A DNA stretch of 64,000 nt, from positions 62,001 through 126,000 of IMG/VR virus record IMGVR_UViG_3300027668_000008; one strand, given 5' to 3'. Shown here in pieces: positions 1 to 64,000 of the stretch. Every line of letters begins with the position of its first letter. Position 1 is the stretch's first letter. The notes under the pieces are model-generated. The model had not been told where the DNA came from. It did no database searches and saw only the letters and a program-made list of their open reading frames with translations. Position numbers and translations under genes: made by a program.

Positions 1-551
1 CCAAACGTATTAGGTTCTTGTAAATATCCTAATTCATATACTGGACAGTCGTACATAAAGTATCTTTGCTTTTCTTCGAAGTACAATACATTAATTAAAC
101 TGTGTGGCAAGAATGTTTCTTGTTTTCTCCAAAATTCTGTATCTTCAAATACAGGTATAAAGTGTACTGGGCAATCCCATACTTGAGCCACTATACATTC
201 AATTGCATGAAAGTTATATAACGAATAGTCCATAACATTCTTTACAGTTACATTGTCATCAAACACTCTCTTTTGTGCATCTGCATACCACGGGTCTGGG
301 TGTTGTGATATACAAAGTTCACTATTAACACTGATGTTTATAGTCATTCTGTTAATACTAGTAAATGCAATTATAACTGCTTCAACATCTTCGTCTGGAT
401 AATCAAGACTTGCTTCACTTACTTGATCTGTTATTTGTCTGTTACTGGCACCAGCTCGTGCAAAGTTTTTACAGTCCTTGTCTAGTAATTCGGGCCACGG
501 TGTGTGGTCTTGCCACTTTGCAGTCCAACTGTCACCAAACGTGAATATCAT
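1..551 (-). CDS. SGNH/GDSL-like hydrolase, 3'-truncated by window edge (not in ORF track)
   Basis: Manual translation from ATG 551 (ATGA overlap with upstream stop): MIFTFGDSWTAKWQDHTPWPELLDKDCKNFARAGASN...; GDS block I and N-x-A-x-x-G-x-S-N block II. Confidence 0.7.
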   Translation of the reverse strand, partial: MIFTFGDSWTAKWQDHTPWPELLDKDCKNFARAGASNRQITDQVSEASLDYPDEDVEAVIIAFTSINRMTINISVNSELCISQHPDPWYADAQKRVFDDNVTVKNVMDYSLYNFHAIECIVAQVWDCPVHFIPVFEDTEFWRKQETFLPHSLINVLYFEEKQRYFMYDCPVYELGYLQEPNTF

Positions 552-1267
552 GTTACATACTCTGTAAAGATACTTAACCCTGTTTTTTCTTCCATACCGT
601 TTTCTAAAAAATTACTAGCACAATGTAGTCTAGCACAATCAAATATAATAGCATCACCTGGTACCCAAGGGCATTCTGATTCAATACTAAAACCTTCTAA
701 CCATTCTTGTTTCATATGTCCTGTATCTGTATTAGGTATTCTATTGTCTTGATGTAAGTTATGTACTCCGGAGTATTCAAATATAGGCTCATTGCCTTTC
801 TCATACATTTGTGCTGAATCTTTATTCTTAAAACACTTTACTGGTCTATCGAAATACATTTGATCAAATATGTAAAATTTTGCGTCATCTAACATAGGAA
901 GTTGGTATGTTGTGTATACTTTTTCTAAAGGCAATACAATACATTTACCCGGAATAATAGCATGATCTTTAGGAACATCATTATGGAGTATGTGTGGTTT
1001 CCTTACTGTAAAGTAATTACCACCGAATGGTTTAATTTTTGCATCTAGTACACTTTCAACACGTTTCATTATGTTTTGATAATGATGATCACTTTTATGA
1101 GGTAACTTACTAACAACAGGACCTGTGTTCTTAAACACCTTCTCATGGTCCGGTCTATCTTTATGTATGTTTAGTAAGTGTATTTGTTCAACTTCGGATA
1201 AGAAGTTTTTAATTGTGATTGTCGGTGAAGTGTTGTCTATTATTTGCTGTTGTCGTTCGTTGAGCAT
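548..1267 (-). CDS. 2OG-Fe(II) oxygenase-like (PhyH-like) protein
   Basis: HxD (LHND) and distal His in W-x-PGDAIIFD-x-x-RLH. Confidence 0.65.
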   Translation of the reverse strand: MLNERQQQIIDNTSPTITIKNFLSEVEQIHLLNIHKDRPDHEKVFKNTGPVVSKLPHKSDHHYQNIMKRVESVLDAKIKPFGGNYFTVRKPHILHNDVPKDHAIIPGKCIVLPLEKVYTTYQLPMLDDAKFYIFDQMYFDRPVKCFKNKDSAQMYEKGNEPIFEYSGVHNLHQDNRIPNTDTGHMKQEWLEGFSIESECPWVPGDAIIFDCARLHCASNFLENGMEEKTGLSIFTEYVT

Positions 1268-1407
1268 TGTTTACATCTACACTGTTTGCAGACTTCAATT
1301 TGTCTGTATTCTGCTGGTTGTTCGCTAGGGTAGTCTTTTTCTTCTCGCCATAACGGACTTCCACAATGGCTGTGGTGTCCACAATTTTGACAAGAATTAG
1401 AAGTCAT
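1240..1407 (-). CDS. 55-aa Cys/His-rich putative zinc-binding protein (not in ORF track)
   Basis: MTSNSCQNCGHHSHCG...IEVCKQCRCKQCSTNDNSK; fills the gap between two co-oriented genes. Confidence 0.7.
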   Translation of the reverse strand: MTSNSCQNCGHHSHCGSPLWREEKDYPSEQPAEYRQIEVCKQCRCKQCSTNDNSK

Positions 1408-1413
1408 TGTAAC

Positions 1414-4113
1414 TTATAATCCTGATAGGTATTTAATTCTATCTAACTCTACACTCTCGTTTACATCAGCGGCTAGTTTTTGCTTGTCGCCTTCGAGTTC
1501 TTTAGCAAGAGCAGGATCGGCTTTGTATTTGTCCGAACCAGATATAAATCTTTGGTATGCTATACTGTTTACTTTTTTATCAGCAAGTGTTACTAACATT
1601 TGTTCCATTTCTTTAACTCCAATTGAGTCACCTGTGTATTCTGACACTGGTCCTTCTGTTTCAGCAACACTATGGTCACCTTTTTTATTCATCATACCAA
1701 ATACTAGGTTTGTTACTTTAATCATACCTGCTTTAGTACCCATCATGCCAAGTAACTTTGCTTGGTTTTGTGGATTAATCTTATCAAATACTTGTGTAAT
1801 AGCACTTGCACTATACAAGTCTACACTCATTTGTCCGTCTGCGAACTTAACAGGCATATTTTGCTTGTCTGCAACAATCTTTCTCAATGTATCTAATGCT
1901 ACATTACTATGTGTTGCTTGTTCATCTGGACTTGCTATTTCTGTAATTTTGTTTTGTGCATAATAGTCAATTATTTCTTGTGCAGTGTCAAACGATTCTT
2001 GTCCTGCTTCGCCAGTGCTTACCCAGAAACTATCTGAACCACTATCAAAACTAGCACCGCCAATTATTTCATCATTGTACATAATATGTATGTCATCGCC
2101 ATCGTCTTTAACTACTGAATACCCGTCTGCTTGTGCAAGTACGGCATCAATTGCTTCTGACTTAATAGGTAACTCAGGATCAAATGCTTTCCATTCATCA
2201 TATGTTAGATAAATGTCTGTGTCTGGATCGTAATACTTGCCTTCTTTAGGATCGTAATAAACAACTTTACCTGAACGTGTCATAATAGGACCTTCTAGTC
2301 CATCTCTTGCTACATACTTGGAAGGCATATCTGGAAGAATTGAATATCCTTCATCTATGTCTAACCAACTTTTATATTGTGAAATTTCTTTTTCATAAGA
2401 TGCTTTACCTGTGTCATTCATCTTTGCCATCATGTACTCTGCATACTTGATAGCCGCTTTTAAATCTTCTTTTGAAGAATCTTTACTAGGATTAATAACT
2501 TCTGGTGGACTTGTGCTTTCCATAGGTTGTCCTGCCATCGGTGCACTTAATGTAAACTGTCCATGTTTAACGTTACCTTGATGTTTAAACTGTGGTCTAA
2601 TAAAAGTCATATTAAACTTATATTTCTTTGCCGCAATACTCATCTGTAGTTTGTCAACAATCTTGCCTTGTGCATTTGTGATAACAATTACTGGATCTTC
2701 AACTCCCATTAATGTATCTTTAACTGCTTCATTTAATGAAGCACTGTAGTTTTTAATACGTTCGTACATATCTTCTGGTATCTCTACATTGATATCTTCG
2801 TTCGCTTTAACATAATTCTTAATCATCTTTTGTATATCGCTACCTGCTTTTGTATATGCTTGAGCAAACTCTTTTTCACTCATGCCCATTGCATCAGCAA
2901 GTCCAGGTTCGCCGTCACCACTATACATCATCATTAAATCTTTTTCCATGTCAGACATCATACCTTCGTCTAATCCTTCTAACATTGGGTAATATTTTTT
3001 AACTATAGCATCACGTTCAGCCATTTCATCACCGAGAATATGTCCACGTTGGTTATGAGCTTTCATAATCATTTCCATACGCTCTTGTTCATTTCTAGTA
3101 CCAAACATTCTTACAAGTTCCATTGCATTTTCTGTATGCATATTATAGTGTTCGTTTTCTTCAAATTCTTTTTTGCCAAATACATAAGGTATTTTAGCAA
3201 CACCTGTAGTATCTCTTGCTTCGTTTTCAATACTTTTTAATTGAAAGTCTGATAACTCTTGCATTGTGTCAAAAGGTCCACCTACCATCTTACCATGTCT
3301 AAATGCGTAAAACTTGCCTTCTTTGTTTACTGCTGTAAGTCCGTACTTGTTCATTTCATTCATTGCTTCAACAAATACTTCTACCATGTCATCGCCATTG
3401 TTGAGTCCACCTGGTGTAACTTGTACGTTTTTCTTACCCCAAATTCTAATTGCATCTTCCGGAGACATACTAGTCTGTTTCCAACGCTTTTCTTCTTCAA
3501 CTTTTTTAGTTTTTGGATTATCGTGTGTCCAACCCATGTCTTTCATATCTAAATGGTCTTTTTCTACCTTCGCCATTTTGCCTTCACCTGTTTTAGGATC
3601 GTACATCATGTGTGGTTTATATTCTTCTTCGGCGTGCATAGCCGCCATATGTTTCTTGTACTTTGCAGTACCTTTTTTATGTGGGCTTTTGCCTTCTTCT
3701 AAATCTGCACGGCTTATAAAGTCTTGAATTACATCAGCATCTAAACTTGTTAATAGTTCGTGCATTACTTTTTCATAACCATGCTTTTCGATCATGTCGT
3801 ATACTGGTTGTGTATAATATCCGCCTGCTTCAGTTACTATATCTTCGTTAGCACGTTTCATTGCGTTTGCTACACTAGGATGTTTTGATAGACCTTTTGC
3901 TAATTTCTCAATAGTTGCATGGGCACCATCATAATTACCATCTTTGTATCTTGGATCATTTAGAATTCCAAATGCCATTTTAATCTGTTTGTCTGTAAAC
4001 TGTGGTCTCATAGCCTTTGCTTGTGCCATGTTTTCTTCGCCTGCAGTTTCGACTGACATAGGCTTACGAGCTTCTAGTATTGGTTTGTTTTTTGCTATAT
4101 CAGTTAACTTCAT
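1414..4113 (-). CDS. 899-aa mosaic putative internal head (virion) protein
   Basis: String of short modules separated by hydrophobic-x-E sites; N-term MKLTDI..ILE; C-term ELDRIKYLSGL; in a late-promoter operon. Confidence 0.6.
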   Translation of the reverse strand: MKLTDIAKNKPILEARKPMSVETAGEENMAQAKAMRPQFTDKQIKMAFGILNDPRYKDGNYDGAHATIEKLAKGLSKHPSVANAMKRANEDIVTEAGGYYTQPVYDMIEKHGYEKVMHELLTSLDADVIQDFISRADLEEGKSPHKKGTAKYKKHMAAMHAEEEYKPHMMYDPKTGEGKMAKVEKDHLDMKDMGWTHDNPKTKKVEEEKRWKQTSMSPEDAIRIWGKKNVQVTPGGLNNGDDMVEVFVEAMNEMNKYGLTAVNKEGKFYAFRHGKMVGGPFDTMQELSDFQLKSIENEARDTTGVAKIPYVFGKKEFEENEHYNMHTENAMELVRMFGTRNEQERMEMIMKAHNQRGHILGDEMAERDAIVKKYYPMLEGLDEGMMSDMEKDLMMMYSGDGEPGLADAMGMSEKEFAQAYTKAGSDIQKMIKNYVKANEDINVEIPEDMYERIKNYSASLNEAVKDTLMGVEDPVIVITNAQGKIVDKLQMSIAAKKYKFNMTFIRPQFKHQGNVKHGQFTLSAPMAGQPMESTSPPEVINPSKDSSKEDLKAAIKYAEYMMAKMNDTGKASYEKEISQYKSWLDIDEGYSILPDMPSKYVARDGLEGPIMTRSGKVVYYDPKEGKYYDPDTDIYLTYDEWKAFDPELPIKSEAIDAVLAQADGYSVVKDDGDDIHIMYNDEIIGGASFDSGSDSFWVSTGEAGQESFDTAQEIIDYYAQNKITEIASPDEQATHSNVALDTLRKIVADKQNMPVKFADGQMSVDLYSASAITQVFDKINPQNQAKLLGMMGTKAGMIKVTNLVFGMMNKKGDHSVAETEGPVSEYTGDSIGVKEMEQMLVTLADKKVNSIAYQRFISGSDKYKADPALAKELEGDKQKLAADVNESVELDRIKYLSGL

Positions 4114-4114
4114 T

Positions 4115-4798
4115 TTATTTTTCCTCTGTAGATTCTTCGGTATTAATAGCAGTATCTAAATCTGCTTTTAATTTACCTTCAGAAGCAATGTGTCCCATTG
4201 CATCGTAATGTCCTGACTCTAGTGATTCGTAAGTACTTGACAAGTTTGTCACTACGTCCATTAATCCTGTAACATCTCCGCCAATGGCTTCAATCTTTCT
4301 TGCCATTAGTCCGTCTGCTCTAAATACTTTTTCCAATGAATTAATCATTGCTTGTGCCTTTTGAAACATATTATCAACATATGCTTCTTCAGGTGTTGCT
4401 TCTGTAACAACTTGTGCTTCTTTAAACTCTTTACCTTCTTCATGCGCCGTTTGTGCAAATGCTTCTACTACTTCGTCTGCACTAGCAAAGTCATCATTGT
4501 CAATAGTGTATGCATTATCTAATCTATCATACTGTCCACTAGCAACTACTTCTTCGTCAATATGCACATCAACATTAAAATGGTCTGAATGACTTTCTGT
4601 CATAACTAATTTAATATTGCCTTTTTGTGCAAGGATACTTTCATCTGATTTTGTTTCTTTATTAAACCTATCTAATATGCCACGCATATCATCAGCAGAT
4701 TCGTTCAAACTAGTTGTGTTAGTTTGTGGTGCTACTGTATAGTTGTCTTCCGACATCTCGTTAAGTTTATTTACTAGTGTTGCAAAATCATCTGACAT
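4115..4798 (-). CDS. acidic putative internal head protein
   Basis: LNE/VTE sites; same operon as 1414-4113. Confidence 0.55.
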   Translation of the reverse strand: MSDDFATLVNKLNEMSEDNYTVAPQTNTTSLNESADDMRGILDRFNKETKSDESILAQKGNIKLVMTESHSDHFNVDVHIDEEVVASGQYDRLDNAYTIDNDDFASADEVVEAFAQTAHEEGKEFKEAQVVTEATPEEAYVDNMFQKAQAMINSLEKVFRADGLMARKIEAIGGDVTGLMDVVTNLSSTYESLESGHYDAMGHIASEGKLKADLDTAINTEESTEEK

Positions 4799-4803
4799 AT
4801 TAA

Positions 4804-5157
4804 TTACCCTTTAATTGACTCTTCTGGTTGAATTGTAACCATTTCTGGTTCTGGTGCTTGAGTTGGTTCGTCAGCAATTACATCAATGTTAAGTTCGTCA
4901 CCTTGTTCTTGGTATTCCAAGTGGTGCTTAACACTACCCATGTAGTCTGCCGCTTTTGTAATTTTTGCCTGTACCCAGCCTTCAAGGCCTTGTTCTTCGG
5001 ATACGTTTTGTAACATTTTATGAAGCTCTATTGCATACTTGGCGATTTTATATAAATCCCCTTTAGCCATGCTAACTTCGTGATCTAATTCCATTGAACG
5101 TGTGTCAGAGGACAAATCTTCGTTTAATGTTTTGTTTTTAAAGTGCTTTGCTCTCAT
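4804..5157 (-). CDS. conserved phage protein, putative virion component
   Basis: DHEVSMA...LEGWVQAKITKAADY helical motif; N-terminal ..TLNE; TAAATA promoter upstream. Confidence 0.6.
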   Translation of the reverse strand: MRAKHFKNKTLNEDLSSDTRSMELDHEVSMAKGDLYKIAKYAIELHKMLQNVSEEQGLEGWVQAKITKAADYMGSVKHHLEYQEQGDELNIDVIADEPTQAPEPEMVTIQPEESIKG

Positions 5158-5187
5158 AATAACTCCAATATGCTTTGTACTATGTTG

Positions 5188-5193
5188 TATTTA
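5188..5193 (-). promoter_or_regulatory. T4-type late promoter (TAAATA)
   Basis: TAAATA 30 nt upstream of ATG 5157, with GGAG SD between. Confidence 0.65.
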
Positions 5194-5265
5194 TTCATTT
5201 AGAACAAATAAACTATCTTATATTAAACTACAATAGGTACTAATACACTGTAGTAAACAGTGGTA

Positions 5266-5493
5266 TTAAGCAAATATTGAGCTAACTTTTTGTGTGTAAG
5301 GCTGAAATTTAGTTTTCTTTTTACCTTTTGGGGTTGTATGCCCAAATGGATCTACTGCTTTACGAGCCTTTTTAGGACTAACAAACAATGGAAATGCAAT
5401 AGCGGCTCCTGCCACGTCAGCACTACTAGTAGCACCTGGTGTTGCGTCTTCTACAACATTGTTGTCTTGTGATGTTATTTCCCAAATTTTCAT
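5266..5493 (-). CDS. small putative internal head protein
   Basis: MKIWEI..VVE then ATPGATSS; basic C-terminus. Confidence 0.6.
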   Translation of the reverse strand: MKIWEITSQDNNVVEDATPGATSSADVAGAAIAFPLFVSPKKARKAVDPFGHTTPKGKKKTKFQPYTQKVSSIFA

Positions 5494-5498
5494 ATTAG

Positions 5499-5506
5499 TA
5501 TTTATA
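5499..5506 (-). promoter_or_regulatory. T4-type late promoter TATAAATA, probably leaderless transcript
   Basis: Full T4 late consensus 5 nt before ATG 5493. Confidence 0.7.
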
Positions 5507-5508
5507 CA

Positions 5509-6276
5509 TTAATGATGTTCAGTCATAGATAGTACTTTTAAGCAGTTTTCATATGTCTTTGGAACATTCATTACTAAATGAATACTTTCATCGCCCCAAC
5601 AGGCTGTTCTGTGTGTTTTTCTTGTATCCACATAGTAACATCTTCCTGGTTCGATATCGACTCGTCTATAGTTGTGTTCCCATTCGAAACTTCCGTGTCC
5701 TGTTGTGCCACTTAAGAATCCAACAAGTCTAAAACAATCTCTGCTTAAGAATGGTGCATCTCTGTGTGGTGGGAACCAACCGCCTTTGTTTAATTTTACT
5801 AGCATTGTTCTGCCTAGCATATCAAAGGCTTTTGTGATTGGGTGTAAAGCAGTTACATTATGAAATGCTTCAGTAGGGTAATGTAAATCAATTTCGTTAA
5901 TACGTTCGCCGTCTTTTTCTCCAAGACGTTTTCTAACTTCAGGCATACTTAGACTGTCACCGACACTGTCGCCTTCAGCACCTACAAGTAATAAACCTTC
6001 TCTATTGTTAGTGATACCTTCTCTGCGTAAGTAAGGTACCCACGAATCTTTGTACTGTTTCATTTCTTCTTTGAACAGTTTTAAATCAAAGTTAATTGAT
6101 AAAGGAACAAAGTCTCCAATAGCGTCTAACTGTAACTCACACTTAATGTCCTCTAACGTCGGCTCGGGCATAATGCCTTTGTTATAATGTCCTAGGTAGT
6201 TGGGTTGATGCTTCCGTTGTGGAACCCATTCAATCTTTTTACCATCTGATGTGAAGTCGTCGTCTTTGTGTGCCAT
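5509..6276 (-). CDS. AspH-like 2OG-Fe(II) oxygenase
   Basis: GGWFPPHRD (HxD), DTRKTH distal His, IHLV strand; sigma70 promoter TTGACT-N17-TATATT at 6304-6332. Confidence 0.7.
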   Translation of the reverse strand: MAHKDDDFTSDGKKIEWVPQRKHQPNYLGHYNKGIMPEPTLEDIKCELQLDAIGDFVPLSINFDLKLFKEEMKQYKDSWVPYLRREGITNNREGLLLVGAEGDSVGDSLSMPEVRKRLGEKDGERINEIDLHYPTEAFHNVTALHPITKAFDMLGRTMLVKLNKGGWFPPHRDAPFLSRDCFRLVGFLSGTTGHGSFEWEHNYRRVDIEPGRCYYVDTRKTHRTACWGDESIHLVMNVPKTYENCLKVLSMTEHH

Positions 6277-6341
6277 ATGGATTTGTTTCCTTATTATGTT
6301 ATTAATATACTAGGGATTGGGTAGAAAGTCAAGAAGAAAGT

Positions 6342-6833
6342 TTATTTTCTTTTCATTGCGGCAAATTTATCTGCTTGTGCTTTTCTGGCGGCTTTATCTT
6401 CAGCATCCATCTTGGCAACAGCCGCGTCTTTACGCTCCTGCGACTTAGGGTCTTCTGCCTTGGCTTTCTTTTTTTGCTTAGGGATACTCTTGCCACCATT
6501 ATAAGCGCCAGCCATCGCCGCTTGGTCTGATGCACTTGATCTTGCTTCGCCTACCTGTTCGCAGTCGTTAACTGTTTTGCCTTTATTCTTGCCAGTACCC
6601 GGTTTAGTGCCAACTTTTTTATATCCTGGCCAACACTTGTCTGGTCCCGCAGTTGCTTTTGCTTCATCAACGCCTTCAGTCTTTGGTGTCCACCAACTAC
6701 CTGTTTCGTCATTGCAATCATGTCCACAGTCTGTAGTAGGTTTGTGCATTTCGTCTCCACAATCCTTACATACCATTGTTTCTTTTATATTCTTAATCTT
6801 TGCGACTTCAGATAATAGTTCTTTAATTCTCAT
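6342..6833 (-). CDS. putative internal head protein
   Basis: MRIKELLSE N-terminus; CKDC..CGHDC and CWPGYKKVGTK..GKTVNDC modules. Confidence 0.6.
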   Translation of the reverse strand: MRIKELLSEVAKIKNIKETMVCKDCGDEMHKPTTDCGHDCNDETGSWWTPKTEGVDEAKATAGPDKCWPGYKKVGTKPGTGKNKGKTVNDCEQVGEARSSASDQAAMAGAYNGGKSIPKQKKKAKAEDPKSQERKDAAVAKMDAEDKAARKAQADKFAAMKRK

Positions 6834-7125
6834 TGTTTGTATCCTCGGCTACCTTAAAATTGTAAGCAAAGTTAATTTGCTTTGCTAACTGATTGCCCCT
6901 GTCTCTTTCGGTTTTCTTAGAGCTTTTTTTTAAATGGTTTGCTTTGGCTCTAAGTCTTTTTAAATCTGTTTTACTTATCTTGTCTCCAGCGCCTTTACCT
7001 AAGTAAGCCGCCGCTTTGCGTTTTAAACTTCCTGGTCTACTTCCTGGTTTCTCTGCTCCAGTAAAGTCTTCTAATAAACTGTCTAGTTCCTCGATGACCC
7101 ATTGTACTCTGTCTTGATAATCCAT
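6823..7125 (-). CDS. basic hypothetical protein, putative head protein
   Basis: Acidic leader ending LLE followed by a K/R-rich domain. Confidence 0.55.
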   Translation of the reverse strand: MDYQDRVQWVIEELDSLLEDFTGAEKPGSRPGSLKRKAAAYLGKGAGDKISKTDLKRLRAKANHLKKSSKKTERDRGNQLAKQINFAYNFKVAEDTNNEN

Positions 7126-7145
7126 AACAAGTCTCCCTGCCCTTA

Positions 7146-9401
7146 TTATTTATTTTCAGATAACTCACTAGCATCTACTAACCAAACTTTTGCTTCACCT
7201 TGTGTGCTAATAAGTCCTATTAGTCTAGTGTTACCTGCTACTAAGTCTAAACTTCCATTAGGTTGTTTTACTACAATTGGCATTTCAACTGTACCACTGT
7301 CCATTGCTTTTCGTAGTCTTGCAACTTTGTCTGGCTCTAAGTCATCTAAACTTTCACTACCGTCAGCACCTGTGTTGCTTATTTTCTTTACACTGTCTGT
7401 TGTTAGTGTAATTACTTTGCCTGTACTTGCAAGTTCTTCCCAACCCGTTTGTCCTAGTTTATTAAAGTATGTATAACGATTTGCTTCTTCCCATTCTACA
7501 TCAAATTGTGGCTTGACATAGTTAACATCTTCTGTAAGTCCTAAATTGAATAGTTTGTTAGGGTCACTGTTTTTTGCCGCCGATTTGTGTAGTAGTGGCG
7601 GACTACCTTTGCTGTCAATACTCATACCAAGTTTTTTTGCTTGTCTCTGAATCTCGCCAGGCTTAACATCATCAGTTGTATTCTGTGATGTAATTATTCC
7701 GTTTTCATTAAGATCTGCTTCAGTTACTACTGCTTGGTCACCGTAGTGTTTAAGATATAATGTTACCAAGTTACGCCAGTCTGCACCTTTTACAGTGTTT
7801 GCCACACTTTGGGCATAGTAACCTAAACTATGGTGCAATCCTTCTTTTTCTTTACGTTGTAGGATTGAATGCAATAGTTCTACTGCATATGCATATGTTT
7901 TCGGTTTAGTTATTTTGTTAATAAATCTAGGTATAGCATCAAAGGCATCATCACGTAAGAAACTATAATCGTTATTTTCTTTTAGCTCTGGATGATATTT
8001 CATTGTAACTTTTTTAGCATCTTTCTTAATAGATATACCGTCTACTAATACTTCTACTGGATATGTTTTAAACTCGTCATACCAATACGCCATGTCGTAT
8101 CCGCCGTCTTCTAGTAACTCTATAAGTACACCTCTGTCGTAATCTTTATCTTCTGCTTTGAGAACTTTAATTTTTCCTCTAGGTAATACTAAGTCTACAC
8201 CTTCATTATCTAAAGTTGCTTCTTCAACTTTCATTAGTTTACTAATGCGTGGTTTGAATAACTTTTGATCGCCTTTGTTAGTTTTTAATACTGGTTGATT
8301 GTGATCGTCTTTATCAAAGCCTTTAACTGTTGCTTTGCGATTCTTAAACTTACCAACCATCACTTCGTCACCAACATCTATGTTAGGAAGTTTTAATGTT
8401 TCTGCTTCGCCAATATAGTCATCTAATTTATCAATAGTGTGTTGTACATTAGAGTTTTCGTGCTTAATAGCAATGCCACCTGCCGCTGTCCAACTAGCAA
8501 TATTTTTGCCATAGTCGTCTATTAAACCATTCGGAGTACCGTCTGGTTGTTTAGCATACTTGGCTTTGTTATGGTCTAGTATAATTTTTTGTGGTGGGAA
8601 AGAACTTAGGTTCTTTTTTATCCATGCCATCTTCTGTGGCTTGGAATTAGCGTCTCCCGGAAGTGGAGCACTTAATATATTATATCTACCTTTATAGGCT
8701 TTAATTGCTGACAACAGTTGCAATGCATTACTTGTTAATGGCAAGTTAACCCAAAAGTTAGGCTGTTCTTTAATTTTGTTTAATGCTGAATCAACATCTT
8801 TAATGTCTTTCCAGTTGTTTACACCTACTAGTTTAGCCCACTCACCAAAAAAGTCTGCAAGTACACCGTCCATGTCTACATATAGTTCTGCAGTTTCGTC
8901 AAGTTCTTCGAACATATTAGTTGCTTCAACTACTACGTCACCATATAACTCTTGCCATGCTTGTGTGTTATCTAATTCTTCGTCAGTCCAACTAAATTCT
9001 TCTACTGTAAACTCGGGATTACTAGTTTTAAAATTCTTCTTACGCATTACAGTCTTTGCAATTAAGTCTAGTTCATTGTTGGCACTATCCCATTGTAAAA
9101 CGAAAGGTATGTTAACATCGGTTCTCATGTCTTTCATTACTGCTTGTGCATCAGGTCCTAGTTGTGCAATCTTCTTGCCATAGTACTTGTACTCTTGCTT
9201 AAAGATTCTAATAAGTTCTGCTACGTTGATTTGTTTTTCGTTGCGACTATCATTTACTCTGTCAAGGAAGTGTCTAGTAAACTCTACGTCTACTCCAACT
9301 TTAGCAAACAAACGGTCTGCGTAATCTTCTAAGGATCGCAAATCGCCTTGTGTGACTGGTAGACTTTCGTTGCCACTTTCTCTTAACCAACTATAGGACA
9401 T
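7146..9401 (-). CDS. multidomain protein: RNase-like domain + HAD 5'(3')-deoxyribonucleotidase + SH3/KOW-like + C-terminal ParB-like domain
   Basis: FTRHFLDRVNDSRN..LIAKTVMRK; LYVDMDGVLADF..LIDD; DVGDEVMVGK; MPIVVK..LVAGNTRL. Confidence 0.65.
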   Translation of the reverse strand: MSYSWLRESGNESLPVTQGDLRSLEDYADRLFAKVGVDVEFTRHFLDRVNDSRNEKQINVAELIRIFKQEYKYYGKKIAQLGPDAQAVMKDMRTDVNIPFVLQWDSANNELDLIAKTVMRKKNFKTSNPEFTVEEFSWTDEELDNTQAWQELYGDVVVEATNMFEELDETAELYVDMDGVLADFFGEWAKLVGVNNWKDIKDVDSALNKIKEQPNFWVNLPLTSNALQLLSAIKAYKGRYNILSAPLPGDANSKPQKMAWIKKNLSSFPPQKIILDHNKAKYAKQPDGTPNGLIDDYGKNIASWTAAGGIAIKHENSNVQHTIDKLDDYIGEAETLKLPNIDVGDEVMVGKFKNRKATVKGFDKDDHNQPVLKTNKGDQKLFKPRISKLMKVEEATLDNEGVDLVLPRGKIKVLKAEDKDYDRGVLIELLEDGGYDMAYWYDEFKTYPVEVLVDGISIKKDAKKVTMKYHPELKENNDYSFLRDDAFDAIPRFINKITKPKTYAYAVELLHSILQRKEKEGLHHSLGYYAQSVANTVKGADWRNLVTLYLKHYGDQAVVTEADLNENGIITSQNTTDDVKPGEIQRQAKKLGMSIDSKGSPPLLHKSAAKNSDPNKLFNLGLTEDVNYVKPQFDVEWEEANRYTYFNKLGQTGWEELASTGKVITLTTDSVKKISNTGADGSESLDDLEPDKVARLRKAMDSGTVEMPIVVKQPNGSLDLVAGNTRLIGLISTQGEAKVWLVDASELSENK

Positions 9402-10766
9402 TTATTTTCTCTTTTGTTTTCTAATCCAAGATTCCCTTAAATCTGTTTCAAAACTATCAAATACGTTTTTAGGGATACCTTGGCTTTGTTTGCCGCCTGC
9501 ACGTCTTTTCTTTTCAATATCATCAAATGCTGTTTCCAACGATGATACCATTAGTTGCACTATTCCACTATCTAAGTGGCTTTTAATATCTTTAAAGTCA
9601 CTTGGCATACCGCCGTTAGTTAATGTAGATGCTTTACTAGCCAAATCTTTTAACTTACTGTGTACGTTTGCCATTAATGATTTAATAGTATAACGCCCAA
9701 CACCTTGAACTAGTACTTCACTGTTCATAATGTCTTCACGGTCTAATGTGTAAAGGCTTTCAACGATTGCTGTATTGTTGTGTATTTGCACTACTGATTT
9801 TAACTGTTCAAGTTTAGTATTAATTTTATTTGAATCTTCAAACGTTAACGTTTTATCTTGTTTTAAAAGTTGTACTTCTTTTATAACTGCTTCCATTCTA
9901 CTAATGAAAGGTTTTTTCTTTTTACTACTTAAACTTAATTTCTTAACATTATCAAATTCGCCACCTACAGGAACATCTTTAGTTGCATTTTGTTTAGTAA
10001 CAATGCCTGCACCTGCGGCTTCCATGCTATACTTGGTATGCAAGTCGCTAATGCTATGTTCTGGCATTTTTTCAAGTTCTTTTCTTTTTACAAACTTGCT
10101 TGGTTTAGTTTGAATTTTTAAATTTGGTAACTTTTTATCTTTTTTCCATTGTCCTGTTTCTTTACGACCTGGATTCTTAACAACAAACTCTGTAATTTTT
10201 GCTTTCATCAGTTCGTGTATCTCTGGATTGTAACTACCAAATAAATCAGTAATCATTTGTTCCTGCATATCGTCGTCTGCTTTTGCAAAGTTGCTTCTAA
10301 ATTCTGTTGCACTTTTCATTGGCTCACCTAACACTTTAAAACTTAATGTTGGTACTGATACAATATATCCGTGCTTGTCTAATGACTCCATGCCTTTGCC
10401 TGCTTTTTGAAAGTAACTTGGGCTACCATCTTTCTTAGGCTTAAATGTAAAACGTGGATCTTCAGCCATATCTTTATCACTAACAGCAAACATTAATATT
10501 GTGTTTGCTGGATCGTAGTTTGCTACTAATTCTTGTGCTTGATATGGATTCTTAGTTTGTATAATAGCACTTGCAGGAATACCTGTGTGTATCATCATCT
10601 TCTTCTTTTCTTCAAAAGTAAAAGGACTTTTAGGTGGAAGAACTTTATCGCTTGTTGCAATGAATACTTTATCCGCACCGAACTTTTTAACTAATGCGGC
10701 ATACACACTAGCATGACCCTTATGAAAGGGGTGAAATCTGCCTGGATAAACTACTAAATGATTCAT
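9402..10766 (-). CDS. HIGH-motif cytidylyltransferase-like nucleotidyltransferase with C-terminal modules
   Basis: YPGRFHPFHKGH and SATEFR motifs; late promoter at 10792-10797. Confidence 0.75.
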   Translation of the reverse strand: MNHLVVYPGRFHPFHKGHASVYAALVKKFGADKVFIATSDKVLPPKSPFTFEEKKKMMIHTGIPASAIIQTKNPYQAQELVANYDPANTILMFAVSDKDMAEDPRFTFKPKKDGSPSYFQKAGKGMESLDKHGYIVSVPTLSFKVLGEPMKSATEFRSNFAKADDDMQEQMITDLFGSYNPEIHELMKAKITEFVVKNPGRKETGQWKKDKKLPNLKIQTKPSKFVKRKELEKMPEHSISDLHTKYSMEAAGAGIVTKQNATKDVPVGGEFDNVKKLSLSSKKKKPFISRMEAVIKEVQLLKQDKTLTFEDSNKINTKLEQLKSVVQIHNNTAIVESLYTLDREDIMNSEVLVQGVGRYTIKSLMANVHSKLKDLASKASTLTNGGMPSDFKDIKSHLDSGIVQLMVSSLETAFDDIEKKRRAGGKQSQGIPKNVFDSFETDLRESWIRKQKRK

Positions 10767-10794
10767 ACTTGTGTTATTCTCCTATATAGTGTAT

Positions 10795-11490
10795 TTATGT
10801 TGTTGATGAAGAGAACGTATGATAACCACTGTGGCCCAATTTAACATCATTGTGTGCATATACTTTACCGCCCATATCTTTCCAACGTTTGCAGAAAGTA
10901 TAGTCTTCGCTAATGTAATTGCCATTTGGAAGTAGCCATGTGTCGAATAACGCATACATAAACGGCTCAAATCGCTCGTCTAAGTTGAGTTGATTGTTAT
11001 ACTTTAAGTCGTGATACCTAGTAAACATCTTTTCAATACAACTTCGTTTAATCAACATAAACCCTGTGCCTATGTCTTCAACTTCTTGTATACCTGTTTC
11101 TAGTTGTTCTTCGCCATTTATAGTATTAGTAACATACTGTATGGGATAATTCTTTTTAGGATATAAACCACCGATAACATCTTTGTTTGCAGTTAACAAA
11201 CGATACACATCAGTAACATCAAATGAAATATCTGCATCTATAAACATGAAGTGTGTTGCTTCGGGGTTTGCCATACTCTTGGCAATCAGATTGTTTCTAG
11301 CTCTAGTAACTAAACTTTCGTTGGATATTGTTTCTAATGAAAATTTTAAATTATTACCTGAGAACCCTATTACGTTTCTAACAAAACTAACAAAGAAACT
11401 TTCAAATACGGCGCCGCCATAACAGGGTACCATAAAACTTATATGACTGTTCCGGATTGCCGAAACATCATTGTCGGTGAAATCTAACAC
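10795..11490 (-). CDS. GT-A fold glycosyltransferase
   Basis: ESLVTRARN, FMFIDAD (DxD), GTGFMLI, SEDYTFC, H-x-G. Confidence 0.8.
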   Translation of the reverse strand: MLDFTDNDVSAIRNSHISFMVPCYGGAVFESFFVSFVRNVIGFSGNNLKFSLETISNESLVTRARNNLIAKSMANPEATHFMFIDADISFDVTDVYRLLTANKDVIGGLYPKKNYPIQYVTNTINGEEQLETGIQEVEDIGTGFMLIKRSCIEKMFTRYHDLKYNNQLNLDERFEPFMYALFDTWLLPNGNYISEDYTFCKRWKDMGGKVYAHNDVKLGHSGYHTFSSSTT

Positions 11491-11503
11491 GGGTGTTTAG
11501 CCT

Positions 11504-11866
11504 TTAGTAATTGAATTGTACTTTAGTAATTGAACCAGCAGTAAATGATGTAACTTTTGCTCTTAGCCAAATAAAGTTGCCAGTCATGTTTCCAGTAACG
11601 GCAGTACTTGTACCTGTCGAACCATCGCCAACTGTTATTCCAGGTATATCAAACCAATCAGTATCTGCTGGGTCTGTAGCCAATGTACCTTGGAAAGTAA
11701 TTATACCTACAAATGCATTAGGAAACACTGCGACAGTATGTAAGCCATCAGTATATCCGTAGTATCCATCACCTTCAGCCTTAATACTAAAGAAAGAAGT
11801 TGCTGAACCGTCATAATTACCGGATGCCGCACCGTGTGTTGTACTTGTGATTAATGTTGTTGTCAT
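11504..11866 (-). CDS. putative virion structural protein
   Basis: G/T/S-rich beta protein; TAAATA at 11889-11894. Confidence 0.55.
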   Translation of the reverse strand: MTTTLITSTTHGAASGNYDGSATSFFSIKAEGDGYYGYTDGLHTVAVFPNAFVGIITFQGTLATDPADTDWFDIPGITVGDGSTGTSTAVTGNMTGNFIWLRAKVTSFTAGSITKVQFNY

Positions 11867-11891
11867 GTTGTATTCCTAATTGTATAACTAT

Positions 11892-12638
11892 TTATGCTAT
11901 TCGGTAAGTGTATATCGTATTGATAACATCACCTGCTATTAAGTTAAGCATTAGAATGCTGTCATTATCTTTAGCATATATGTATTCTGGTAATGGCTTT
12001 TCCTTTAACGGGTGTCCATAATTATACATTCTTCTTGTTTCCCATGTCCAGGGCATTCTAATATCCCCTGACATTTGGTAATTTAGTAATGCATCAATAA
12101 CATCTTCTTGTACCCAGGAATACCGTGTAATACACTTTAAATTGTACACACCATATGGCAGTTTATCTGTAACAATAACGTTAGGATCTTCTGTAAGGCT
12201 TCTAGTGATTTCAACATTTTGTATACCGGTGTCTTCGGCACGTTTAACATAATCTTCACTATTAGAATAAAAGTCAACTATTGGACATTCGACTCTAACT
12301 TTACCTTGTGGATCAAAATTTTGTCTAAAAGCATATATGCTTAATAAGTACTCTACTTCTTTCTCATCAAGAACCCAATTACCACCTTTAGTAAAAAACC
12401 CTTGAGAAGTGTTTGCATACTCGAGTTCAGTGTTACGCATACGATCTAATGTATTAAGAACTTCCAAGTCGTCCTTGTAGTGATAACAACTTCGCATTAA
12501 ACTGGCTCCTCGTCTAAGACTGAACCTAATGCGATACTTAAATCGATTATAAAATAATCTCTGATTGGTACTCATACTACTACTTATCGTATTAGTAATT
12601 GTACTATACTGCTTTTGGTTTGAATTGATCCAGTACAA
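11892..12638 (-). CDS. hypothetical protein (true start may be downstream, MSTNQRL)
   Basis: Long ORF following clpA. Confidence 0.6.
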   Translation of the reverse strand: MYWINSNQKQYSTITNTISSSMSTNQRLFYNRFKYRIRFSLRRGASLMRSCYHYKDDLEVLNTLDRMRNTELEYANTSQGFFTKGGNWVLDEKEVEYLLSIYAFRQNFDPQGKVRVECPIVDFYSNSEDYVKRAEDTGIQNVEITRSLTEDPNVIVTDKLPYGVYNLKCITRYSWVQEDVIDALLNYQMSGDIRMPWTWETRRMYNYGHPLKEKPLPEYIYAKDNDSILMLNLIAGDVINTIYTYRIA

Positions 12639-14940
12639 TCAACCCGTTTGGGTCAACGCCTGGTGCTGGTGCAACTTTATCAACAATGTTATCTTCAACT
12701 TTATATTCAAAATCGAACTTGTCTTTTACAAAGTTTAACATAATTTTAGTTCCTGCAATAGGCTTGTCTTTTATAATTGCTTTGGATAACGGAATTTTAA
12801 TATCGTTTTCAATTACACGTTTCAAAGGTCTTGCACCCATCAATGGATCGTACCCACGTTTAGCAAGTTCCTCTACTGCACTTTCGCCAATAGTAATGTG
12901 CAATCCTTTTTCAATCATTAGTTCGTTTATCTCGTCAATAAACTTAATAACAATCTTACGCATAATGCCTTGATCCAGTTTATTAAACTTAATCATTCCG
13001 TCTAATCTGTTTCTAAATTCAGGAGCAAAGAACTTTTTAACTTCTTCTGTACTTGCATTGTCATTCTCTTCTGCAGAGTTAAAGCCAATACCTCGCTTCT
13101 CAGATTCTTTAGCACCTAAGTTACTTGTTAACAATATAATACAGTTTCGAGCATCTGCTCTTTTACCGTTTGTACTTGTTACAAATCCTTCGTCCATTAA
13201 CGATAGTAATACGTTAGTAACGTCAGGGTGTGCTTTCTCAATTTCATCAAACAAGATAATAGCATTAGGATTCTTTTCAACTTGGCTTACAAGTAAACCA
13301 CCACCTAAGTTACCATCTTCGTATCCTACATATCCTGGAGGTGCTCCAATAAGTCTAGCCACTGTGTGCTTCTCTTGGTACTCTCCCATATCAAATCTTA
13401 ACAATTTCATATGTAAGTTTTCACTTAATAGTTTAGCCAACTCTGTTTTACCAGTACCTGTTGGTCCTACTAGTAAGTAACTTCCGACTGGCTTACTGTG
13501 TGATTTTAATCCTGCTCTTGTTACAATTACTCTATCCATAATTGTGTCAACTGCTTTGTCTTGTCCGTATAGTTCGTGTTTAATTTTGCTTTGAATGTCG
13601 TCTAAATCTTCTTCTTCTTTGACTCCACTACTAGAACTACCTAATTGGTCTACAGGTATCTTAACTGCTTTACTTAATTCTTCAAGTATTTGTTGCTTTG
13701 TAATTTTAAAGTTACTTCTGTTTAATAACCGTTGTTTAGCACAAGCACTATCTATTAAGTCAATTGCTTTATCAGGTAAACGTTTATCAGTTTGGAACCT
13801 TACACTTAAATCAACTGCGGCATTAATTGCATCTACTGTAATTTTTGCAGTATGATACTCTTCAAAGTATTTCTTTAATCCTTTAAGGATATCTTTAGCA
13901 ACACCTGGAGTTGGTTCATCTACTGTTAGTCTGTAGAACCTTCTCATTAATGCTCTGTCTTTTTCAAAACTTGTGTTGTATTCTTCCCAGGTTGTACTTG
14001 CAATAACTCTTAGTCCTCTGGTAATATAAGGCTTAACCATTTGTGCAAAGTCAGGACCACTACCACTAGTAGCACCTGCACCTCTCATAGTATGTGCTTC
14101 ATCGATGAATACAATACTACCTTTTTTGGCTTGTAAACTTTCAAATACGTCTTTAATTTTTTCTTCGAACTCGCCTCTGTACTTACTACCTGCAACTAAT
14201 CCACCAATATCTAAACTGTAGATTGTTGCTTCTTTTAAGTACTCAGGTACTTCGCCATTAATAATTTTGTTTGCTAGTCCTTCTGCAATAGCAGTTTTAC
14301 CAACACCGGGATCGCCAACTAGTAGTACGTTACTTTTGTTTCTTTTACCTAGTATTTGACACAGTTCATCAATTTCAAACTGTCTACCGATAACAGGATC
14401 AATTTCGCCATTTTTTGCTAACTTGTTTAAGTCTACACAGAACTCATCTAATGTACGTTCTGCTTCTTCCTTATCTAATGCATCCATATGTGGATTGTCA
14501 TGTACATAAGTTTCATTAAAGAAATCAACTAATGCTTGTTTGCCAATACCAAACTTTTTGAACAAGAATACTGAATAACCTTTGTCCTCTTGACAGATAC
14601 TTAAAAAGATATCTATCGTTTGCATATGCTCTCTGCCACCAAATAGCACTTGTGTATATGCTCTGTTGAATACACGTTCTAATGCATGAGTTCTTAGAAG
14701 TTTAATCTCTTTACCTTCTGCTGTCTTTTTACCAAAGTTGTTTTCTGTAAGATACTTTACAAATGCATCATTAAGTCCTTGCCAATCTGAGCCATACTCT
14801 TCGATCATAATCCTAAAGTTTTTATAGTTGATTAACGCAAGTGATAAGTGTTCAGTTGTAACATATGTGTGTCCGTATTTTGCCGCGAACTCACTAGCCT
14901 TTTCGACTATCATTTCTATTTCTGGGTTAGGTCTTAACAT
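12604..14940 (-). CDS. clpA: ATP-dependent Clp protease ATPase subunit, ClpA-like
   Basis: Clp N-domain; GDPGVGKT/FIDEAH; GPTGTGKT/FDEIEKAH; IGF ClpP-docking loop; no ClpB middle domain. Confidence 0.92.
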   Translation of the reverse strand: MLRPNPEIEMIVEKASEFAAKYGHTYVTTEHLSLALINYKNFRIMIEEYGSDWQGLNDAFVKYLTENNFGKKTAEGKEIKLLRTHALERVFNRAYTQVLFGGREHMQTIDIFLSICQEDKGYSVFLFKKFGIGKQALVDFFNETYVHDNPHMDALDKEEAERTLDEFCVDLNKLAKNGEIDPVIGRQFEIDELCQILGKRNKSNVLLVGDPGVGKTAIAEGLANKIINGEVPEYLKEATIYSLDIGGLVAGSKYRGEFEEKIKDVFESLQAKKGSIVFIDEAHTMRGAGATSGSGPDFAQMVKPYITRGLRVIASTTWEEYNTSFEKDRALMRRFYRLTVDEPTPGVAKDILKGLKKYFEEYHTAKITVDAINAAVDLSVRFQTDKRLPDKAIDLIDSACAKQRLLNRSNFKITKQQILEELSKAVKIPVDQLGSSSSGVKEEEDLDDIQSKIKHELYGQDKAVDTIMDRVIVTRAGLKSHSKPVGSYLLVGPTGTGKTELAKLLSENLHMKLLRFDMGEYQEKHTVARLIGAPPGYVGYEDGNLGGGLLVSQVEKNPNAIILFDEIEKAHPDVTNVLLSLMDEGFVTSTNGKRADARNCIILLTSNLGAKESEKRGIGFNSAEENDNASTEEVKKFFAPEFRNRLDGMIKFNKLDQGIMRKIVIKFIDEINELMIEKGLHITIGESAVEELAKRGYDPLMGARPLKRVIENDIKIPLSKAIIKDKPIAGTKIMLNFVKDKFDFEYKVEDNIVDKVAPAPGVDPNGLIVLDQFKPKAV

Positions 14941-15400
14941 ATAATAACTCTTCCGGTATATTTGTATTGTTAACTCTTTGTTGGAACGTAATGCCTTTTA
15001 AGTGATCGTATTCATGTAAACACACTCTAGCATTTATCCCATCTAATATTTTCTTACTTTTGTTTCCTTTATGGTCTTGCCATTCTAGTTTAATCCATTC
15101 AGGTCTTTCTACTATAATGCTTTCGCCTGCAAAACTTAAACAGCCTTCGTCAAACTTACTTAATTCATCTCCCCATTCTAGTAACACAGGGTTGTAATAA
15201 GCATTATATTTTCCGTCTACAAATGATACAAACAAACTAGTATCTATTCCTACTTGATTTGCGGCTAGTCCAATACCATTTGATTCTCTCATAAATCCAA
15301 ACATAATAACAGATAAACGTTCGTTTTCTATTTTCTGTGCAAAGGTATCAAACACCACAGGTTGTGTAGTAATATTTAACAGTTCTTTTGTTAGTCTCAT
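14927..15400 (-). CDS. def: peptide deformylase
   Basis: GIGLAANQVG, EGCLS, HEYDH. Confidence 0.93.
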   Translation of the reverse strand: MRLTKELLNITTQPVVFDTFAQKIENERLSVIMFGFMRESNGIGLAANQVGIDTSLFVSFVDGKYNAYYNPVLLEWGDELSKFDEGCLSFAGESIIVERPEWIKLEWQDHKGNKSKKILDGINARVCLHEYDHLKGITFQQRVNNTNIPEELLYVKT

Positions 15401-16194
15401 AATTGTCCATTCATTATACTTAATATAACTTGTTTTTGCTGATCTGTCAAGTCCTTAGGTACATTAATATGAAGAATAATGTAGTGATGTCCTTGGTTTA
15501 TGCCCTGATGTGCTAATTTTACACGACTTTCGGGTTGTGAACCGGGTTGAATCTTGTATTTTATCTTACGTTCGTTAACAGTTGTAAGTTCTTTCTCTGT
15601 GCCTATTAATGCTTCCCATACACTTATTTCTTGCATACTGTATATGTCGTTACCTTGTCGTTCAAAACGATGATGTGGTAACTCTTTGATATTTAATAAT
15701 AGGTCACCTGGTACTGCACCTGGATTACCTTCACCTGCATATCTAATTCGTTGTCCTCTTGGTACACCTGGCGGTATATCAACTTGTATAATCTTTTCTT
15801 TGCCTGCAACTGTAACTGATATAGTTTTCTTTATACCACTAGCAATTTCCTCTAGTGTCATTGGCATTGTTAAATTAACATCTTGTCCACGGCGTCCTGC
15901 TTGTCCAGGACGTTGAAATCCTTTACCAAACATATGTGCAAACATATCTGAAATATCAGGTGCATCTTCGCCAGCGGCCCAACCCTGTTGCCAACCTTGT
16001 GGTGCAGGATTATCGTACTGTTGTCTTTTGGCAGGATCTTTAAGTGTAGAGTAGGCTTCGTTAATTGCCTTAAACTGTTCTGCATCACCACCTTTGTCCG
16101 GGTGATGAGTCATACTTAACTTTTTGTATGCCTTCTTTAACTCTGACTGTGTGGCGTTTGCGTTAACGCCTAAGGTTGTATAATAGTTACTCAT
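15397..16194 (-). CDS. DnaJ/CbpA-type co-chaperone (no zinc finger)
   Basis: J-domain HPD, G/F-rich linker, DnaJ C-terminal domain. Confidence 0.9.
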   Translation of the reverse strand: MSNYYTTLGVNANATQSELKKAYKKLSMTHHPDKGGDAEQFKAINEAYSTLKDPAKRQQYDNPAPQGWQQGWAAGEDAPDISDMFAHMFGKGFQRPGQAGRRGQDVNLTMPMTLEEIASGIKKTISVTVAGKEKIIQVDIPPGVPRGQRIRYAGEGNPGAVPGDLLLNIKELPHHRFERQGNDIYSMQEISVWEALIGTEKELTTVNERKIKYKIQPGSQPESRVKLAHQGINQGHHYIILHINVPKDLTDQQKQVILSIMNGQL

Positions 16195-16200
16195 GAATAT

Positions 16201-16229
16201 ATTATACTACATCTAGAGTAAAGATGCAA
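16201..16229 (-). promoter_or_regulatory. sigma70-like promoter of the dnaJ-def-clpA operon
   Basis: TTGCAT-N17-TATAAT; -10 ends 6 nt before ATG 16194. Confidence 0.6.
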
Positions 16230-16237
16230 GTCTTTAT

Positions 16238-16531
16238 TTAACTTTTGTTTTTGGAAGTTCCAGTGTATAAACCAAACCAAGCCGCGCCAGCACCAACTAC
16301 GATTGAAACAAGACCTGATTGTTCCATACTCGGTGCATCTAAATCCATGTACCATAATACTACTTTGTATAGTAATACTATGTATACAGTCAAAAATGCT
16401 CTTGGGAATATTCTCCAACTGTCTACTGCTTTTGCTAAAAATATTAACCATTGAAAAGGGTTCTTGCTACTGTCTACTGTTTTGGTATCAACTTCAAGTT
16501 CGATGTTGATCTTTTTTGTTTGTGAATCCAT
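16238..16531 (-). CDS. two-TM membrane protein, possible holin
   Basis: Two hydrophobic helices; near lysis genes; late promoter at 16570-16575. Confidence 0.5.
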   Translation of the reverse strand: MDSQTKKINIELEVDTKTVDSSKNPFQWLIFLAKAVDSWRIFPRAFLTVYIVLLYKVVLWYMDLDAPSMEQSGLVSIVVGAGAAWFGLYTGTSKNKS

Positions 16532-16585
16532 AGATACGATCTCCTAGTGTGTTTTCTTAACTACACTGATATTTATCGTAGATGG

Positions 16586-17305
16586 CTATTTTTTAAGGTT
16601 TCTTTCGCTATACCAACCTACTAAACTATAACGTGGTTTAGGTGCTACAAAACTAACTGGACTAACAAAATGCTTGTTAAACGACGTCTTTGACACATCT
16701 AAGAGCACTAATCTGTTGCCTGCGGGTGCTATTGTAGTGTGTACTTTGTTATGTTCATCTGTTAAACATAGTTGTCCACCCCATTCTGCTCTCCATTCTT
16801 CATTAAAGTAAAACAAAAAAGCAACTTTTCTAGTAGGATCATAATGTGGGGTGATCCAGTTATCGTAACTATAGTAACTAAATGTGGGGAATGTAGTAAA
16901 CAAGTTATCAAACTGTGTAACATTTTCTACCCATTCTTTAAACGTGCTGTCACCTTTAGTATTTCCAACATTGGATGCAAACTCATCTGTATTTTGACAT
17001 TCGAAATAACCATCTCTTCGAATCATTGCTACTCTGTGAAAATAGGAAAACTTATCATTATTAGGATTGCCATGAAGGATTTTCTGCTTTAGCAGTTCTC
17101 CTTCTGCAGGTTTTGTGGAAGGTACAGTTTCATACCAATCACCAACTCCGCCTCTGTAGTCGTATTCGAGTGTAGGTACCGATGCGTAAACTGATGTAAT
17201 GAATTCGTGTGTTAGGATGTTGTCTACGGCTAACCAGCCCTTGTTAGCGAAATGGTCTTTGTATTCTTGTTGTACCCCCGGATCATATATTCCAGGGTTA
17301 AACAT
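16586..17305 (-). CDS. prolyl-hydroxylase-like 2OG-Fe(II) oxygenase
   Basis: PHYD, W-x-x-EWGGQL, NRLVL, HFVSPV, RYSLVGW. Confidence 0.85.
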   Translation of the reverse strand: MFNPGIYDPGVQQEYKDHFANKGWLAVDNILTHEFITSVYASVPTLEYDYRGGVGDWYETVPSTKPAEGELLKQKILHGNPNNDKFSYFHRVAMIRRDGYFECQNTDEFASNVGNTKGDSTFKEWVENVTQFDNLFTTFPTFSYYSYDNWITPHYDPTRKVAFLFYFNEEWRAEWGGQLCLTDEHNKVHTTIAPAGNRLVLLDVSKTSFNKHFVSPVSFVAPKPRYSLVGWYSERNLKK

Positions 17306-17566
17306 TTATCTTCTTTTCTTTTCTAAACTTGTTAGTCTTTCTTCAATTTTATCTAGTCTAGTAGGCTGTTGTTGAAACCAAGTCCAACCCCAACGGTTTA
17401 CTAGAAAATCTACTGCACTATCGAACTTACTATATAACCAAAGTCCTATTCGTGTACTTTTGAAGTATGTTGAAAATGCTAAACCAACTATTGAACCTGC
17501 GATTGCAGTCCATATCCATAAGCGGTTTCCAAACATATCGCCAATCATTGTTGTAATATAATCCAT
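17306..17566 (-). CDS. small membrane protein
   Basis: TM helix plus basic coiled C-terminus; TAAATA at 17591-17596. Confidence 0.6.
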   Translation of the reverse strand: MDYITTMIGDMFGNRLWIWTAIAGSIVGLAFSTYFKSTRIGLWLYSKFDSAVDFLVNRWGWTWFQQQPTRLDKIEERLTSLEKKRR

Positions 17567-17596
17567 GTTGTATCCTTTATTTGTTAATATTATTTA

Positions 17597-17809
17597 TTAA
17601 AATGGACAAGACAGGATTGCTTTAGGATTAACACTAATAGTTGCATCACCTATTTCTGCAACATCTCCTTTTTTCGATGTTGTAGTTTCCGTACCATCTT
17701 CTGATGTTTCAACTTTAATCTCAGGAGTAGGGTCTAGTTTGCATTTTTTGTAGTTTACTGTACAACTGCTCATTAACATGGCTAATGCTATACACCACAT
17801 AAGTCTCAT
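17597..17809 (-). CDS. small lipoprotein
   Basis: Signal peptide with MSSC lipobox. Confidence 0.55.
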   Translation of the reverse strand: MRLMWCIALAMLMSSCTVNYKKCKLDPTPEIKVETSEDGTETTTSKKGDVAEIGDATISVNPKAILSCPF

Positions 17810-17997
17810 TACTTCGATCGAACTGAATCTATAAAACTATATACTCTACCAAATTGTTTATCAATACTGAATAAATCTTGTTGAATCATAGATACTAAAA
17901 GTTGTAATTCTATTAATGTAACTAATGTCCATGTTGCCAATCCCATTAGGATTGTACCTAGTAAGCCTATTAACATTGTATTAGTTTTTCTACTCAT
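17809..17997 (-). CDS. small membrane protein in lysis cassette
   Basis: N-terminal TM helix; translationally coupled. Confidence 0.55.
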   Translation of the reverse strand: MSRKTNTMLIGLLGTILMGLATWTLVTLIELQLLVSMIQQDLFSIDKQFGRVYSFIDSVRSK

Positions 17998-18383
17998 TAT
18001 TCCTTTTTGTTAGATTCTTCAGACTCGTAATACTTTTTATACTGTTTTATGATTGCGTCTTGTTTAATCATATAGGCTCTAATTTGTGCAAAGTTTTTAG
18101 ACAGTGCTTCGTAGCCTTCGTCAGTTAATCCGAATATAACTTGATCTGTATTCTCTTTTTCTAGTTTAGCAAATACTTCCTCTGCATTTTCACTATTAAT
18201 GATTATCCAACTTATATCATCTAATTGTGCTTGAGCAGGTGCTTCTAGATTAAGAGGTTGTCGCTTCTCTTCTACCTTAAATATTTCCAACTGTTTAACT
18301 GCTGATGAGCAACTAGTAAGGAACGTAATTAGGATTAGCGAGACTAGGACATTCACTATTGATTTGTGACTTCTTAGTAGCAT
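17997..18383 (-). CDS. outer-membrane spanin (Rz1-like lipoprotein)
   Basis: LTSC lipobox, Pro-containing segment, overlaps 3' end of i-spanin. Confidence 0.7.
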   Translation of the reverse strand: MLLRSHKSIVNVLVSLILITFLTSCSSAVKQLEIFKVEEKRQPLNLEAPAQAQLDDISWIIINSENAEEVFAKLEKENTDQVIFGLTDEGYEALSKNFAQIRAYMIKQDAIIKQYKKYYESEESNKKE

Positions 18384-18798
18384 TGATCTCTTTCTCCGTT
18401 AAGGCACTACCCATTGCTATTTCAAAACAACGTTTGCTATTAGCAGTTCCTCGATTGATTATTTTCTCTATTACTTTTGATTTCTTAACAGCAAGGTCGC
18501 CTAAATCTCTTGCTTCACCTTTGCCGTTAATTTTATTAAATTTTTGATCCAATGCAGTTAGTTCTGAATTTAGTACTTGTACCATACTTCTTAACTGTTC
18601 ATTGGCTTTATTAATGGAATTAAAATCTGCTTTCATTTGTCCAATGACTGCTTGTTGACTGTTTACACTGTCTTCCAATTTCACATTGTTGGCTTCACTT
18701 ACTGCCAAGTCTGCTTTAAGTCCTTTGACATACAAAAACCCGCCACCTGCTCCTGCAAGTACGAGTAAGAGTAGTCCGATTTTTAATCCACTAAACAT
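18313..18798 (-). CDS. inner-membrane spanin (Rz-like)
   Basis: N-terminal TM then coiled coil; directly after endolysin. Confidence 0.7.
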   Translation of the reverse strand: MFSGLKIGLLLLVLAGAGGGFLYVKGLKADLAVSEANNVKLEDSVNSQQAVIGQMKADFNSINKANEQLRSMVQVLNSELTALDQKFNKINGKGEARDLGDLAVKKSKVIEKIINRGTANSKRCFEIAMGSALTEKEINATKKSQINSECPSLANPNYVPY

Positions 18799-18802
18799 AA
18801 AT

Positions 18803-19312
18803 TTATACTAGGCTTTTAGCCAAGTCCGTTGTTTCGTTTACACGTCTTGTCCAACCTCTTCCAAATGTTGCAAAGGTACTTAACTTTTCGTAGTAACTTT
18901 GACGTGCTTCTTGGAAGTTGATAATTGTGTCTATTAGTCCGTGCTTGTCTACATACTCGTCAACACATTTAAGTGTGTTAGGACCAATGCCACCATCGGC
19001 TACTGTTCCAATCATAGTTTGTAGATATTTTGCACTACGTCCAGGACCTGCATTAACACCAAAGTCGAATACACATAAGTCTAATCCACTTGGTAAGTCA
19101 TCACCTTTAACTTTGTCCCAGTAATTCTTTTTATAAATTGGAGCAACATCTTCGACTAATAAGTCTTTCATGTCTTTGCTTCCGCCCCATTCTACATAAA
19201 CTCTTTTAGTAACACCCAAGTTAGTTTCCCCGCCTGGATCTTTAGGATGGTTTACATATCCACCTTCATGATGAAGTATAGTTTCTAAACATTTTTGATA
19301 ATTGGTTTGCAT
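18803..19312 (-). CDS. GH108 endolysin with peptidoglycan-binding domain
   Basis: HEGGYVNHPKDPGGETNLGVT; DGGIGPNT; FGRGWTRR. Confidence 0.92.
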   Translation of the reverse strand: MQTNYQKCLETILHHEGGYVNHPKDPGGETNLGVTKRVYVEWGGSKDMKDLLVEDVAPIYKKNYWDKVKGDDLPSGLDLCVFDFGVNAGPGRSAKYLQTMIGTVADGGIGPNTLKCVDEYVDKHGLIDTIINFQEARQSYYEKLSTFATFGRGWTRRVNETTDLAKSLV

Positions 19313-19329
19313 CTGGTTTTGCCTCTATT

Positions 19330-19908
19330 TTATTGTTTGGCAATACTCTGTATGAATGAGATATCTTTATCTTCAGGCGCTTTTGCGTATCGCTTACTTG
19401 GATCCAGTCCTGCCTGCATCATCATATTATCGAGTTCTTGCTCTTGCATTAATCTGTCCCTATATGCTTTTGGACTTTTAGGGATAATTTTTAAATTCTC
19501 TTCAGTAACTTCTAAAGGGTAATCGTTTTTGTAGTATGAAAACGTCCAATCCATTTTAGTTGTTAAATGATCTAAGTCGCTTAACAATTCTAATAATCTA
19601 TCTGTTACCGTAGTTCTACGATTGAATTCAACAAATACTGTAACTTTACCTTTTTCATCTGTTGCAGGACTTTCATTGGCATCTAGTACCCATTCGTATC
19701 CTGACTCAATAAAGTCTACTAAATCTTTTGCCGCTTCTTTGTGCATGGCTTTTAAACCGACCACAACGATTTGATCGTCGTCGCCCATCTTACTTTTGTA
19801 TCTGTCAATAGAGATATTAGGATCTATTAAGTCGTACAAGTCGCCTTTGCGAAGACCTTCGTTTAGTTGTTTATTCTGCTTCGGTGTTGTCATCAGTTGT
19901 TCCATCAA
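19330..19908 (-). CDS. conserved hypothetical phage protein, putative virion
   Basis: QLNE-GL leader; late operon. Confidence 0.55.
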   Translation of the reverse strand: MMEQLMTTPKQNKQLNEGLRKGDLYDLIDPNISIDRYKSKMGDDDQIVVVGLKAMHKEAAKDLVDFIESGYEWVLDANESPATDEKGKVTVFVEFNRRTTVTDRLLELLSDLDHLTTKMDWTFSYYKNDYPLEVTEENLKIIPKSPKAYRDRLMQEQELDNMMMQAGLDPSKRYAKAPEDKDISFIQSIAKQ

Positions 19909-20383
19909 AGTCTAAATCTTGTTGATATGCAGTGTTGATATCATCTAGATCAATTTTCTCACCTTCTAGTTCCATAGTACCACGATAAATGTCAGACATG
20001 ATTGTTTTTGGCATTCTAATTTCAACTAACCAAATAGGATCAGATTTCATTTTAGGATACCTGCCGCCTGGGGCCATATCTTCTGGTGCTTTAATAGTGA
20101 CTGGACTTTCTAGAATATCTTTTTTGTAACGTACTTTAATATTATAGTCTAGGAGTCTTTTTGCTCCTTGGGGCTCAGGCATCATCTTATGAGGCCACAT
20201 GAATGTACAAGTTACCCAGTGTTTATCAACCTTAGGACCCTCTACTAATTCGCCCTTCAACCAGTTTTCGTAGGCATATAAATGAACACTGTCTAAGACA
20301 CGTTCAAAGTCTACTAATGTTGTCATAAAACTCTCTGCTTGATAGAGCTTATTGACGTTTGTTACAATATTGTTTGATTTCAT
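19871..20383 (-). CDS. conserved hypothetical phage protein
   Basis: DFERVLD..NW..GELVEGP; late promoter at 20415-20420. Confidence 0.6.
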   Translation of the reverse strand: MKSNNIVTNVNKLYQAESFMTTLVDFERVLDSVHLYAYENWLKGELVEGPKVDKHWVTCTFMWPHKMMPEPQGAKRLLDYNIKVRYKKDILESPVTIKAPEDMAPGGRYPKMKSDPIWLVEIRMPKTIMSDIYRGTMELEGEKIDLDDINTAYQQDLDFDGTTDDNTEAE

Positions 20384-20532
20384 GTGTTACTTACCGTCTT
20401 TTCGTTACTCAAAGTATTTATCCTTTTCATTGGGCCTTATGTATTATTGGTTATTGTTGGATCTACAGTGTTAAATATTATTAAGTATACAACATAATTT
20501 GTATACCCTAACAGAAACTCAGGAGGTTCAAA

Positions 20533-21258
20533 TTGGGCAAACGTAGACGCAATAAAGAAGAATATATGTATATCTCACAAGATACCAACGATCAAAACCA
20601 ACGACATAAGAAAAATGTTACTATTATTCCTAGAAGTAGAACGCAAGAATCTTATGTAGATGCTTTACTCACGTCAAACAAGAGTATTGTATTTGCATCA
20701 GGTCCAGCAGGCACAGGTAAAACTATGATTGCTATGCTTTCGGCTATTAAACATTATAAACAAGGTACAATAGATAAGATTATTATGACACGTCCGGCGG
20801 TCGGTGTTGACGACGAGAGACATGGATTTTTGCCAGGCGATCTCAATCAAAAAATGGAACCGTGGACTCGTCCATTGTTCGATGTTTTACATGAATATTA
20901 CTCCCCTAAAGAAACAGCCAAGATGCTAGAAGAACAAATCATCGAAATATCACCCCTAGCATTCATGCGTGGTCGCACATTTAAAAATGCATATATCGTC
21001 GCTGACGAAATGCAAAATGCAACGCCAAATCAGATGAAGATGCTATTGACCCGTATAGGCGAAGGAAGTAAAATTGTAGTAACCGGAGATGTTAAGCAAG
21101 CCGATCGAAAGAACAAGGATAACGGACTTTTAAACTTTATGCAACTTGTACAAACGAGAGATTCAAATCATATCGAATGTGTACAGTTTTCGCATAGTGA
21201 CATAGAACGTCATCCAGCAGTTGCCGAAGTGTTAGAAATATATGGTGATGATGATTAA
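20533..21258 (+). CDS. phoH: PhoH-like ATPase
   Basis: GPAGTGKT, RPAV, GFLPG, FMRGRTF, DEMQN, TGD..QAD, RHP; AGGAGG SD before TTG. Confidence 0.95.
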   Translation: MGKRRRNKEEYMYISQDTNDQNQRHKKNVTIIPRSRTQESYVDALLTSNKSIVFASGPAGTGKTMIAMLSAIKHYKQGTIDKIIMTRPAVGVDDERHGFLPGDLNQKMEPWTRPLFDVLHEYYSPKETAKMLEEQIIEISPLAFMRGRTFKNAYIVADEMQNATPNQMKMLLTRIGEGSKIVVTGDVKQADRKNKDNGLLNFMQLVQTRDSNHIECVQFSHSDIERHPAVAEVLEIYGDDD

Positions 21259-21275
21259 AAAATAACTTATTAATT

Positions 21276-21305
21276 AAGGTGCAGTGTTCCGGACACTGCA
21301 ACCTT
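21276..21305. terminator. hairpin between convergent genes
   Basis: (aagg)TGCAGTGT-tccgg-ACACTGCA(acctt). Confidence 0.75.
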
Positions 21306-21306
21306 A

Positions 21307-21888
21307 TTAGGCTGTAACTGTGTTATAAATCTGTTCCCAATCTTTAACGATAGGGTAATTGTAGTCACCGTTCATATTATGACCATGCTCTACAAGTAAT
21401 GGTTTAAGTCCTGCTTTGGCGCCTGCTTCGGCGTTCTCAGGTTTGTCTTCAATCCACCACATCTTAGAATTCTTGTAAACAGACAATGCTTCGTCTTTGT
21501 CGTCTCCAGTTCCTAAACAAACTAATTTAGTAAATACTCCTTTACCAAATAACTTGTCTAAGTTCTTTTGCCTTAAACGTTGTGCATACTTGTCATTACT
21601 TAAAGAAGTAATACAATGGAATTCCCATCCTTCGTCTGCTAGTTTAGTAACGTACTGTACTGCATCACGTAGAGCAGGCAAAAACCCAATAGTTGCACTT
21701 TCATTAAATTGCTTAATTAGTGTCTTAACCTGAGTCTTTGGAATACCGTATCGTTCAGCCATATCGTATTTGAACTGATATCCTTTAGTAGTTTTAAATC
21801 CGTGATTTTCCATCCAACAATTGAATGCAAACTCCCAATTAAGAAGCACACCATCCGCATCTGTTAATATAATTTTTTTCAACTTCAT
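21307..21888 (-). CDS. HAD-family phosphatase/nucleotidase (T4 gp30.2-like)
   Basis: LTDADGVLL; WIEDK. Confidence 0.8.
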   Translation of the reverse strand: MKLKKIILTDADGVLLNWEFAFNCWMENHGFKTTKGYQFKYDMAERYGIPKTQVKTLIKQFNESATIGFLPALRDAVQYVTKLADEGWEFHCITSLSNDKYAQRLRQKNLDKLFGKGVFTKLVCLGTGDDKDEALSVYKNSKMWWIEDKPENAEAGAKAGLKPLLVEHGHNMNGDYNYPIVKDWEQIYNTVTA

Positions 21889-21946
21889 TCTTTCCTTATT
21901 AATTTAACTTACTATACAAGTATAACACATTACGCCGACTTGTCAA
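21889..21946 (-). promoter_or_regulatory. early sigma70 promoter with conserved leader
   Basis: TTGACA-N16-TATACT, then GTAAGTTAA..AAGGA. Confidence 0.8.
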
Positions 21947-22097
21947 CCTTTTTCTTTGGTCGTCCTTTCCAACGATTTATCTTTGTTATATCCTCTGTAC
22001 GTTCGCCTGCAGGGCATTGCGTAATCTTATTGCCCTTTGCTAACCATAGTTTTACTTGTTCGTTATAATTAACTATTTCTTCTTCAGTCATTGCCAT
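21930..22097 (-). CDS. 55-aa protein with SutA-like motif (not in ORF track)
   Basis: MAMTEEEIVNYNEQVKLWLAKGNKITQCPAGERTEDITKINRWKGRPKKKVDKSA; AAAGGA SD. Confidence 0.65.
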   Translation of the reverse strand: MAMTEEEIVNYNEQVKLWLAKGNKITQCPAGERTEDITKINRWKGRPKKKVDKSA

Positions 22098-22121
22098 ATA
22101 TGTATTCCTTTCAATGAGTGT

Positions 22122-22199
22122 ATAAAAAATGAACCTCCCAGAGACGGTACCACTCTGAGAGGCTCGGCGTAAGTTAAGAAGGAGATCGTACCGTAAACT
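22122..22199 (-). ncRNA. candidate pseudoknotted 3'UTR small RNA antisense to early-gene leaders
   Basis: ACGGUAC (22194-22188) is complementary to terminator loop GUACCGU (22150-22144); the intervening AUCUCCUUCUUAACUUAC is the complement of the early leader/SD. Confidence 0.6.
22123..22165 (-). terminator. intrinsic terminator
   Basis: 13-bp stem GAGCCUCUCAGAG/CUCUGGGAGGUUC (two G-U pairs on minus strand), then AUUUUUU. Confidence 0.85.
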
Positions 22200-22403
22200 T
22201 TATGAATCTAATTTAATAGTGTTAGCAGATGCAATGATCTCATATCGTCCTTTAACACCAATTTGTGCATCTAAGATAGTTTTCACTTTCTCTAGCATTG
22301 CACACGCCAGCATAAGGGCATCTTCGTGATTTGTTAGACTCATTATTGTTTCATCAATAGGCTCGCAAAGTTCCATCATGCGTTCTTGTACATTATCTGT
22401 CAT
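22200..22403 (-). CDS. hypothetical protein
   Basis: GAGGA SD; ATGA coupling. Confidence 0.65.
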   Translation of the reverse strand: MTDNVQERMMELCEPIDETIMSLTNHEDALMLACAMLEKVKTILDAQIGVKGRYEIIASANTIKLDS

Positions 22404-23131
22404 TTGCTTTCCTCTACTAATTTAACATAATTTAATTGAGTTTCGTTAATACCTTGATACCAACGACTACTCATTTGCTTTTTAACCTTTGCAGTGATAT
22501 TAACAGTTTTACCTACTGCATCTAAAAAGTCTTTTTGGCTCCAAAACGTAACTAGTTCATCATTGTCTGTTATTGCAACATAAATGAAACTACTGTAGTT
22601 AGAACTATAAACACCTGTTTGTAGTTCAATGTTTAGGTTAACCTTATGACCAGGCTTAGAAATATATTCGCTGTCTTCACAACGTTGTGTAATTCTAAGT
22701 TCTAAATTCTCTTTCTTAACATTACGGATATAAGTTTGTGGCATATATGCAACTAAACCAAAATCAAAATGTTGAAGTTCTCCTTTTTCAAAGGTCATAT
22801 AGATACTACTGTCAAAGCCGTTGATTTCTCCGGAAAGAACTCCCATTGCAAGAGATTCTAACCATTCAACTGCTTCAGATGTATTCTTTTCGTCTGCTTC
22901 GGTAATACGAAGTTTCTTTTCGTTCTTCTTTAAATGATTAATTACACCAAGTTCCATACCTTGCTCATTGCCAGTTAGGAATCGCATAATTTGTTTGTTT
23001 GCAACTGAATACTTTATAGTATCGTTTGCAGTCATAGATGATGTAGTGTGCTTATTATAAGACTTATTAAAACGTTGAGCCACAAATGCTAGTGTTAATA
23101 CTTTGGTAAATGTAAAAGTTTCTTTTTTCAT
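22400..23131 (-). CDS. hypothetical protein with C-terminal OB-fold-like domain
   Basis: GKTVNITAKVK..NETQLNYVK; early promoter TTGACA-N17-TATTAT at 23163-23191. Confidence 0.6.
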   Translation of the reverse strand: MKKETFTFTKVLTLAFVAQRFNKSYNKHTTSSMTANDTIKYSVANKQIMRFLTGNEQGMELGVINHLKKNEKKLRITEADEKNTSEAVEWLESLAMGVLSGEINGFDSSIYMTFEKGELQHFDFGLVAYMPQTYIRNVKKENLELRITQRCEDSEYISKPGHKVNLNIELQTGVYSSNYSSFIYVAITDNDELVTFWSQKDFLDAVGKTVNITAKVKKQMSSRWYQGINETQLNYVKLVEESK

Positions 23132-23195
23132 TTTGTATTCTCTCTATTTTTTAACTACGTTTATAATACAACAAATTAAAGGCTTTGTCAACCTT

Positions 23196-23318
23196 TTAAT
23201 TATAACTATATTTCTTAATTTTAGCAATATCGGTTTGTGTTAATCCGTGGTTGGTAATTAATTTCTGTTCAGCAGACTTATCGCCTAATAACATTTTCTT
23301 AATTAAAAGTTTTATCAT
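23196..23318 (-). CDS. 40-aa hypothetical protein (not in ORF track)
   Basis: MIKLLIKKMLLGDKSAEQKLITNHGLTQTDIAKIKKYSYN fills the gap. Confidence 0.45.
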   Translation of the reverse strand: MIKLLIKKMLLGDKSAEQKLITNHGLTQTDIAKIKKYSYN

Positions 23319-23321
23319 ATT

Positions 23322-23756
23322 CTAACTTCCTGTAACTAGTTGTAGTGTTCCATCTTCTTGCATTACAAGATCTTCGACAAAGTAGTGCCAATCATTTAAT
23401 GCTAACTTGGCTTGTTGAAAGCAGTTTTCAGCGGCTTTCCAAAGTTCACCTACTGTACCATCTTTAGTAACGGCAGTGAATGTTTGATAGGTAGTAGTTT
23501 GAAAATCATCAGACATATCTTTGATTACTTTGTATGTAACAATAAAAGGCTTATCGATAAATATTTTTTGATCCAATTGAAGAATACCACTATCTAAACT
23601 CCAAACGGTATCATAGTTTAATGAAGTTTTAAGATCATCATAATGTTCATGTTCTAGTTCAAATTGCGAAACATCTTCGAATTTTAAGGATTCGATATCA
23701 CCAAATTCATCATTAAACTTGTATTCTGGTGTTTTTTTAACTGTATCTGTAAACAT
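23322..23756 (-). CDS. hypothetical early protein
   Basis: AGGAG SD; own promoter. Confidence 0.7.
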   Translation of the reverse strand: MFTDTVKKTPEYKFNDEFGDIESLKFEDVSQFELEHEHYDDLKTSLNYDTVWSLDSGILQLDQKIFIDKPFIVTYKVIKDMSDDFQTTTYQTFTAVTKDGTVGELWKAAENCFQQAKLALNDWHYFVEDLVMQEDGTLQLVTGS

Positions 23757-23814
23757 TAGTATCTCCTGTTGTTTAACTTATACTTTATAATAGCACATCT
23801 ACAGTACTTGTCAA
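23757..23814 (-). promoter_or_regulatory. early sigma70 promoter with conserved leader
   Basis: TTGACA-N16-TATTAT; TATAAGTTAAACAACAGGAGAT. Confidence 0.85.
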
Positions 23815-23818
23815 CCTT

Positions 23819-24004
23819 TTATTTGCTATTATATGGAATAAATTTACGATAACTTTTGGACCATTGTTTCATAGGCTTTGAGAAGATAATCTCTTTAGTA
23901 GTGCCTTGTTTGATATAACCTACACACCAATTTACATCGTTGATGATATATGTATGATTCTGAACAGGTGAATCCCAAACTGTAACTTCTGTTAAGTACT
24001 TCAT
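23819..24004 (-). CDS. hypothetical early protein
   Basis: LTEVTVWD..NHTY..KSYRKF, a small phage protein pattern. Confidence 0.65.
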   Translation of the reverse strand: MKYLTEVTVWDSPVQNHTYIINDVNWCVGYIKQGTTKEIIFSKPMKQWSKSYRKFIPYNSK

Positions 24005-24005
24005 A

Positions 24006-24293
24006 TTAGTTCCCGTAAATTACATAAGTCTTGTTCTTCGTCAAGTTCCACTTCTCTAATACAGGAAGACCAAACTCATCTTCGTCTACGCAAACATATG
24101 CAACTGTCTTCTTTACAATAGCATAACGATAACCTGAGTCGCCGCCAATCTGTCCACTGCCTACCCATACTTTGTGTGGATAGTCTTCGCATAATGCCAT
24201 ACTATCATCATTAAGTGAGTATTCGAAATAGTTACCGTGATCCTTTTCAGTAAAACATCCTATTGGATCTTTAGTGTAAGTGTAGTATCCCAT
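24006..24293 (-). CDS. hypothetical early protein (start reassigned to ATG 24293)
   Basis: GGAG SD 6 nt before ATG. Confidence 0.65.
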   Translation of the reverse strand: MGYYTYTKDPIGCFTEKDHGNYFEYSLNDDSMALCEDYPHKVWVGSGQIGGDSGYRYAIVKKTVAYVCVDEDEFGLPVLEKWNLTKNKTYVIYGN

Positions 24294-24351
24294 GAGCAAC
24301 TCCGTTGTTTAACTTATACTACAAGTATAACACAACTAGCCATGTTGTCAA
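24294..24351 (-). promoter_or_regulatory. early sigma70 promoter with conserved leader
   Basis: TTGACA-N16-TATACT; TATAAGTTAAACAACGGAG. Confidence 0.85.
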
Positions 24352-24356
24352 CCGGT

Positions 24357-24482
24357 TTATAACTGATTGCCAATCTTTTCTTTAGTATATTCAGAGGCAG
24401 ACGTAATGTCTTTACCAACTCCTGCAACTGTTGAACAAGCACCTAACGTTAGGCAAACTAATAGTAATGTAAAGTATTTCAT
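24357..24482 (-). CDS. entericidin EcnA/B-like lipoprotein (not in ORF track)
   Basis: MKYFTLLLVCLTLGAC-STVAGVGKDITSASEYTKEKIGNQL; lipobox plus T-x-x-G-x-GKDI; AAGGAG SD. Confidence 0.8.
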   Translation of the reverse strand: MKYFTLLLVCLTLGACSTVAGVGKDITSASEYTKEKIGNQL

Positions 24483-24483
24483 T

Positions 24484-24630
24484 TTACTTCTCCTTGATAT
24501 AGTGATGGGGGTGAGCCTTTGGGCTCTGTTTAAAGATACTGTTCATATGTTTTTCTGCTTCTTGAACAGTATCAAATTCTGCGATGACGACCTCGTCTTC
24601 GACTTTGGGTGTGTAGATAACTTGCCACAT
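24484..24630 (-). CDS. 48-aa hypothetical protein (not in ORF track)
   Basis: MWQVIYTPKVEDEVVIAEFDTVQEAEKHMNSIFKQSPKAHPHHYIKEK; exactly fills the gap. Confidence 0.6.
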   Translation of the reverse strand: MWQVIYTPKVEDEVVIAEFDTVQEAEKHMNSIFKQSPKAHPHHYIKEK

Positions 24631-24632
24631 TT

Positions 24633-24956
24633 TTATTCTACCGGTGAAGATTGAATAAATGCTTTTTCAAGTTTCTCTTTTTGCAAGTCTCGTAGACGTT
24701 GCAATTTTTTAGCATTCTTAGGTGCTTGGACTTCCTTTTGAGCATAGTTTATTAACTGCTCTTCCTCTGGAGTAATGTCCTTTGCTTTCATACCAAACAG
24801 TTCACCAAAGTTACTTAAACGGTATCCCAGGTCAGACAGTGTATTAGCACGAACATCATCTTTTTCAATAAAGGATAAGTCCATTACATCTCTGCCAAAT
24901 GCTCTTACTTCCATTTCGTTGGAGGTTAAGTCGTAGATTGATTTAATCGGATTCAT
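24633..24956 (-). CDS. hypothetical protein
   Basis: ORF with purine-rich SD in an early operon. Confidence 0.6.
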   Translation of the reverse strand: MNPIKSIYDLTSNEMEVRAFGRDVMDLSFIEKDDVRANTLSDLGYRLSNFGELFGMKAKDITPEEEQLINYAQKEVQAPKNAKKLQRLRDLQKEKLEKAFIQSSPVE

Positions 24957-24989
24957 AGATTTCTCTCTTTCGGTTGTGATTGATTGTTA

Positions 24990-25487
24990 TTATTGTTTGA
25001 TTTCGGCGTAGTCTTCGTTCTTTGTCCAAGGTTGCTTAGACAACTTGTTCTCTTGAGCCCAACGAACAAAGAGACCAATCTCTTTACCATGTGCTTCAAT
25101 TTCCCAAGGATAGTCGTAGTAGTTTGATTCTTTTTCTTCAAACATTTTACCACACCATCGAATTTTATCTGAGGTAGCAAGGTCAACCATTTCGCCTTTA
25201 GCAAATTGTTTAACGTGTACCATTTCGTGTGCAATAGTTTCCAACATTCTACGCATTCGTAGTTTGCTGTCTGCTCTAATAGAGAATTCACGTGGTCTCC
25301 AGTTGTTGTCTTCCCAACAAGAATCACCATACACTTCCTCCTTTTTCATTAAGTTCGGAACAAGTTGAATTTCTATTTCTATGTTTTTTTGGAGTCGCTT
25401 GGACATTAACAAGTCTGCACAGAATTTTGCTATAGACTCGGTGTAAGTTCTCTGGGTTTTGAACCCGCCTGTTACTGTTACTTTCAT
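24990..25487 (-). CDS. zincin-like metallopeptidase domain protein
   Basis: AHEMVHVKQ (HExxH) and PWEIEA; promoter TTGACA-N16-TATATT at 25522-25549. Confidence 0.75.
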   Translation of the reverse strand: MKVTVTGGFKTQRTYTESIAKFCADLLMSKRLQKNIEIEIQLVPNLMKKEEVYGDSCWEDNNWRPREFSIRADSKLRMRRMLETIAHEMVHVKQFAKGEMVDLATSDKIRWCGKMFEEKESNYYDYPWEIEAHGKEIGLFVRWAQENKLSKQPWTKNEDYAEIKQ

Positions 25488-25616
25488 GTCTGTTCTCTAT
25501 TGTATTTAACATCATTTAACTAATATAACATATATGCTTAATCTGTCAACCTTTAAAAATCCTTCTAAATCAACGATTGTTAAAAATAGTAAGGAATCTT
25601 TTTTTAAGATTAATAA

Positions 25617-26081
25617 TTAAACTACCATATTATCCTTTCTTTTGCCTAGGAAGTCACCTTCCAAATACGTTTTAGCCATATGGCATAATACACACAATGT
25701 ATTAATATTATCCTGTGTATCTGCTCCACCATGACTTTTTAAGTGGATATGGTCACCATGCATTACGCCTCGCATGGCTCGATTTTGTATAAATGGGTCT
25801 TCATGGTTAAATCGTAGTGTATCTTCACGTGGATCATAACCGCAGGTTGTACATTCCCACCCTCTATAAAATGTATGTGGTCTTTCTGGCTTACCCATTC
25901 CACCATAAGCATTACATTCTAATTGATGTTCTCTGCATAGTACTTGACTACCAGGTCCTTCGAACATACTTAATTTGTTATCACAATCCTCTAACATACA
26001 ACACTTGTTCTTAAGTTGTTGTTCAGTTAGTACTGACGACGATTTAAACTTGTCTTTAGCAGGATCTCTTAACATTACCAC
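25617..26081 (-). CDS. Zn-binding HNH endonuclease-like protein
   Basis: CTTCG..DHIH..GG..NINTLCVLCHMAKT. Confidence 0.75.
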   Translation of the reverse strand: MVMLRDPAKDKFKSSSVLTEQQLKNKCCMLEDCDNKLSMFEGPGSQVLCREHQLECNAYGGMGKPERPHTFYRGWECTTCGYDPREDTLRFNHEDPFIQNRAMRGVMHGDHIHLKSHGGADTQDNINTLCVLCHMAKTYLEGDFLGKRKDNMVV

Positions 26082-27238
26082 AAGTCCTTTCCATCAACTG
26101 CAAACAAGTGTTTGTACTTTGGAGTTTTAAGTGTAGTACTTTTTTTCATTTGAGCAATAAGAAACGGAATACCAAAACGAGGTTCTGTAGTAAAACCTTT
26201 TAAACCATTTTCTGCGTATTCATCTGCGTTTGCTTGTGCATACCATGTTTCATATGATAGTTTTACTTTACTCCAGAATGAACCTGTTTCACTCCAATTT
26301 GCTTCAAAGTACTCTTTACAGAACAATGCAAAGTTTAATAGGTATTTGTCATCTACTTTAATACCATCTTTAAAACAAGCATCAAAGAATTCATATAGTA
26401 CCCTTGCTTCTTTGGCTTGTACAGGACGTTCTTCATTAATATATGTCCAATACTTTGCAAACATACGAGTAACATCAACGTCTTTACGTTTTGCTAAATT
26501 CTTTGTCATAATAGTATCTGCCAACAAAGTGAATGCACCTGCTTTGCGTTCGTCTCCAAACTTATCATGTGTAACAAACAATCCTGCTTCTTTAAGTATA
26601 TCGTTAATTTTAGCAGTGTCCTGCCAAATTTCATCATCACTTAAATCAACTTTAACACCGTATACCATTTGCTTGTAAGTATCGATAAAGTCTAGTTTCT
26701 CTTTTGCATCACCGTTAAGTAAAATAAAGTTACGTCTAATTTCCAACCTGTGTTTGATAGGATAAATGTTAACTGGGACCATTGCTTGTGCTTGTCTCTC
26801 ACCAAATACTTTTGTAAGTATAATGTAAAGTGCTATAGCAGTGTGTTGCCCGTCCCATGCAATATAGTTGTCTCCTTCTTTGTAAACTTGTATAGGCATT
26901 ACCATCGTTTGGCTAAAGTGATTTAGTATGCTTAAAACGTGACGCATATTAACAGGACGTTGCATTGTTGAGTCAATTAGTATTTTATTAAAATCTACAG
27001 GAATGGCTTCTACTAGACTTATGTCTGCAAAATCTTTCCATTTGTCCTTATTACGTCTTTTGAATTCTTCTACAACTGCTTCGAGTTGTGCTTGGAATTT
27101 AGGTGCTAGTAAGAATGCTTCGTCTATACGTTGTTGTAACGATACGAAGTGACTTTCTGTATGTTCATATTGTGCATTTACAATATCTGCGTGTGCAGTA
27201 AATGGTGTACTCATTATATTTTCCTCTGTTATCGGCAT
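26075..27238 (-). CDS. ParB/Srx-like (DGQH-type) domain protein
   Basis: IDSTMQR...WDGQHT; promoter TTGACA-N16-TATTAT at 27271-27298 with TATAAGTTAA leader. Confidence 0.65.
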   Translation of the reverse strand: MPITEENIMSTPFTAHADIVNAQYEHTESHFVSLQQRIDEAFLLAPKFQAQLEAVVEEFKRRNKDKWKDFADISLVEAIPVDFNKILIDSTMQRPVNMRHVLSILNHFSQTMVMPIQVYKEGDNYIAWDGQHTAIALYIILTKVFGERQAQAMVPVNIYPIKHRLEIRRNFILLNGDAKEKLDFIDTYKQMVYGVKVDLSDDEIWQDTAKINDILKEAGLFVTHDKFGDERKAGAFTLLADTIMTKNLAKRKDVDVTRMFAKYWTYINEERPVQAKEARVLYEFFDACFKDGIKVDDKYLLNFALFCKEYFEANWSETGSFWSKVKLSYETWYAQANADEYAENGLKGFTTEPRFGIPFLIAQMKKSTTLKTPKYKHLFAVDGKDLW

Positions 27239-27294
27239 ATCCAGCCTAAGGTTTATTAACTTATAATACTATAATAGCATCTTTACTCAAAGTG

Positions 27295-27471
27295 TCAATC
27301 GAAAAAATTACCTAATACCCAAACATACTTTGTATCAGATACTTGATCCCATCTTCCGTCTTTCCAATTTGGCCACAATATAGACCTATTAGCATCTTCC
27401 ATTACATCAAGCCCATTTTCTGCTTTTGCAGTAAACGTTTTGCCCATTGCTTCAAATATAAATGTTTTCAT
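27295..27471 (-). CDS. 58-aa hypothetical early protein (not in ORF track)
   Basis: MKTFIFEAMGKTFTAKAENG...; AAAAGGA SD; promoter TTGACA-N16-TATTAT at 27502-27529. Confidence 0.7.
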   Translation of the reverse strand: MKTFIFEAMGKTFTAKAENGLDVMEDANRSILWPNWKDGRWDQVSDTKYVWVLGNFFD

Positions 27472-27599
27472 AATGTAATCCTTTTATTTAAGTTATACTA
27501 TATAATAACACATCTAGCCATATTGTCAACCTAAAAAGACAGGGTTTTTTGCTGTTTTTAGGTAAATACACTGAAGGGCATTCATAACGAGGAAAACCG

Positions 27600-28019
27600 A
27601 TGGAATTGAAAAAAGTATTTACATGGCTCCCTATTGCCCTTGCATTAATAGGTTCTCTTTACACAGGTATAAATGTTGTATCCACATTAAACAACACTAT
27701 TGCCGCACATACTATACTTCTAAGTGAACATACTCAAAAGATTGCATCTGTTGACGAGAAGTACGGTATAGAGATAAAAAATCTAACACAAAAATACAAC
27801 GAAGCACGTGAAGAACTTGTTATACAAATGACAGATGCATTCTCACGAATTACTGAAATTAGAGTTAAAACAGAAGCCCTTAGAGATGGATCATACAAAA
27901 TGGCTAGTCAGGCAGAGCTAAGAGCATTAGAAGATAGTTATTACAAATTAAGTGATTCACTTAATCAACTCACGTATGATATTAAAGATTTAAAACGTGA
28001 ACTGACAGGTGGTTACTAA
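27600..28019 (+). CDS. membrane-anchored coiled-coil protein
   Basis: N-terminal TM; late promoter TAAATA at 27563-27568; GAGGA SD. Confidence 0.7.
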   Translation: MELKKVFTWLPIALALIGSLYTGINVVSTLNNTIAAHTILLSEHTQKIASVDEKYGIEIKNLTQKYNEAREELVIQMTDAFSRITEIRVKTEALRDGSYKMASQAELRALEDSYYKLSDSLNQLTYDIKDLKRELTGGY

Positions 28020-28540
28020 TGGAGGGTGCAAGGATGGACTTACGATTTACATTTTTACTACTGGCGGCTTTGGCTTTATTTGCATTTTTTGTTAGCCCTG
28101 CTCATGCAAGAAACGATTACTTAAACTCTGATCAACATTGTAGTGGTGCTAGATTAGAACCTTACATAGAATATTCTAAGACAGACAATAATGGTACAGG
28201 TACATCTAATAGTGGATACGACGATAACAGAGGCACTATTGGATTAAGATTAAGCATACCTTTACAAAGTACTTGTACAAAACGATACAGAGGTATTGTA
28301 ACAGAAAATGCCGCAATAAGACAGCAATTAGAATTGTTGAAAATGTGTGGTAGATACAAAGGACTTGAACTAGGACCCGACTTTAAAGAACTTAAACACA
28401 AGTGTAGTCAAGTATGGAAATCAGACGAGTTAAGAAAAAAACAAGATATTGCTGATGAAGAAGTTAAAGATAAAAGAATTAAAGAACTAGAACGCAAGTT
28501 AAAAGCAAACGAAGATAAGAAACGCAAAACACAAGATTAA
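28019..28540 (+). CDS. exported Cys-containing protein
   Basis: Signal peptide ending AHA; coupled to the upstream gene. Confidence 0.65.
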   Translation: MEGARMDLRFTFLLLAALALFAFFVSPAHARNDYLNSDQHCSGARLEPYIEYSKTDNNGTGTSNSGYDDNRGTIGLRLSIPLQSTCTKRYRGIVTENAAIRQQLELLKMCGRYKGLELGPDFKELKHKCSQVWKSDELRKKQDIADEEVKDKRIKELERKLKANEDKKRKTQD

Positions 28541-28548
28541 TAACTCAT

Positions 28549-28590
28549 AAAAAAACCCAGTACACTTAATTGTATACTGGGTTTCTTTTT
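28549..28590. terminator. bidirectional intrinsic terminator
   Basis: AAAAAAACCCAGTA..TACTGGGTTTCTTTT between convergent genes. Confidence 0.85.
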
Positions 28591-28603
28591 GGCTGTATTA
28601 TAG

Positions 28604-29209
28604 TTAGAAACTAATTGTAAGTCCTACTGCTAATTCCTTGTCTTCAAGGTCAAAGCTCTTAGAACGGTCTTCAACAATAGATGCCTTTACTGACATAGTA
28701 TCAGTCATTGCAAATGAGGCACCATATTCTAAATAAGAGTCATTACGATCAAAGTCTAATGCATCATTAGAGTCTGCTTTCCAATCAAAGCCTGCTTCTG
28801 CGAATGGAGAAATTCTACCAAACGTTTTTGTTACACCTACATAAGGTGAAGCAGTGATTGTTTCTTGTGTTAAACTATCACCCCATTTGTAAGCCAAGCC
28901 TGCACCGACATATGTATCTAACAACGGAGCAATATCAACGCCACCACCGATTGGGAAGTTTAATTGCTTACTTGCTTTTAATTGCCAGTCTGTTACACTA
29001 CCGTTTTGGAAGTATGTTACACTAGCATCTACAGGGCCAACTGTTGTACCAAAGGCAAATTGATTAGCACCTGTCTCAGGAGTCTTTACTGAGATTGAAT
29101 AGTCTTCTGAAACTGCTGTAAGTTTCATAGTACCATTATCGTAGTTTTCAGCAAATGCTGATGTTGCCATCAGTGTTAGTGCCGTTACTACTGTCATCAT
29201 TTTTTTCAT
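28604..29209 (-). CDS. outer-membrane beta-barrel protein (start reassigned to MKKMM)
   Basis: Signal peptide ..SAFA, amphipathic beta strands, C-terminal LTISF BAM-type signal; AAGGA SD. Confidence 0.7.
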   Translation of the reverse strand: MKKMMTVVTALTLMATSAFAENYDNGTMKLTAVSEDYSISVKTPETGANQFAFGTTVGPVDASVTYFQNGSVTDWQLKASKQLNFPIGGGVDIAPLLDTYVGAGLAYKWGDSLTQETITASPYVGVTKTFGRISPFAEAGFDWKADSNDALDFDRNDSYLEYGASFAMTDTMSVKASIVEDRSKSFDLEDKELAVGLTISF

Positions 29210-29270
29210 ATTGTTTCCTTTAATTATGAATAATTGCAACTCTTATGTAGAGTCACAGTAACATCACAAG

Positions 29271-29293
29271 TACAGACACCCTTCGGTGCCTGT
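29271..29293 (-). terminator. hairpin downstream of clamp loader
   Basis: ACAGGCACC-GAAG-GGUGUCUGU on minus strand; weak U-tract. Confidence 0.5.
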
Positions 29294-29323
29294 AATTGTA
29301 AATTCTATATAGGTTGTCTTAGA

Positions 29324-30241
29324 TTAAATCTGAGATAACTCAACCAATGTTGCTGAAAGATTGATCTCGGGGTCACTTACTAAACTGTGATTAACTAGTC
29401 CAGTTCGTATAGTTAAGATTGCCTTGTCTTGTCCTTCTTCGGTGTCACTCCAAAGTTCTAAGTTGTCATACATCCAACGGAATAAGTCTTCCATTTCGTC
29501 TGCTCTTACTTGGCTTGTTAATAGTTTCCTTGCTTCGCGGATCTTACCCGCTTTAAACATATCTACCATTGCAAGTTTATAATCAGCAGTAGTATTCTCA
29601 CTTTGTTTTGGGCTTTGTAGCTCACCATCGACAGTATTCATCTGACATAAGTTTAAACTCTTACGCAAGTCTGGATATGTCGCCTTAACGTAACTATCTA
29701 GTACATCTAACTCAAACTTTACGTTCTCGTCAATCATAACCTTTGCCAAACGTGCAGTAAATTCAGTTGAATCAATCTTATCTATATGAAAGCCTTGACA
29801 CCTTGAATGTAATGCAGGTATAACTCTATTAGGATAGTTACACGTTAAAATAAATCTAGCAGTACTGGCATATGTTTCCATAACACCACGTAATGCCGCT
29901 TGACCATTTGGACTAATATAGTCCGCCTCGTCTAGTAGTACAACCTTAAACTCTCCAAAAGGCATTGTTTGTACAAAGCCAGTTATTTTGTCACGGATTG
30001 TGTCTACTGAGTTTTCCCTACTAGCATTAATTTCTAAAACATCATACTCGTCGATGTTTAGTGCCTTAATAAGGATTTTTGCTAAAGTAGTTTTGCCGAC
30101 ACCAGGTGCACCACTAAAAAGTAAGTGCGGTATGGCGCCAGACAAAACCCAAGATTCAACTTGTTTCTTTTGTGCTTCGTCACGAAACACATAATTCCCT
30201 ACAGTCGAGGGTCTATATTTTTCTGTCCATAATTCTTTCAT
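29324..30241 (-). CDS. sliding clamp loader AAA+ subunit (T4 gp44/RFC-like)
   Basis: WTEKYRP, GAPGVGKT, NAS, LDEAD, SRC. Confidence 0.92.
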   Translation of the reverse strand: MKELWTEKYRPSTVGNYVFRDEAQKKQVESWVLSGAIPHLLFSGAPGVGKTTLAKILIKALNIDEYDVLEINASRENSVDTIRDKITGFVQTMPFGEFKVVLLDEADYISPNGQAALRGVMETYASTARFILTCNYPNRVIPALHSRCQGFHIDKIDSTEFTARLAKVMIDENVKFELDVLDSYVKATYPDLRKSLNLCQMNTVDGELQSPKQSENTTADYKLAMVDMFKAGKIREARKLLTSQVRADEMEDLFRWMYDNLELWSDTEEGQDKAILTIRTGLVNHSLVSDPEINLSATLVELSQI

Positions 30242-30323
30242 TTCACGCCTGTCTCATTTAAGTAGTTGAATTACAGTATATGCTATATTTGTGATGAAGT
30301 CAAGAACTATTTAAAAATCTTTA

Positions 30324-30578
30324 TTATATAGTTACTTTTTCGATTTTAGTTACTGTAAACGCTTTGTCGGTAGTATTTGGGAAGAAAGCCTGAAATTGAG
30401 CTTCATCTTCAAATATGATTGTTCTACGAACACCAGTATTACCTTGCATTTCAAAGTTAATTGAAGTACAACCTGGGTTAGTACTACCACAAGGTCCGTG
30501 TTCTGACATGAACTGTACCGTGTTGTCGTATGTGTTTGCGTTGTTAGTTACTAAGTCTGCTATATGTCTTATTGCCAT
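30324..30578 (-). CDS. hypothetical protein
   Basis: AGGAG SD. Confidence 0.6.
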   Translation of the reverse strand: MAIRHIADLVTNNANTYDNTVQFMSEHGPCGSTNPGCTSINFEMQGNTGVRRTIIFEDEAQFQAFFPNTTDKAFTVTKIEKVTI

Positions 30579-30652
30579 GATATTATTCTCCTAAGATCCT
30601 TCTAGTATTTCTACCTCGAGGCGTATAGTTTATTGTACTAAATTGTACAGTG

Positions 30653-31084
30653 TTATTTATCAAAAGCCTTTAATGCATCTGAAACTTTACCAGGTCGTTT
30701 AGCAGGCATACTATCAGTATGACTTGAATGATCACTTTGATCTGTATCTGATACTAGCAGTAGTGCGTCTGGATCTACTCTACGAATTTTAAATTGCTCG
30801 CCGTTGGGTAATTCGACCATTACGCCACGTGTCCATCTACCATGTTCAACATATACCCATTGACCAGGCTTTAAGTTGTCTTTGTTTTTAGGACCTACTG
30901 CATAAATTTCAGCCCAACGTGGTCGAACGCCTTCTGATTTTCCGTCATCACTTCGTAGGATAATACCGCCTTGTGTTTTGCGTTCTTCGAAGTTCATATC
31001 TTTAACTAGTACGTTTTCATGTAATGCCCTTACGGACTCTATCTTATATACGCCTTGGTATGATGGTGCGTGATTTACTTGCAT
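30653..31084 (-). CDS. GroES-like co-chaperonin (start reassigned to MQVNH)
   Basis: RALHENVLV..KTQGGIIL..YAVGP..LKPG. Confidence 0.85.
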   Translation of the reverse strand: MQVNHAPSYQGVYKIESVRALHENVLVKDMNFEERKTQGGIILRSDDGKSEGVRPRWAEIYAVGPKNKDNLKPGQWVYVEHGRWTRGVMVELPNGEQFKIRRVDPDALLLVSDTDQSDHSSHTDSMPAKRPGKVSDALKAFDK

Positions 31085-31085
31085 A

Positions 31086-31613
31086 TTATATTCTTTTAAT
31101 CCCTTTTTTGGATCTTGCTTTTTGTTTCGGAGTTTGCTCCATCGGAACACTCACTGATTTAGTCGAAGCAAGTGCATCTGCAATACCTTTAGTAGACGTC
31201 TTTTCAACATCTTCAGGTCTTACAAAGTTACCATCTTCGTCTTCTACCCAATCGTCTTCAGACGCTGGTTCATCTAATGGTCCTGTCGGATCATCTTCGA
31301 TTATTTTGTTTGCTTCTGGTGTTGGTGCTGGTGGAATTTCTTCTTGCGGCTGTTGAGAAACAGGAGCAATATTTTCGCCCTCAATGTTAGGATCTCTAGG
31401 CATACCTGTATCTTCTGGTATAACAGATCCTTTAACGTCATAATGTTCTTTCATAACGTCATCTCTAGTTTTAAGAATTTTTCCGCCTGGGCCTAATTGG
31501 TCGCCACGTGCATTTACACGCATATTGCCAACTGCGATAATCGTTTCATTTTTTAAACCTAATGTTTCGATATCAACCATTTTGCCATTTGCAGTTCTGT
31601 ATGACTTTGCCAT
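31086..31613 (-). CDS. conserved hypothetical phage protein
   Basis: YRTANGK..AVGNMRVNARGD; late promoter at 31642-31647. Confidence 0.65.
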   Translation of the reverse strand: MAKSYRTANGKMVDIETLGLKNETIIAVGNMRVNARGDQLGPGGKILKTRDDVMKEHYDVKGSVIPEDTGMPRDPNIEGENIAPVSQQPQEEIPPAPTPEANKIIEDDPTGPLDEPASEDDWVEDEDGNFVRPEDVEKTSTKGIADALASTKSVSVPMEQTPKQKARSKKGIKRI

Positions 31614-31644
31614 ATTTTTATCTCCAATTATATACTACTATTAT

Positions 31645-32169
31645 TTATCTAAGGAACTCACCTACGTCTAAATCATAGTACATACTATTAACTTTGTGGA
31701 CGCCTAGTTTGTATAAAACAAAACTTGATACACTGGAACCACGTCCTAATCCCATTACTGTATTGTTTTTTCTCATAGTTTCAACAAAATACTTTAAAAA
31801 TCTTAATAAGTTTAGTAAATTACGTTCTTGAAACATTAGTAGTTCTGTACCAACTCTTTGTAGTTCAGCATCATTATCACACTGTACTAATAACCATTCA
31901 CATATATCGAACTCTGCATATTCTTTTGGCATATTCCAAATGCTTTGATTCTCTTTATCAAAATCTTCTATAGATATCTTAGGAGGTTCAATGCTATGTA
32001 ATCGCGGACCTTCACTATAAAGTTTATCCGCACTATTATTATAAGTATCCGGATCAGTTACATTGAACTTGCCAATGTCTAGTTTAGGATTCTTATATAA
32101 TGCTTCAAATAACTCTAATTCGTTATGGTAAACAATACCGTATTCGTCTGTGTGCATACTTCTTTCCAT
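31645..32169 (-). CDS. stand-alone fragment of DNA polymerase III alpha (DnaE-like)
   Basis: RVGTEL..GLGRGSSVSSFVLYKLGV..V..YDL..EFLR resembles DnaE GRGSAAGSLVAY.LGIT.DP..LLFERFL. Confidence 0.75.
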   Translation of the reverse strand: MERSMHTDEYGIVYHNELELFEALYKNPKLDIGKFNVTDPDTYNNSADKLYSEGPRLHSIEPPKISIEDFDKENQSIWNMPKEYAEFDICEWLLVQCDNDAELQRVGTELLMFQERNLLNLLRFLKYFVETMRKNNTVMGLGRGSSVSSFVLYKLGVHKVNSMYYDLDVGEFLR

Positions 32170-32199
32170 GTAATACTAGTATTATACAGTATTTAGGTA

Positions 32200-32442
32200 C
32201 TACTTGTCAAGTATATTTTGTTTATCTTTTGCTTCTTGTTTTTCGGCTTGTAATTGGGTCTGTCTGTTCCAACGCCTAGATTGTTCTTCATTTGCTTCAG
32301 CCAACATAACGTTTAACTGCAATATTGCTTGTGTATTGCCAATACTCATAAAGAACTTCATACGACTGTGCAGTTGACTCACACGTTCAACTAAATCGTC
32401 TTCTTTTAATTTAGATAGGTCATCACCTCTAGGATCAAACAT
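32200..32442 (-). CDS. hypothetical protein
   Basis: Coupled downstream of rpiB. Confidence 0.6.
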   Translation of the reverse strand: MFDPRGDDLSKLKEDDLVERVSQLHSRMKFFMSIGNTQAILQLNVMLAEANEEQSRRWNRQTQLQAEKQEAKDKQNILDK

Positions 32443-32896
32443 TTCGTAGTTTTCCTATTCTTTTTTCGTGTCTACCGCCTTCAAATTTTGTTGTAAAGAA
32501 TGCTTTAATCATGTCTTTAACATCTGTAATTTTAACAAAATCTGAACCTAAACACAATACATTTATATCATTGTGCTCACGAGCCATTTGGACTTCTCTA
32601 ATATTTCTACAGTTAGCCGCTCTAATGTGCGGATATCTGTTTGCGGCAATAGTTACACCAAATCCTGAACCACAAATTATGATTCCATGGGATTGGTATT
32701 CTAAGTTATTTGCAACTTCATGTACTATATCGGGATAATCTACAGACTTGTCATCATATGCTCCAACATCTGCTAATACACTAATGTTGAATAATGTAAC
32801 TTCTTCTTCTTTGTTTGGTGCTACATATTGATATATGAAGTTTTTAAGTTTTACACCTCTGTGGTCACTTCCCATTGATAAACTAACATCTTGCAT
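32435..32896 (-). CDS. rpiB: ribose-5-phosphate isomerase B
   Basis: GSDHRG, DYP, ICGSGFG, AREHND.NVLCLG, FEGGRH. Confidence 0.92.
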   Translation of the reverse strand: MQDVSLSMGSDHRGVKLKNFIYQYVAPNKEEEVTLFNISVLADVGAYDDKSVDYPDIVHEVANNLEYQSHGIIICGSGFGVTIAANRYPHIRAANCRNIREVQMAREHNDINVLCLGSDFVKITDVKDMIKAFFTTKFEGGRHEKRIGKLRNV

Positions 32897-32913
32897 AATA
32901 GTATTTACTCCTT

Positions 32914-34152
32914 TTAAAAGTAACGTTGTATTCCACCTTCTCTGACTGTATCTAGTGTTAAGCAGTGTAAACCGCCGTCCCAGAAGTTTCTGTGTCTAAA
33001 ACGACAGTAGATTGGTTCTATATTGTGTTGTTTTAACTTGTCATGTACTTGTTTTTGATAATTCATTGATAATATAGTGTTTTGATTAACACTTAACATA
33101 TTAACTTCAAATTGTGTTTCTTCTGAATATCCAGTCCAAGTACTTAACCATTGTTCAATAAAACTTGTATATCCTGGATTATCTTTAGCATCGGGCGTCC
33201 ACCATTTTCCATCAGTTATGTGCTTTTGTTGTTGCCAACTGCCATACTCTGAATCCATAGTTTTCTCTTTACCTGTACCAATTTGTAAAACTTCCCAACC
33301 CGGTAATGTTTCTTTAAAATCATCTTTGTTTAAATACGAAGCGGCAATAACAAGACCAGGCTTTGGTAAATTAAACGTTGCATCACTATGTCCGCCATTG
33401 GCAGTATTAGTACGTTTAAACTCTGGATACAATTCCACCATAGCGTCATCTAAATTTTCAACATCTTTTGTGTCGATAATTAAAGTGTCGCCTACTCGTG
33501 TTACTGTTGGTGCCCAGAACCCCCAAGTATAACTCATTGCTTTAATGTATTCAGGATCATTAGTAAATGTACCTTCTGGTATACTTGGATCAAACCATTC
33601 TGCTTTATATGTTGTATCGTATTCAACATAAGACTTTCTAGGTATTAATGGTCCTCTAAATTTTCTTTTCTTTGGATCAACTGTTAATCTCAAATCTAAG
33701 CAATCTGGATTAATAAAGTTTTGCCCACTTGTTGTCATAAACTTATGAAACTCTGGATACTGTTGTGTTAACAATATCTTTTTACCCATTGTTATAAGAT
33801 AATCTCTAGGCATTAATGCAGGTTTAGGAATTCCGTTAAATGCAGACTTCGTATCTTCGTAGTATTCCATAATATTGTCATACCCAACACCATGTGTGCT
33901 AGTGTCTGCCAATGTTGCGGCTTGTGTTAAATTAGGGTGTAAACGAACAACGTCAACTCCAAGGTCTTCTAACGTCTTTTGGATATTGTCTAAATCTTCA
34001 TGTGTTTCGTATAATAGTTTTTGCAGTAAATCTCTTAACTTGTGATCTTTAATGTCTTCAAAAAACTCTGGCTTATACACGTTACCAAGTACTACTTGTT
34101 TTAATGGATCCCATCCATTGTATGCATTTGCTTCGTTAATTCTATATGTCAT
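32914..34152 (-). CDS. amidinotransferase (pentein superfamily)
   Basis: NGWDPLKQVVLG, PRD, GHSD, VNML, GGLHCLTLD (catalytic Cys). Confidence 0.85.
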   Translation of the reverse strand: MTYRINEANAYNGWDPLKQVVLGNVYKPEFFEDIKDHKLRDLLQKLLYETHEDLDNIQKTLEDLGVDVVRLHPNLTQAATLADTSTHGVGYDNIMEYYEDTKSAFNGIPKPALMPRDYLITMGKKILLTQQYPEFHKFMTTSGQNFINPDCLDLRLTVDPKKRKFRGPLIPRKSYVEYDTTYKAEWFDPSIPEGTFTNDPEYIKAMSYTWGFWAPTVTRVGDTLIIDTKDVENLDDAMVELYPEFKRTNTANGGHSDATFNLPKPGLVIAASYLNKDDFKETLPGWEVLQIGTGKEKTMDSEYGSWQQQKHITDGKWWTPDAKDNPGYTSFIEQWLSTWTGYSEETQFEVNMLSVNQNTILSMNYQKQVHDKLKQHNIEPIYCRFRHRNFWDGGLHCLTLDTVREGGIQRYF

Positions 34153-34153
34153 T

Positions 34154-34576
34154 TTATAAAGGTCCTAATACCTCAAATCCTTCTATTTGTTTCTTATACG
34201 AATGTGCTTCACCTAGGTACATATACTTAAAACCTAAATCTCTGTATATTGCACATTCACTTCTTAAACTCTTTAAGCCTAAAAATAGTTTAGGATTTTT
34301 ATAATCCCAAGCAAACTGTAGTGCTTCTACATTTTCTTTATCTTGTCTGATAATAATACTAAATGCTACTAACTTGTCGTTATCATAATAGCCTATAACA
34401 TCATTGTTAGTATAATCACTTTCGAAGATAGGCATAACACTTTTAAACTTCTTGTACCTACAGTACTTTTTGTAGATTTCGTTTAATTCTGGTATATTAA
34501 CTGATTTGAGAATTTTGTAGTTGTCCATTGGACTATAATTACACTTGGATAAATCAACACGGGCATATACTGACAT
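34154..34576 (-). CDS. Ate1/Bpt C-terminal-like (GNAT-fold aminoacyl-tRNA transferase-like) protein
   Basis: YKKYCRYK, GYYDNDKLVAFS, WDY..PKLFLG..SL, FKYMYLG..YK. Confidence 0.6.
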   Translation of the reverse strand: MSVYARVDLSKCNYSPMDNYKILKSVNIPELNEIYKKYCRYKKFKSVMPIFESDYTNNDVIGYYDNDKLVAFSIIIRQDKENVEALQFAWDYKNPKLFLGLKSLRSECAIYRDLGFKYMYLGEAHSYKKQIEGFEVLGPL

Positions 34577-34602
34577 AGTTACTACTCCTGATTATTAAGT
34601 AG

Positions 34603-34608
34603 TATTTA
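34603..34608 (-). promoter_or_regulatory. late promoter for the Ate1-like + amidinotransferase unit
   Basis: TAAATA overlapping the upstream stop, followed by AGGAG SD. Confidence 0.6.
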
Positions 34609-35088
34609 TGGTTTTTCCGTTCTCCAAGAGACCACATCATCATAGTTCTCTTTTGACCAGTTATCGTAATATCCTTGTTTATCAAGGTGTTTACTTGCAT
34701 TATTTAATTTGCTTAATCTTTGTACTAGTATTAATATCGCTTTACCGAAGTTCATGTGTACTCCGTTAACAATTTCTTCATCTAACGGGTGATCTTCTAG
34801 TGCTACAACATCTTTCTTCATAGCAATTAAATTAAACTGCTTTACTAATAAAGATAATTCGCTTGGTGTGAATGTGTTTGTGTCTGCATACAATACAACA
34901 ACTTCGTACTTGTCGTCCCATTCTATTAAGTCAATTAATGTAGAAGCAGTCGTAACCGCATCTACTTTAGTATACTGGATTTTATCTACTGCCATAGCCT
35001 GTTTAGCAAATGGGCAAGGCACTGTGCCTATTGTTTCGTTATGCACAGAAACAAAATTTAAAATCCATGTTTTAATTTCTTCAATCAC
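34606..35088 (-). CDS. CPF-motif protein (DUF1415/DUF6875-like)
   Basis: WILNFV..PCPFAKQA; DHP. Confidence 0.5.
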   Translation of the reverse strand: MIEEIKTWILNFVSVHNETIGTVPCPFAKQAMAVDKIQYTKVDAVTTASTLIDLIEWDDKYEVVVLYADTNTFTPSELSLLVKQFNLIAMKKDVVALEDHPLDEEIVNGVHMNFGKAILILVQRLSKLNNASKHLDKQGYYDNWSKENYDDVVSWRTEKP

Positions 35089-35492
35089 AAATCGCCGTCT
35101 TGCCTATTCTCTGAATAGTGAACATCGAATTCACCGCCTGGATAACGTGCTTTAAGTTTGTTTACATTTTCTGCAACTACTTCATTAGGGTCAATACCCA
35201 ATGCCCTGCAACTATTAATCCAATACCAAATAATATCACCAAGTTCTCGTTTAGCATGAAAGATAGTTTCATTATCCAACGGTTTACCTTGAAATATACA
35301 TTTTTTAACAATTTCTGCAAACTCTCCTCCTTCGCTCGCCATTCCAATCGAGCCTGTTAATAGTAATGCCATGTTAACACCACTGTCTTTTTCTAGTTTC
35401 TCTAACTGTGAAGTTAGTCCACCAGTTTCGTTACTTTGTAAAGAAGTTACCTTCTCTACGAATTCTTGATATTTATTTAGGTCTACCTGCAT
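35085..35492 (-). CDS. mazG: MazG-like nucleotide pyrophosphohydrolase
   Basis: SEGGEFAEIVKK, ELGDIIWY, N..KL..RYP. Confidence 0.88.
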   Translation of the reverse strand: MQVDLNKYQEFVEKVTSLQSNETGGLTSQLEKLEKDSGVNMALLLTGSIGMASEGGEFAEIVKKCIFQGKPLDNETIFHAKRELGDIIWYWINSCRALGIDPNEVVAENVNKLKARYPGGEFDVHYSENRQDGDL

Positions 35493-36459
35493 TAACTACT
35501 CCGTTTTTTAGTGTGGTATTGAACAATGAAGAAACACTTTCTTCATTTGTTATTCTTCTGATTGCTTCGCCGAACAAAGCACCCGTTGATAATTGAATTG
35601 TTTTCTTACACTCGTCGGGGCAACGCCACTCGATTGAATCTGTAATTACTAAACTGTCTAAACAACTGTTTTCTACTTTTTTACAAGCGTCATGTGTTAA
35701 TACACCGTGTGTTATGTATGCTCTAACAGATAATGCTCCTTGATCCATAATTACTTGTGCGGCATTACATAATGTTCCACCGCTATCAATAATGTCATCT
35801 ACTAATATTGCGTGTTTGCCTTCTACATCTCCTATTAGTCCCATTACTTCGCTTTCGCCTGCTTTGGGTCTACGTTTGTCTACAATAGCAATATCACCAT
35901 TAAACATTTCTGCAAATTTTCTAGCTCGTACTGTACCACCAGCATCCGGTGAAACAAATACAGTTTCAATAAATGTGTTGTCGTACATACCAAGTCTACG
36001 TTTGATATCTTTTGCAAATACAATACGACTTGTTAAGTCATCTACAGGAATATCAAAAAATCCTTGTATCTGTCCTGCGTGTAAGTCCATTGTAAGAACT
36101 CTGTCTGCACCTGATTCTGTAATTAAGTTTGCTACTAGTTTTGCCGTGATAGGAGTACGTGAAGCACTCTTACGGTCTTGTCTGGCATAGCCAAAGTAAG
36201 GAATAACTGCGGTAATACGTTTAGCACTACTACGTTTTGCGGCATCAATCATAACCATTAATTCCATAAGGTTATCATTAACTGGTGAACTTGTAGATTG
36301 GATAATAAAGACGTCTTCTCCTCTGAGATTTTCTAAAAACTCAACACTACATTCGCCGTCAGCGAATTTAGATATTTTAGAGGGAACAATGTTAGTGAAG
36401 CAATGTTCAGCAACTGCGTTAGCGAGTTCCTGATTGCTATTTCCTGCGATGATTTTCAT
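35473..36459 (-). CDS. prs: ribose-phosphate pyrophosphokinase
   Basis: FADGE, PYFGYARQDRK, DLHAGQIQGFF, VSPDAGG, VDDIIDSGGT; promoter TTGACT-N17-TATAAT at 36488-36516. Confidence 0.96.
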   Translation of the reverse strand: MKIIAGNSNQELANAVAEHCFTNIVPSKISKFADGECSVEFLENLRGEDVFIIQSTSSPVNDNLMELMVMIDAAKRSSAKRITAVIPYFGYARQDRKSASRTPITAKLVANLITESGADRVLTMDLHAGQIQGFFDIPVDDLTSRIVFAKDIKRRLGMYDNTFIETVFVSPDAGGTVRARKFAEMFNGDIAIVDKRRPKAGESEVMGLIGDVEGKHAILVDDIIDSGGTLCNAAQVIMDQGALSVRAYITHGVLTHDACKKVENSCLDSLVITDSIEWRCPDECKKTIQLSTGALFGEAIRRITNEESVSSLFNTTLKNGVVNAGRPK

Positions 36460-36534
36460 TGAAACTCCGTTGGTATATTATATTCTAATTATAATACAAA
36501 CGTAGAGTGAAGTCAAGTAAATTCTAAAAAAGAA

Positions 36535-37266
36535 TTACCAAGATAATGCTGTTCTTGTCCAAATTGCAGTACTGCCGTCGTAGTCTGCTATACATACATA
36601 TAGGTAACTGGCATCGTATGCCACCATGCCTGCAGTATGTCCTGCTACGCCAACATTTGTTGCTGGTGTTAATGCAACTACACCTTTTGCAACCTGTGGG
36701 CCACTCAATAATTGAACTGTAATAGTTGAACCATTGTCATCTGAAGAAAAACGTAACAAGTGATTACCTGTTGCACTGAATGTGACTACGTTTGAGGCGT
36801 ATCCTTGTAAAGCGTCTGTTCCATGTGATACAGTCGCTGGTAAAGTTAAAGTATGTGCAACACTTGAGATGTTAATCATAACATCTACTTCGGCATATTT
36901 GCCTGTTGCGGGCCAGTTACTAAAACCTTGTGTTACACTACCACTAGTTGTAAGTGTTTGGTAACCACCGCTTTGATAGTTAACAGTAAAAGTCCCTGTT
37001 ACAGTACCAATTGCGTTTTTAGTTCTAACTGCTCTGTTTAACTCAACGTTATATATAGTGTTTCCACCCATATCATTATCAAGTGATGTACCTGTTAATG
37101 CGGATTTTAAAACTACTTTTGTTTGTAAGTCTTCAATCTCAGTTTTAGCATAACCTAGGTTAGTCTTTACGTTAGTAAAGTTGTCTCTAAATCCTTGTGA
37201 ACTGTTATCCTGTCCTGCGACTGGAAACGTACCGTCTATATTTGTTGTATTAATCGAACTAGCCAT
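36535..37266 (-). CDS. virion structural/fibre protein
   Basis: FPVAGQDNSSQGFRDNF; C-terminal D..YLYVC..W.R.AL.W module; late promoter at 37303-37308. Confidence 0.7.
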   Translation of the reverse strand: MASSINTTNIDGTFPVAGQDNSSQGFRDNFTNVKTNLGYAKTEIEDLQTKVVLKSALTGTSLDNDMGGNTIYNVELNRAVRTKNAIGTVTGTFTVNYQSGGYQTLTTSGSVTQGFSNWPATGKYAEVDVMINISSVAHTLTLPATVSHGTDALQGYASNVVTFSATGNHLLRFSSDDNGSTITVQLLSGPQVAKGVVALTPATNVGVAGHTAGMVAYDASYLYVCIADYDGSTAIWTRTALSW

Positions 37267-37320
37267 ATTTTTTTAACTCCAGTATTACTTTATGTTGTAA
37301 TATATTTATTTATCATTTAT

Positions 37321-39639
37321 TTAAGGTAAGTCTATTATCTGAACTCTTGGGAATTTAATATAATGATTACCTTCGGTAATATCTGTGCGTCTTACGTCGA
37401 TATTAGGGAAAAATCTTGTATTTGTACTATCTACACTAGTTGTAGTCGAATCAAACGTTGTTTCTCCACCTACTAACCATGCTGTTGGACTACTAGTTTT
37501 ATCGTAGTTTTTACTAAAGTATTGGTCAACTACATATCTATCTACTGTAAAATCAATCTTGTTTAAGTCAACACCATCGTTAATACTTAGGTAATAAAGA
37601 ATACGTTTACCTGCACCTGGTTTCAAATATGCAATAACACACGCACTAGTGAATCCTAAAATGGTTCCATCATCTTGTACACTAGTCATCCAACGTGGAA
37701 GTGTTCTACTATCCTGGATACCTAGTTTATCTTCAACACGTTTTTTCATACGACTTAAACTTGCTGGATATAAAATTTTGTTATTGTTTGCACTTGCTCT
37801 TAATGTAGAGTTTTCAATGTGTGCAGACTCATCAGCAGTAATAGGGTTATTAATACTTGAGTATTTAATTTCTAAGTTACTAGTTGTTAACGTTGTTCCT
37901 GCTGGAGCGTCGAATTTGTCTAGTACTTCAACATACACAACATCATATATATGATTGTTATCGTTGTCAGTTGCTTTTGCAGTTTTAAAGTCACCAAAAC
38001 GTAAATTTATGTTATGATGGTTTCTATAAACACTTTCAAAGTACTTGCTCAATGTGTTTGCTGGTAGTCCTGGTAAAAACAACATTCTTGGGTATGCTTG
38101 TCTACCAAAGTAAATGTCTCTTGCTCTGTATAAATCTTCGTCTGGGATATCCTGTCTATTATAGATAACATTTTCCCATATGTTTCTATCAGTTTGTGTA
38201 GGCAATAAGTCGATATATAAGTCTTCATAAGGAGCACTATACTCGTTCTTAACTACAACACTAAATGTTCTAGTATTGTACAATGTACCTGTATTATCTC
38301 TTGCCTTAATTGTAAAATTATATGTTCCATCAACTGTAGTTGTTGCTGAACTAGTTACCACATCTAATTTTGTTGTTCCTGAGTCCATTTGGAATGTTTT
38401 AAAACTTGCTCTGCCTTCTAATTCTCCAGTGGAGTTTAGTAGTAGTCCTTGTGGCAGTTTACTACCTGCTTGTAGTTCGTATATAAGTTTTGTATTGTTC
38501 TTACTACTTGCATTTACATACAATGTACTAACTGCACCGGCTTGTAATATGCCTAAATTTTTAACAGTATTCCAAGTAATATCTAAATCTTTATTAGTTA
38601 TTAATTGCATTGTAAACGTATGTGTATCACTAAAGTTAGCCGCATCGCTTGTTCTTGCCGCTTTAACTGTAAATGAATAATCTTGTATAACTTTGTTTAA
38701 GTATGGAAGTTTACCATGTATCCAACCTGTTCCAGAATCAATAGTTAATCCCGATGGTGTTGCTCCACTTTCAATACTGTATGTAATATCGGCGCCACTG
38801 TAGTCAATAGCATCTACTTTAAAACTAAACATATTGTCGTGCAAGAATGTTCCAATTTTAGTTGCACTGTGTCTAATAATTGGACCATATGCACTACTTG
38901 TATCTGATTGGATTAAGTTGTCATCTTTATCAGCAGTAATTGTGTTACTATCTGCTTTTAAATCAAATGCACCATATACATATATACTAAATTCCTTAAC
39001 GATAAATGCTTTACCGTCACTTGCTCTAACAACAAAGTGATGTCTTTTACTGTAACTACCAACACCTGTACCAAAGTCGAATATAACTGTATCAAATGCT
39101 GAAGTATCAAAACTTCCTGCTTCACTTGATCCGTCTACTAACTGTGGTTGAATAAATCCGTTAACATAACCATCGGTTGTCAACTTTGTTCCAACAGGCA
39201 ATGTACCACTTAACAATTCGTATGTTAGTGTATCTTCACTATCGCTGTCATTTACTATAATCTTTTTATTAATATACTGGAAATCTATAAAGTCACCTAA
39301 ATCTGATGCACTTTCCCATACTGGAACGTCTTGTCCTGTAACGATTAATTGGAATGTTTTGTCGTTAACAATACCGGTTGAATCTTTTGCTCTAATAGTG
39401 AACTTGCTGGCAACATCTCTGCTTACTTCCACAGGTACGCCTTGGATAACCTTTCTAGGGTTACCAAATAATGTACCATTACTTGCTAGTTCGATACCGT
39501 CAGGTAATGTTCCAGAAACAACTGAATACGCAATAACACCCGAAGACGGGTCTCTTGCGTCTAAAGAGAATCTGTAGAATTGACCTTCTTGTATTACGCC
39601 TAGGTTACTTGTGGTTGTGTACCAAACTGGTGCCGCCAT
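37321..39639 (-). CDS. Ig/cadherin-like repeat baseplate/structural protein
   Basis: Repeated Y.L.SG.LP.G..L...G.I.G and F...A.D motifs; late promoter at 39664-39669. Confidence 0.75.
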   Translation of the reverse strand: MAAPVWYTTTSNLGVIQEGQFYRFSLDARDPSSGVIAYSVVSGTLPDGIELASNGTLFGNPRKVIQGVPVEVSRDVASKFTIRAKDSTGIVNDKTFQLIVTGQDVPVWESASDLGDFIDFQYINKKIIVNDSDSEDTLTYELLSGTLPVGTKLTTDGYVNGFIQPQLVDGSSEAGSFDTSAFDTVIFDFGTGVGSYSKRHHFVVRASDGKAFIVKEFSIYVYGAFDLKADSNTITADKDDNLIQSDTSSAYGPIIRHSATKIGTFLHDNMFSFKVDAIDYSGADITYSIESGATPSGLTIDSGTGWIHGKLPYLNKVIQDYSFTVKAARTSDAANFSDTHTFTMQLITNKDLDITWNTVKNLGILQAGAVSTLYVNASSKNNTKLIYELQAGSKLPQGLLLNSTGELEGRASFKTFQMDSGTTKLDVVTSSATTTVDGTYNFTIKARDNTGTLYNTRTFSVVVKNEYSAPYEDLYIDLLPTQTDRNIWENVIYNRQDIPDEDLYRARDIYFGRQAYPRMLFLPGLPANTLSKYFESVYRNHHNINLRFGDFKTAKATDNDNNHIYDVVYVEVLDKFDAPAGTTLTTSNLEIKYSSINNPITADESAHIENSTLRASANNNKILYPASLSRMKKRVEDKLGIQDSRTLPRWMTSVQDDGTILGFTSACVIAYLKPGAGKRILYYLSINDGVDLNKIDFTVDRYVVDQYFSKNYDKTSSPTAWLVGGETTFDSTTTSVDSTNTRFFPNIDVRRTDITEGNHYIKFPRVQIIDLP

Positions 39640-39673
39640 TAAATTATCCTTTAATTACACTAGTATTTATATA

Positions 39674-40633
39674 CTATAGTGCCGCTATTCTCGTCTGAAA
39701 ATCAGCGAAGTCTGTACTTGCCGCGACAGTTGATTTTAACGTTGCTAAAGTAATTGTGATATCAGTTACTAATGCTACTGTACCGTTTTCGTCTTTAAAT
39801 GTAATTGTTCTATCAGCAGTTGGGTCTGTAACTGTTAATGTTGTTTCAAAATCATCAGCAGTTGCACCTTCAAATGTTAACTGGTTCTGTACTATAACAT
39901 CAGTTGTTTCTAATGTAGTAGTTGTACCTTGTACAACTAAATTACCCGCTACGTTTAAGTTTTGAACGTTTGTGGCACCTGTTGCAGTTATGTTAACACT
40001 AGTTGTGTCAGTGTTATTAATGTCTGCTGTCATTGTACTTGTCATAACACCAGTAAATGTACCACTAATACTACCACTAGCATCTACGTTTACTACGTTA
40101 AGAGCTCCCCAACGATTAGTTCCTCCGCCAAGGTTTTGTGTAGTACTTACTGGTAAAAAGTCTGTGCTTGATTTTGCATTAAATGTAATAGTGTTTGATG
40201 CACTGGCACCAAGTGTTGTATTACCTACTACAAAACTACCAGCAGTCATTGTTCCGGAACTCGTAATATCACCTGTTACGTCAAGTGCTACTGTTGGAGC
40301 ATTATTTTTAATACCAACAAAACCATTGCTTCCTTTAACATATAAAACGTTACTTGCTAAGTCTGTGTTAATAGTAAAGTTATAATTACCGTTGTTTGGA
40401 TTAATAATTGTATCGCCGGTTACTTTAAAAGCACCTGAATCTGCAGGATTCATGATAACATCAGTTGTTCCTGCGATACTGTCAGCAGTAATATTTAAAT
40501 TACTATTAACTGCATCATATGTCCACACATCGTCGAAGTTTAAATTGATTTTTTCAAATGCCGCACGAAGTAAGTCGCCTGTACCGTCGTCTGCGTTTGT
40601 ACCAATGTTAATTACTCTTTTAGTTCCAGCCAT
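39674..40633 (-). CDS. baseplate/tail-fibre protein with gp9/gp10-like N-terminus
   Basis: INIGTNADDGTGDLLRAAFEKIN.NF. Confidence 0.75.
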   Translation of the reverse strand: MAGTKRVINIGTNADDGTGDLLRAAFEKINLNFDDVWTYDAVNSNLNITADSIAGTTDVIMNPADSGAFKVTGDTIINPNNGNYNFTINTDLASNVLYVKGSNGFVGIKNNAPTVALDVTGDITSSGTMTAGSFVVGNTTLGASASNTITFNAKSSTDFLPVSTTQNLGGGTNRWGALNVVNVDASGSISGTFTGVMTSTMTADINNTDTTSVNITATGATNVQNLNVAGNLVVQGTTTTLETTDVIVQNQLTFEGATADDFETTLTVTDPTADRTITFKDENGTVALVTDITITLATLKSTVAASTDFADFQTRIAAL

Positions 40634-40646
40634 AATCTATCTCCTA

Positions 40647-41345
40647 TTACCAAGTTGCTATTGCTACACGTTTCCATATTGCCGCTGAACCTGGACTTAC
40701 CCAAGTAGCAGTACAATAATAGATGTAACTTGCATCTGCAGATATATCGCCTATCAAATCGCCTGAAGCGCCTGCATTTGTTGTTGGAGTATGCACTGTA
40801 GAAATGTTGATTCTGTCGCCAGTTGCTGTTAGTTTAGTACCAAAGATACTACGCCAAGCATTTGCTGACGTTCCTAAATCTCTTGTGTTTGTTGTATCAC
40901 TTAAAATGTGTCCAGTAACATTAACTTCGCCACCACCTGGTACTAAATTAATATCATTAGTTGTTGTTGTAAGTGTAGACGTTGTTCCGTTTACTGCTAT
41001 GTCGCCCATAACGACTGTAGTACCGTTGTCAACGATTGAACTTATTGCCACGTTACCACTTGCATCAAACTTTAAGATTGCATTGTCAGTATGTGACGTA
41101 AATTGTAAATTTTTGGAAGTGTCTATTACGATTGCACCAGTACCATTCGGACTTAATAAAATATTTCCGTTAGTATCGTCGGTTCCAATAGTATTACCTG
41201 TAAAACTAATATTACTTAAACTTGATCCGCCTAATTCTGTATAGACTTCAACGAAGTTTTCGTTAATTTTAGTAAAGGCAGTTCTTAAAGGATCACCGGC
41301 ACCATCATTTGCACTGCTTCCAATGTTAATTGCTTGTTTTGCCAT
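40647..41345 (-). CDS. baseplate/tail-fibre protein with gp9/gp10-like N-terminus
   Basis: INIGSSANDGAGDPLRTAFTKINENF; same C-terminal module as 36535-37266; late promoter at 41380-41385. Confidence 0.75.
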   Translation of the reverse strand: MAKQAINIGSSANDGAGDPLRTAFTKINENFVEVYTELGGSSLSNISFTGNTIGTDDTNGNILLSPNGTGAIVIDTSKNLQFTSHTDNAILKFDASGNVAISSIVDNGTTVVMGDIAVNGTTSTLTTTTNDINLVPGGGEVNVTGHILSDTTNTRDLGTSANAWRSIFGTKLTATGDRINISTVHTPTTNAGASGDLIGDISADASYIYYCTATWVSPGSAAIWKRVAIATW

Positions 41346-41429
41346 TGTTATAACTCCTGCAGATTATATTGTGTACTACTATTTATCCTCTACAATTGGT
41401 AACCGAACGCTAATAACATAAATACTTGT

Positions 41430-41708
41430 ATGTATTTAGGATATACATATATCAAACAATGGCATCAACGACTGCAAAAAGCAACACATCGTCGACTGCA
41501 AGTATTCGCATTAATATGTGATAATTGCCAAAATATGATTCTTAAAAGTTCAAGCGAACTTAATAAGAGTCAAAGAAATGGTTATGTCAAACATTACTGC
41601 GGTTCGTGTGGAGACGTTTATAAACTTGCACAAAAAGATAGTGCATTAAGAAAAAGGACATTAAAACATGACGCAAGTTCAACGGTATCTATTAGTAGTT
41701 TACGTTAG
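41430..41708 (+). CDS. putative zinc-binding protein
   Basis: CDNC..HYCGSC; TAAATA 5 nt before ATG. Confidence 0.6.
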   Translation: MYLGYTYIKQWHQRLQKATHRRLQVFALICDNCQNMILKSSSELNKSQRNGYVKHYCGSCGDVYKLAQKDSALRKRTLKHDASSTVSISSLR

Positions 41709-42765
41709 TCTTTTCGTTTTTGTAGGAGCAAGTATACAACCTGCTCATAGTGGTCTTGCGAATATCGATAATAATCTAAAATCAACAGTTCTAGTTTCAA
41801 TTAAAAACGTAAAACCTTTATTAGACGAAACAACTAATAACACTGCTCCGGTTCCAATGCCGGAAAGTGGTGGATTGGGATCAGGTATTATTGTGTCCCC
41901 ACAAGGACATATTATTACTAACTACCATGTTATAGAAAAAGGGAATACAATTTCAGTATGGATGCATGATGACAAATCCATGACTGAATACGAAGCAACA
42001 ATCGTGGGCTACGATAAATTATCGGATATTGCAGTAATAAAAATCGACTTACCAGAAGATTATATTTTTCGCTACATCGAGTGGGGAAAAGAACCTGATT
42101 TTGGTGACGACATTTATGTCATTGGTCATCCGCAAGGTATGATTTGGAGTGTTAGCAAAGGTGTTGTTAGCAATCCGAAACGTTTCGTATCTTCGCCGTG
42201 GCAACGGCTGATCCAATCCGATGCATTAATAATGCCTGGCAATAGTGGAGGTCCACTATTTGATAATAAAGGTAATTTAATAGGCATCAATACACTAATG
42301 ATTCTAAGTCGAGATCCAAATGCCAAGACGCAAGCCTGGGCAATGAGTATTCACGTTGATGATGTAAGATGGGTCTATGACAGGATAATTTCGTACGGGG
42401 AAGTACGAAGACCGGCTTTAAACATCGAAGTTGATTTCGACGTTGATAAGAAGTTGGTTAAAATAAAAGCCTCGCCTGACAGTAATCTATATAAAGCAGG
42501 AATGATTGAAGAATCATACCTAACAGAGATAGATGGTGTTAAGGTACAAGAGTATGGCGACATCTTTAAGTATCTAAAAACAAAGTTAGATGGAGATGCC
42601 GTTACGGTAAAGGTGGTTACAATAGAATCGGGAGAAGTGTTAACCCTAGAGTTTGTTCTAGGTAGTTGGAAGGACATGGAAGAAAAGATGTCTCAGTCAG
42701 TGGAAATGGAAGTGGAACCAAAAGAAAAGGAGGATACACCTATGCGTATTCCTCCTCCTAAGTAA
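41668..42765 (+). CDS. HtrA/DegP-like serine protease
   Basis: Signal peptide; GSG, TNYHV, DIAV, GNSGGPL; degenerate PDZ-like C-terminus. Confidence 0.92.
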   Translation: MTQVQRYLLVVYVSLFVFVGASIQPAHSGLANIDNNLKSTVLVSIKNVKPLLDETTNNTAPVPMPESGGLGSGIIVSPQGHIITNYHVIEKGNTISVWMHDDKSMTEYEATIVGYDKLSDIAVIKIDLPEDYIFRYIEWGKEPDFGDDIYVIGHPQGMIWSVSKGVVSNPKRFVSSPWQRLIQSDALIMPGNSGGPLFDNKGNLIGINTLMILSRDPNAKTQAWAMSIHVDDVRWVYDRIISYGEVRRPALNIEVDFDVDKKLVKIKASPDSNLYKAGMIEESYLTEIDGVKVQEYGDIFKYLKTKLDGDAVTVKVVTIESGEVLTLEFVLGSWKDMEEKMSQSVEMEVEPKEKEDTPMRIPPPK

Positions 42766-43191
42766 TTAGAATCCTACGGATTCTCCACAACCACACGAAG
42801 AAGTTGCTTGGGGGTTTTCTACAACAATTTGAGAACCTCCAAAGCCTTCTTGTAAATCAATAGTTGTACCCATAATATAAAATAAACTTGTCTTATCTAT
42901 AATAAGATTCTTTTCTTCATTAAGTTTAATAACTTCATCAGCAGGATCAATTTTATCTGTTTCGATAGAATCCCACTTATATTTAAAACCTGCACAACCG
43001 CCGCCTTGTACACCAAAGTATACATTAGTTGCGTTTTGTTTATCAGCAGTTTTAATTAAAAATTCTTTTGCGGCTTCTGTAATAGCCGGTATCATACTAA
43101 ACTTTTGTACAGCCGGTTTATCAGTAGCAATGTTTTTACCTAAATCTGGTGGTGTTGGTAACGTATTCGTCTTCATGTTCGTCCTCTCCAA
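42766..43191 (-). CDS. A-type Fe-S carrier (HesB/IscA/ErpA family)
   Basis: GGGCAGFKY; NP..SSCGCGES. Confidence 0.92.
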   Translation of the reverse strand: MERTNMKTNTLPTPPDLGKNIATDKPAVQKFSMIPAITEAAKEFLIKTADKQNATNVYFGVQGGGCAGFKYKWDSIETDKIDPADEVIKLNEEKNLIIDKTSLFYIMGTTIDLQEGFGGSQIVVENPQATSSCGCGESVGF

Positions 43192-43558
43192 GGTTTAATG
43201 TGAAACGTGCTATCTCACTCATTTGATCCGGGTTAAAAGTAGGTTCAAATGTCATTTCCACATCTACTTCATTAATTCCTGGTACTTTCAATAATGCGTC
43301 TTTTACCCATTCTGGCATTTCGCCTGCTACTGGGCAAAAAGGACTTGTTAATGTCATAACAGTCTTACATTTACCGTCTACTATATCGCAATGGTAAATT
43401 AGTCCTAACTCAAATATATTTATATGAATATCTGGATCATTAACAGTTCGTAATTGTTCTCTAACATCATCTAATTTTACATTTGTATCTGTAATACTAA
43501 AATCAAAACTACCTTCGCTATTAGAACTTCTGTTAAAGTCTTGTATTGCTACTGTCAT
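43136..43558 (-). CDS. SufT/MIP18 (DUF59) Fe-S assembly protein (start reassigned to MTVAI)
   Basis: V.DPDI.INI.ELGLIY; MTLTSPFCP. Confidence 0.88.
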   Translation of the reverse strand: MTVAIQDFNRSSNSEGSFDFSITDTNVKLDDVREQLRTVNDPDIHINIFELGLIYHCDIVDGKCKTVMTLTSPFCPVAGEMPEWVKDALLKVPGINEVDVEMTFEPTFNPDQMSEIARFTLNLGEDEHEDEYVTNTTRFR

Positions 43559-43842
43559 ATCCTTATTAAAATCTTTCCGTCTGGAGCATTGTCCAAATCT
43601 AATTGACAACCTAGTCTTTGCCCAGGTCTTCCTTCTAAGTCAAGCATATCTTGTTCTTCTTGACTTGGTTCTTTAAAATATTGTTCACCTTCTAACACTG
43701 TGCAACAACATGAACCACAGGCTACTGAACCTCCGCAAGTTCCCCAATCGACATCGTCGTATAGAGCAATCATTACATTGTCCGTGCCTGTGTATTCTCG
43801 TTGAATCTTCTTGCCTTTATACAAGGCTGTTAGAATTGGCAT
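43555..43842 (-). CDS. fdx: 2Fe-2S ferredoxin (ISC/adrenodoxin type)
   Basis: CGGSVACGSC, EE.DMLD, RLGCQ. Confidence 0.85.
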   Translation of the reverse strand: MPILTALYKGKKIQREYTGTDNVMIALYDDVDWGTCGGSVACGSCCCTVLEGEQYFKEPSQEEQDMLDLEGRPGQRLGCQLDLDNAPDGKILIRI

Positions 43843-43848
43843 TAATGA

Positions 43849-44010
43849 CTAACCTTTTTTATAGATTTGCCATGCGCCAAAGATAATTGCGGCATAAGCC
43901 GCCATACTAGCAAACGGTCCTGCAATTAGGACAACTACACCTATTGCGACTAGTGCCGCACCTGAATGTGATGTTCGTTCTTTTATTCTGTCTTTAATCC
44001 AATTTGTCAT
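43849..44010 (-). CDS. 53-aa two-TM membrane protein (not in ORF track)
   Basis: MTNWIKDRIKERTSHSGAALVAIGVVVLIAGPFASMAAYAAIIFGAWQIYKKG; AAGGAG SD. Confidence 0.7.
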   Translation of the reverse strand: MTNWIKDRIKERTSHSGAALVAIGVVVLIAGPFASMAAYAAIIFGAWQIYKKG

Positions 44011-44063
44011 ATTTGACTCCTTTTCTTTTTGTTATAATAGTGATAGAGAAAATTCGTTTTCCT

Positions 44064-44291
44064 TTATCCTTCTTTATGCCTAAAGATTATTCGTCCTTTG
44101 TTCATATCATAGACGCTTATCTCTAGGTCTACTTTATCCTGTAGCAAAACTTTAATGTTATTTTTTCGCATCTTTCCATTTAGGTGAGCGACTACGGATG
44201 TATCGTGTCCTTCGACTTTGACTTTGAATTGTGCATTTGGTAGTACTTGTGTCACTACGCCCTGCACGTTAATGGTGCCGTCTTTTGCCAT
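44064..44291 (-). CDS. infA: translation initiation factor IF-1
   Basis: MAK..I.V.G.V...LPNA.F.V...AH..GKMRKN.I.VL..D.V....YD..KGRI.FR. Confidence 0.95.
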   Translation of the reverse strand: MAKDGTINVQGVVTQVLPNAQFKVKVEGHDTSVVAHLNGKMRKNNIKVLLQDKVDLEISVYDMNKGRIIFRHKEG

Positions 44292-44309
44292 TGTGTATTA
44301 TTTACCTGT

Positions 44310-44741
44310 TTATCGCCTCATTTGAGCCAGCTCAACTGCTTCGTCTTCGCTGAATACGGGCACTAGATTGCTCTTATGCATAGTTGCTATGCCTAAAAGT
44401 TTCCTTTCACCGCTATAAACCATAACTTCTTTTCTTAAAGCAGGTCCTCCAATATTATTACCTAAACTTGGATAAACCTTTCCTTCACGTACCTTTGGAG
44501 GTTCGTAGGTTTTAGCAGTTGTCTTTACTTTTGGTGCTTTATAAGTACCATTTACATATGCACAAAAGTCTTCAAACTTTTCAAACTGTGCTGAATGTAT
44601 GTGTCGTCTACGACAATCTTTATTATGTGCTTTCCACTGTCTTACAAGATTTTCTTGTTGTGAAACACTTAAATTTTTTTGTTTCTTTTTACGATTATAT
44701 TTCGTTGTGGTCATATATGGACCTACTAAATGCATTGTCAT
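44310..44741 (-). CDS. conserved hypothetical phage protein
   Basis: C-terminal GIATMHKSNLVPVF..MRR. Confidence 0.65.
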   Translation of the reverse strand: MTMHLVGPYMTTTKYNRKKKQKNLSVSQQENLVRQWKAHNKDCRRRHIHSAQFEKFEDFCAYVNGTYKAPKVKTTAKTYEPPKVREGKVYPSLGNNIGGPALRKEVMVYSGERKLLGIATMHKSNLVPVFSEDEAVELAQMRR

Positions 44742-44742
44742 A

Positions 44743-45756
44743 TTATCTTGTCCTATTCATTACTTTAGTTTTATTGATACAAAACTTATTACACACTACA
44801 GACTCTCTATTGTCTATAATGCTGGATAGTCTTTTATTATACCACGAATTGGATAGAATGTCAAGTAGTTTGTTTTCATATATGTTGTTAACCTGTGGAT
44901 CAAATCCAGGCATATCGAACGGTTCTGCTTTGGCTTGTGGTGCTCTAGTGGCTGTCCAACAACAAGGCCAAACTGTTCCCCATGGATCTATTTGTATTCT
45001 CATGTCTTGATACCATATACACGGAGTATCTAGTTCTGCTTGTTCCGGTATATATGTTGTTTTATACTTGTCTTCTTTAAGTATTATGCTCTTACGTTTA
45101 AAGTTTTTAACTTTATCGTGTGATATTTTATAACTCTTATCATACACTTCTAATGTCTCATTCTTAGCAAAACTAGGTCGAATCCAGTGGCTACAACACC
45201 CCAAATCCGTCGCTAGTTGGGTAATAGCGTCTAACTGCTCCACATTGTAGTCGAAAGCAGTAGTAACAATTTCGGCATTTCCGCCTACATCATTAAATGC
45301 TTTAACGTTTTCACATATCTTTTTGAAACTTGTATTACGTCTATATAAATGGTGAGTATCTTCTAATCCATCTATTGCAAACTCAATCTTATGTGATTTA
45401 GCACGTTGTAATACTTTAGATAGTTTTTCCCACCATTTAGTATCACGCATACTTCCGTTTGTAGCAATGCCAATAGATGCTTCTGGGTGGTGTGTTACAA
45501 TGCTTTCACAAATGGCAATAAGTTCAGGGTGCATACACGCATCTCCCCAAACTCCATTAAAATGAATTTTTTTGAATAGTGATCCTTTTGTATCTTTGGA
45601 CATAACTCTGTCCCATACTTTTGGATCTATATGGTTAAGTTGTAAATGAGGTATTGTGTCTCCGCCGTCTATGTTTCTTACACAACTGACACACTTTGCG
45701 TTACAATAACTAGTAGGGTCTACTTGAATGAATTGTACACGTTTTGACCATTGCAT
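44743..45756 (-). CDS. radical SAM protein with SPASM/Twitch-like C-terminus
   Basis: CNAKCVSC (CxxxCxxC); TNG; C..IDPWG.V.PCC..C..FC. Confidence 0.88.
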   Translation of the reverse strand: MQWSKRVQFIQVDPTSYCNAKCVSCVRNIDGGDTIPHLQLNHIDPKVWDRVMSKDTKGSLFKKIHFNGVWGDACMHPELIAICESIVTHHPEASIGIATNGSMRDTKWWEKLSKVLQRAKSHKIEFAIDGLEDTHHLYRRNTSFKKICENVKAFNDVGGNAEIVTTAFDYNVEQLDAITQLATDLGCCSHWIRPSFAKNETLEVYDKSYKISHDKVKNFKRKSIILKEDKYKTTYIPEQAELDTPCIWYQDMRIQIDPWGTVWPCCWTATRAPQAKAEPFDMPGFDPQVNNIYENKLLDILSNSWYNKRLSSIIDNRESVVCNKFCINKTKVMNRTR

Positions 45757-46038
45757 TTACTTAACTTCATTCCACTCTTTTTCTTCTACTTCTTTATCTT
45801 TGGATTTGGATTTGGTCTTATCCACACCTGATCCCAGAGTGTCCCAAAATTTCTCTAATACCATTAGTGGTGGATTCACTTTCTTGCTCCCTATCGTGCA
45901 ACCCATCAGCATACAGATTAATACTACTAAAAATGCTCCTTTTATAAAAGCCATCCAGTACATTGCATAATGAGATATGTTCAATATTAATCGAAGCCTC
46001 TCACAATAATCTTTATGCCAGTCTATAATTTTATTCAT
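45757..46038 (-). CDS. hypothetical membrane/lipoprotein
   Basis: Hydrophobic segment ending LMGC. Confidence 0.5.
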   Translation of the reverse strand: MNKIIDWHKDYCERLRLILNISHYAMYWMAFIKGAFLVVLICMLMGCTIGSKKVNPPLMVLEKFWDTLGSGVDKTKSKSKDKEVEEKEWNEVK

Positions 46039-46040
46039 AG

Positions 46041-46229
46041 TTATTTGATTGGCTGTTTAAGTTCCTTGTTACCTTCTCTTACTGCTTTTGCAAGTTCCGG
46101 ATCTTTTTCAAGTTCTTTACGCATTTTCTTTGCTAACTTATAAGCCTTACGAGCATTTTCTCTACGTTCTGCTCTACTTTCGTTATTTTCACTTCGCGAC
46201 TGTAAAAAGTCGCCTACTTTATTAAACAT
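46041..46229 (-). CDS. hypothetical protein
   Basis: Tightly packed ORF. Confidence 0.55.
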   Translation of the reverse strand: MFNKVGDFLQSRSENNESRAERRENARKAYKLAKKMRKELEKDPELAKAVREGNKELKQPIK

Positions 46230-46231
46230 AT

Positions 46232-46468
46232 TTATCTCACTTTAACGTATAAAGGATCGGCTTCGCCTTCTGGCGTAGGTTCCTGATATTGTTGGATCAC
46301 TTGGTCGAGCAAGGCTTTTGTATCGTGCTTACCTTCATCTAACTGATTAATGGCATCACCTACATTTTTTGCTATTCCACTTCTGACCATTCTAGTTAAT
46401 ACTAGTATAAGTTCACTTTTATTATAACCTGTTGTATCAATAGTATCTTGAGTGTGGTTTCTTCCCAT
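46232..46468 (-). CDS. hypothetical protein (start reassigned to MGRNH)
   Basis: AAGGA SD; promoter TTGACA-N16-TATACT at 46506-46533. Confidence 0.6.
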   Translation of the reverse strand: MGRNHTQDTIDTTGYNKSELILVLTRMVRSGIAKNVGDAINQLDEGKHDTKALLDQVIQQYQEPTPEGEADPLYVKVR

Positions 46469-46543
46469 AATGTGTCCTTCTGTTTTATTGTTATAATTAT
46501 ACTTTAGTATAGCACATTTACACTTGTTGTCAAGCACTTATTT

Positions 46544-46617
46544 TGGCTGGGATACAAGGATTCGAACCTCGATTGACTGGATCAAAACCAGTTGTCCTAC
46601 CATTAGACGATATCCCA
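46544..46617 (-). tRNA. tRNA-Gln(TTG)
   Basis: TGGGATA/TATCCCA acceptor, ACTGG-TTTTGAT-CCAGT anticodon arm, GGTTCGAATCC, encoded CCA. Confidence 0.95.
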
Positions 46618-46638
46618 ACGTTTTTGTTAATTTCTGGG

Positions 46639-46724
46639 TGGTGCGAATGGAGGGACTCGAACCCACACACCTTAAAGATAACGGATTTTAAGTCCGTTGC
46701 GTCTACCTATTCCGCCACACTCGC
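46639..46724 (-). tRNA. tRNA-Leu(TAA)
   Basis: GCGAGTG/CATTCGC acceptor, ACGGA-CTTAAAA-TCCGT, long variable arm, encoded CCA. Confidence 0.95.
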
Positions 46725-46726
46725 TT

Positions 46727-46908
46727 TTACTCACCCAAATTCGCTTTTCTTTTTAAGTCGTTTACTCTATCAACTAACCAACCAATAGCAGTATGTATAT
46801 GTCCAGTATCATGTTCTCTTATACAACTCTTGGCATATTTTATTTCTTCGTTTAGTATGCGAATCTTTGTTGTTGTATCAAAGATGTTTTCTTTTTCTTT
46901 CTTCATAA
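46727..46908 (-). CDS. small hypothetical protein between tRNAs (start about MKKEKEN; coordinate approximate)
   Basis: The track ORF's 5' part overlaps tRNA-Trp; the downstream part ..HDTGHIHTAI.WL looks coding. Confidence 0.55.
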
Positions 46909-46920
46909 TTTCCCCAACGT

Positions 46921-46995
46921 TGGCATAGGTGTACGGATTCGAACCGCAAATTTTGGATTTGGAATCCAACGTGTTACCGTTAACACCACACCCAT
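46921..46995 (-). tRNA. tRNA-Trp(CCA)
   Basis: ATGGGTG/CACCTAT acceptor, TTGGA-TTCCAAA-TCCAA, GGTTCGAATCC, encoded CCA. Confidence 0.93.
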
Positions 46996-47016
46996 ATTAT
47001 TCAACGTTTATAATGT

Positions 47017-47045
47017 ATAATAACAAAGATACTTGCTAGTGTCAA
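47017..47045 (-). promoter_or_regulatory. sigma70 promoter of tRNA cluster
   Basis: TTGACA-N17-TATTAT. Confidence 0.75.
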
Positions 47046-47052
47046 CACCTAT

Positions 47053-47688
47053 TTACTCTAAAGGTAAAATAAAATTACCTTTTTTGTGTTTTTCTATTAA
47101 GTCATTGTATGTTTCTCCGTTTGTTCGAAAACGTAAAACAACTCTGTAACCTTTCATCTCCTCAACACTGTGAATAACTTTACCTGTTACAAGTGTTGGG
47201 TGTTCTGTACTGTAGTAAACTTTATAAATTTCTTTGCCAGGGTTACGAAAGTCGTCACCTTCTGAAAATGTTAAAGGTTCACCGCCATCATCTGGAATAA
47301 TTGGTAACATAATACTTACTTCTACTTCTTGATCAATATGAGGTACAAACGAAAAGCCTGGTTCATATGCTAATATTTGTACATCAGTAACTCCTAATGG
47401 AACCTTAAAGTTAAACTGTTTAATAAACTTTTGTATAACAGGATAATCTATTAACTCTTTACCTTCGAAGTTAGGAGCATACACTTGCCTAAACTTGTCT
47501 GTAAGTGTTTTACGATACGGATTATCTTTGTTGTACTTCTTTTTGAATTCGTTCCACGGTAAGTGACAACTGTCGTCGAACTGTTTGTAGAATTTTATTA
47601 ATTCTTGTTTATCCCACACAACACCTTCCAACACACAATGGTGTTCTGCTTCTGATGTGCCTTTGTATACTATACTGTCCATTCCCAA
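47053..47688 (-). CDS. 2OG-Fe(II) oxygenase-like protein
   Basis: PHID, IHSV, RVVLR; paralog of 60575-61207. Confidence 0.7.
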   Translation of the reverse strand: MGMDSIVYKGTSEAEHHCVLEGVVWDKQELIKFYKQFDDSCHLPWNEFKKKYNKDNPYRKTLTDKFRQVYAPNFEGKELIDYPVIQKFIKQFNFKVPLGVTDVQILAYEPGFSFVPHIDQEVEVSIMLPIIPDDGGEPLTFSEGDDFRNPGKEIYKVYYSTEHPTLVTGKVIHSVEEMKGYRVVLRFRTNGETYNDLIEKHKKGNFILPLE

Positions 47689-48215
47689 TAAAGCCTTTCC
47701 TGTCCTCTGTTACCAACTGTGTCTTCTCTAGTTTCCCAGATGGTTTTATATATAGTTCTAGGTCCATCTACGAATGTAAAATTAAACTCTTTAGCAAATT
47801 GTTTTACTTTTTCAACATTCCATGGATAATATAACCTATGTGTATGTTCGCACATAACTCTAAAGAATATATGACCACCAGGTTTAGTTACACGTTTTAC
47901 TTGTGCTAACTGTTTTCTAATTAAGTCTTCTTTACCAAAATTAATACTTCCTAGTGCAAGACAAACATCAACACTGTTATCTGCAAACGTTAAGTTTTCT
48001 ATTTCTATAATTATGTCTGCTTCTGGTGTTGCTATGTCTATACCAATTAAATTGTCTATTCTTGTTTTGTATAAATTTGCACCACAGCCTAAGTCTAATA
48101 CTTTTGAAGGCTTTAATGAGTTTACTTTTTCGATTAAAGGTTCAGCACAATCGGGCCATCTGTACAAGTCTGTACTACCTTCTTTAAATATTGATGTTAC
48201 TGTATCTTGCATCAT
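47670..48215 (-). CDS. class I SAM-dependent methyltransferase
   Basis: VLDLGCG, GID, F.DNSVD, RVTKPGG. Confidence 0.88.
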   Translation of the reverse strand: MMQDTVTSIFKEGSTDLYRWPDCAEPLIEKVNSLKPSKVLDLGCGANLYKTRIDNLIGIDIATPEADIIIEIENLTFADNSVDVCLALGSINFGKEDLIRKQLAQVKRVTKPGGHIFFRVMCEHTHRLYYPWNVEKVKQFAKEFNFTFVDGPRTIYKTIWETREDTVGNRGQERLYWEWTV

Positions 48216-49008
48216 TTAAAAATTCTCTAGTTTTATCTGTTACTATGCCTGTTATATTTAACACGGGTCTTGGGCTGTGTCCGTAATTACAAGTTCCATG
48301 TGGAACATCTCTCCAGGGCCATGTAATACAATCACCACGTTTCCACTTTATTAATAGATTACCTAATTGAAATATCTGTCCTTGTCGTTGATCATCTAAA
48401 AATATCATTGTTCTCATTACTTTGCGTTGATCCAAGTCTCCCTTATCAGCATTATCATATTCTTGTCTGGATTTTTTAAGTACTCCACCAAAGTTATCTA
48501 AATGCCAATAAAAACATTGTCCAGGCTTTTGTACATCAAACTTTACTACACCCGGCTTTTCAAAACCAAATGCATCTACAATGTATTGTAAACTATCTTT
48601 TAATTTAGGGTGTAATGTTCTGTTAGCAATAGTGTATCCACCATCTATATCATAACCCCATTTTTTAAAGTCGTTTTCTTCCCAGTCGTTTGTCGTGTCT
48701 TTTCTTGTTTGTTTACGAAACTTAAAGTCTGCTGGTTTTGTTTCTGCACTTAATTCTGCAACTGCTTGATCCCAGTCACCACTAAAGTTTCCAACAGGTA
48801 TTACTGGTGGGCAATCGCCATCTAATTCTGCAATATCATCTCTCGATTCATCGAAATGATATCTACTTGTTGCTTTACAAAAATCGTATAAACTATTATA
48901 ACCATCTTTACTTACAGGTGGTTGTGTTTTTAGTTTTTCCCACATCGACAATGGGTCTCTACTAAATTCTAAATCATAAAATTGCATTAATATTCTCCAA
49001 AGGCCCAA
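48184..49008 (-). CDS. 2OG-Fe(II)/cupin oxygenase-like protein
   Basis: QKPGQ..WHLD; WKRGD; PHGTCN.G..PR. Confidence 0.65.
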   Translation of the reverse strand: MGLWRILMQFYDLEFSRDPLSMWEKLKTQPPVSKDGYNSLYDFCKATSRYHFDESRDDIAELDGDCPPVIPVGNFSGDWDQAVAELSAETKPADFKFRKQTRKDTTNDWEENDFKKWGYDIDGGYTIANRTLHPKLKDSLQYIVDAFGFEKPGVVKFDVQKPGQCFYWHLDNFGGVLKKSRQEYDNADKGDLDQRKVMRTMIFLDDQRQGQIFQLGNLLIKWKRGDCITWPWRDVPHGTCNYGHSPRPVLNITGIVTDKTREFLNDARYSNINI

Positions 49009-49574
49009 TGCCTTTCTTTACACCACCAACATTCTTTGCATGGTCTCGGTGGCTGTGTTGCTTCGCAACTTATAGTTAACGGAAAAAGTGTTTCAAGTAA
49101 GTTGTACTCTTTGTAACGTTTAGCAATGTCTTTTTTATCTAAGTCTGCTAAAGGTCTATACATAGTTAAACCGTTTTTAGTTGTAACTACTTTTTCTAGT
49201 TTTTGATTGCGTGTTTCGTCTGATCCTTCTCCAAGATACTCGGAAGGGTTTCGAGTAAAGCCGTTTATGTAACAATCTAAATTGTGGAATTCTGCAAACT
49301 TTTTTCGTAACTTGTCACGTTTTGCTTTTCCTTCGGCTCTATCTTTAAAAGTATATATTGCATATGCTTTAATATTACTTATCTTTAATTCGTTTAGTAT
49401 TTTGTCAACATTGTCTAAATGATATTGCCCATCATCTAATCTTGAACCTACATACAAGTATAATTCACTGTTAGGGTGTGTTTTAGATATTTGATACAAC
49501 ATAAGTGAACTGTCAGCACCTCCGCTAAACAATACACCAATCTTGTTATGTTGTGGTATTACACTCGTTTCCAT
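48987..49574 (-). CDS. QueC-like PP-loop ATPase with Zn site
   Basis: LFSGGADS; T.SC..PCKECWWC.ER. Confidence 0.75.
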   Translation of the reverse strand: METSVIPQHNKIGVLFSGGADSSLMLYQISKTHPNSELYLYVGSRLDDGQYHLDNVDKILNELKISNIKAYAIYTFKDRAEGKAKRDKLRKKFAEFHNLDCYINGFTRNPSEYLGEGSDETRNQKLEKVVTTKNGLTMYRPLADLDKKDIAKRYKEYNLLETLFPLTISCEATQPPRPCKECWWCKERHWAFGEY

Positions 49575-50692
49575 AATTTTGCTCTTGAATCGCCACCGTC
49601 TTTCAACATTATTGAAGCGGCTTTAGTACTAGTTCCATTAAATGTATGGCAACAATGATCTGACCCATACACTAGTAGTTTAGGATTATATGATTCTAAG
49701 GTTTTCATAAACCGTTTTACATTTGTATAACTTTGTTGGCTAGTTTTGTTAACATTTGCTGGTTGTCTCTTTAATGCACCATTATACCAGAATACACTAA
49801 AGTCATATGCTTCATGTTCGTCTAATATTCGTTTGAGTGCAGTATGATCACCTAAATTACAAACATAAAAATTGTGTTTACACTTCTTATACGTTGTCCA
49901 ATGTGTTATCCATTCATCATGTGTCCATTTTTTGTTCATATGGTCCAATACTTCATGTGTAGGCTTGTGTCCACGTTGAAATTGTTTACCATTAAAGGTA
50001 CTTAATAGTGGAAACTTCTCATATAAATGGTCCAACCAGGATAGATAATCTTCCCCGTCCCAATTAGCAATAGTATACTTTCGAACTGCTATACTGCTTT
50101 TGCTTATATCAATATGGTTAACAATAGTATCTTCAGTAAAGCCACCATCTTCTAAAATATAGTTAATATAGAAGCCGGAGCTCACTGTCATTGCCCATTG
50201 TATAGGTGTAATACGCCCGTACACGGGCTTTGGTATCTCATTATGCACAACATATGCCAGATTTGAGTTCTTTAAAACCATGTCTATTGCACTATCGTGA
50301 GTAGCACTAAAAGTATCTGCATTTGAAGGATCAACTACAGGAAAGTCATAAGATAGTTCAAGTTTTGTATTATTGTGTGTGCCACTTGGATTATAAATTG
50401 TAATATCTGGGCCTATATCATACCAACGAAATTTTCCAATCTGTGGTTCAATCACTCTTTGGAAATACGAATAAGGAAATATAACTCCAGCCGTAACTAC
50501 GATTGTCATATCATAATCTATGAAATGTTCATAGTTTAGATTAGTAGTTTCAAAGAAATGCCAATCAGCATTTTCTTCAAAACGGTCTGCCATACAGTAA
50601 TCAAAATTTAATTTTGTGTAATTGGTGGCGACCTGATAAAACCATGTAGGAAGTTGATCTTCTTTTACATGATTAATGACAAAAGCCTTCAT
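49559..50692 (-). CDS. hypothetical protein, first gene of late modification operon
   Basis: 377-aa ORF; TAAATA at 50717-50722. Confidence 0.65.
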   Translation of the reverse strand: MKAFVINHVKEDQLPTWFYQVATNYTKLNFDYCMADRFEENADWHFFETTNLNYEHFIDYDMTIVVTAGVIFPYSYFQRVIEPQIGKFRWYDIGPDITIYNPSGTHNNTKLELSYDFPVVDPSNADTFSATHDSAIDMVLKNSNLAYVVHNEIPKPVYGRITPIQWAMTVSSGFYINYILEDGGFTEDTIVNHIDISKSSIAVRKYTIANWDGEDYLSWLDHLYEKFPLLSTFNGKQFQRGHKPTHEVLDHMNKKWTHDEWITHWTTYKKCKHNFYVCNLGDHTALKRILDEHEAYDFSVFWYNGALKRQPANVNKTSQQSYTNVKRFMKTLESYNPKLLVYGSDHCCHTFNGTSTKAASIMLKDGGDSRAKLWKRV

Positions 50693-50729
50693 TTTTTCAC
50701 CTTAGGATTATATTAGTATTTATTCACCC

Positions 50730-50762
50730 AAAAAGGCGATGACACAATTAAGTATCACCGCC
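50730..50762 (-). terminator. intrinsic terminator after tRNA-Arg
   Basis: GGCGGUGA..UCAUCGCC followed by UUUUU. Confidence 0.7.
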
Positions 50763-50769
50763 TACGCAT

Positions 50770-50846
50770 TGGCCTGCCCTAGAGGATTCGAACCTCTGAC
50801 CTAGTGCTTAGAAGGCACTTGCTCTATCCAACTGAGCTAAGGGCAG
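50770..50846 (-). tRNA. tRNA-Arg(TCT)
   Basis: CTGCCCT/AGGGCAG acceptor, AGTGC-CTTCTAA-GCACT, GGTTCGAATCC, encoded CCA. Confidence 0.96.
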
Positions 50847-50855
50847 TAAGTAATT

Positions 50856-51476
50856 CTATAGTTTGTTCAAGTCTTTAAGAGCGTCTGCTTCTAACTTCTT
50901 CTTGAACTCATTTGCTTCTTGTGTTGCCTTATATTCCAAGACATCGTTCGTACCATTTATTGGATACTCAAGAAGTACATATGCTCTAACCTTGCCAGAT
51001 TCTAGTTCCAGAACTTTGTGCTTAACCTTATAGCCAGCAACGTTAACACCATCGATGATGTTTTGTGTTGCTTGTGTGTTTACTTCAGACCCTTGAGTCT
51101 TTACACTATTAGATTTTTGAGAAAGTTCGCCTTGCAGTCTGTCTGCTAACATAACTTTTGCTCTCAAAATAGCAAGATCCAAACTGTATTGTGGATCCTC
51201 TGAAATACCAGTACCAGCGGCATAAACGGCATAATCGCTTGTTGGTGTTTTCAAATACCATTTAGGCATATCGTCGAGTTGATCCTCAAGTACCTTCATT
51301 TTGGCTTTTTCGTTTTCCTTTTGCAATTTAGCAAGGGACTCTGGACTTCCAGGAGTCATTGTGCTACAAGCCGAAAGAAACACTACACCTACTAACGCAA
51401 TTATTGTTGTTGCTTTGTTCATATTTTCCTCTTTACCAGTTTTCGATTGAAATCCATTGTCCAGGACCAATCTCAC
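50856..51476 (-). CDS. LPP20-like lipoprotein (likely start MNKAT)
   Basis: LSAC lipobox; P.WY..P; A...AK..LA. Confidence 0.65.
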   Translation of the reverse strand: MRLVLDNGFQSKTGKEENMNKATTIIALVGVVFLSACSTMTPGSPESLAKLQKENEKAKMKVLEDQLDDMPKWYLKTPTSDYAVYAAGTGISEDPQYSLDLAILRAKVMLADRLQGELSQKSNSVKTQGSEVNTQATQNIIDGVNVAGYKVKHKVLELESGKVRAYVLLEYPINGTNDVLEYKATQEANEFKKKLEADALKDLNKL

Positions 51477-52026
51477 AAGCGGGTTGACTTACATTATACA
51501 ACTTACCGGCTTGCTCGATAGTTTGCATGAAATACTTACATCTAAAACCTTTGTAAGTAAATTCTGGTTCGTAACCTGTTTTTTGTGTATAATCACTATT
51601 GTCATCACACACCATGTGTTGGTTACTAATAATTGTTTCAGCACCTGCAATACGCACTACTTCTTGTTGTGCATTTTCCAATGCTTGGTTACAAACAAAG
51701 TTTTTGTTTGTATGTCCATCTGCTTTACCATAAGCAGGATACCATTGTCCATTAATTAAAGCATTAAACATTACACTACATTGTAAAGTACCATCATTAT
51801 TTGGTATAACACTTTTTGTAACACTGTCATACTGCTTTATCTCTGTTACACTAATTGTTTCTGTTGCAGATATTATGTTGCAACGTTCTTTTGCGTAACT
51901 AGTACCCGATAGGCACAGTAGGCCAACAATGCTCACGAATTTGATCTTGTTTAAAATCGATGACTGCATTTCGTAATCCACTCCTTGTTGTGTATGCCCA
52001 TTTTGTTTTCCCTGTAAAACTTGCAT
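51433..52026 (-). CDS. exported Cys-rich protein (likely start downstream of the track start)
   Basis: Signal-like segment ending SYA; six Cys in the mature part. Confidence 0.55.
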   Translation of the reverse strand: MQVLQGKQNGHTQQGVDYEMQSSILNKIKFVSIVGLLCLSGTSYAKERCNIISATETISVTEIKQYDSVTKSVIPNNDGTLQCSVMFNALINGQWYPAYGKADGHTNKNFVCNQALENAQQEVVRIAGAETIISNQHMVCDDNSDYTQKTGYEPEFTYKGFRCKYFMQTIEQAGKLYNVSQPACEIGPGQWISIENW

Positions 52027-52264
52027 ATATTTGTCCAGCTCTAGTATTACTATACACGGAAGATGTTAGTTTGTCAACCTTTCCGCTTTTTTCACTTTCG
52101 AGCCAATCATATTGGGCTTTTGCTATCTTACAGTCAATCACTAGGTGATTAATTCTTTCAAAATTCATATCTGCCGTACTAGTACGGTGAATACTCGTAG
52201 GTTGTGTAGTTGCCGAACAGGCGCCTAGATTAATTGCTACAAATACTAGTAATAGGTATTTCAC
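51899..52264 (-). CDS. lipoprotein
   Basis: MKYLLLVFVAINLGAC lipobox. Confidence 0.6.
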   Translation of the reverse strand: MKYLLLVFVAINLGACSATTQPTSIHRTSTADMNFERINHLVIDCKIAKAQYDWLESEKSGKVDKLTSSVYSNTRAGQIYASFTGKTKWAYTTRSGLRNAVIDFKQDQIREHCWPTVPIGY

Positions 52265-52445
52265 TCTTTTTTCCAGTTCTGTTATCGATTAATTTAAAGT
52301 CTAAATTAGTCCAGTTATACGTTTTGTTATCTACGATATCATATTCGACTTGTACTGTAAACTTCGAAGAGTCTACATCTCGTTGAACACTTGCTTGTAA
52401 TTGTTTTGCCGCAAACATTCCTTTAACGTCTATTACGTTATCCAT
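52230..52445 (-). CDS. hypothetical protein
   Basis: Coupled ORF. Confidence 0.5.
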   Translation of the reverse strand: MDNVIDVKGMFAAKQLQASVQRDVDSSKFTVQVEYDIVDNKTYNWTNLDFKLIDNRTGKKSEIPITSICSN

Positions 52446-52702
52446 TATGCTTCGTCCATTTTCTGATCCACTAAATCAATTAGTAAATCTGTGTGTTTAA
52501 TTTGTTCTGAAAAATTATTGTAATCATGAACCAATTCTTCAATAAGTTCCATTACTCCTGGAGTAATTTGATAATCTGGTCTCTCGCCATTCATTTGAAC
52601 TATTGCAGATAAAGTTCCTATTCCCCGGTGGGCAACAGTTGTTCTTTGTTCGCAGAGTTTCTTCATTTGTACGAGATAATTTTCTCTGGCTTTATTTTTC
52701 AT
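52445..52702 (-). CDS. hypothetical protein
   Basis: Coupled ORF. Confidence 0.55.
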   Translation of the reverse strand: MKNKARENYLVQMKKLCEQRTTVAHRGIGTLSAIVQMNGERPDYQITPGVMELIEELVHDYNNFSEQIKHTDLLIDLVDQKMDEA

Positions 52703-52869
52703 ACTAATTCGAATTCCAGTTGTTTTTCAAACTCTTTGAATTGACTTTCTTTAGCAACAACCATGTTTTGCAACATTGTAATACCTTGTCGCTTTTCATC
52801 ACTTGCACCTTCTTGAAGAAGTGTTATTGCCGTATTCAAATCTTCGATATCATTTAAGACTTCGTTCAT
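52699..52869 (-). CDS. 56-aa hypothetical protein (not in ORF track)
   Basis: MNEVLNDIEDLNTAITLLQEGASDEKR..; start/stop overlaps on both sides. Confidence 0.65.
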   Translation of the reverse strand: MNEVLNDIEDLNTAITLLQEGASDEKRQGITMLQNMVVAKESQFKEFEKQLEFELV

Positions 52870-53081
52870 TAAATGTGTCCTTCCATAGTATAAGTTGCAT
52901 TAAGTTTGTTAATAATTCCATTACCAGCATCTTGTACCCAACAATTCTCAGGATTCATATCCATCCAATTTTTAACTTTGAATGATTTGTCTACAAGTTG
53001 TTCTGGTGTATAACGACATACACGTTCACGAAGATAGTTTGTATCAATCCAACTATTTTTTGATTGTTTATTTGTTATCAT
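52869..53081 (-). CDS. hypothetical protein
   Basis: Coupled ORF. Confidence 0.55.
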   Translation of the reverse strand: MITNKQSKNSWIDTNYLRERVCRYTPEQLVDKSFKVKNWMDMNPENCWVQDAGNGIINKLNATYTMEGHI

Positions 53082-53085
53082 ATTA

Positions 53086-53229
53086 TTACCCTTTTATCTT
53101 ATCAAATGCATTAGTTACAAAATCAAACACACCAGTAACATCAAAGTCATTACTGAACTGCTCCCAGCCATTCCCAATCATAGGATATACTGCTAAAAAT
53201 ATTGCAATTAAAATAGCAAGTCTAATCAT
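53086..53229 (-). CDS. 47-aa membrane protein (not in ORF track)
   Basis: MIRLAILIAIFLAVYPMIGNGWEQF..; TAATG coupling. Confidence 0.6.
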   Translation of the reverse strand: MIRLAILIAIFLAVYPMIGNGWEQFSNDFDVTGVFDFVTNAFDKIKG

Positions 53230-53525
53230 TATGCCTCTACCTTCCCTACAATCATTGAATTGTAGATTTTAGTTATCTGGTATTGACTACCTGCTCCTGT
53301 GGTTTTAAGTTCACAAGTCTTTTTGTTAAGTTTAGTAATCGTTCCAGTTTTAACAACACCACGGTTTTCCCATTGTACAGTGTCGCCTTTCTTAACCATT
53401 CGTCCAATGCGATTGGCAATAAAAGTTTGTTGACTTTTCCATGCTTGTGCAAGTTCATTTAAATCTGTTTGTGTTCGAATTGCTCGTATGGCTTGGATTG
53501 CCATTTCTAATTCTTTAGTTTGCAT
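53229..53525 (-). CDS. hypothetical protein, SH3/KOW-like C-terminus
   Basis: KKGDTVQW..GTITKLNKKT. Confidence 0.6.
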   Translation of the reverse strand: MQTKELEMAIQAIRAIRTQTDLNELAQAWKSQQTFIANRIGRMVKKGDTVQWENRGVVKTGTITKLNKKTCELKTTGAGSQYQITKIYNSMIVGKVEA

Positions 53526-53839
53526 TATACTTGCTCCACAATTTGTATAGGATCTTTACCAGTTACTGTAAACATCTTAATTATTAAACTGTCAACTGCT
53601 GACTCTGTTAGAAATCCTTTTACTGTATTACCATCTTCAGTGATACCAGGCATCTCAACCATCAAGTTGTCTTTGTAGCAACCAATTTCATATAAACCCA
53701 TCTTGCTACCATACGAACCAGTATGCTTAACAATACTCATTTCGTAGTCCCCAAAACCTAACCTAACTTGGAAAGGATCTGGGTCTCCATAGAATTGCAA
53801 CGATGTTGCAGTGTTTATATAATTTGCTAACTTACTCAT
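53525..53839 (-). CDS. conserved hypothetical phage protein
   Basis: Y..SIV..SYG..GLYEI..V.GFLT. Confidence 0.65.
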   Translation of the reverse strand: MSKLANYINTATSLQFYGDPDPFQVRLGFGDYEMSIVKHTGSYGSKMGLYEIGCYKDNLMVEMPGITEDGNTVKGFLTESAVDSLIIKMFTVTGKDPIQIVEQV

Positions 53840-54216
53840 TAGTCTGCTCTTCCTACTCCGTATGCTTTAAGTCCGAAACTTTGTAGTACATTAGCAACTG
53901 CGTTAACACATTCTTCTTTGATATCCAAAGATTGTGTATGCCTAAATGGATGATCTTTTGGCATTACTGCATAATATGAAAACGACCAACCCTTAGGATA
54001 ACCGTTCCTACCAATTTCGTTTTGTTTAAGAAACTTAACAAAATGTCCTCTTGCAGGATAAATGTTTACACTACCAAAACCACAGTACATAGGTTCACCA
54101 TGTTTTGCCGTAAAGGCATCAACTGCGGCTATACCAGCCTTACAGGCTTCGTCCCAAATAATTTGAGGATCTGCACATTCACCATTAAATTTAACTAATT
54201 CTTCTGATTTCATCAT
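53839..54216 (-). CDS. conserved hypothetical early phage protein
   Basis: CGF..V..QS..KE..A.VL...G..A...RAD. Confidence 0.65.
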   Translation of the reverse strand: MMKSEELVKFNGECADPQIIWDEACKAGIAAVDAFTAKHGEPMYCGFGSVNIYPARGHFVKFLKQNEIGRNGYPKGWSFSYYAVMPKDHPFRHTQSLDIKEECVNAVANVLQSFGLKAYGVGRAD

Positions 54217-54280
54217 ATCTTGTATCTCCTTATTTGTTTAACTTATAGTATTATTATAACATCTTACGTCTATCTGTCAA
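54217..54280 (-). promoter_or_regulatory. early sigma70 promoter with conserved leader
   Basis: TTGACA-N16-TATAAT; TATAAGTTAAACAAATAAGGAGAT. Confidence 0.88.
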
Positions 54281-54283
54281 GCC

Positions 54284-54565
54284 CTAATGTAACACTGTTT
54301 CTTCTACGTCTGGACTCATAAACGCATCTAAATAGTCTGGATTGCTAGTTTGCAATGTAACTACTGGACCAAAATACCTTTCAAACTCTTTTATTAAGTT
54401 TATGTAATCTCCTTCGGTCATTTTCTTTTCAATTTTAGTAAAATCAAGTCCTGCTTGTTTACACAAGTCTTTTGCAACACCAAGTAAATAAAATGCATTA
54501 CCATTTGGGCCATCAAGGTCAATAACTAGATTTTCAACTGCTTCTGGTTTCTTTTCTATTGTCAT
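54284..54565 (-). CDS. conserved hypothetical early phage protein
   Basis: IDLDGPNGNAFYLLG..M..GDY..L...F..YFG. Confidence 0.7.
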   Translation of the reverse strand: MTIEKKPEAVENLVIDLDGPNGNAFYLLGVAKDLCKQAGLDFTKIEKKMTEGDYINLIKEFERYFGPVVTLQTSNPDYLDAFMSPDVEETVLH

Positions 54566-54624
54566 TTTTTGCTCCTTTTGTTTAACTTATATTACTAGTA
54601 TAGCACCTTTGCTCTATCTGTCAA
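54566..54624 (-). promoter_or_regulatory. early sigma70 promoter with conserved leader
   Basis: TTGACA-N16-TATACT; TATAAGTTAAACAAAAGGAG. Confidence 0.88.
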
Positions 54625-54637
54625 GACCCTAAATGCA

Positions 54638-55318
54638 CTATTTTCCATAAAATTTTACCAATATTTCTTCAATCTTTTTGGCTTTATTCTTAACTAATTT
54701 AGTGTATATTGGGTTAGTACTCCACTTGTCCAATTGGTCAATTTGTGCATCTAAATCGATTACTCCAGACTCTATTTGTTGGTCTCTTAGAGTGCGAAAT
54801 CCGTCGTATGCTGGGTGTGTATTAATAGTAGTAATCATATCAAGCACACTATCGCATTTAGTTTTATACACTTTTACACCGAATTTTGCATTAGGTAAAT
54901 CCAACGGTTTTAGTTGCGGAACCTTTGAATCCCATGTTCTTATACCAAATAAATTATTACCTTGTAAAGCGAATCTGCTTTTGCCGTGTCCTGTTTCTAG
55001 TACAGCCATTGCCACAATTATATCTCTGTGTACTCTTTGTTTTTGTGTTAATGTTAGGTTATGGAAACTAATACACTTGCCCACTGCTATTATAAATTCT
55101 GTATTGCTACTGTACACTATTTCTGGTGCTTGGTATCCGTATGATTTCCATTCATTAATCATCTGAGTTTCAGTGAATGTAGTAACTCGTTTAACTACCC
55201 AACTGTTTGGATAAAATGTTCCTACTGCATATACAGAGGAAGAAAAGACCATAAGATAAAGTGTCCACAATGTCCACTTTTTAATTTTCCTAAGAACTGC
55301 CTTTGTGTGGTTATCCAT
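54638..55318 (-). CDS. membrane-anchored glucosaminidase (GH73/Bax-like)
   Basis: A.AVLETG.GKSRFA..GNNLFGI; N.HPAY..FR; WST.P.Y. Confidence 0.85.
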   Translation of the reverse strand: MDNHTKAVLRKIKKWTLWTLYLMVFSSSVYAVGTFYPNSWVVKRVTTFTETQMINEWKSYGYQAPEIVYSSNTEFIIAVGKCISFHNLTLTQKQRVHRDIIVAMAVLETGHGKSRFALQGNNLFGIRTWDSKVPQLKPLDLPNAKFGVKVYKTKCDSVLDMITTINTHPAYDGFRTLRDQQIESGVIDLDAQIDQLDKWSTNPIYTKLVKNKAKKIEEILVKFYGK

Positions 55319-55321
55319 ATA

Positions 55322-55744
55322 TTACTCCGGTGATGTTACCATCTGTTCTACCCTATTTGTGGGTTGAGAGGTTTCTTCTGCATAGGTATCGATTACAACT
55401 GAACCATCTTCTTCTGCATATTCATCATCTTCATCATATGCAACTTTTCCTAAGAAAGTCGTAGTATCCGAATCTGTATAATTTGCATCTACTACAGTTG
55501 TTTCAACTCCGCCAGTTGCTTCTGCAAGGCTCGAGTTAACGTTATCGTAATCTATTCCACCGCCATCTAAAAATAACTTATCGGCGTCATCACTGTCATT
55601 TGCTAGAACGTGTTGTTCTATCATAACTGTGTAATAAGTTTTTTTAGAGTAAAGGTTTTTGCCTAAATCTTCTTTAGTAAAAAAGACATCTGTGTCTATA
55701 CTCATATTATTTCTCCTGTTCGTTAATTGCGTTTTGTAAAGCAC
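55322..55744 (-). CDS. highly acidic hypothetical protein (likely start MSIDT)
   Basis: AGGAG SD before MSIDT. Confidence 0.6.
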   Translation of the reverse strand: MLYKTQLTNRRNNMSIDTDVFFTKEDLGKNLYSKKTYYTVMIEQHVLANDSDDADKLFLDGGGIDYDNVNSSLAEATGGVETTVVDANYTDSDTTTFLGKVAYDEDDEYAEEDGSVVIDTYAEETSQPTNRVEQMVTSPE

Positions 55745-55937
55745 CGTTCAATAGACCGATAACATTATCTCTTAATTCATTTGAGTTATCTCTATATCCT
55801 TGATATTCGCCTATCGCTGGTTTCATAATACTCTGGTCCCAGAACACTTCATCTTGTAACTGCTTAACTGATATTGAAATATAAACTAGCAATATTAAAA
55901 TTGCCATCTTTATTAGTGTATCAATTGTGCTTGTCAT
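55707..55937 (-). CDS. small membrane protein
   Basis: TM helix; AAGGAG SD. Confidence 0.6.
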   Translation of the reverse strand: MTSTIDTLIKMAILILLVYISISVKQLQDEVFWDQSIMKPAIGEYQGYRDNSNELRDNVIGLLNGALQNAINEQEK

Positions 55938-55957
55938 TTTACTCCTTTGTTAGATTG

Positions 55958-56278
55958 TTAATTTCCGTTTGCATCAAAGTCATTGTACAATGTATATTTT
56001 GCAGTTAATTCTTCGCCTGCTTTAATTGGCTTTATTGTTTGCAAATATTTTACAGGTAATTGATGCCAAAATCCTTTTACATTTTTACAATTAGGATCAT
56101 CTGCATGATTGTAAAAAGCACCTAAGGCAGTTCTTATGCTACCATGTGGAAAGTTTTTATCTAATATATGCACTATGCCTAGTATCGTCCATGCTTCAAA
56201 GTCTTTTGTAGCAAACAAGCCTAAGCCTTGTACTCCTGATTTTTTAATTGTTAGTCCGTCTGGAAGTGGTTTATACAT
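55958..56278 (-). CDS. SET-domain protein
   Basis: GLGLFATKD, FYNH..PN, IKAGEELT..Y. Confidence 0.88.
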   Translation of the reverse strand: MYKPLPDGLTIKKSGVQGLGLFATKDFEAWTILGIVHILDKNFPHGSIRTALGAFYNHADDPNCKNVKGFWHQLPVKYLQTIKPIKAGEELTAKYTLYNDFDANGN

Positions 56279-56538
56279 TAGTTGTTCCCCTTTGGTATTG
56301 TTGGTAACGGATTAGCATTTAGGTTCCCCTGAGTATTACTGCCCCTTGCTATATCCTTAATAATTTGGGCACCTTCTTCGTGTGCCGAATCTCCCCAGGT
56401 TCCGTCTTTTGTTTTTTCACTAATTTGGTAAATTACTTTACCAGTAGTTAAAATATCTTTACCAGTAACTGCGCCAGTTTCTGCAACACCAACTACTGTA
56501 AACCATATTGCTCCGAATATACTTGTAATGCTACCCAT
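56278..56538 (-). CDS. hypothetical protein
   Basis: Coupled ORF. Confidence 0.55.
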   Translation of the reverse strand: MGSITSIFGAIWFTVVGVAETGAVTGKDILTTGKVIYQISEKTKDGTWGDSAHEEGAQIIKDIARGSNTQGNLNANPLPTIPKGNN

Positions 56539-56744
56539 TATTTTACACTCCTTTTATGATTCCAGATGTTATTGTTAAACACTTGTATCAACCTAGATAC
56601 TTCTACTTCGTGTTTATTGCCATGCTTGTCTTTGAACTGTACCTTTAAATTATTTGCCGGTCTGATTATAGTGTTATGTTCGTCCACTACTACTGCGTCA
56701 TCTGTAGTACTTCTATAATCATGCGAACTATATTGTTTTGGCAT
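56538..56744 (-). CDS. hypothetical protein
   Basis: Coupled ORF. Confidence 0.55.
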   Translation of the reverse strand: MPKQYSSHDYRSTTDDAVVVDEHNTIIRPANNLKVQFKDKHGNKHEVEVSRLIQVFNNNIWNHKRSVK

Positions 56745-57076
56745 TAAGCAACCTCACTTTCATTATCGATGTCTGCCATAATTTCTGCATCTGTCCAATT
56801 AGTAAGGTCAATGCTTCTAGCATAACCTTTAGAATACCTGTCCGCCATTATATAGTAATGATCGGTTTCTAGCATATACCTGTCAAACTGCTTTGGAGTG
56901 TATACATCATAACTTGCCCAATGCATTGGGTCAGTAACTAAATGACCTATCCATAGACCCTTAGTTTCTGCCATTTTCTTATCGGCATCTTTGTTCATTG
57001 CTTCAATGTGCTTAACAAGAGCAAGTTCGTTTTCTCTTAAAACGTTGTATTGTTTTGGTGTAACCATTTTATACAT
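56744..57076 (-). CDS. hypothetical early protein
   Basis: First gene after promoter cassette. Confidence 0.65.
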   Translation of the reverse strand: MYKMVTPKQYNVLRENELALVKHIEAMNKDADKKMAETKGLWIGHLVTDPMHWASYDVYTPKQFDRYMLETDHYYIMADRYSKGYARSIDLTNWTDAEIMADIDNESEVA

Positions 57077-57129
57077 CTCCTTTTGTTTAACTTATAGTAT
57101 TATAATAACACATATTGCTTATCTGTCAA
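57077..57129 (-). promoter_or_regulatory. early sigma70 promoter with conserved leader
   Basis: TTGACA-N16-TATTAT; TATAAGTTAAACAAAAGGAGAT. Confidence 0.88.
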
Positions 57130-57133
57130 CCAT

Positions 57134-57161
57134 AAAAAAAGCCTTATTAATAAGGCTTTTT
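57134..57161 (-). terminator. intrinsic terminator
   Basis: AAAAGCCTTATT/AATAAGGCTTTT palindrome with a T-tract on minus strand. Confidence 0.75.
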
Positions 57162-57197
57162 AGTATTCTTTTAGTAAAATATAGTTGTTTTCGAACA

Positions 57198-57329
57198 TTA
57201 TTGTATTAGTTTTACCAATATAATTACCTGAAGCCCTAGAATTATAATAGGAACTATGGTTCTAATTAATTCCATAGTATGATTATACTCGTCGAGTTTT
57301 CTTTCTAATTTATTTCTCTTTTTTTTCAT
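57198..57329 (-). CDS. 43-aa membrane protein (not in ORF track)
   Basis: MKKKRNKLERKLDEYNHTMELIRTIVPIIILGLQVIILVKLIQ; AAGGA SD. Confidence 0.6.
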   Translation of the reverse strand: MKKKRNKLERKLDEYNHTMELIRTIVPIIILGLQVIILVKLIQ

Positions 57330-57445
57330 ATTTCCTTGTTAAAATTATGCACACCCTGATACGCAAAACATCAGCATATCTGGATCAATTTCTGTTAAAA
57401 TAATGTTAATTACAAATAATATACCATAAATTTCTAAGCCAGTCA

Positions 57446-57649
57446 TTACCAGTCTCCTATAAGTCCTTTTTCAACTCCTTTGATGTGTTTACATTTAACA
57501 TATGCAGGACAGTTACATTCAAATCCTCTGTCTAACATAACAACTGTATACTCATCGCCCTTTGACCCAATCACGGGCCACTCAAATCCTACTAGATGAT
57601 GACCTTCTGTGTTTATTTCAGTCATCTCGTTTTCCAATACCATAATCAA
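57446..57649 (-). CDS. SWIM-type zinc finger protein
   Basis: GSKG..Y.V..CNCP..CKHI. Confidence 0.75.
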   Translation of the reverse strand: MIMVLENEMTEINTEGHHLVGFEWPVIGSKGDEYTVVMLDRGFECNCPAYVKCKHIKGVEKGLIGDW

Positions 57650-58736
57650 TAACTACAGGAAACCTAGGAACTCCGTCATTTGATAACTCAAAATATCTAC
57701 AAGTTACCCAAGTAGGCTTTTCTGTACTTTCCCATAATGCTTTCAATTGTGCTTGTGAACCTCGCACTCCTGAACTAAACTGCTTACCGTCGGATAATAC
57801 AAGAACAAACTTTTTAGCATAACCTGACCAGTTACCCTGTCCTTCTACTACTTCTACTACTGAATATTCTTCAGTAATAAACTCTTTCCGTTTTAGTAAA
57901 TTTTTACTTCTTTTACATTCATAAGCACTATCTTGACGAACCATTTGACCTTCGTAACCCGCCTGTGTGTATTCACCATATAACTTATCAATATCTTCTG
58001 TACTGTCTGCTTTGTCAGTTGGAACAAGTACAATTTGATTACCTGAAACATTATCTGCTAACCACTTACTACGTTGAGTAAAGGTCATACTAGGATTGTT
58101 TTTATCAAACATATCGTAGATATGATATTGTACTTTCTCACTTGCTTCAGCGATCTCTTCTGGTCGACACTTTACTTTACGAACTAAACTAACAATCTTT
58201 TGAAAGTCTGCTTTTAGTTCATGATTATAAAGTTCTCCATCAAGTACAATACTTGGGTTAGACTTAATTAGTTCACTTAAACTCTCCATAACGTGCGGAC
58301 AACTGTTAATAGGTTTACCACCACGTGTATGCATACCATTTGTATCAGTGACACAACGGATACCATCTAACTTAGGTTGTGTGTATCCACTTGTTACAGG
58401 AGTTTTTGTAAAATCGTGTGCCAACATAGGCTTAAATAATTCGTAACTATCTACATCATCTACGTTTTCAAAATACTCTTTGTCTGCTTTTTTAGTCCAT
58501 TCACTTTTGGCTTCTGCAAGAGCTTGACTTTGTGAAGTAGTAGAATTTGCTCTACCTGTATTTTTAGCAACTGATATATTCCATGCACCTGTAATTTTTT
58601 GACCATCAACTAAACCTGAAATGGTCCTAATACCTGCTACATCTTCGGAATCGTAACCATGCTCGATAGTCCAAATTCTTAATTTACCTTTAGTATCTCT
58701 TTTGTATAGACTTGCTAAACTAGTAATATTCTTCAT
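57618..58736 (-). CDS. ATP-dependent DNA ligase
   Basis: PMLA, QPKLDGIR, LDGELY, EGQMVR, LLKRK, PRFP. Confidence 0.93.
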   Translation of the reverse strand: MKNITSLASLYKRDTKGKLRIWTIEHGYDSEDVAGIRTISGLVDGQKITGAWNISVAKNTGRANSTTSQSQALAEAKSEWTKKADKEYFENVDDVDSYELFKPMLAHDFTKTPVTSGYTQPKLDGIRCVTDTNGMHTRGGKPINSCPHVMESLSELIKSNPSIVLDGELYNHELKADFQKIVSLVRKVKCRPEEIAEASEKVQYHIYDMFDKNNPSMTFTQRSKWLADNVSGNQIVLVPTDKADSTEDIDKLYGEYTQAGYEGQMVRQDSAYECKRSKNLLKRKEFITEEYSVVEVVEGQGNWSGYAKKFVLVLSDGKQFSSGVRGSQAQLKALWESTEKPTWVTCRYFELSNDGVPRFPVVIDYGIGKRDD

Positions 58737-59071
58737 TATTTGCTATCCCTTTCGTCAACCATTTTACGAATTATTGCCATATAGTTCTCATTAGTAGGTT
58801 CCATGCCATATTGCTTACACAATTTCTTTGCTTGTGGAGTAACAAAACCTTTAGATTCTAGTATTGTTAACGGACTTTCACCTGCTTTATATCTAGCAAA
58901 ATACTCATCAGTAGTAAAGTTTTTAATAAGAAAAGACTTAAATGCACCTGCAAATTTAACATATTTAAACCTAGCAACAAACTCATTGTTACCATAATGT
59001 TGTGTACTATCGTTGTTATACGTTAAGTACATTCCGTCATAATTAAAATTGTCTTTTACAAATGTTGTCAT
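58736..59071 (-). CDS. conserved hypothetical early protein
   Basis: FVARFKY..FKSFLIKNFT..EYF. Confidence 0.65.
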   Translation of the reverse strand: MTTFVKDNFNYDGMYLTYNNDSTQHYGNNEFVARFKYVKFAGAFKSFLIKNFTTDEYFARYKAGESPLTILESKGFVTPQAKKLCKQYGMEPTNENYMAIIRKMVDERDSK

Positions 59072-59130
59072 TTAGTATCTCCTTTTGTTTAACTTATACT
59101 TTATAATAGCACATCTAGCCTGTTTGTCAA
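59072..59130 (-). promoter_or_regulatory. early sigma70 promoter with conserved leader
   Basis: TTGACA-N16-TATTAT; TATAAGTTAAACAAAAGGAGAT. Confidence 0.88.
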
Positions 59131-59170
59131 CCTTTTATTTTAGTGCTATTATATTGGCTTTTTTGTTAAC

Positions 59171-59593
59171 TTACTCACTAATTATAGCATCTTTCATCGC
59201 TTTGTCAACCATTTCTTGGTCGTCTTCGACTTCATCATATGCCATCTTTTTCTTTAAAAGCGAAGTATCTGTAGCACTTAAACGGACATCACTATCACTA
59301 TTAAACATTGCTTGTTCTAATAAGAACATCTGTTCTAACCCATCATTGTTCCATATTGTGTTTAATAGTTCATTAACTTTTTCTATATCCATTCGACGAA
59401 GACGATACTGTTGAAAATGTCGTTGCAAGTATGCATGGAACACTTCCGGAATCTTCTTGTAATCACTAAATGCAAATGTACCCTTAAATCCTGCAGGGTG
59501 GTGGATGTTGTTAAGCAAATGTGGTTGATTGTAGTAATCAATCTTTGTTTGTACACAATCATCTAAACTACGTTCATATACTGTAATACCCAT
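59171..59593 (-). CDS. hypothetical protein
   Basis: Promoter TTGACG-N18-TATAAT at 59630-59659; AAGGA SD. Confidence 0.6.
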   Translation of the reverse strand: MGITVYERSLDDCVQTKIDYYNQPHLLNNIHHPAGFKGTFAFSDYKKIPEVFHAYLQRHFQQYRLRRMDIEKVNELLNTIWNNDGLEQMFLLEQAMFNSDSDVRLSATDTSLLKKKMAYDEVEDDQEMVDKAMKDAIISE

Positions 59594-59680
59594 AATACCT
59601 TTCCTTTAGTTTTTCTTAATTACGAAACAATTATAACACAAAATAAACCCACCCGTCAACCTTTTTGGGTAAATAATTGT

Positions 59681-59881
59681 ATGAGATATAGTCATAAGAA
59701 TATTGTACTTGAGTACGCAACTACAAGATCAAGGTTATATATCGATGATAGATTGGTGTTTTTAGGTTCCGGGCTTATTGCTATAAAAATGTTTATAGAA
59801 CAATCGGGAAATAATCCTGCGGTTATAGAACGTTTTAAGGCTCAATTATTTTACCCAACAAACGCTCGTTCTAATGTATAA
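59681..59881 (+). CDS. hypothetical late protein, probably leaderless
   Basis: TAAATA at 59670-59675, 5 nt before ATG. Confidence 0.5.
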   Translation: MRYSHKNIVLEYATTRSRLYIDDRLVFLGSGLIAIKMFIEQSGNNPAVIERFKAQLFYPTNARSNV

Positions 59882-60573
59882 GATCCTGCAGAACGATTGT
59901 TCCCTTCAGTGTAACCTTTGTCTTCTAAACGTTGTTTCATTTCTAAGTTAAAATCCATGCTACCACATATCATAACTTTATCAGTTTTTGGAGTAATGTC
60001 GTCCCATATACCGGCGTCAATGTATTTGGTAATTCGTCCTTGGTTCTTAAATTCTTCTCTAGTTACTGTTGGGAAATATGTAATGTCTTGTTCTTCTAAG
60101 AATGTGTTATATGATCTCAAATCTTGTACAAGTGGAACAGTCCAATACACTGATATACTATCAAAGTAATCATATGTTGTTGGGTCTCTTAATAAACTAA
60201 TAAACGGAGCAATGCCTGTACCAGTTGCAACTAAATGCAAATTGCCTCCTAGTTCTAAATTATTAAGTGTAAGAGTGCCAGTGGGTTTTTCACCTACTAT
60301 TAATTCATCATCTACTTTAATATCTTTTAGTCTACTAGTTAATGGACCATCTTCTACTTTAATACTGTAGAATTCTAAAAACTCATCATACGGTCCACTA
60401 GTAAAACTGTATGCTCTCATTATAGGTTTATTTTTTTGTAGTTTTTTTGACCAGTTATCTAATCCAATCATAGTAAACTCACCCGCAACAAATCTGTATG
60501 TTGGTGGTCTTTCTAATTTTATTTTAAATAGTTTATCAGTGTAATGTGTAACTTCTATGACTTTTAAATTCAT
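59851..60573 (-). CDS. fpr: ferredoxin/flavodoxin-NADP+ reductase
   Basis: GEFTMIGL, RAYS, GPLTSRL, TGTGIAPF, MICGS, ERAFVG. Confidence 0.93.
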   Translation of the reverse strand: MNLKVIEVTHYTDKLFKIKLERPPTYRFVAGEFTMIGLDNWSKKLQKNKPIMRAYSFTSGPYDEFLEFYSIKVEDGPLTSRLKDIKVDDELIVGEKPTGTLTLNNLELGGNLHLVATGTGIAPFISLLRDPTTYDYFDSISVYWTVPLVQDLRSYNTFLEEQDITYFPTVTREEFKNQGRITKYIDAGIWDDITPKTDKVMICGSMDFNLEMKQRLEDKGYTEGNNRSAGSYTLERAFVG

Positions 60574-60574
60574 A

Positions 60575-61207
60575 TTATTTTACAAATGTTCCTTGCTTTA
60601 ATTTTCCTACAACAGAGTCATATGTTTCACCTAAACATTTTAGTCTAAGAATTACACGTTCTGAGGTTATCTCTGGAACACCGTGTACTGCCATTCCGTT
60701 AAACATAGTAGGGTGTTCTAGACTATAATGATGTAAGTAATCTATATCATTATCGTCCCAACCGTATTTCTTTTCGTAGTTGATATTTCTTTCTGGTTCA
60801 ATACCTTCTCTACTAAAGAAACTAATAGGAGTAATGTCTTTTACAGGTAATATTGGAAACATAATAGCACAATTCATAAAATGATCAGTATGTGGGTGAA
60901 ACTTGTAACCAACATCATAATGTAGTATATCAATATGGTCTGGATCAGGATATTCGCCCCAATTAAACTTATCTACTAAATCTCTAACAACAGGAAAGTC
61001 TAACAAAGACATATCGTTCTTTTTCCTTATTGCTATTGTATTCATTCCTTGCCGACCTTTAAATTCTCTTTTAGTACCTCTTGCTAGATACTGCATATAA
61101 TCACCAAAGTTTTCTATAAGGTGTCTATGCTCTTCAAATAAATCTTCCAAGGCTTGTCGGTCATAAGTTACTTCATCTATTTCTGTGTGAAACTTGCCTT
61201 GTATCAT
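60575..61207 (-). CDS. 2OG-Fe(II) oxygenase-like protein
   Basis: PHTD, VHGV, RVILR. Confidence 0.7.
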   Translation of the reverse strand: MIQGKFHTEIDEVTYDRQALEDLFEEHRHLIENFGDYMQYLARGTKREFKGRQGMNTIAIRKKNDMSLLDFPVVRDLVDKFNWGEYPDPDHIDILHYDVGYKFHPHTDHFMNCAIMFPILPVKDITPISFFSREGIEPERNINYEKKYGWDDNDIDYLHHYSLEHPTMFNGMAVHGVPEITSERVILRLKCLGETYDSVVGKLKQGTFVK

Positions 61208-61210
61208 TTT

Positions 61211-61570
61211 TTAAATGTATCCTATTAATGTAACTATAACAAAGTAATTTATATAATGTAATGCTTGGTCAATAGTTTGTAATCCCCAAAACATTTTGCC
61301 ATTTTTAATTACTTTGTACTTGTTTAATATTATGTGTTTTAACCAATCTATTATACAATGTGTAGTGTAATCAAACATTGATAATAGTAATGCATATTTG
61401 ATATCTATAAAGAATAGTAATATGATTAGTGTTGCTACTGCATGGTCAATACAGTGTCTATGTAAACCTCGATTAAATAAGTTGCTCTTATCTGCGGATG
61501 GTCGTGTTGACTGCATGAATAAGTCACAAAATGTGTGCTTAATCAGAAGTAAAATAAAGACGGATGTCAT
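61211..61570 (-). CDS. DUF3307-like membrane protein
   Basis: KH..CD..Q, H..DH, H..ID..K, DQALH. Confidence 0.75.
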   Translation of the reverse strand: MTSVFILLLIKHTFCDLFMQSTRPSADKSNLFNRGLHRHCIDHAVATLIILLFFIDIKYALLLSMFDYTTHCIIDWLKHIILNKYKVIKNGKMFWGLQTIDQALHYINYFVIVTLIGYI

Positions 61571-61602
61571 ATGTTTCTCGATGTGTAAAGGACAATTAGT
61601 GG

Positions 61603-61717
61603 GTTGGAGAGAGAGTATTCAAATCCGTTAACACGTGAACTAATAATTAGTTTTTTCAAATCCGACCAATAAATTTAGTAATAGATATTACTAGGGAAAT
61701 TAGCACTTCCCTCCAAC
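61603..61717 (-). ncRNA. candidate structured RNA downstream of late promoter
   Basis: Closing stem GUUGGAG/CUCCAAC, three internal hairpins, duplicated CGGAUUUGAA; TAAATA at 61725-61730. Confidence 0.55.
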
Positions 61718-61723
61718 GTACAA

Positions 61724-62131
61724 CTATTTATCTAATACAATGAATACGCCTTGGTCTAAGGTAAAAATGTCAAACCCCCACCCTGTAATGCTTTGCCTGC
61801 CACCACCGACAGTTTTGTCGTCTACCATCTTCTCATCACTTACTGTACTACTATAATGCCATAGACCGTCTTTTTCCACCATAGCAAACTGCATACCTTC
61901 AACCATGTCAGCATTCATACTATATAAGGACCCACTATCCTTATCCCAATATATGCCAAAATACCCACGATGATCGTCAAGTCTAGGCTTGGACTTGTAA
62001 AAAATGTCAACAGGCACGTCAGGCTTATCGAGCTCAGTAGTGCAAATGTATCGTACTTCGCCTCCGGTTTCGACTCCATAATATTTCTCCACTTGATCAG
62101 TATCAGTTAAAGGTTCGTGATTAATCTTCAT
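61724..62131 (-). CDS. conserved hypothetical phage protein
   Basis: Y.CTT..PVDIFY..YFG..YS..GGR. Confidence 0.65.
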   Translation of the reverse strand: MKINHEPLTDTDQVEKYYGVETGGEVRYICTTELDKPDVPVDIFYKSKPRLDDHRGYFGIYWDKDSGSLYSMNADMVEGMQFAMVEKDGLWHYSSTVSDEKMVDDKTVGGGRQSITGWGFDIFTLDQGVFIVLDK

Positions 62132-62318
62132 TATTCTCTTTATCTATTTTATCCACTGTTTGATGTATTCTGTCATCTGTTATATCAATAACACCAGATT
62201 GTTGTAATACGTCTAATGTCGTAGTAACACCGTGTTCTACTCCTGCTTTCCAATTATAATAAGCACAAGCACCTGTAAAGATTATAAACGCACTGCAATG
62301 CCAAACTGTTAATACCAT
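62121..62318 (-). CDS. small membrane protein
   Basis: TM helix then G...G...TLD.L. Confidence 0.55.
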   Translation of the reverse strand: MVLTVWHCSAFIIFTGACAYYNWKAGVEHGVTTTLDVLQQSGVIDITDDRIHQTVDKIDKENNED

Positions 62319-62329
62319 AACATTACCTC

Positions 62330-63358
62330 TTAATTGTTAAAAGATTCAAAGAATTTTATACTTGCTAAATTCTTTGCTTTTGATTCTACCATAATATCTG
62401 CAAACTCATTAAATGTGGATGCCCAAGTATTTACCGCATTATTCCACATAAAGTCACTATGTCCACGCATCTTGCCTTTTTTGTAACCTTGTTCTAATAA
62501 TAATTCCTTATCAGGTAATGTGTTAACATCGTGGTCTATAAGATAGTCAAGTCTACTTACTGAATAATGCATTGCAGGACGTAAGCCACGCCAACTATCT
62601 ATTACGCCTTTAAATCTATCATCGGAGGGTTGTATGTATTCACCACTTTTGACCCAGTGATGGTGTATGTCAAGTACGAGTGCGAGGTGCTTGCCAAGTT
62701 CGAGACTGTCTTCGATGCCCCACGAGTTTTCGTCGTTTTCAATGGTAATAACATTTCTCGCCTCTTTAGAAAGTCTTGGGAGGACATTAATGATACCGGT
62801 TGGACCTTGTCTACCTGATATATGGACATTGCATTTGAAGTCTTGGAACTCCTTGCCGTAGCCCATGAATTTGATGCAATCAACATGATATTCGAACTCC
62901 TCTATACTACGTTCTACAACTTCGGGCCTATCACTTGCTAATACAACAAATTGACCAGGGTGCATACTAAGACGTACATCATGTTGTCTGGCAATGTCGC
63001 CTACTTTAATTAAGTTGTCTTCTAAATATTTTTGTACATATGCTTGTTGCCAAAAGTAACGCCAACTAGGTTCTGTGTATGCTGGTAGCAAGTCACTGCC
63101 TAGTCTAAGCATTCTTAGTTCTGGTTGTAATGTACTTACATAGGTAATAAGATTTTTGTACGATTCAATATTATGAACCATAATATCCCAAAGTCGTTGT
63201 TCAGCAACTTCTTTAGTTTGCCTATTAAGCCATGAGATTGTTGTCGACCTACTGTTGTAAGGACGTTGCAGTTCTTCTAATACTTTTTTATTTTGGGTTT
63301 GATCTGCTACCATGTACTTACAAGCGAAACCAACTCTTTTTATATCTTGATTAAACAT
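62330..63358 (-). CDS. uvsE: UV damage endonuclease
   Basis: GFACK, RLGSD, RLSMHPGQF, IENDE, LDIHHH, HSD, MVESK.K. Confidence 0.93.
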   Translation of the reverse strand: MFNQDIKRVGFACKYMVADQTQNKKVLEELQRPYNSRSTTISWLNRQTKEVAEQRLWDIMVHNIESYKNLITYVSTLQPELRMLRLGSDLLPAYTEPSWRYFWQQAYVQKYLEDNLIKVGDIARQHDVRLSMHPGQFVVLASDRPEVVERSIEEFEYHVDCIKFMGYGKEFQDFKCNVHISGRQGPTGIINVLPRLSKEARNVITIENDENSWGIEDSLELGKHLALVLDIHHHWVKSGEYIQPSDDRFKGVIDSWRGLRPAMHYSVSRLDYLIDHDVNTLPDKELLLEQGYKKGKMRGHSDFMWNNAVNTWASTFNEFADIMVESKAKNLASIKFFESFNN

Positions 63359-63407
63359 AATATCCTATACATTAAACTAAACATAACACTATGTTAGCAC
63401 AATTATA

Positions 63408-64000
63408 TTATGTTGTCAACAGTTGATTTTCTAAGTTTTCGTAAGTATCGGCATACGCATTTGGGTGATTTAAAAGACTGTCCGGTGTCCAGTCATTAAC
63501 AAATATAAACTTAACATCGTTGAAGTGTTCAATAATGTGTCCTATTTGTTGGACATCATATCCCATGTCACGTTGCTTTGCAGTTTCTTTTGGATTGTTT
63601 TGTGATCCTGAATAGATACAATTAATTGCACCAAAAGGATTTTTCATTGATCGTTCGCCAGAACCAATAAAATCATAACCAATAATAGTTACAATTTCAT
63701 TTTCTAATGCGGCAAGTAGTATTGCATAAGAACCGGATGTCCAATTCTTTTCTTCATCTTTTTCGTGTGTAATAGTGTAAGGTATTTCTGGTAATACTTG
63801 TAAGTATGGATTCTTAACAATGTTGATTAAGTCAGTTGTTGTAAACAAGTAGGACTTTTTTTGTAAATTGTGTTCCACTGCTTCTTGTAAATGATGTAAC
63901 TTATTACAAACTATATTCTCTACAACAAAGTCTCTGTGAATACTGTTACACCCATATGTAATACCTCTGCCAAAAAGTTTTCGTAAATCAAAATCTTTCC
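63408..64000 (-). CDS. hypothetical protein (DUF115/MptE-like fold suspected), 5'-truncated by window edge
   Basis: Frame stays open upstream of track start (..DLRKLFGRGITYGCNSIHRDF..); W.SG..A; IIGYD. Confidence 0.55.
   Translation of the reverse strand, partial: KDFDLRKLFGRGITYGCNSIHRDFVVENIVCNKLHHLQEAVEHNLQKKSYLFTTTDLINIVKNPYLQVLPEIPYTITHEKDEEKNWTSGSYAILLAALENEIVTIIGYDFIGSGERSMKNPFGAINCIYSGSQNNPKETAKQRDMGYDVQQIGHIIEHFNDVKFIFVNDWTPDSLLNHPNAYADTYENLENQLLTT

What the first reader, a model, noticed from the sequence alone, without database searches (positions are those of the whole stretch)
61603..61730. Multi-hairpin non-coding RNA with duplicated CGGAUUUGAA behind a late promoter
Seen (minus strand): TAAATA (61725-30) lies 7 nt before GUUGGAG..CUCCAAC, which closes a 115-nt domain. 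Inside are hairpins GGAAGU-GCUA-AUUUCC, UAGUAAU-AUCU-AUUACUA (61676-93) and AACUAA-UUA-UUAGUU (61638-52). The last is flanked by two exact CGGAUUUGAA copies (61655-64, 61618-27). The 5' GGGAAGUG can pair either locally or with the 3' UACUCUCU, so two conformations are possible. The element sits in front of DUF3307 - 2OG oxygenase - fpr. Inference: (a) a cis-regulatory switch; (b) a protein sponge with two sites (GGA motifs, CsrA/Rsm-like); or (c) speculatively, tRNA binding, because GGAUUUGAA complements the T-loop consensus UUCRAAUCC.
Basis: partly seen in the sequence, partly recalled or inferred. Interest (0 to 1): 0.65.

Follow-up and report, generated by a model that had tools for sequence, protein, structure and literature searches.

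The report
Conserved structured leader RNA in jumbo phage
A roughly 115-base RNA that folds into four helices sits just behind a late promoter and ahead of a small redox-gene cluster in one lineage of uncultured marine T4-like giant phages; it is real, conserved and matches no catalogued RNA family, but what it does has not been shown.

Summary
The element is the 153-nt gap between a 135-aa ORF and a DUF3307 membrane-protein gene, in a 306.7-kb marine phage record that encodes a gp55-type late sigma factor. I found 18 distinct homologous copies in marine and one sediment metagenomes, always in the same gene order. They keep a four-helix junction. P1 and P3 are nearly invariant. P2 has a variable loop. 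P4 appears as seven different but always self-complementary stems. Two junction strands are almost invariant. Element identity averages 79%, against 52% for the spacer to the start codon. One close pair of sequences differs at three bases: two form a compensatory G-C/A-U change in P1 and the third gives a G-U pair in P3. GATAAATA is invariant 5 or 7 nt upstream. Genome-wide, ATAAATA sits within 60 nt upstream of a gene start at 47 of 77 sites. No Rfam family matches, even at permissive thresholds. The exact 10-mer duplication and its complementarity to tRNA T-loops occur only in some lineages, so the sponge and tRNA-binding ideas fail. Best reading: an autonomous, cis-acting 5' leader domain of a late mRNA. 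Mechanism and any ligand are unknown, no expression platform was found, and transcription is not shown.

The parts
61725..61732 (-). GATAAATA, a predicted gp55-dependent (T4-type, NATAAATA) late promoter. It overlaps codons Asp-Lys-stop of the upstream ORF.
   Evidence: Invariant in all distinct homologues, 5 or 7 nt before P1. Codon bias alone would keep GAT-AAA-TAR with p about 0.38 per lineage, or about 0.001 over 7 clades. ATAAATA lies within 60 nt upstream of a same-strand ORF start at 47 of 77 sites, against 8-25% for control heptamers. The genome has a late sigma factor, phrog_12791, E 3e-75. The motif is named in PMC2984593. The transcription start is not measured.
61703..61717 (-). 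P1 5' strand GUUGGAG (61717-61711), running into GGG and the P2 5' arm. GUUGGAGGG is invariant except for one G-to-A change.
   Evidence: All 7 P1 pairs form in 18 of 18 distinct sequences. L003 against L034 shows a G-C to A-U double change.
61694..61711 (-). P2 hairpin GGGAAGU / GCUA / AUUUCCC. Its first G can pair either here or in P1.
   Evidence: A hairpin can form in all homologues. The loop varies in sequence and length (5 of 5 loop columns vary). Stem changes are wobble-compatible, and extra pairs appear in the window clade and in L004.
61676..61693 (-). P3 hairpin UAGUAAU / AUCU / AUUACUA. The loop is UUCG in all other clades.
   Evidence: The stem is invariant apart from one A-to-G change that gives G-U. 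100% of cells are paired.
61653..61675 (-). Junction strand J3/4, with the near-invariant core AAUUU(A)UUGGUCGGAUU. It holds the first CGGAUUUGAA copy at 61664-61655.
   Evidence: Only 1 of 17 core columns varies among 18 distinct sequences.
61638..61652 (-). P4 hairpin AACUAA / UUA / UUAGUU, the variable peripheral helix.
   Evidence: The homologues carry seven different stem versions, all self-complementary. The loop-closing pair is G-C in 8 and A-U in 6 distinct sequences.
61610..61637 (-). Junction strand J4/1, with conserved AACGGA (61629-61624), a variable triplet, and GAAU (61620-61617). It holds the second CGGAUUUGAA copy at 61627-61618.
   Evidence: 5 of 14 core columns vary. The three central bases vary freely.
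61603..61611 (-). P1 3' strand CUCCAAC (61609-61603), plus the conserved CU that allows a 9-bp P1.
61571..61602 (-). Poorly conserved 21-32-nt spacer to the DUF3307 start codon. Any Shine-Dalgarno sequence is weak.
   Evidence: Mean pairwise identity is 52%, against 79% for the element. The region is predicted mostly unpaired and shows no conserved pairing with the element.
61211..61570 (-). DUF3307-family, His-rich membrane protein (119 aa). It is the first gene behind the element.
   Evidence: phrog_2470, E 2.6e-16. PF11750 on the homologues.
60575..61207 (-). 210-aa protein with an invariant HPHTDH...VHGV motif. It may be a 2OG/Fe(II) oxygenase, but this is unconfirmed.
   Evidence: No family or PDB hit. 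A weak atlas lead. Alignment A5. The gene is absent in L012-L015 although the element is kept.
59851..60573 (-). Bacterial-type ferredoxin-NADP(H) reductase (240 aa).
   Evidence: PDB 2bgi, E 2.2e-56. NF008178, E 7e-29, below its curated cut-off.
61724..62131 (-). Upstream 135-aa ORF of unknown function. Its last codons carry the promoter motif.
   Evidence: 12 homologue clusters at 59-97% identity. The C-terminal Asp-Lys-stop is invariant while the preceding residues vary.

Best explanation
The element is a lineage-specific structured RNA domain of about 108-117 nt. It lies at the 5' end of a late (gp55-dependent) transcript that continues into the DUF3307 - (2OG-like) - ferredoxin-NADP reductase genes of an uncultured marine T4-like jumbo phage lineage.

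It folds on its own into a four-helix junction:
- P1 closes the domain.
- P2 and P4 are peripheral hairpins with free loops.
- P3 is invariant.
- Two nearly invariant single strands, UUGGUCGGAUU and AACGGA-NNN-GAAU, face the junction.

I infer that it acts in cis on the downstream mRNA. The conserved junction would be a recognition surface for a factor, either a protein or a small molecule. P1, placed 0-2 nt from the predicted 5' end, would also protect the message.

Shown here: sequence and structure conservation, synteny, promoter motif conservation, and absence from Rfam.

Inferred: transcription from the TAAATA site, cis action, and factor binding. The identity of any ligand is unknown.
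For: - Distribution: 18 distinct copies among 21 covariance-model hits, all between the 135-aa ORF and DUF3307, with model scores of 95-132 bits.
- Pairing: 94.3% of pair cells are canonical, against 26-58% when partners are slid. Four pairs show double changes. The covariation score is exceeded by 2 of 500 shuffles.
- Close pair L003/L034 differs at 3 bases. Two are a compensatory P1 pair and one gives G-U in P3.
- P4 occurs as seven different self-complementary stems.
- Variation is confined to loops, P4 and flanks. J3/4 varies at 1 of 17 core columns.
- Element identity is 79%, against 52% for the adjacent spacer and 63% for four-fold synonymous sites of the neighbouring gene.
- Nine homologues fold with z = -2.2 to -3.8.
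- Stops occur in all frames and indels are not multiples of three.
- Promoter.
- The element folds as an autonomous domain with the start region left open.
- The element is kept when the 2OG-like gene is lost. It is absent where the 135-aa ORF homologue is not followed by DUF3307.
Against: - There is no direct evidence of transcription. Four metatranscriptome contig sets cover parts of the flanking genes, but no contig covers 61463-62064.
- Covariation is thin. There are about 7 clades, and P1, P3 and the junctions are nearly invariant, which says nothing about pairing.
- No terminator, anti-terminator or conserved Shine-Dalgarno-sequestering platform was found, so a regulatory read-out is not visible.
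- The distribution is narrow. The element is absent upstream of distant DUF3307 genes. One narrow pattern scan of bacterial genomes gave only chance hits.
- High conservation could partly reflect the shallow depth of the lineage.
- RNAalifold prefers partly different pairings.
Confidence: 0.5

Rival explanations
1. It is a true small-molecule riboswitch. The junction strands would form a ligand pocket for a metabolite or ion linked to the redox operon, such as 2-oxoglutarate, NADP(H), a flavin or a metal. Ligand binding would shift the competition of the shared GGG between P1 and P2. This is a sub-case of the best explanation.
For: - A multi-helix junction with an invariant unpaired core and variable periphery.
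- A 5'-UTR position ahead of auxiliary metabolic-type genes.
- The P1/P2 alternative pairing can form in all homologues.
- There is precedent for candidate riboswitches in T4-like marine phages, the manA and wcaG motifs (PMC2864571).
Against: - No expression platform. There is no terminator, and the start region is predicted open and not paired with the element.
- The alternative pairing shows no covariation.
- The element is restricted to one phage lineage, with no bacterial representatives found.
- No ligand can be inferred, because DUF3307 and the 210-aa protein have no known function.
Confidence: 0.15
2. It is a stand-alone small RNA. It would be made from the late promoter and released by processing just after P1, and would act in trans as a decoy, sponge or guide for a host or phage factor.
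For: - It is an autonomous, closed domain whose ends are brought together by P1.
- The sequence after P1 is unconserved.
- An AU-rich single strand next to hairpins resembles Hfq or RNase E sites. This rests on my own knowledge, not on a test.
Against: - There is no terminator after P1.
- It is always directly upstream of DUF3307, in the same orientation, 21-32 nt from the start codon.
- No complementarity of the conserved core to anything else in the genome.
- There is a single copy per genome.
Confidence: 0.15
3. It is a generic 5'-terminal or intercistronic stability and processing structure. It would work through helices alone as an RNase barrier or RNase III/E site, or as the 3' end of the upstream ORF's message, with no specific partner.
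For: - P1 lies 0-2 nt from the predicted start, assuming T4-like spacing. Such stems are known to stabilise E. coli mRNAs (my own knowledge).
- The element begins 6 nt after the upstream stop codon.
Against: - A stability element does not need 30 or more invariant unpaired bases or an invariant P3 sequence.
- The promoter motif places the element in the downstream transcript.
- There is no U-tract.
Confidence: 0.12
4. It is a CsrA/Rsm-type protein sponge with two GGA sites, or a tRNA T-loop-binding RNA. These are the reader's options b and c.
For: In the window's own lineage the two 10-mers are identical. They are complementary, with one mismatch, to the T-arms of two of the phage's own tRNA genes.
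Against: - The duplication and the T-loop complementarity are not conserved. The central triplet varies.
- The GGA motifs lie in junction strands, not hairpin loops.
- There are only two of them, and there is no terminator.
- No Rfam CsrB, Rsm or T-box hit at E up to 10.
Confidence: 0.03
5. It is a DNA-level element, such as a protein-binding site or replication or recombination signal, or a chance palindrome cluster, and is not an RNA.
For: It contains several inverted repeats and an invariant block of about 34 bp.
Against: - G-U pairs work on one strand only. The sense-strand covariance-model score is 95-132 bits, against 23 or less for the antisense strand.
- There are compensatory changes, and P4 stem sequences are swapped while pairing is kept.
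Confidence: 0.05

Closest known systems
manA (RF01745), wcaG (RF01761) and PhotoRC-II (RF01717) motifs: candidate cis-regulatory RNAs of T4-like cyanophages and marine metagenomes (PMC2864571)
   Same: All are structured, conserved RNA domains in presumed 5' UTRs of auxiliary metabolic-type genes. They occur in T4-like marine phages, are known mainly from metagenomes, and have unknown ligands or partners.
   Different: There is no sequence or structure match to any of them (Rfam scans). The architecture differs: a four-helix junction with long conserved junction strands. The downstream genes differ (DUF3307, FPR). The distribution is much narrower, and no bacterial copies were found.
T4-type late promoter (TATAAATA in T4, NATAAATA in cyanomyoviruses)
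   Same: GATAAATA fits the cyanomyovirus consensus. The genome has a gp55-type sigma factor, and the motif is strongly enriched 20-45 nt upstream of gene starts.
   Different: The leader here is 155 nt, one of the longest in the genome. The motif is embedded in the last codons of the upstream gene. The start site is not mapped.
Four-way-junction riboswitch aptamers, for example SAM-I, yybP-ykoY (Mn2+) and czcD (NiCo). This comparison rests on my own knowledge of their architecture.
   Same: Four helices surround a junction, with conserved junction nucleotides, variable peripheral helices and a 5'-UTR location.
   Different: None of these models matches. There is no expression platform, no wide phylogenetic spread and no known ligand.
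5'-terminal stabiliser stem-loops of bacterial and phage mRNAs, for example the ompA leader (my own knowledge)
   Same: A stable helix lies within about 2 nt of the predicted 5' end of the transcript.
   Different: It is far more elaborate than a stabiliser needs, and its unpaired strands are conserved in sequence.

Membership tests
Any Rfam 15 family, including riboswitches, ribozymes, CsrB/Rsm, T-box, tRNA-like, Y RNA, manA, wcaG and PhotoRC | A covariance-model match at or near the family's gathering score | tested here: not met
   The window at gathering thresholds gives only 4 tRNAs, all elsewhere. The 501-nt region at E up to 10 gives two snoRNA chance hits at 18-22 bits, against gathering scores of 70-80. 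Eight homologous loci at E up to 5 give nothing. ARAGORN finds no tRNA or tmRNA.
Riboswitch (as a class) | A conserved aptamer fold supported by covariation | tested here: inconclusive
   The fold is kept in 18 distinct sequences. Four pairs show double changes and P4 has seven stem versions. P1, P3 and the junctions are nearly invariant, and only about 7 clades exist.
Riboswitch (as a class) | An expression platform, either a terminator/antiterminator or Shine-Dalgarno sequestration, coupled to the aptamer | tested here: not met
   No terminator-like site in 59000-64000. The start region is predicted 39-77% unpaired, with no conserved partner in the element. The spacer is unconserved.
Riboswitch (as a class) | Direct, selective ligand binding | not testable with these tools
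   This needs in-line probing, ITC or SHAPE.
CsrA/RsmA-sequestering sRNA | Multiple A(N)GGA motifs presented in hairpin loops, with a terminator | tested here: not met
   There are two conserved CGGA motifs, both in junction strands, and no terminator. The duplication is not conserved.
tRNA-binding leader (T-box-like or T-loop-complementary) | Conserved complementarity to a tRNA element | tested here: not met
   The central triplet of GGA-NNN-GAA is UUU, ACG, ACA, UUA, UUG, UAG or AAU in different clades. There is no T-box hit.
T4-type late promoter | A (N/T)ATAAATA motif at about -10 | tested here: met
   GATAAATA at 61732-61725 is invariant in all homologues. The consensus comes from PMC2984593.
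T4-type late promoter | The phage encodes the gp55 late sigma factor and uses the motif genome-wide | tested here: met
   A 282-aa ORF at G000:C1 about 248.2-249.0 kb matches phrog_12791 at E 3e-75 and T4 gp55 at E 2e-6. 47 of 77 ATAAATA sites lie within 60 nt upstream of a same-strand ORF start.
T4-type late promoter | Transcription starts a few nt downstream of the motif, late in infection | not testable with these tools
   Only Logan contigs of metatranscriptomes were available, and none covers the element.

The most novel reading that the evidence does not exclude
The element is the aptamer of a previously unknown riboswitch or factor-sensing RNA class that exists only in phages. Through it, a giant marine phage would tune late expression of a membrane His-rich protein / oxygenase / ferredoxin-NADP reductase module to the redox or metabolic state of the infected cell.
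Probability: 0.15. Interest if true: 0.8.

Novelty: new member of a known kind. Interest (0 to 1): 0.45.

Why it matters
Structured regulatory RNAs of phages are poorly catalogued, and those of uncultured jumbo phages even less so. This is a clean candidate for a new RNA family. It has a defined promoter context and a compact four-helix architecture. Its junction strands are under clear purifying selection, and it is constantly linked to an uncharacterised redox gene set (DUF3307, a possible oxygenase, FPR).

If the element binds a ligand or protein, it would give a handle on the function of DUF3307. It would also show how T4-like marine phages regulate auxiliary metabolic genes after transcription. 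If it is only a stability element, it is a minor annotation.

Tried and rejected
- DNA similarity search against GenBank phages found no match.
- blastn-short of the element against its own genome, and the covariance model against the whole genome, found a single copy only.
- Exact-pattern scans of viral contigs returned only the three syntenic contigs plus one chance hit, L007.
- The covariance model on about 80 loci whose 135-aa ORF homologue is 50% identical or less found nothing. Those loci have a different downstream gene and a short spacer.
- The covariance model with filters off, upstream of distant DUF3307 genes, scored 9 bits or less.
- A 22-bit hit in related record G005 lies inside a coding region and is chance.
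- The bacterial and archaeal genome pattern scan gave 10 hits, the number expected by chance. The two best lie in an ABC-ATPase gene.
- The alternative pairing of the P2 region with J4/1 can form everywhere, but cognate pairs are no better than non-cognate ones (-6.4 against -5.9 kcal/mol).
- Other candidate helices do not hold up. GAUU:AAUC and the AAUUU/GGAUU mini-hairpin involve invariant bases, so they cannot be tested. The CGU/ACG mini-hairpin is not conserved.
- RNAalifold on the plain MAFFT alignment gave an odd pairing in place of P3. The window lineage's own loop changes break it.
- Metatranscriptome contigs were uninformative for the element.
- Literature searches for DUF3307 and for phage RNA motifs found nothing on this element.
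- The AlphaFold model of the 210-aa protein has pLDDT 48 and was not used.

Full report
**Where it is**

The window is bases 62001-126000 of a 306,714-bp IMG/VR virus record with about 35% GC, estimated 87% complete. Genes in this part run on the minus strand.

The finding is the 153-nt gap (61571-61723) between a 135-aa ORF of unknown function (61724-62131) and a DUF3307-family membrane protein (61211-61570). After that come a 210-aa protein (60575-61207) and a bacterial-type ferredoxin-NADP(H) reductase (59851-60573).

The phage is T4-like in its transcription apparatus and in its nearest cultured relatives:
- It encodes a gp55-type late sigma factor (phrog_12791, E 3e-75; T4 gp55, E 2e-6).
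- A large protein finds only weak partial matches, to Methylophilales phage Melnitz and to KVP40-like Vibrio phages.

**The observation**

- TAAATA is part of GATAAATA (61732-61725), which overlaps the Asp-Lys-stop codons of the upstream ORF.
- GUUGGAG and CUCCAAC close a 115-nt domain.
- The three hairpins and the two exact CGGAUUUGAA copies are real. The 10-mer occurs nowhere else in the genome.
- The domain folds better than dinucleotide shuffles (z = -2.67). With the flanks included, z is -1.46.

**Homologues**

The upstream ORF has 12 homologue clusters at 59-97% identity. I fetched their contigs and scanned JGI metagenomes and IMG/VR with a protein alignment. This gave loci from marine and one sediment metagenomes, including a 305.7-kb contig.

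All loci whose ORF is at least 57% identical share one gene order: UvdE, a small ORF, the 135-aa ORF, a gap of about 140 nt, DUF3307, optionally the 210-aa gene, then FPR.

A covariance model built from 11 sequences finds the element in all of these loci at 95-132 bits. That gives 21 hits and 18 distinct sequences, with antisense scores of 23 bits or less.

The element is absent in the following places:
- From loci whose ORF homologue is 50% identical or less. There a different gene follows directly.
- From upstream of distant DUF3307 genes.
- From elsewhere in its own genome and from related viral records.
- From bacterial and archaeal genomes, as far as one narrow pattern scan can tell.

**Structure**

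The conserved architecture is a four-helix junction.

| Part | Window sequence | Behaviour across 18 distinct sequences |
|---|---|---|
| P1 | GUUGGAG / CUCCAAC | Pairs in all 18; extendable to 9 bp through invariant GG and CU |
| P2 | GGGAAG... / ...CUUCCC | Forms everywhere; loop varies in sequence and length; stem changes are wobble-compatible |
| P3 | UAGUAAU / AUUACUA | Invariant apart from one A-to-G change giving G-U; loop is UUCG except in the window lineage (AUCU) |
| P4 | AACUAA / UUAGUU | Seven different stem versions, all self-complementary; loop-closing pair G-C in 8 and A-U in 6 |

These rows rest.

Further points on the fold:
- Over the 23 modelled pairs, 94.3% of cells are canonical, against 26-58% when partners are slid. 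Four pairs show changes on both sides. The covariation score is exceeded by 2 of 500 shuffles.
- The most telling case is the close pair L003/L034. They differ at three bases. Two form a G-C to A-U compensatory change in P1, and the third turns an A-U into G-U in P3.
- Variation falls in the flanks (6 of 6 columns), the P2 loop (5 of 5), the P4 region (29 of 30) and the first part of J4/1 (9 of 9).
- The J3/4 core (AAUUU-UUGGUCGGAUU) varies at 1 of 17 columns. P1 and P3 each vary at 3 of 14.
- Mean pairwise identity is 79% for the element. It is 52% for the 21-32-nt spacer to the start codon, and 63% at four-fold synonymous sites of the neighbouring ORF.
- Nine representatives fold with z = -2.2 to -3.8.
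- All three frames carry stops, and indels are not multiples of three, so the element is non-coding.
- G-U pairs and the strand asymmetry of the model scores fix the RNA to the gene strand.

**Limits of the structural case**
- There are only about seven clades.
- P1, P3 and the junction strands hardly vary, which is neutral for pairing.
- RNAalifold proposes partly different pairings made only of invariant bases: a 9-bp P1, UCC with GGA, and a small AAUUU/GGAUU hairpin.
In it, the 5' GGG and P2 region pair with the 3' pyrimidine strand and GAAUC. Cognate sequence pairs are no better than non-cognate ones (-6.4 against -5.9 kcal/mol), so there is no evolutionary evidence for a switch.

**Promoter**
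- GATAAATA is invariant in all distinct homologues, 5 or 7 nt before P1.
- The two C-terminal residues of the upstream protein are invariant while the preceding ones vary. Their synonymous positions are fixed. Codon bias alone gives about 0.38 per lineage, or about 0.001 over seven clades.
- Genome-wide, 47 of 77 ATAAATA sites lie within 60 nt upstream of a same-strand ORF start, against 8-25% for control heptamers. The typical leader is 20-45 nt.
- The leader here is 155 nt, among the longest.
- NATAAATA is the published late-promoter consensus of T4-like cyanomyoviruses (PMC2984593).
- With T4-like spacing (my own knowledge), the transcript would start 0-2 nt before P1.

This is strong indirect support, but no start site has been measured. 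Contigs from four metatranscriptomes cover parts of DUF3307, the 210-aa gene, FPR and the upstream genes. None covers 61463-62064.

**What it is not**
- No Rfam 15 family matches. This holds at gathering thresholds, at E up to 10 on the region, and at E up to 5 on eight homologous loci. ARAGORN finds nothing.
- The exact 10-mer duplication is confined to the window's lineage. The conserved parts are GGUCGGAUU and AACGGA-NNN-GAAU.
- The central triplet varies freely, so complementarity to tRNA T-loops is not a conserved property.
- The two GGA motifs lie in junction strands, not loops, and there is no terminator. A CsrA-type sponge therefore does not fit.

**How it probably works**

The domain folds autonomously. 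The translation start region of DUF3307 is predicted mostly open and has no conserved partner in the element. There is no terminator.

So the element lacks a recognisable riboswitch expression platform. Yet its unpaired strands and the P3 sequence are conserved far beyond what a simple stabilising stem needs.

I therefore favour a cis-acting 5' leader domain of the late DUF3307/FPR message. Its junction would be recognised by some factor, and its terminal P1 may also protect the mRNA (confidence 0.5).

Alternatives:
- A true small-molecule riboswitch, as a sub-case (0.15).
- A processed stand-alone sRNA (0.15).
- A generic stability or processing structure (0.12).
- A DNA-level element (0.05).
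- The sponge or tRNA-binding ideas (0.03).

**Comparison with what is known**

The closest known things are the orphan cis-regulatory motifs of T4-like marine phages: manA, wcaG and PhotoRC-II (PMC2864571). The kind of element and the ecological setting are the same. The fold and the associated genes are different, and there is no model match. I class it as a new family of a known kind.

**Side point**

The '2OG oxygenase' label is unconfirmed. The 210-aa protein has an invariant HPHTDH...VHGV motif and a weak language-model lead to 2OG-Fe(II) and Asp/Arg-hydroxylase clusters. It has no family or PDB sequence hit, and the AlphaFold model is unusable. The gene is missing in one clade that keeps the RNA element.

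Noticed in passing
window 46547-46995 and 50773-50846 (minus strand): Four tRNA genes (Rfam tRNA, 58-70 bits). Two have T-arms that match the complement of the element's 10-mer with one mismatch.
   Followed up: partly
G000:C1 about 248160-249008 (minus strand), outside the window; L141:1354-2202: A 282-aa gp55-type late sigma factor (phrog_12791, E 3e-75). This marks the jumbo phage as using T4-style late transcription.
   Followed up: yes
G000:C1 8597(+), 162881(-), 1025(+), 183115(-), 144577(-): Other ATAAATA late-promoter-like sites with unusually long leaders of 113-188 nt. They might hold further structured leaders.
   Followed up: no
window 59208-59181 and 59659-59630 (minus strand): Near-perfect sigma-70-type promoter matches (12 of 12 and 11 of 12, with extended -10 TG) just downstream of the FPR gene.
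   Followed up: no
window 12604-14940 (minus strand): A 778-aa Lon-like ATP-dependent protease (phrog_4871, E 2e-228), encoded by the phage.
   Followed up: no
window 61211-61570 (minus strand): The DUF3307 protein has invariant His/Asp-rich motifs (KHT..D, HRHC.DH, DY..H..ID, DQA.HY). With an FPR gene adjacent, these suggest a metal-dependent membrane redox enzyme. This is inference only.
   Followed up: no
L012-L015 (3409-3412 junction); L017:3235-3414: One clade lacks the 210-aa gene, so DUF3307 abuts FPR, yet it keeps the RNA element. In L017, DUF3307 is called only as a 59-aa ORF, which may be a frameshift or an assembly error.
   Followed up: partly
G000:C1:259518-272054 (plus strand): A single 4178-aa open reading frame, the largest in the genome.
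   Followed up: no
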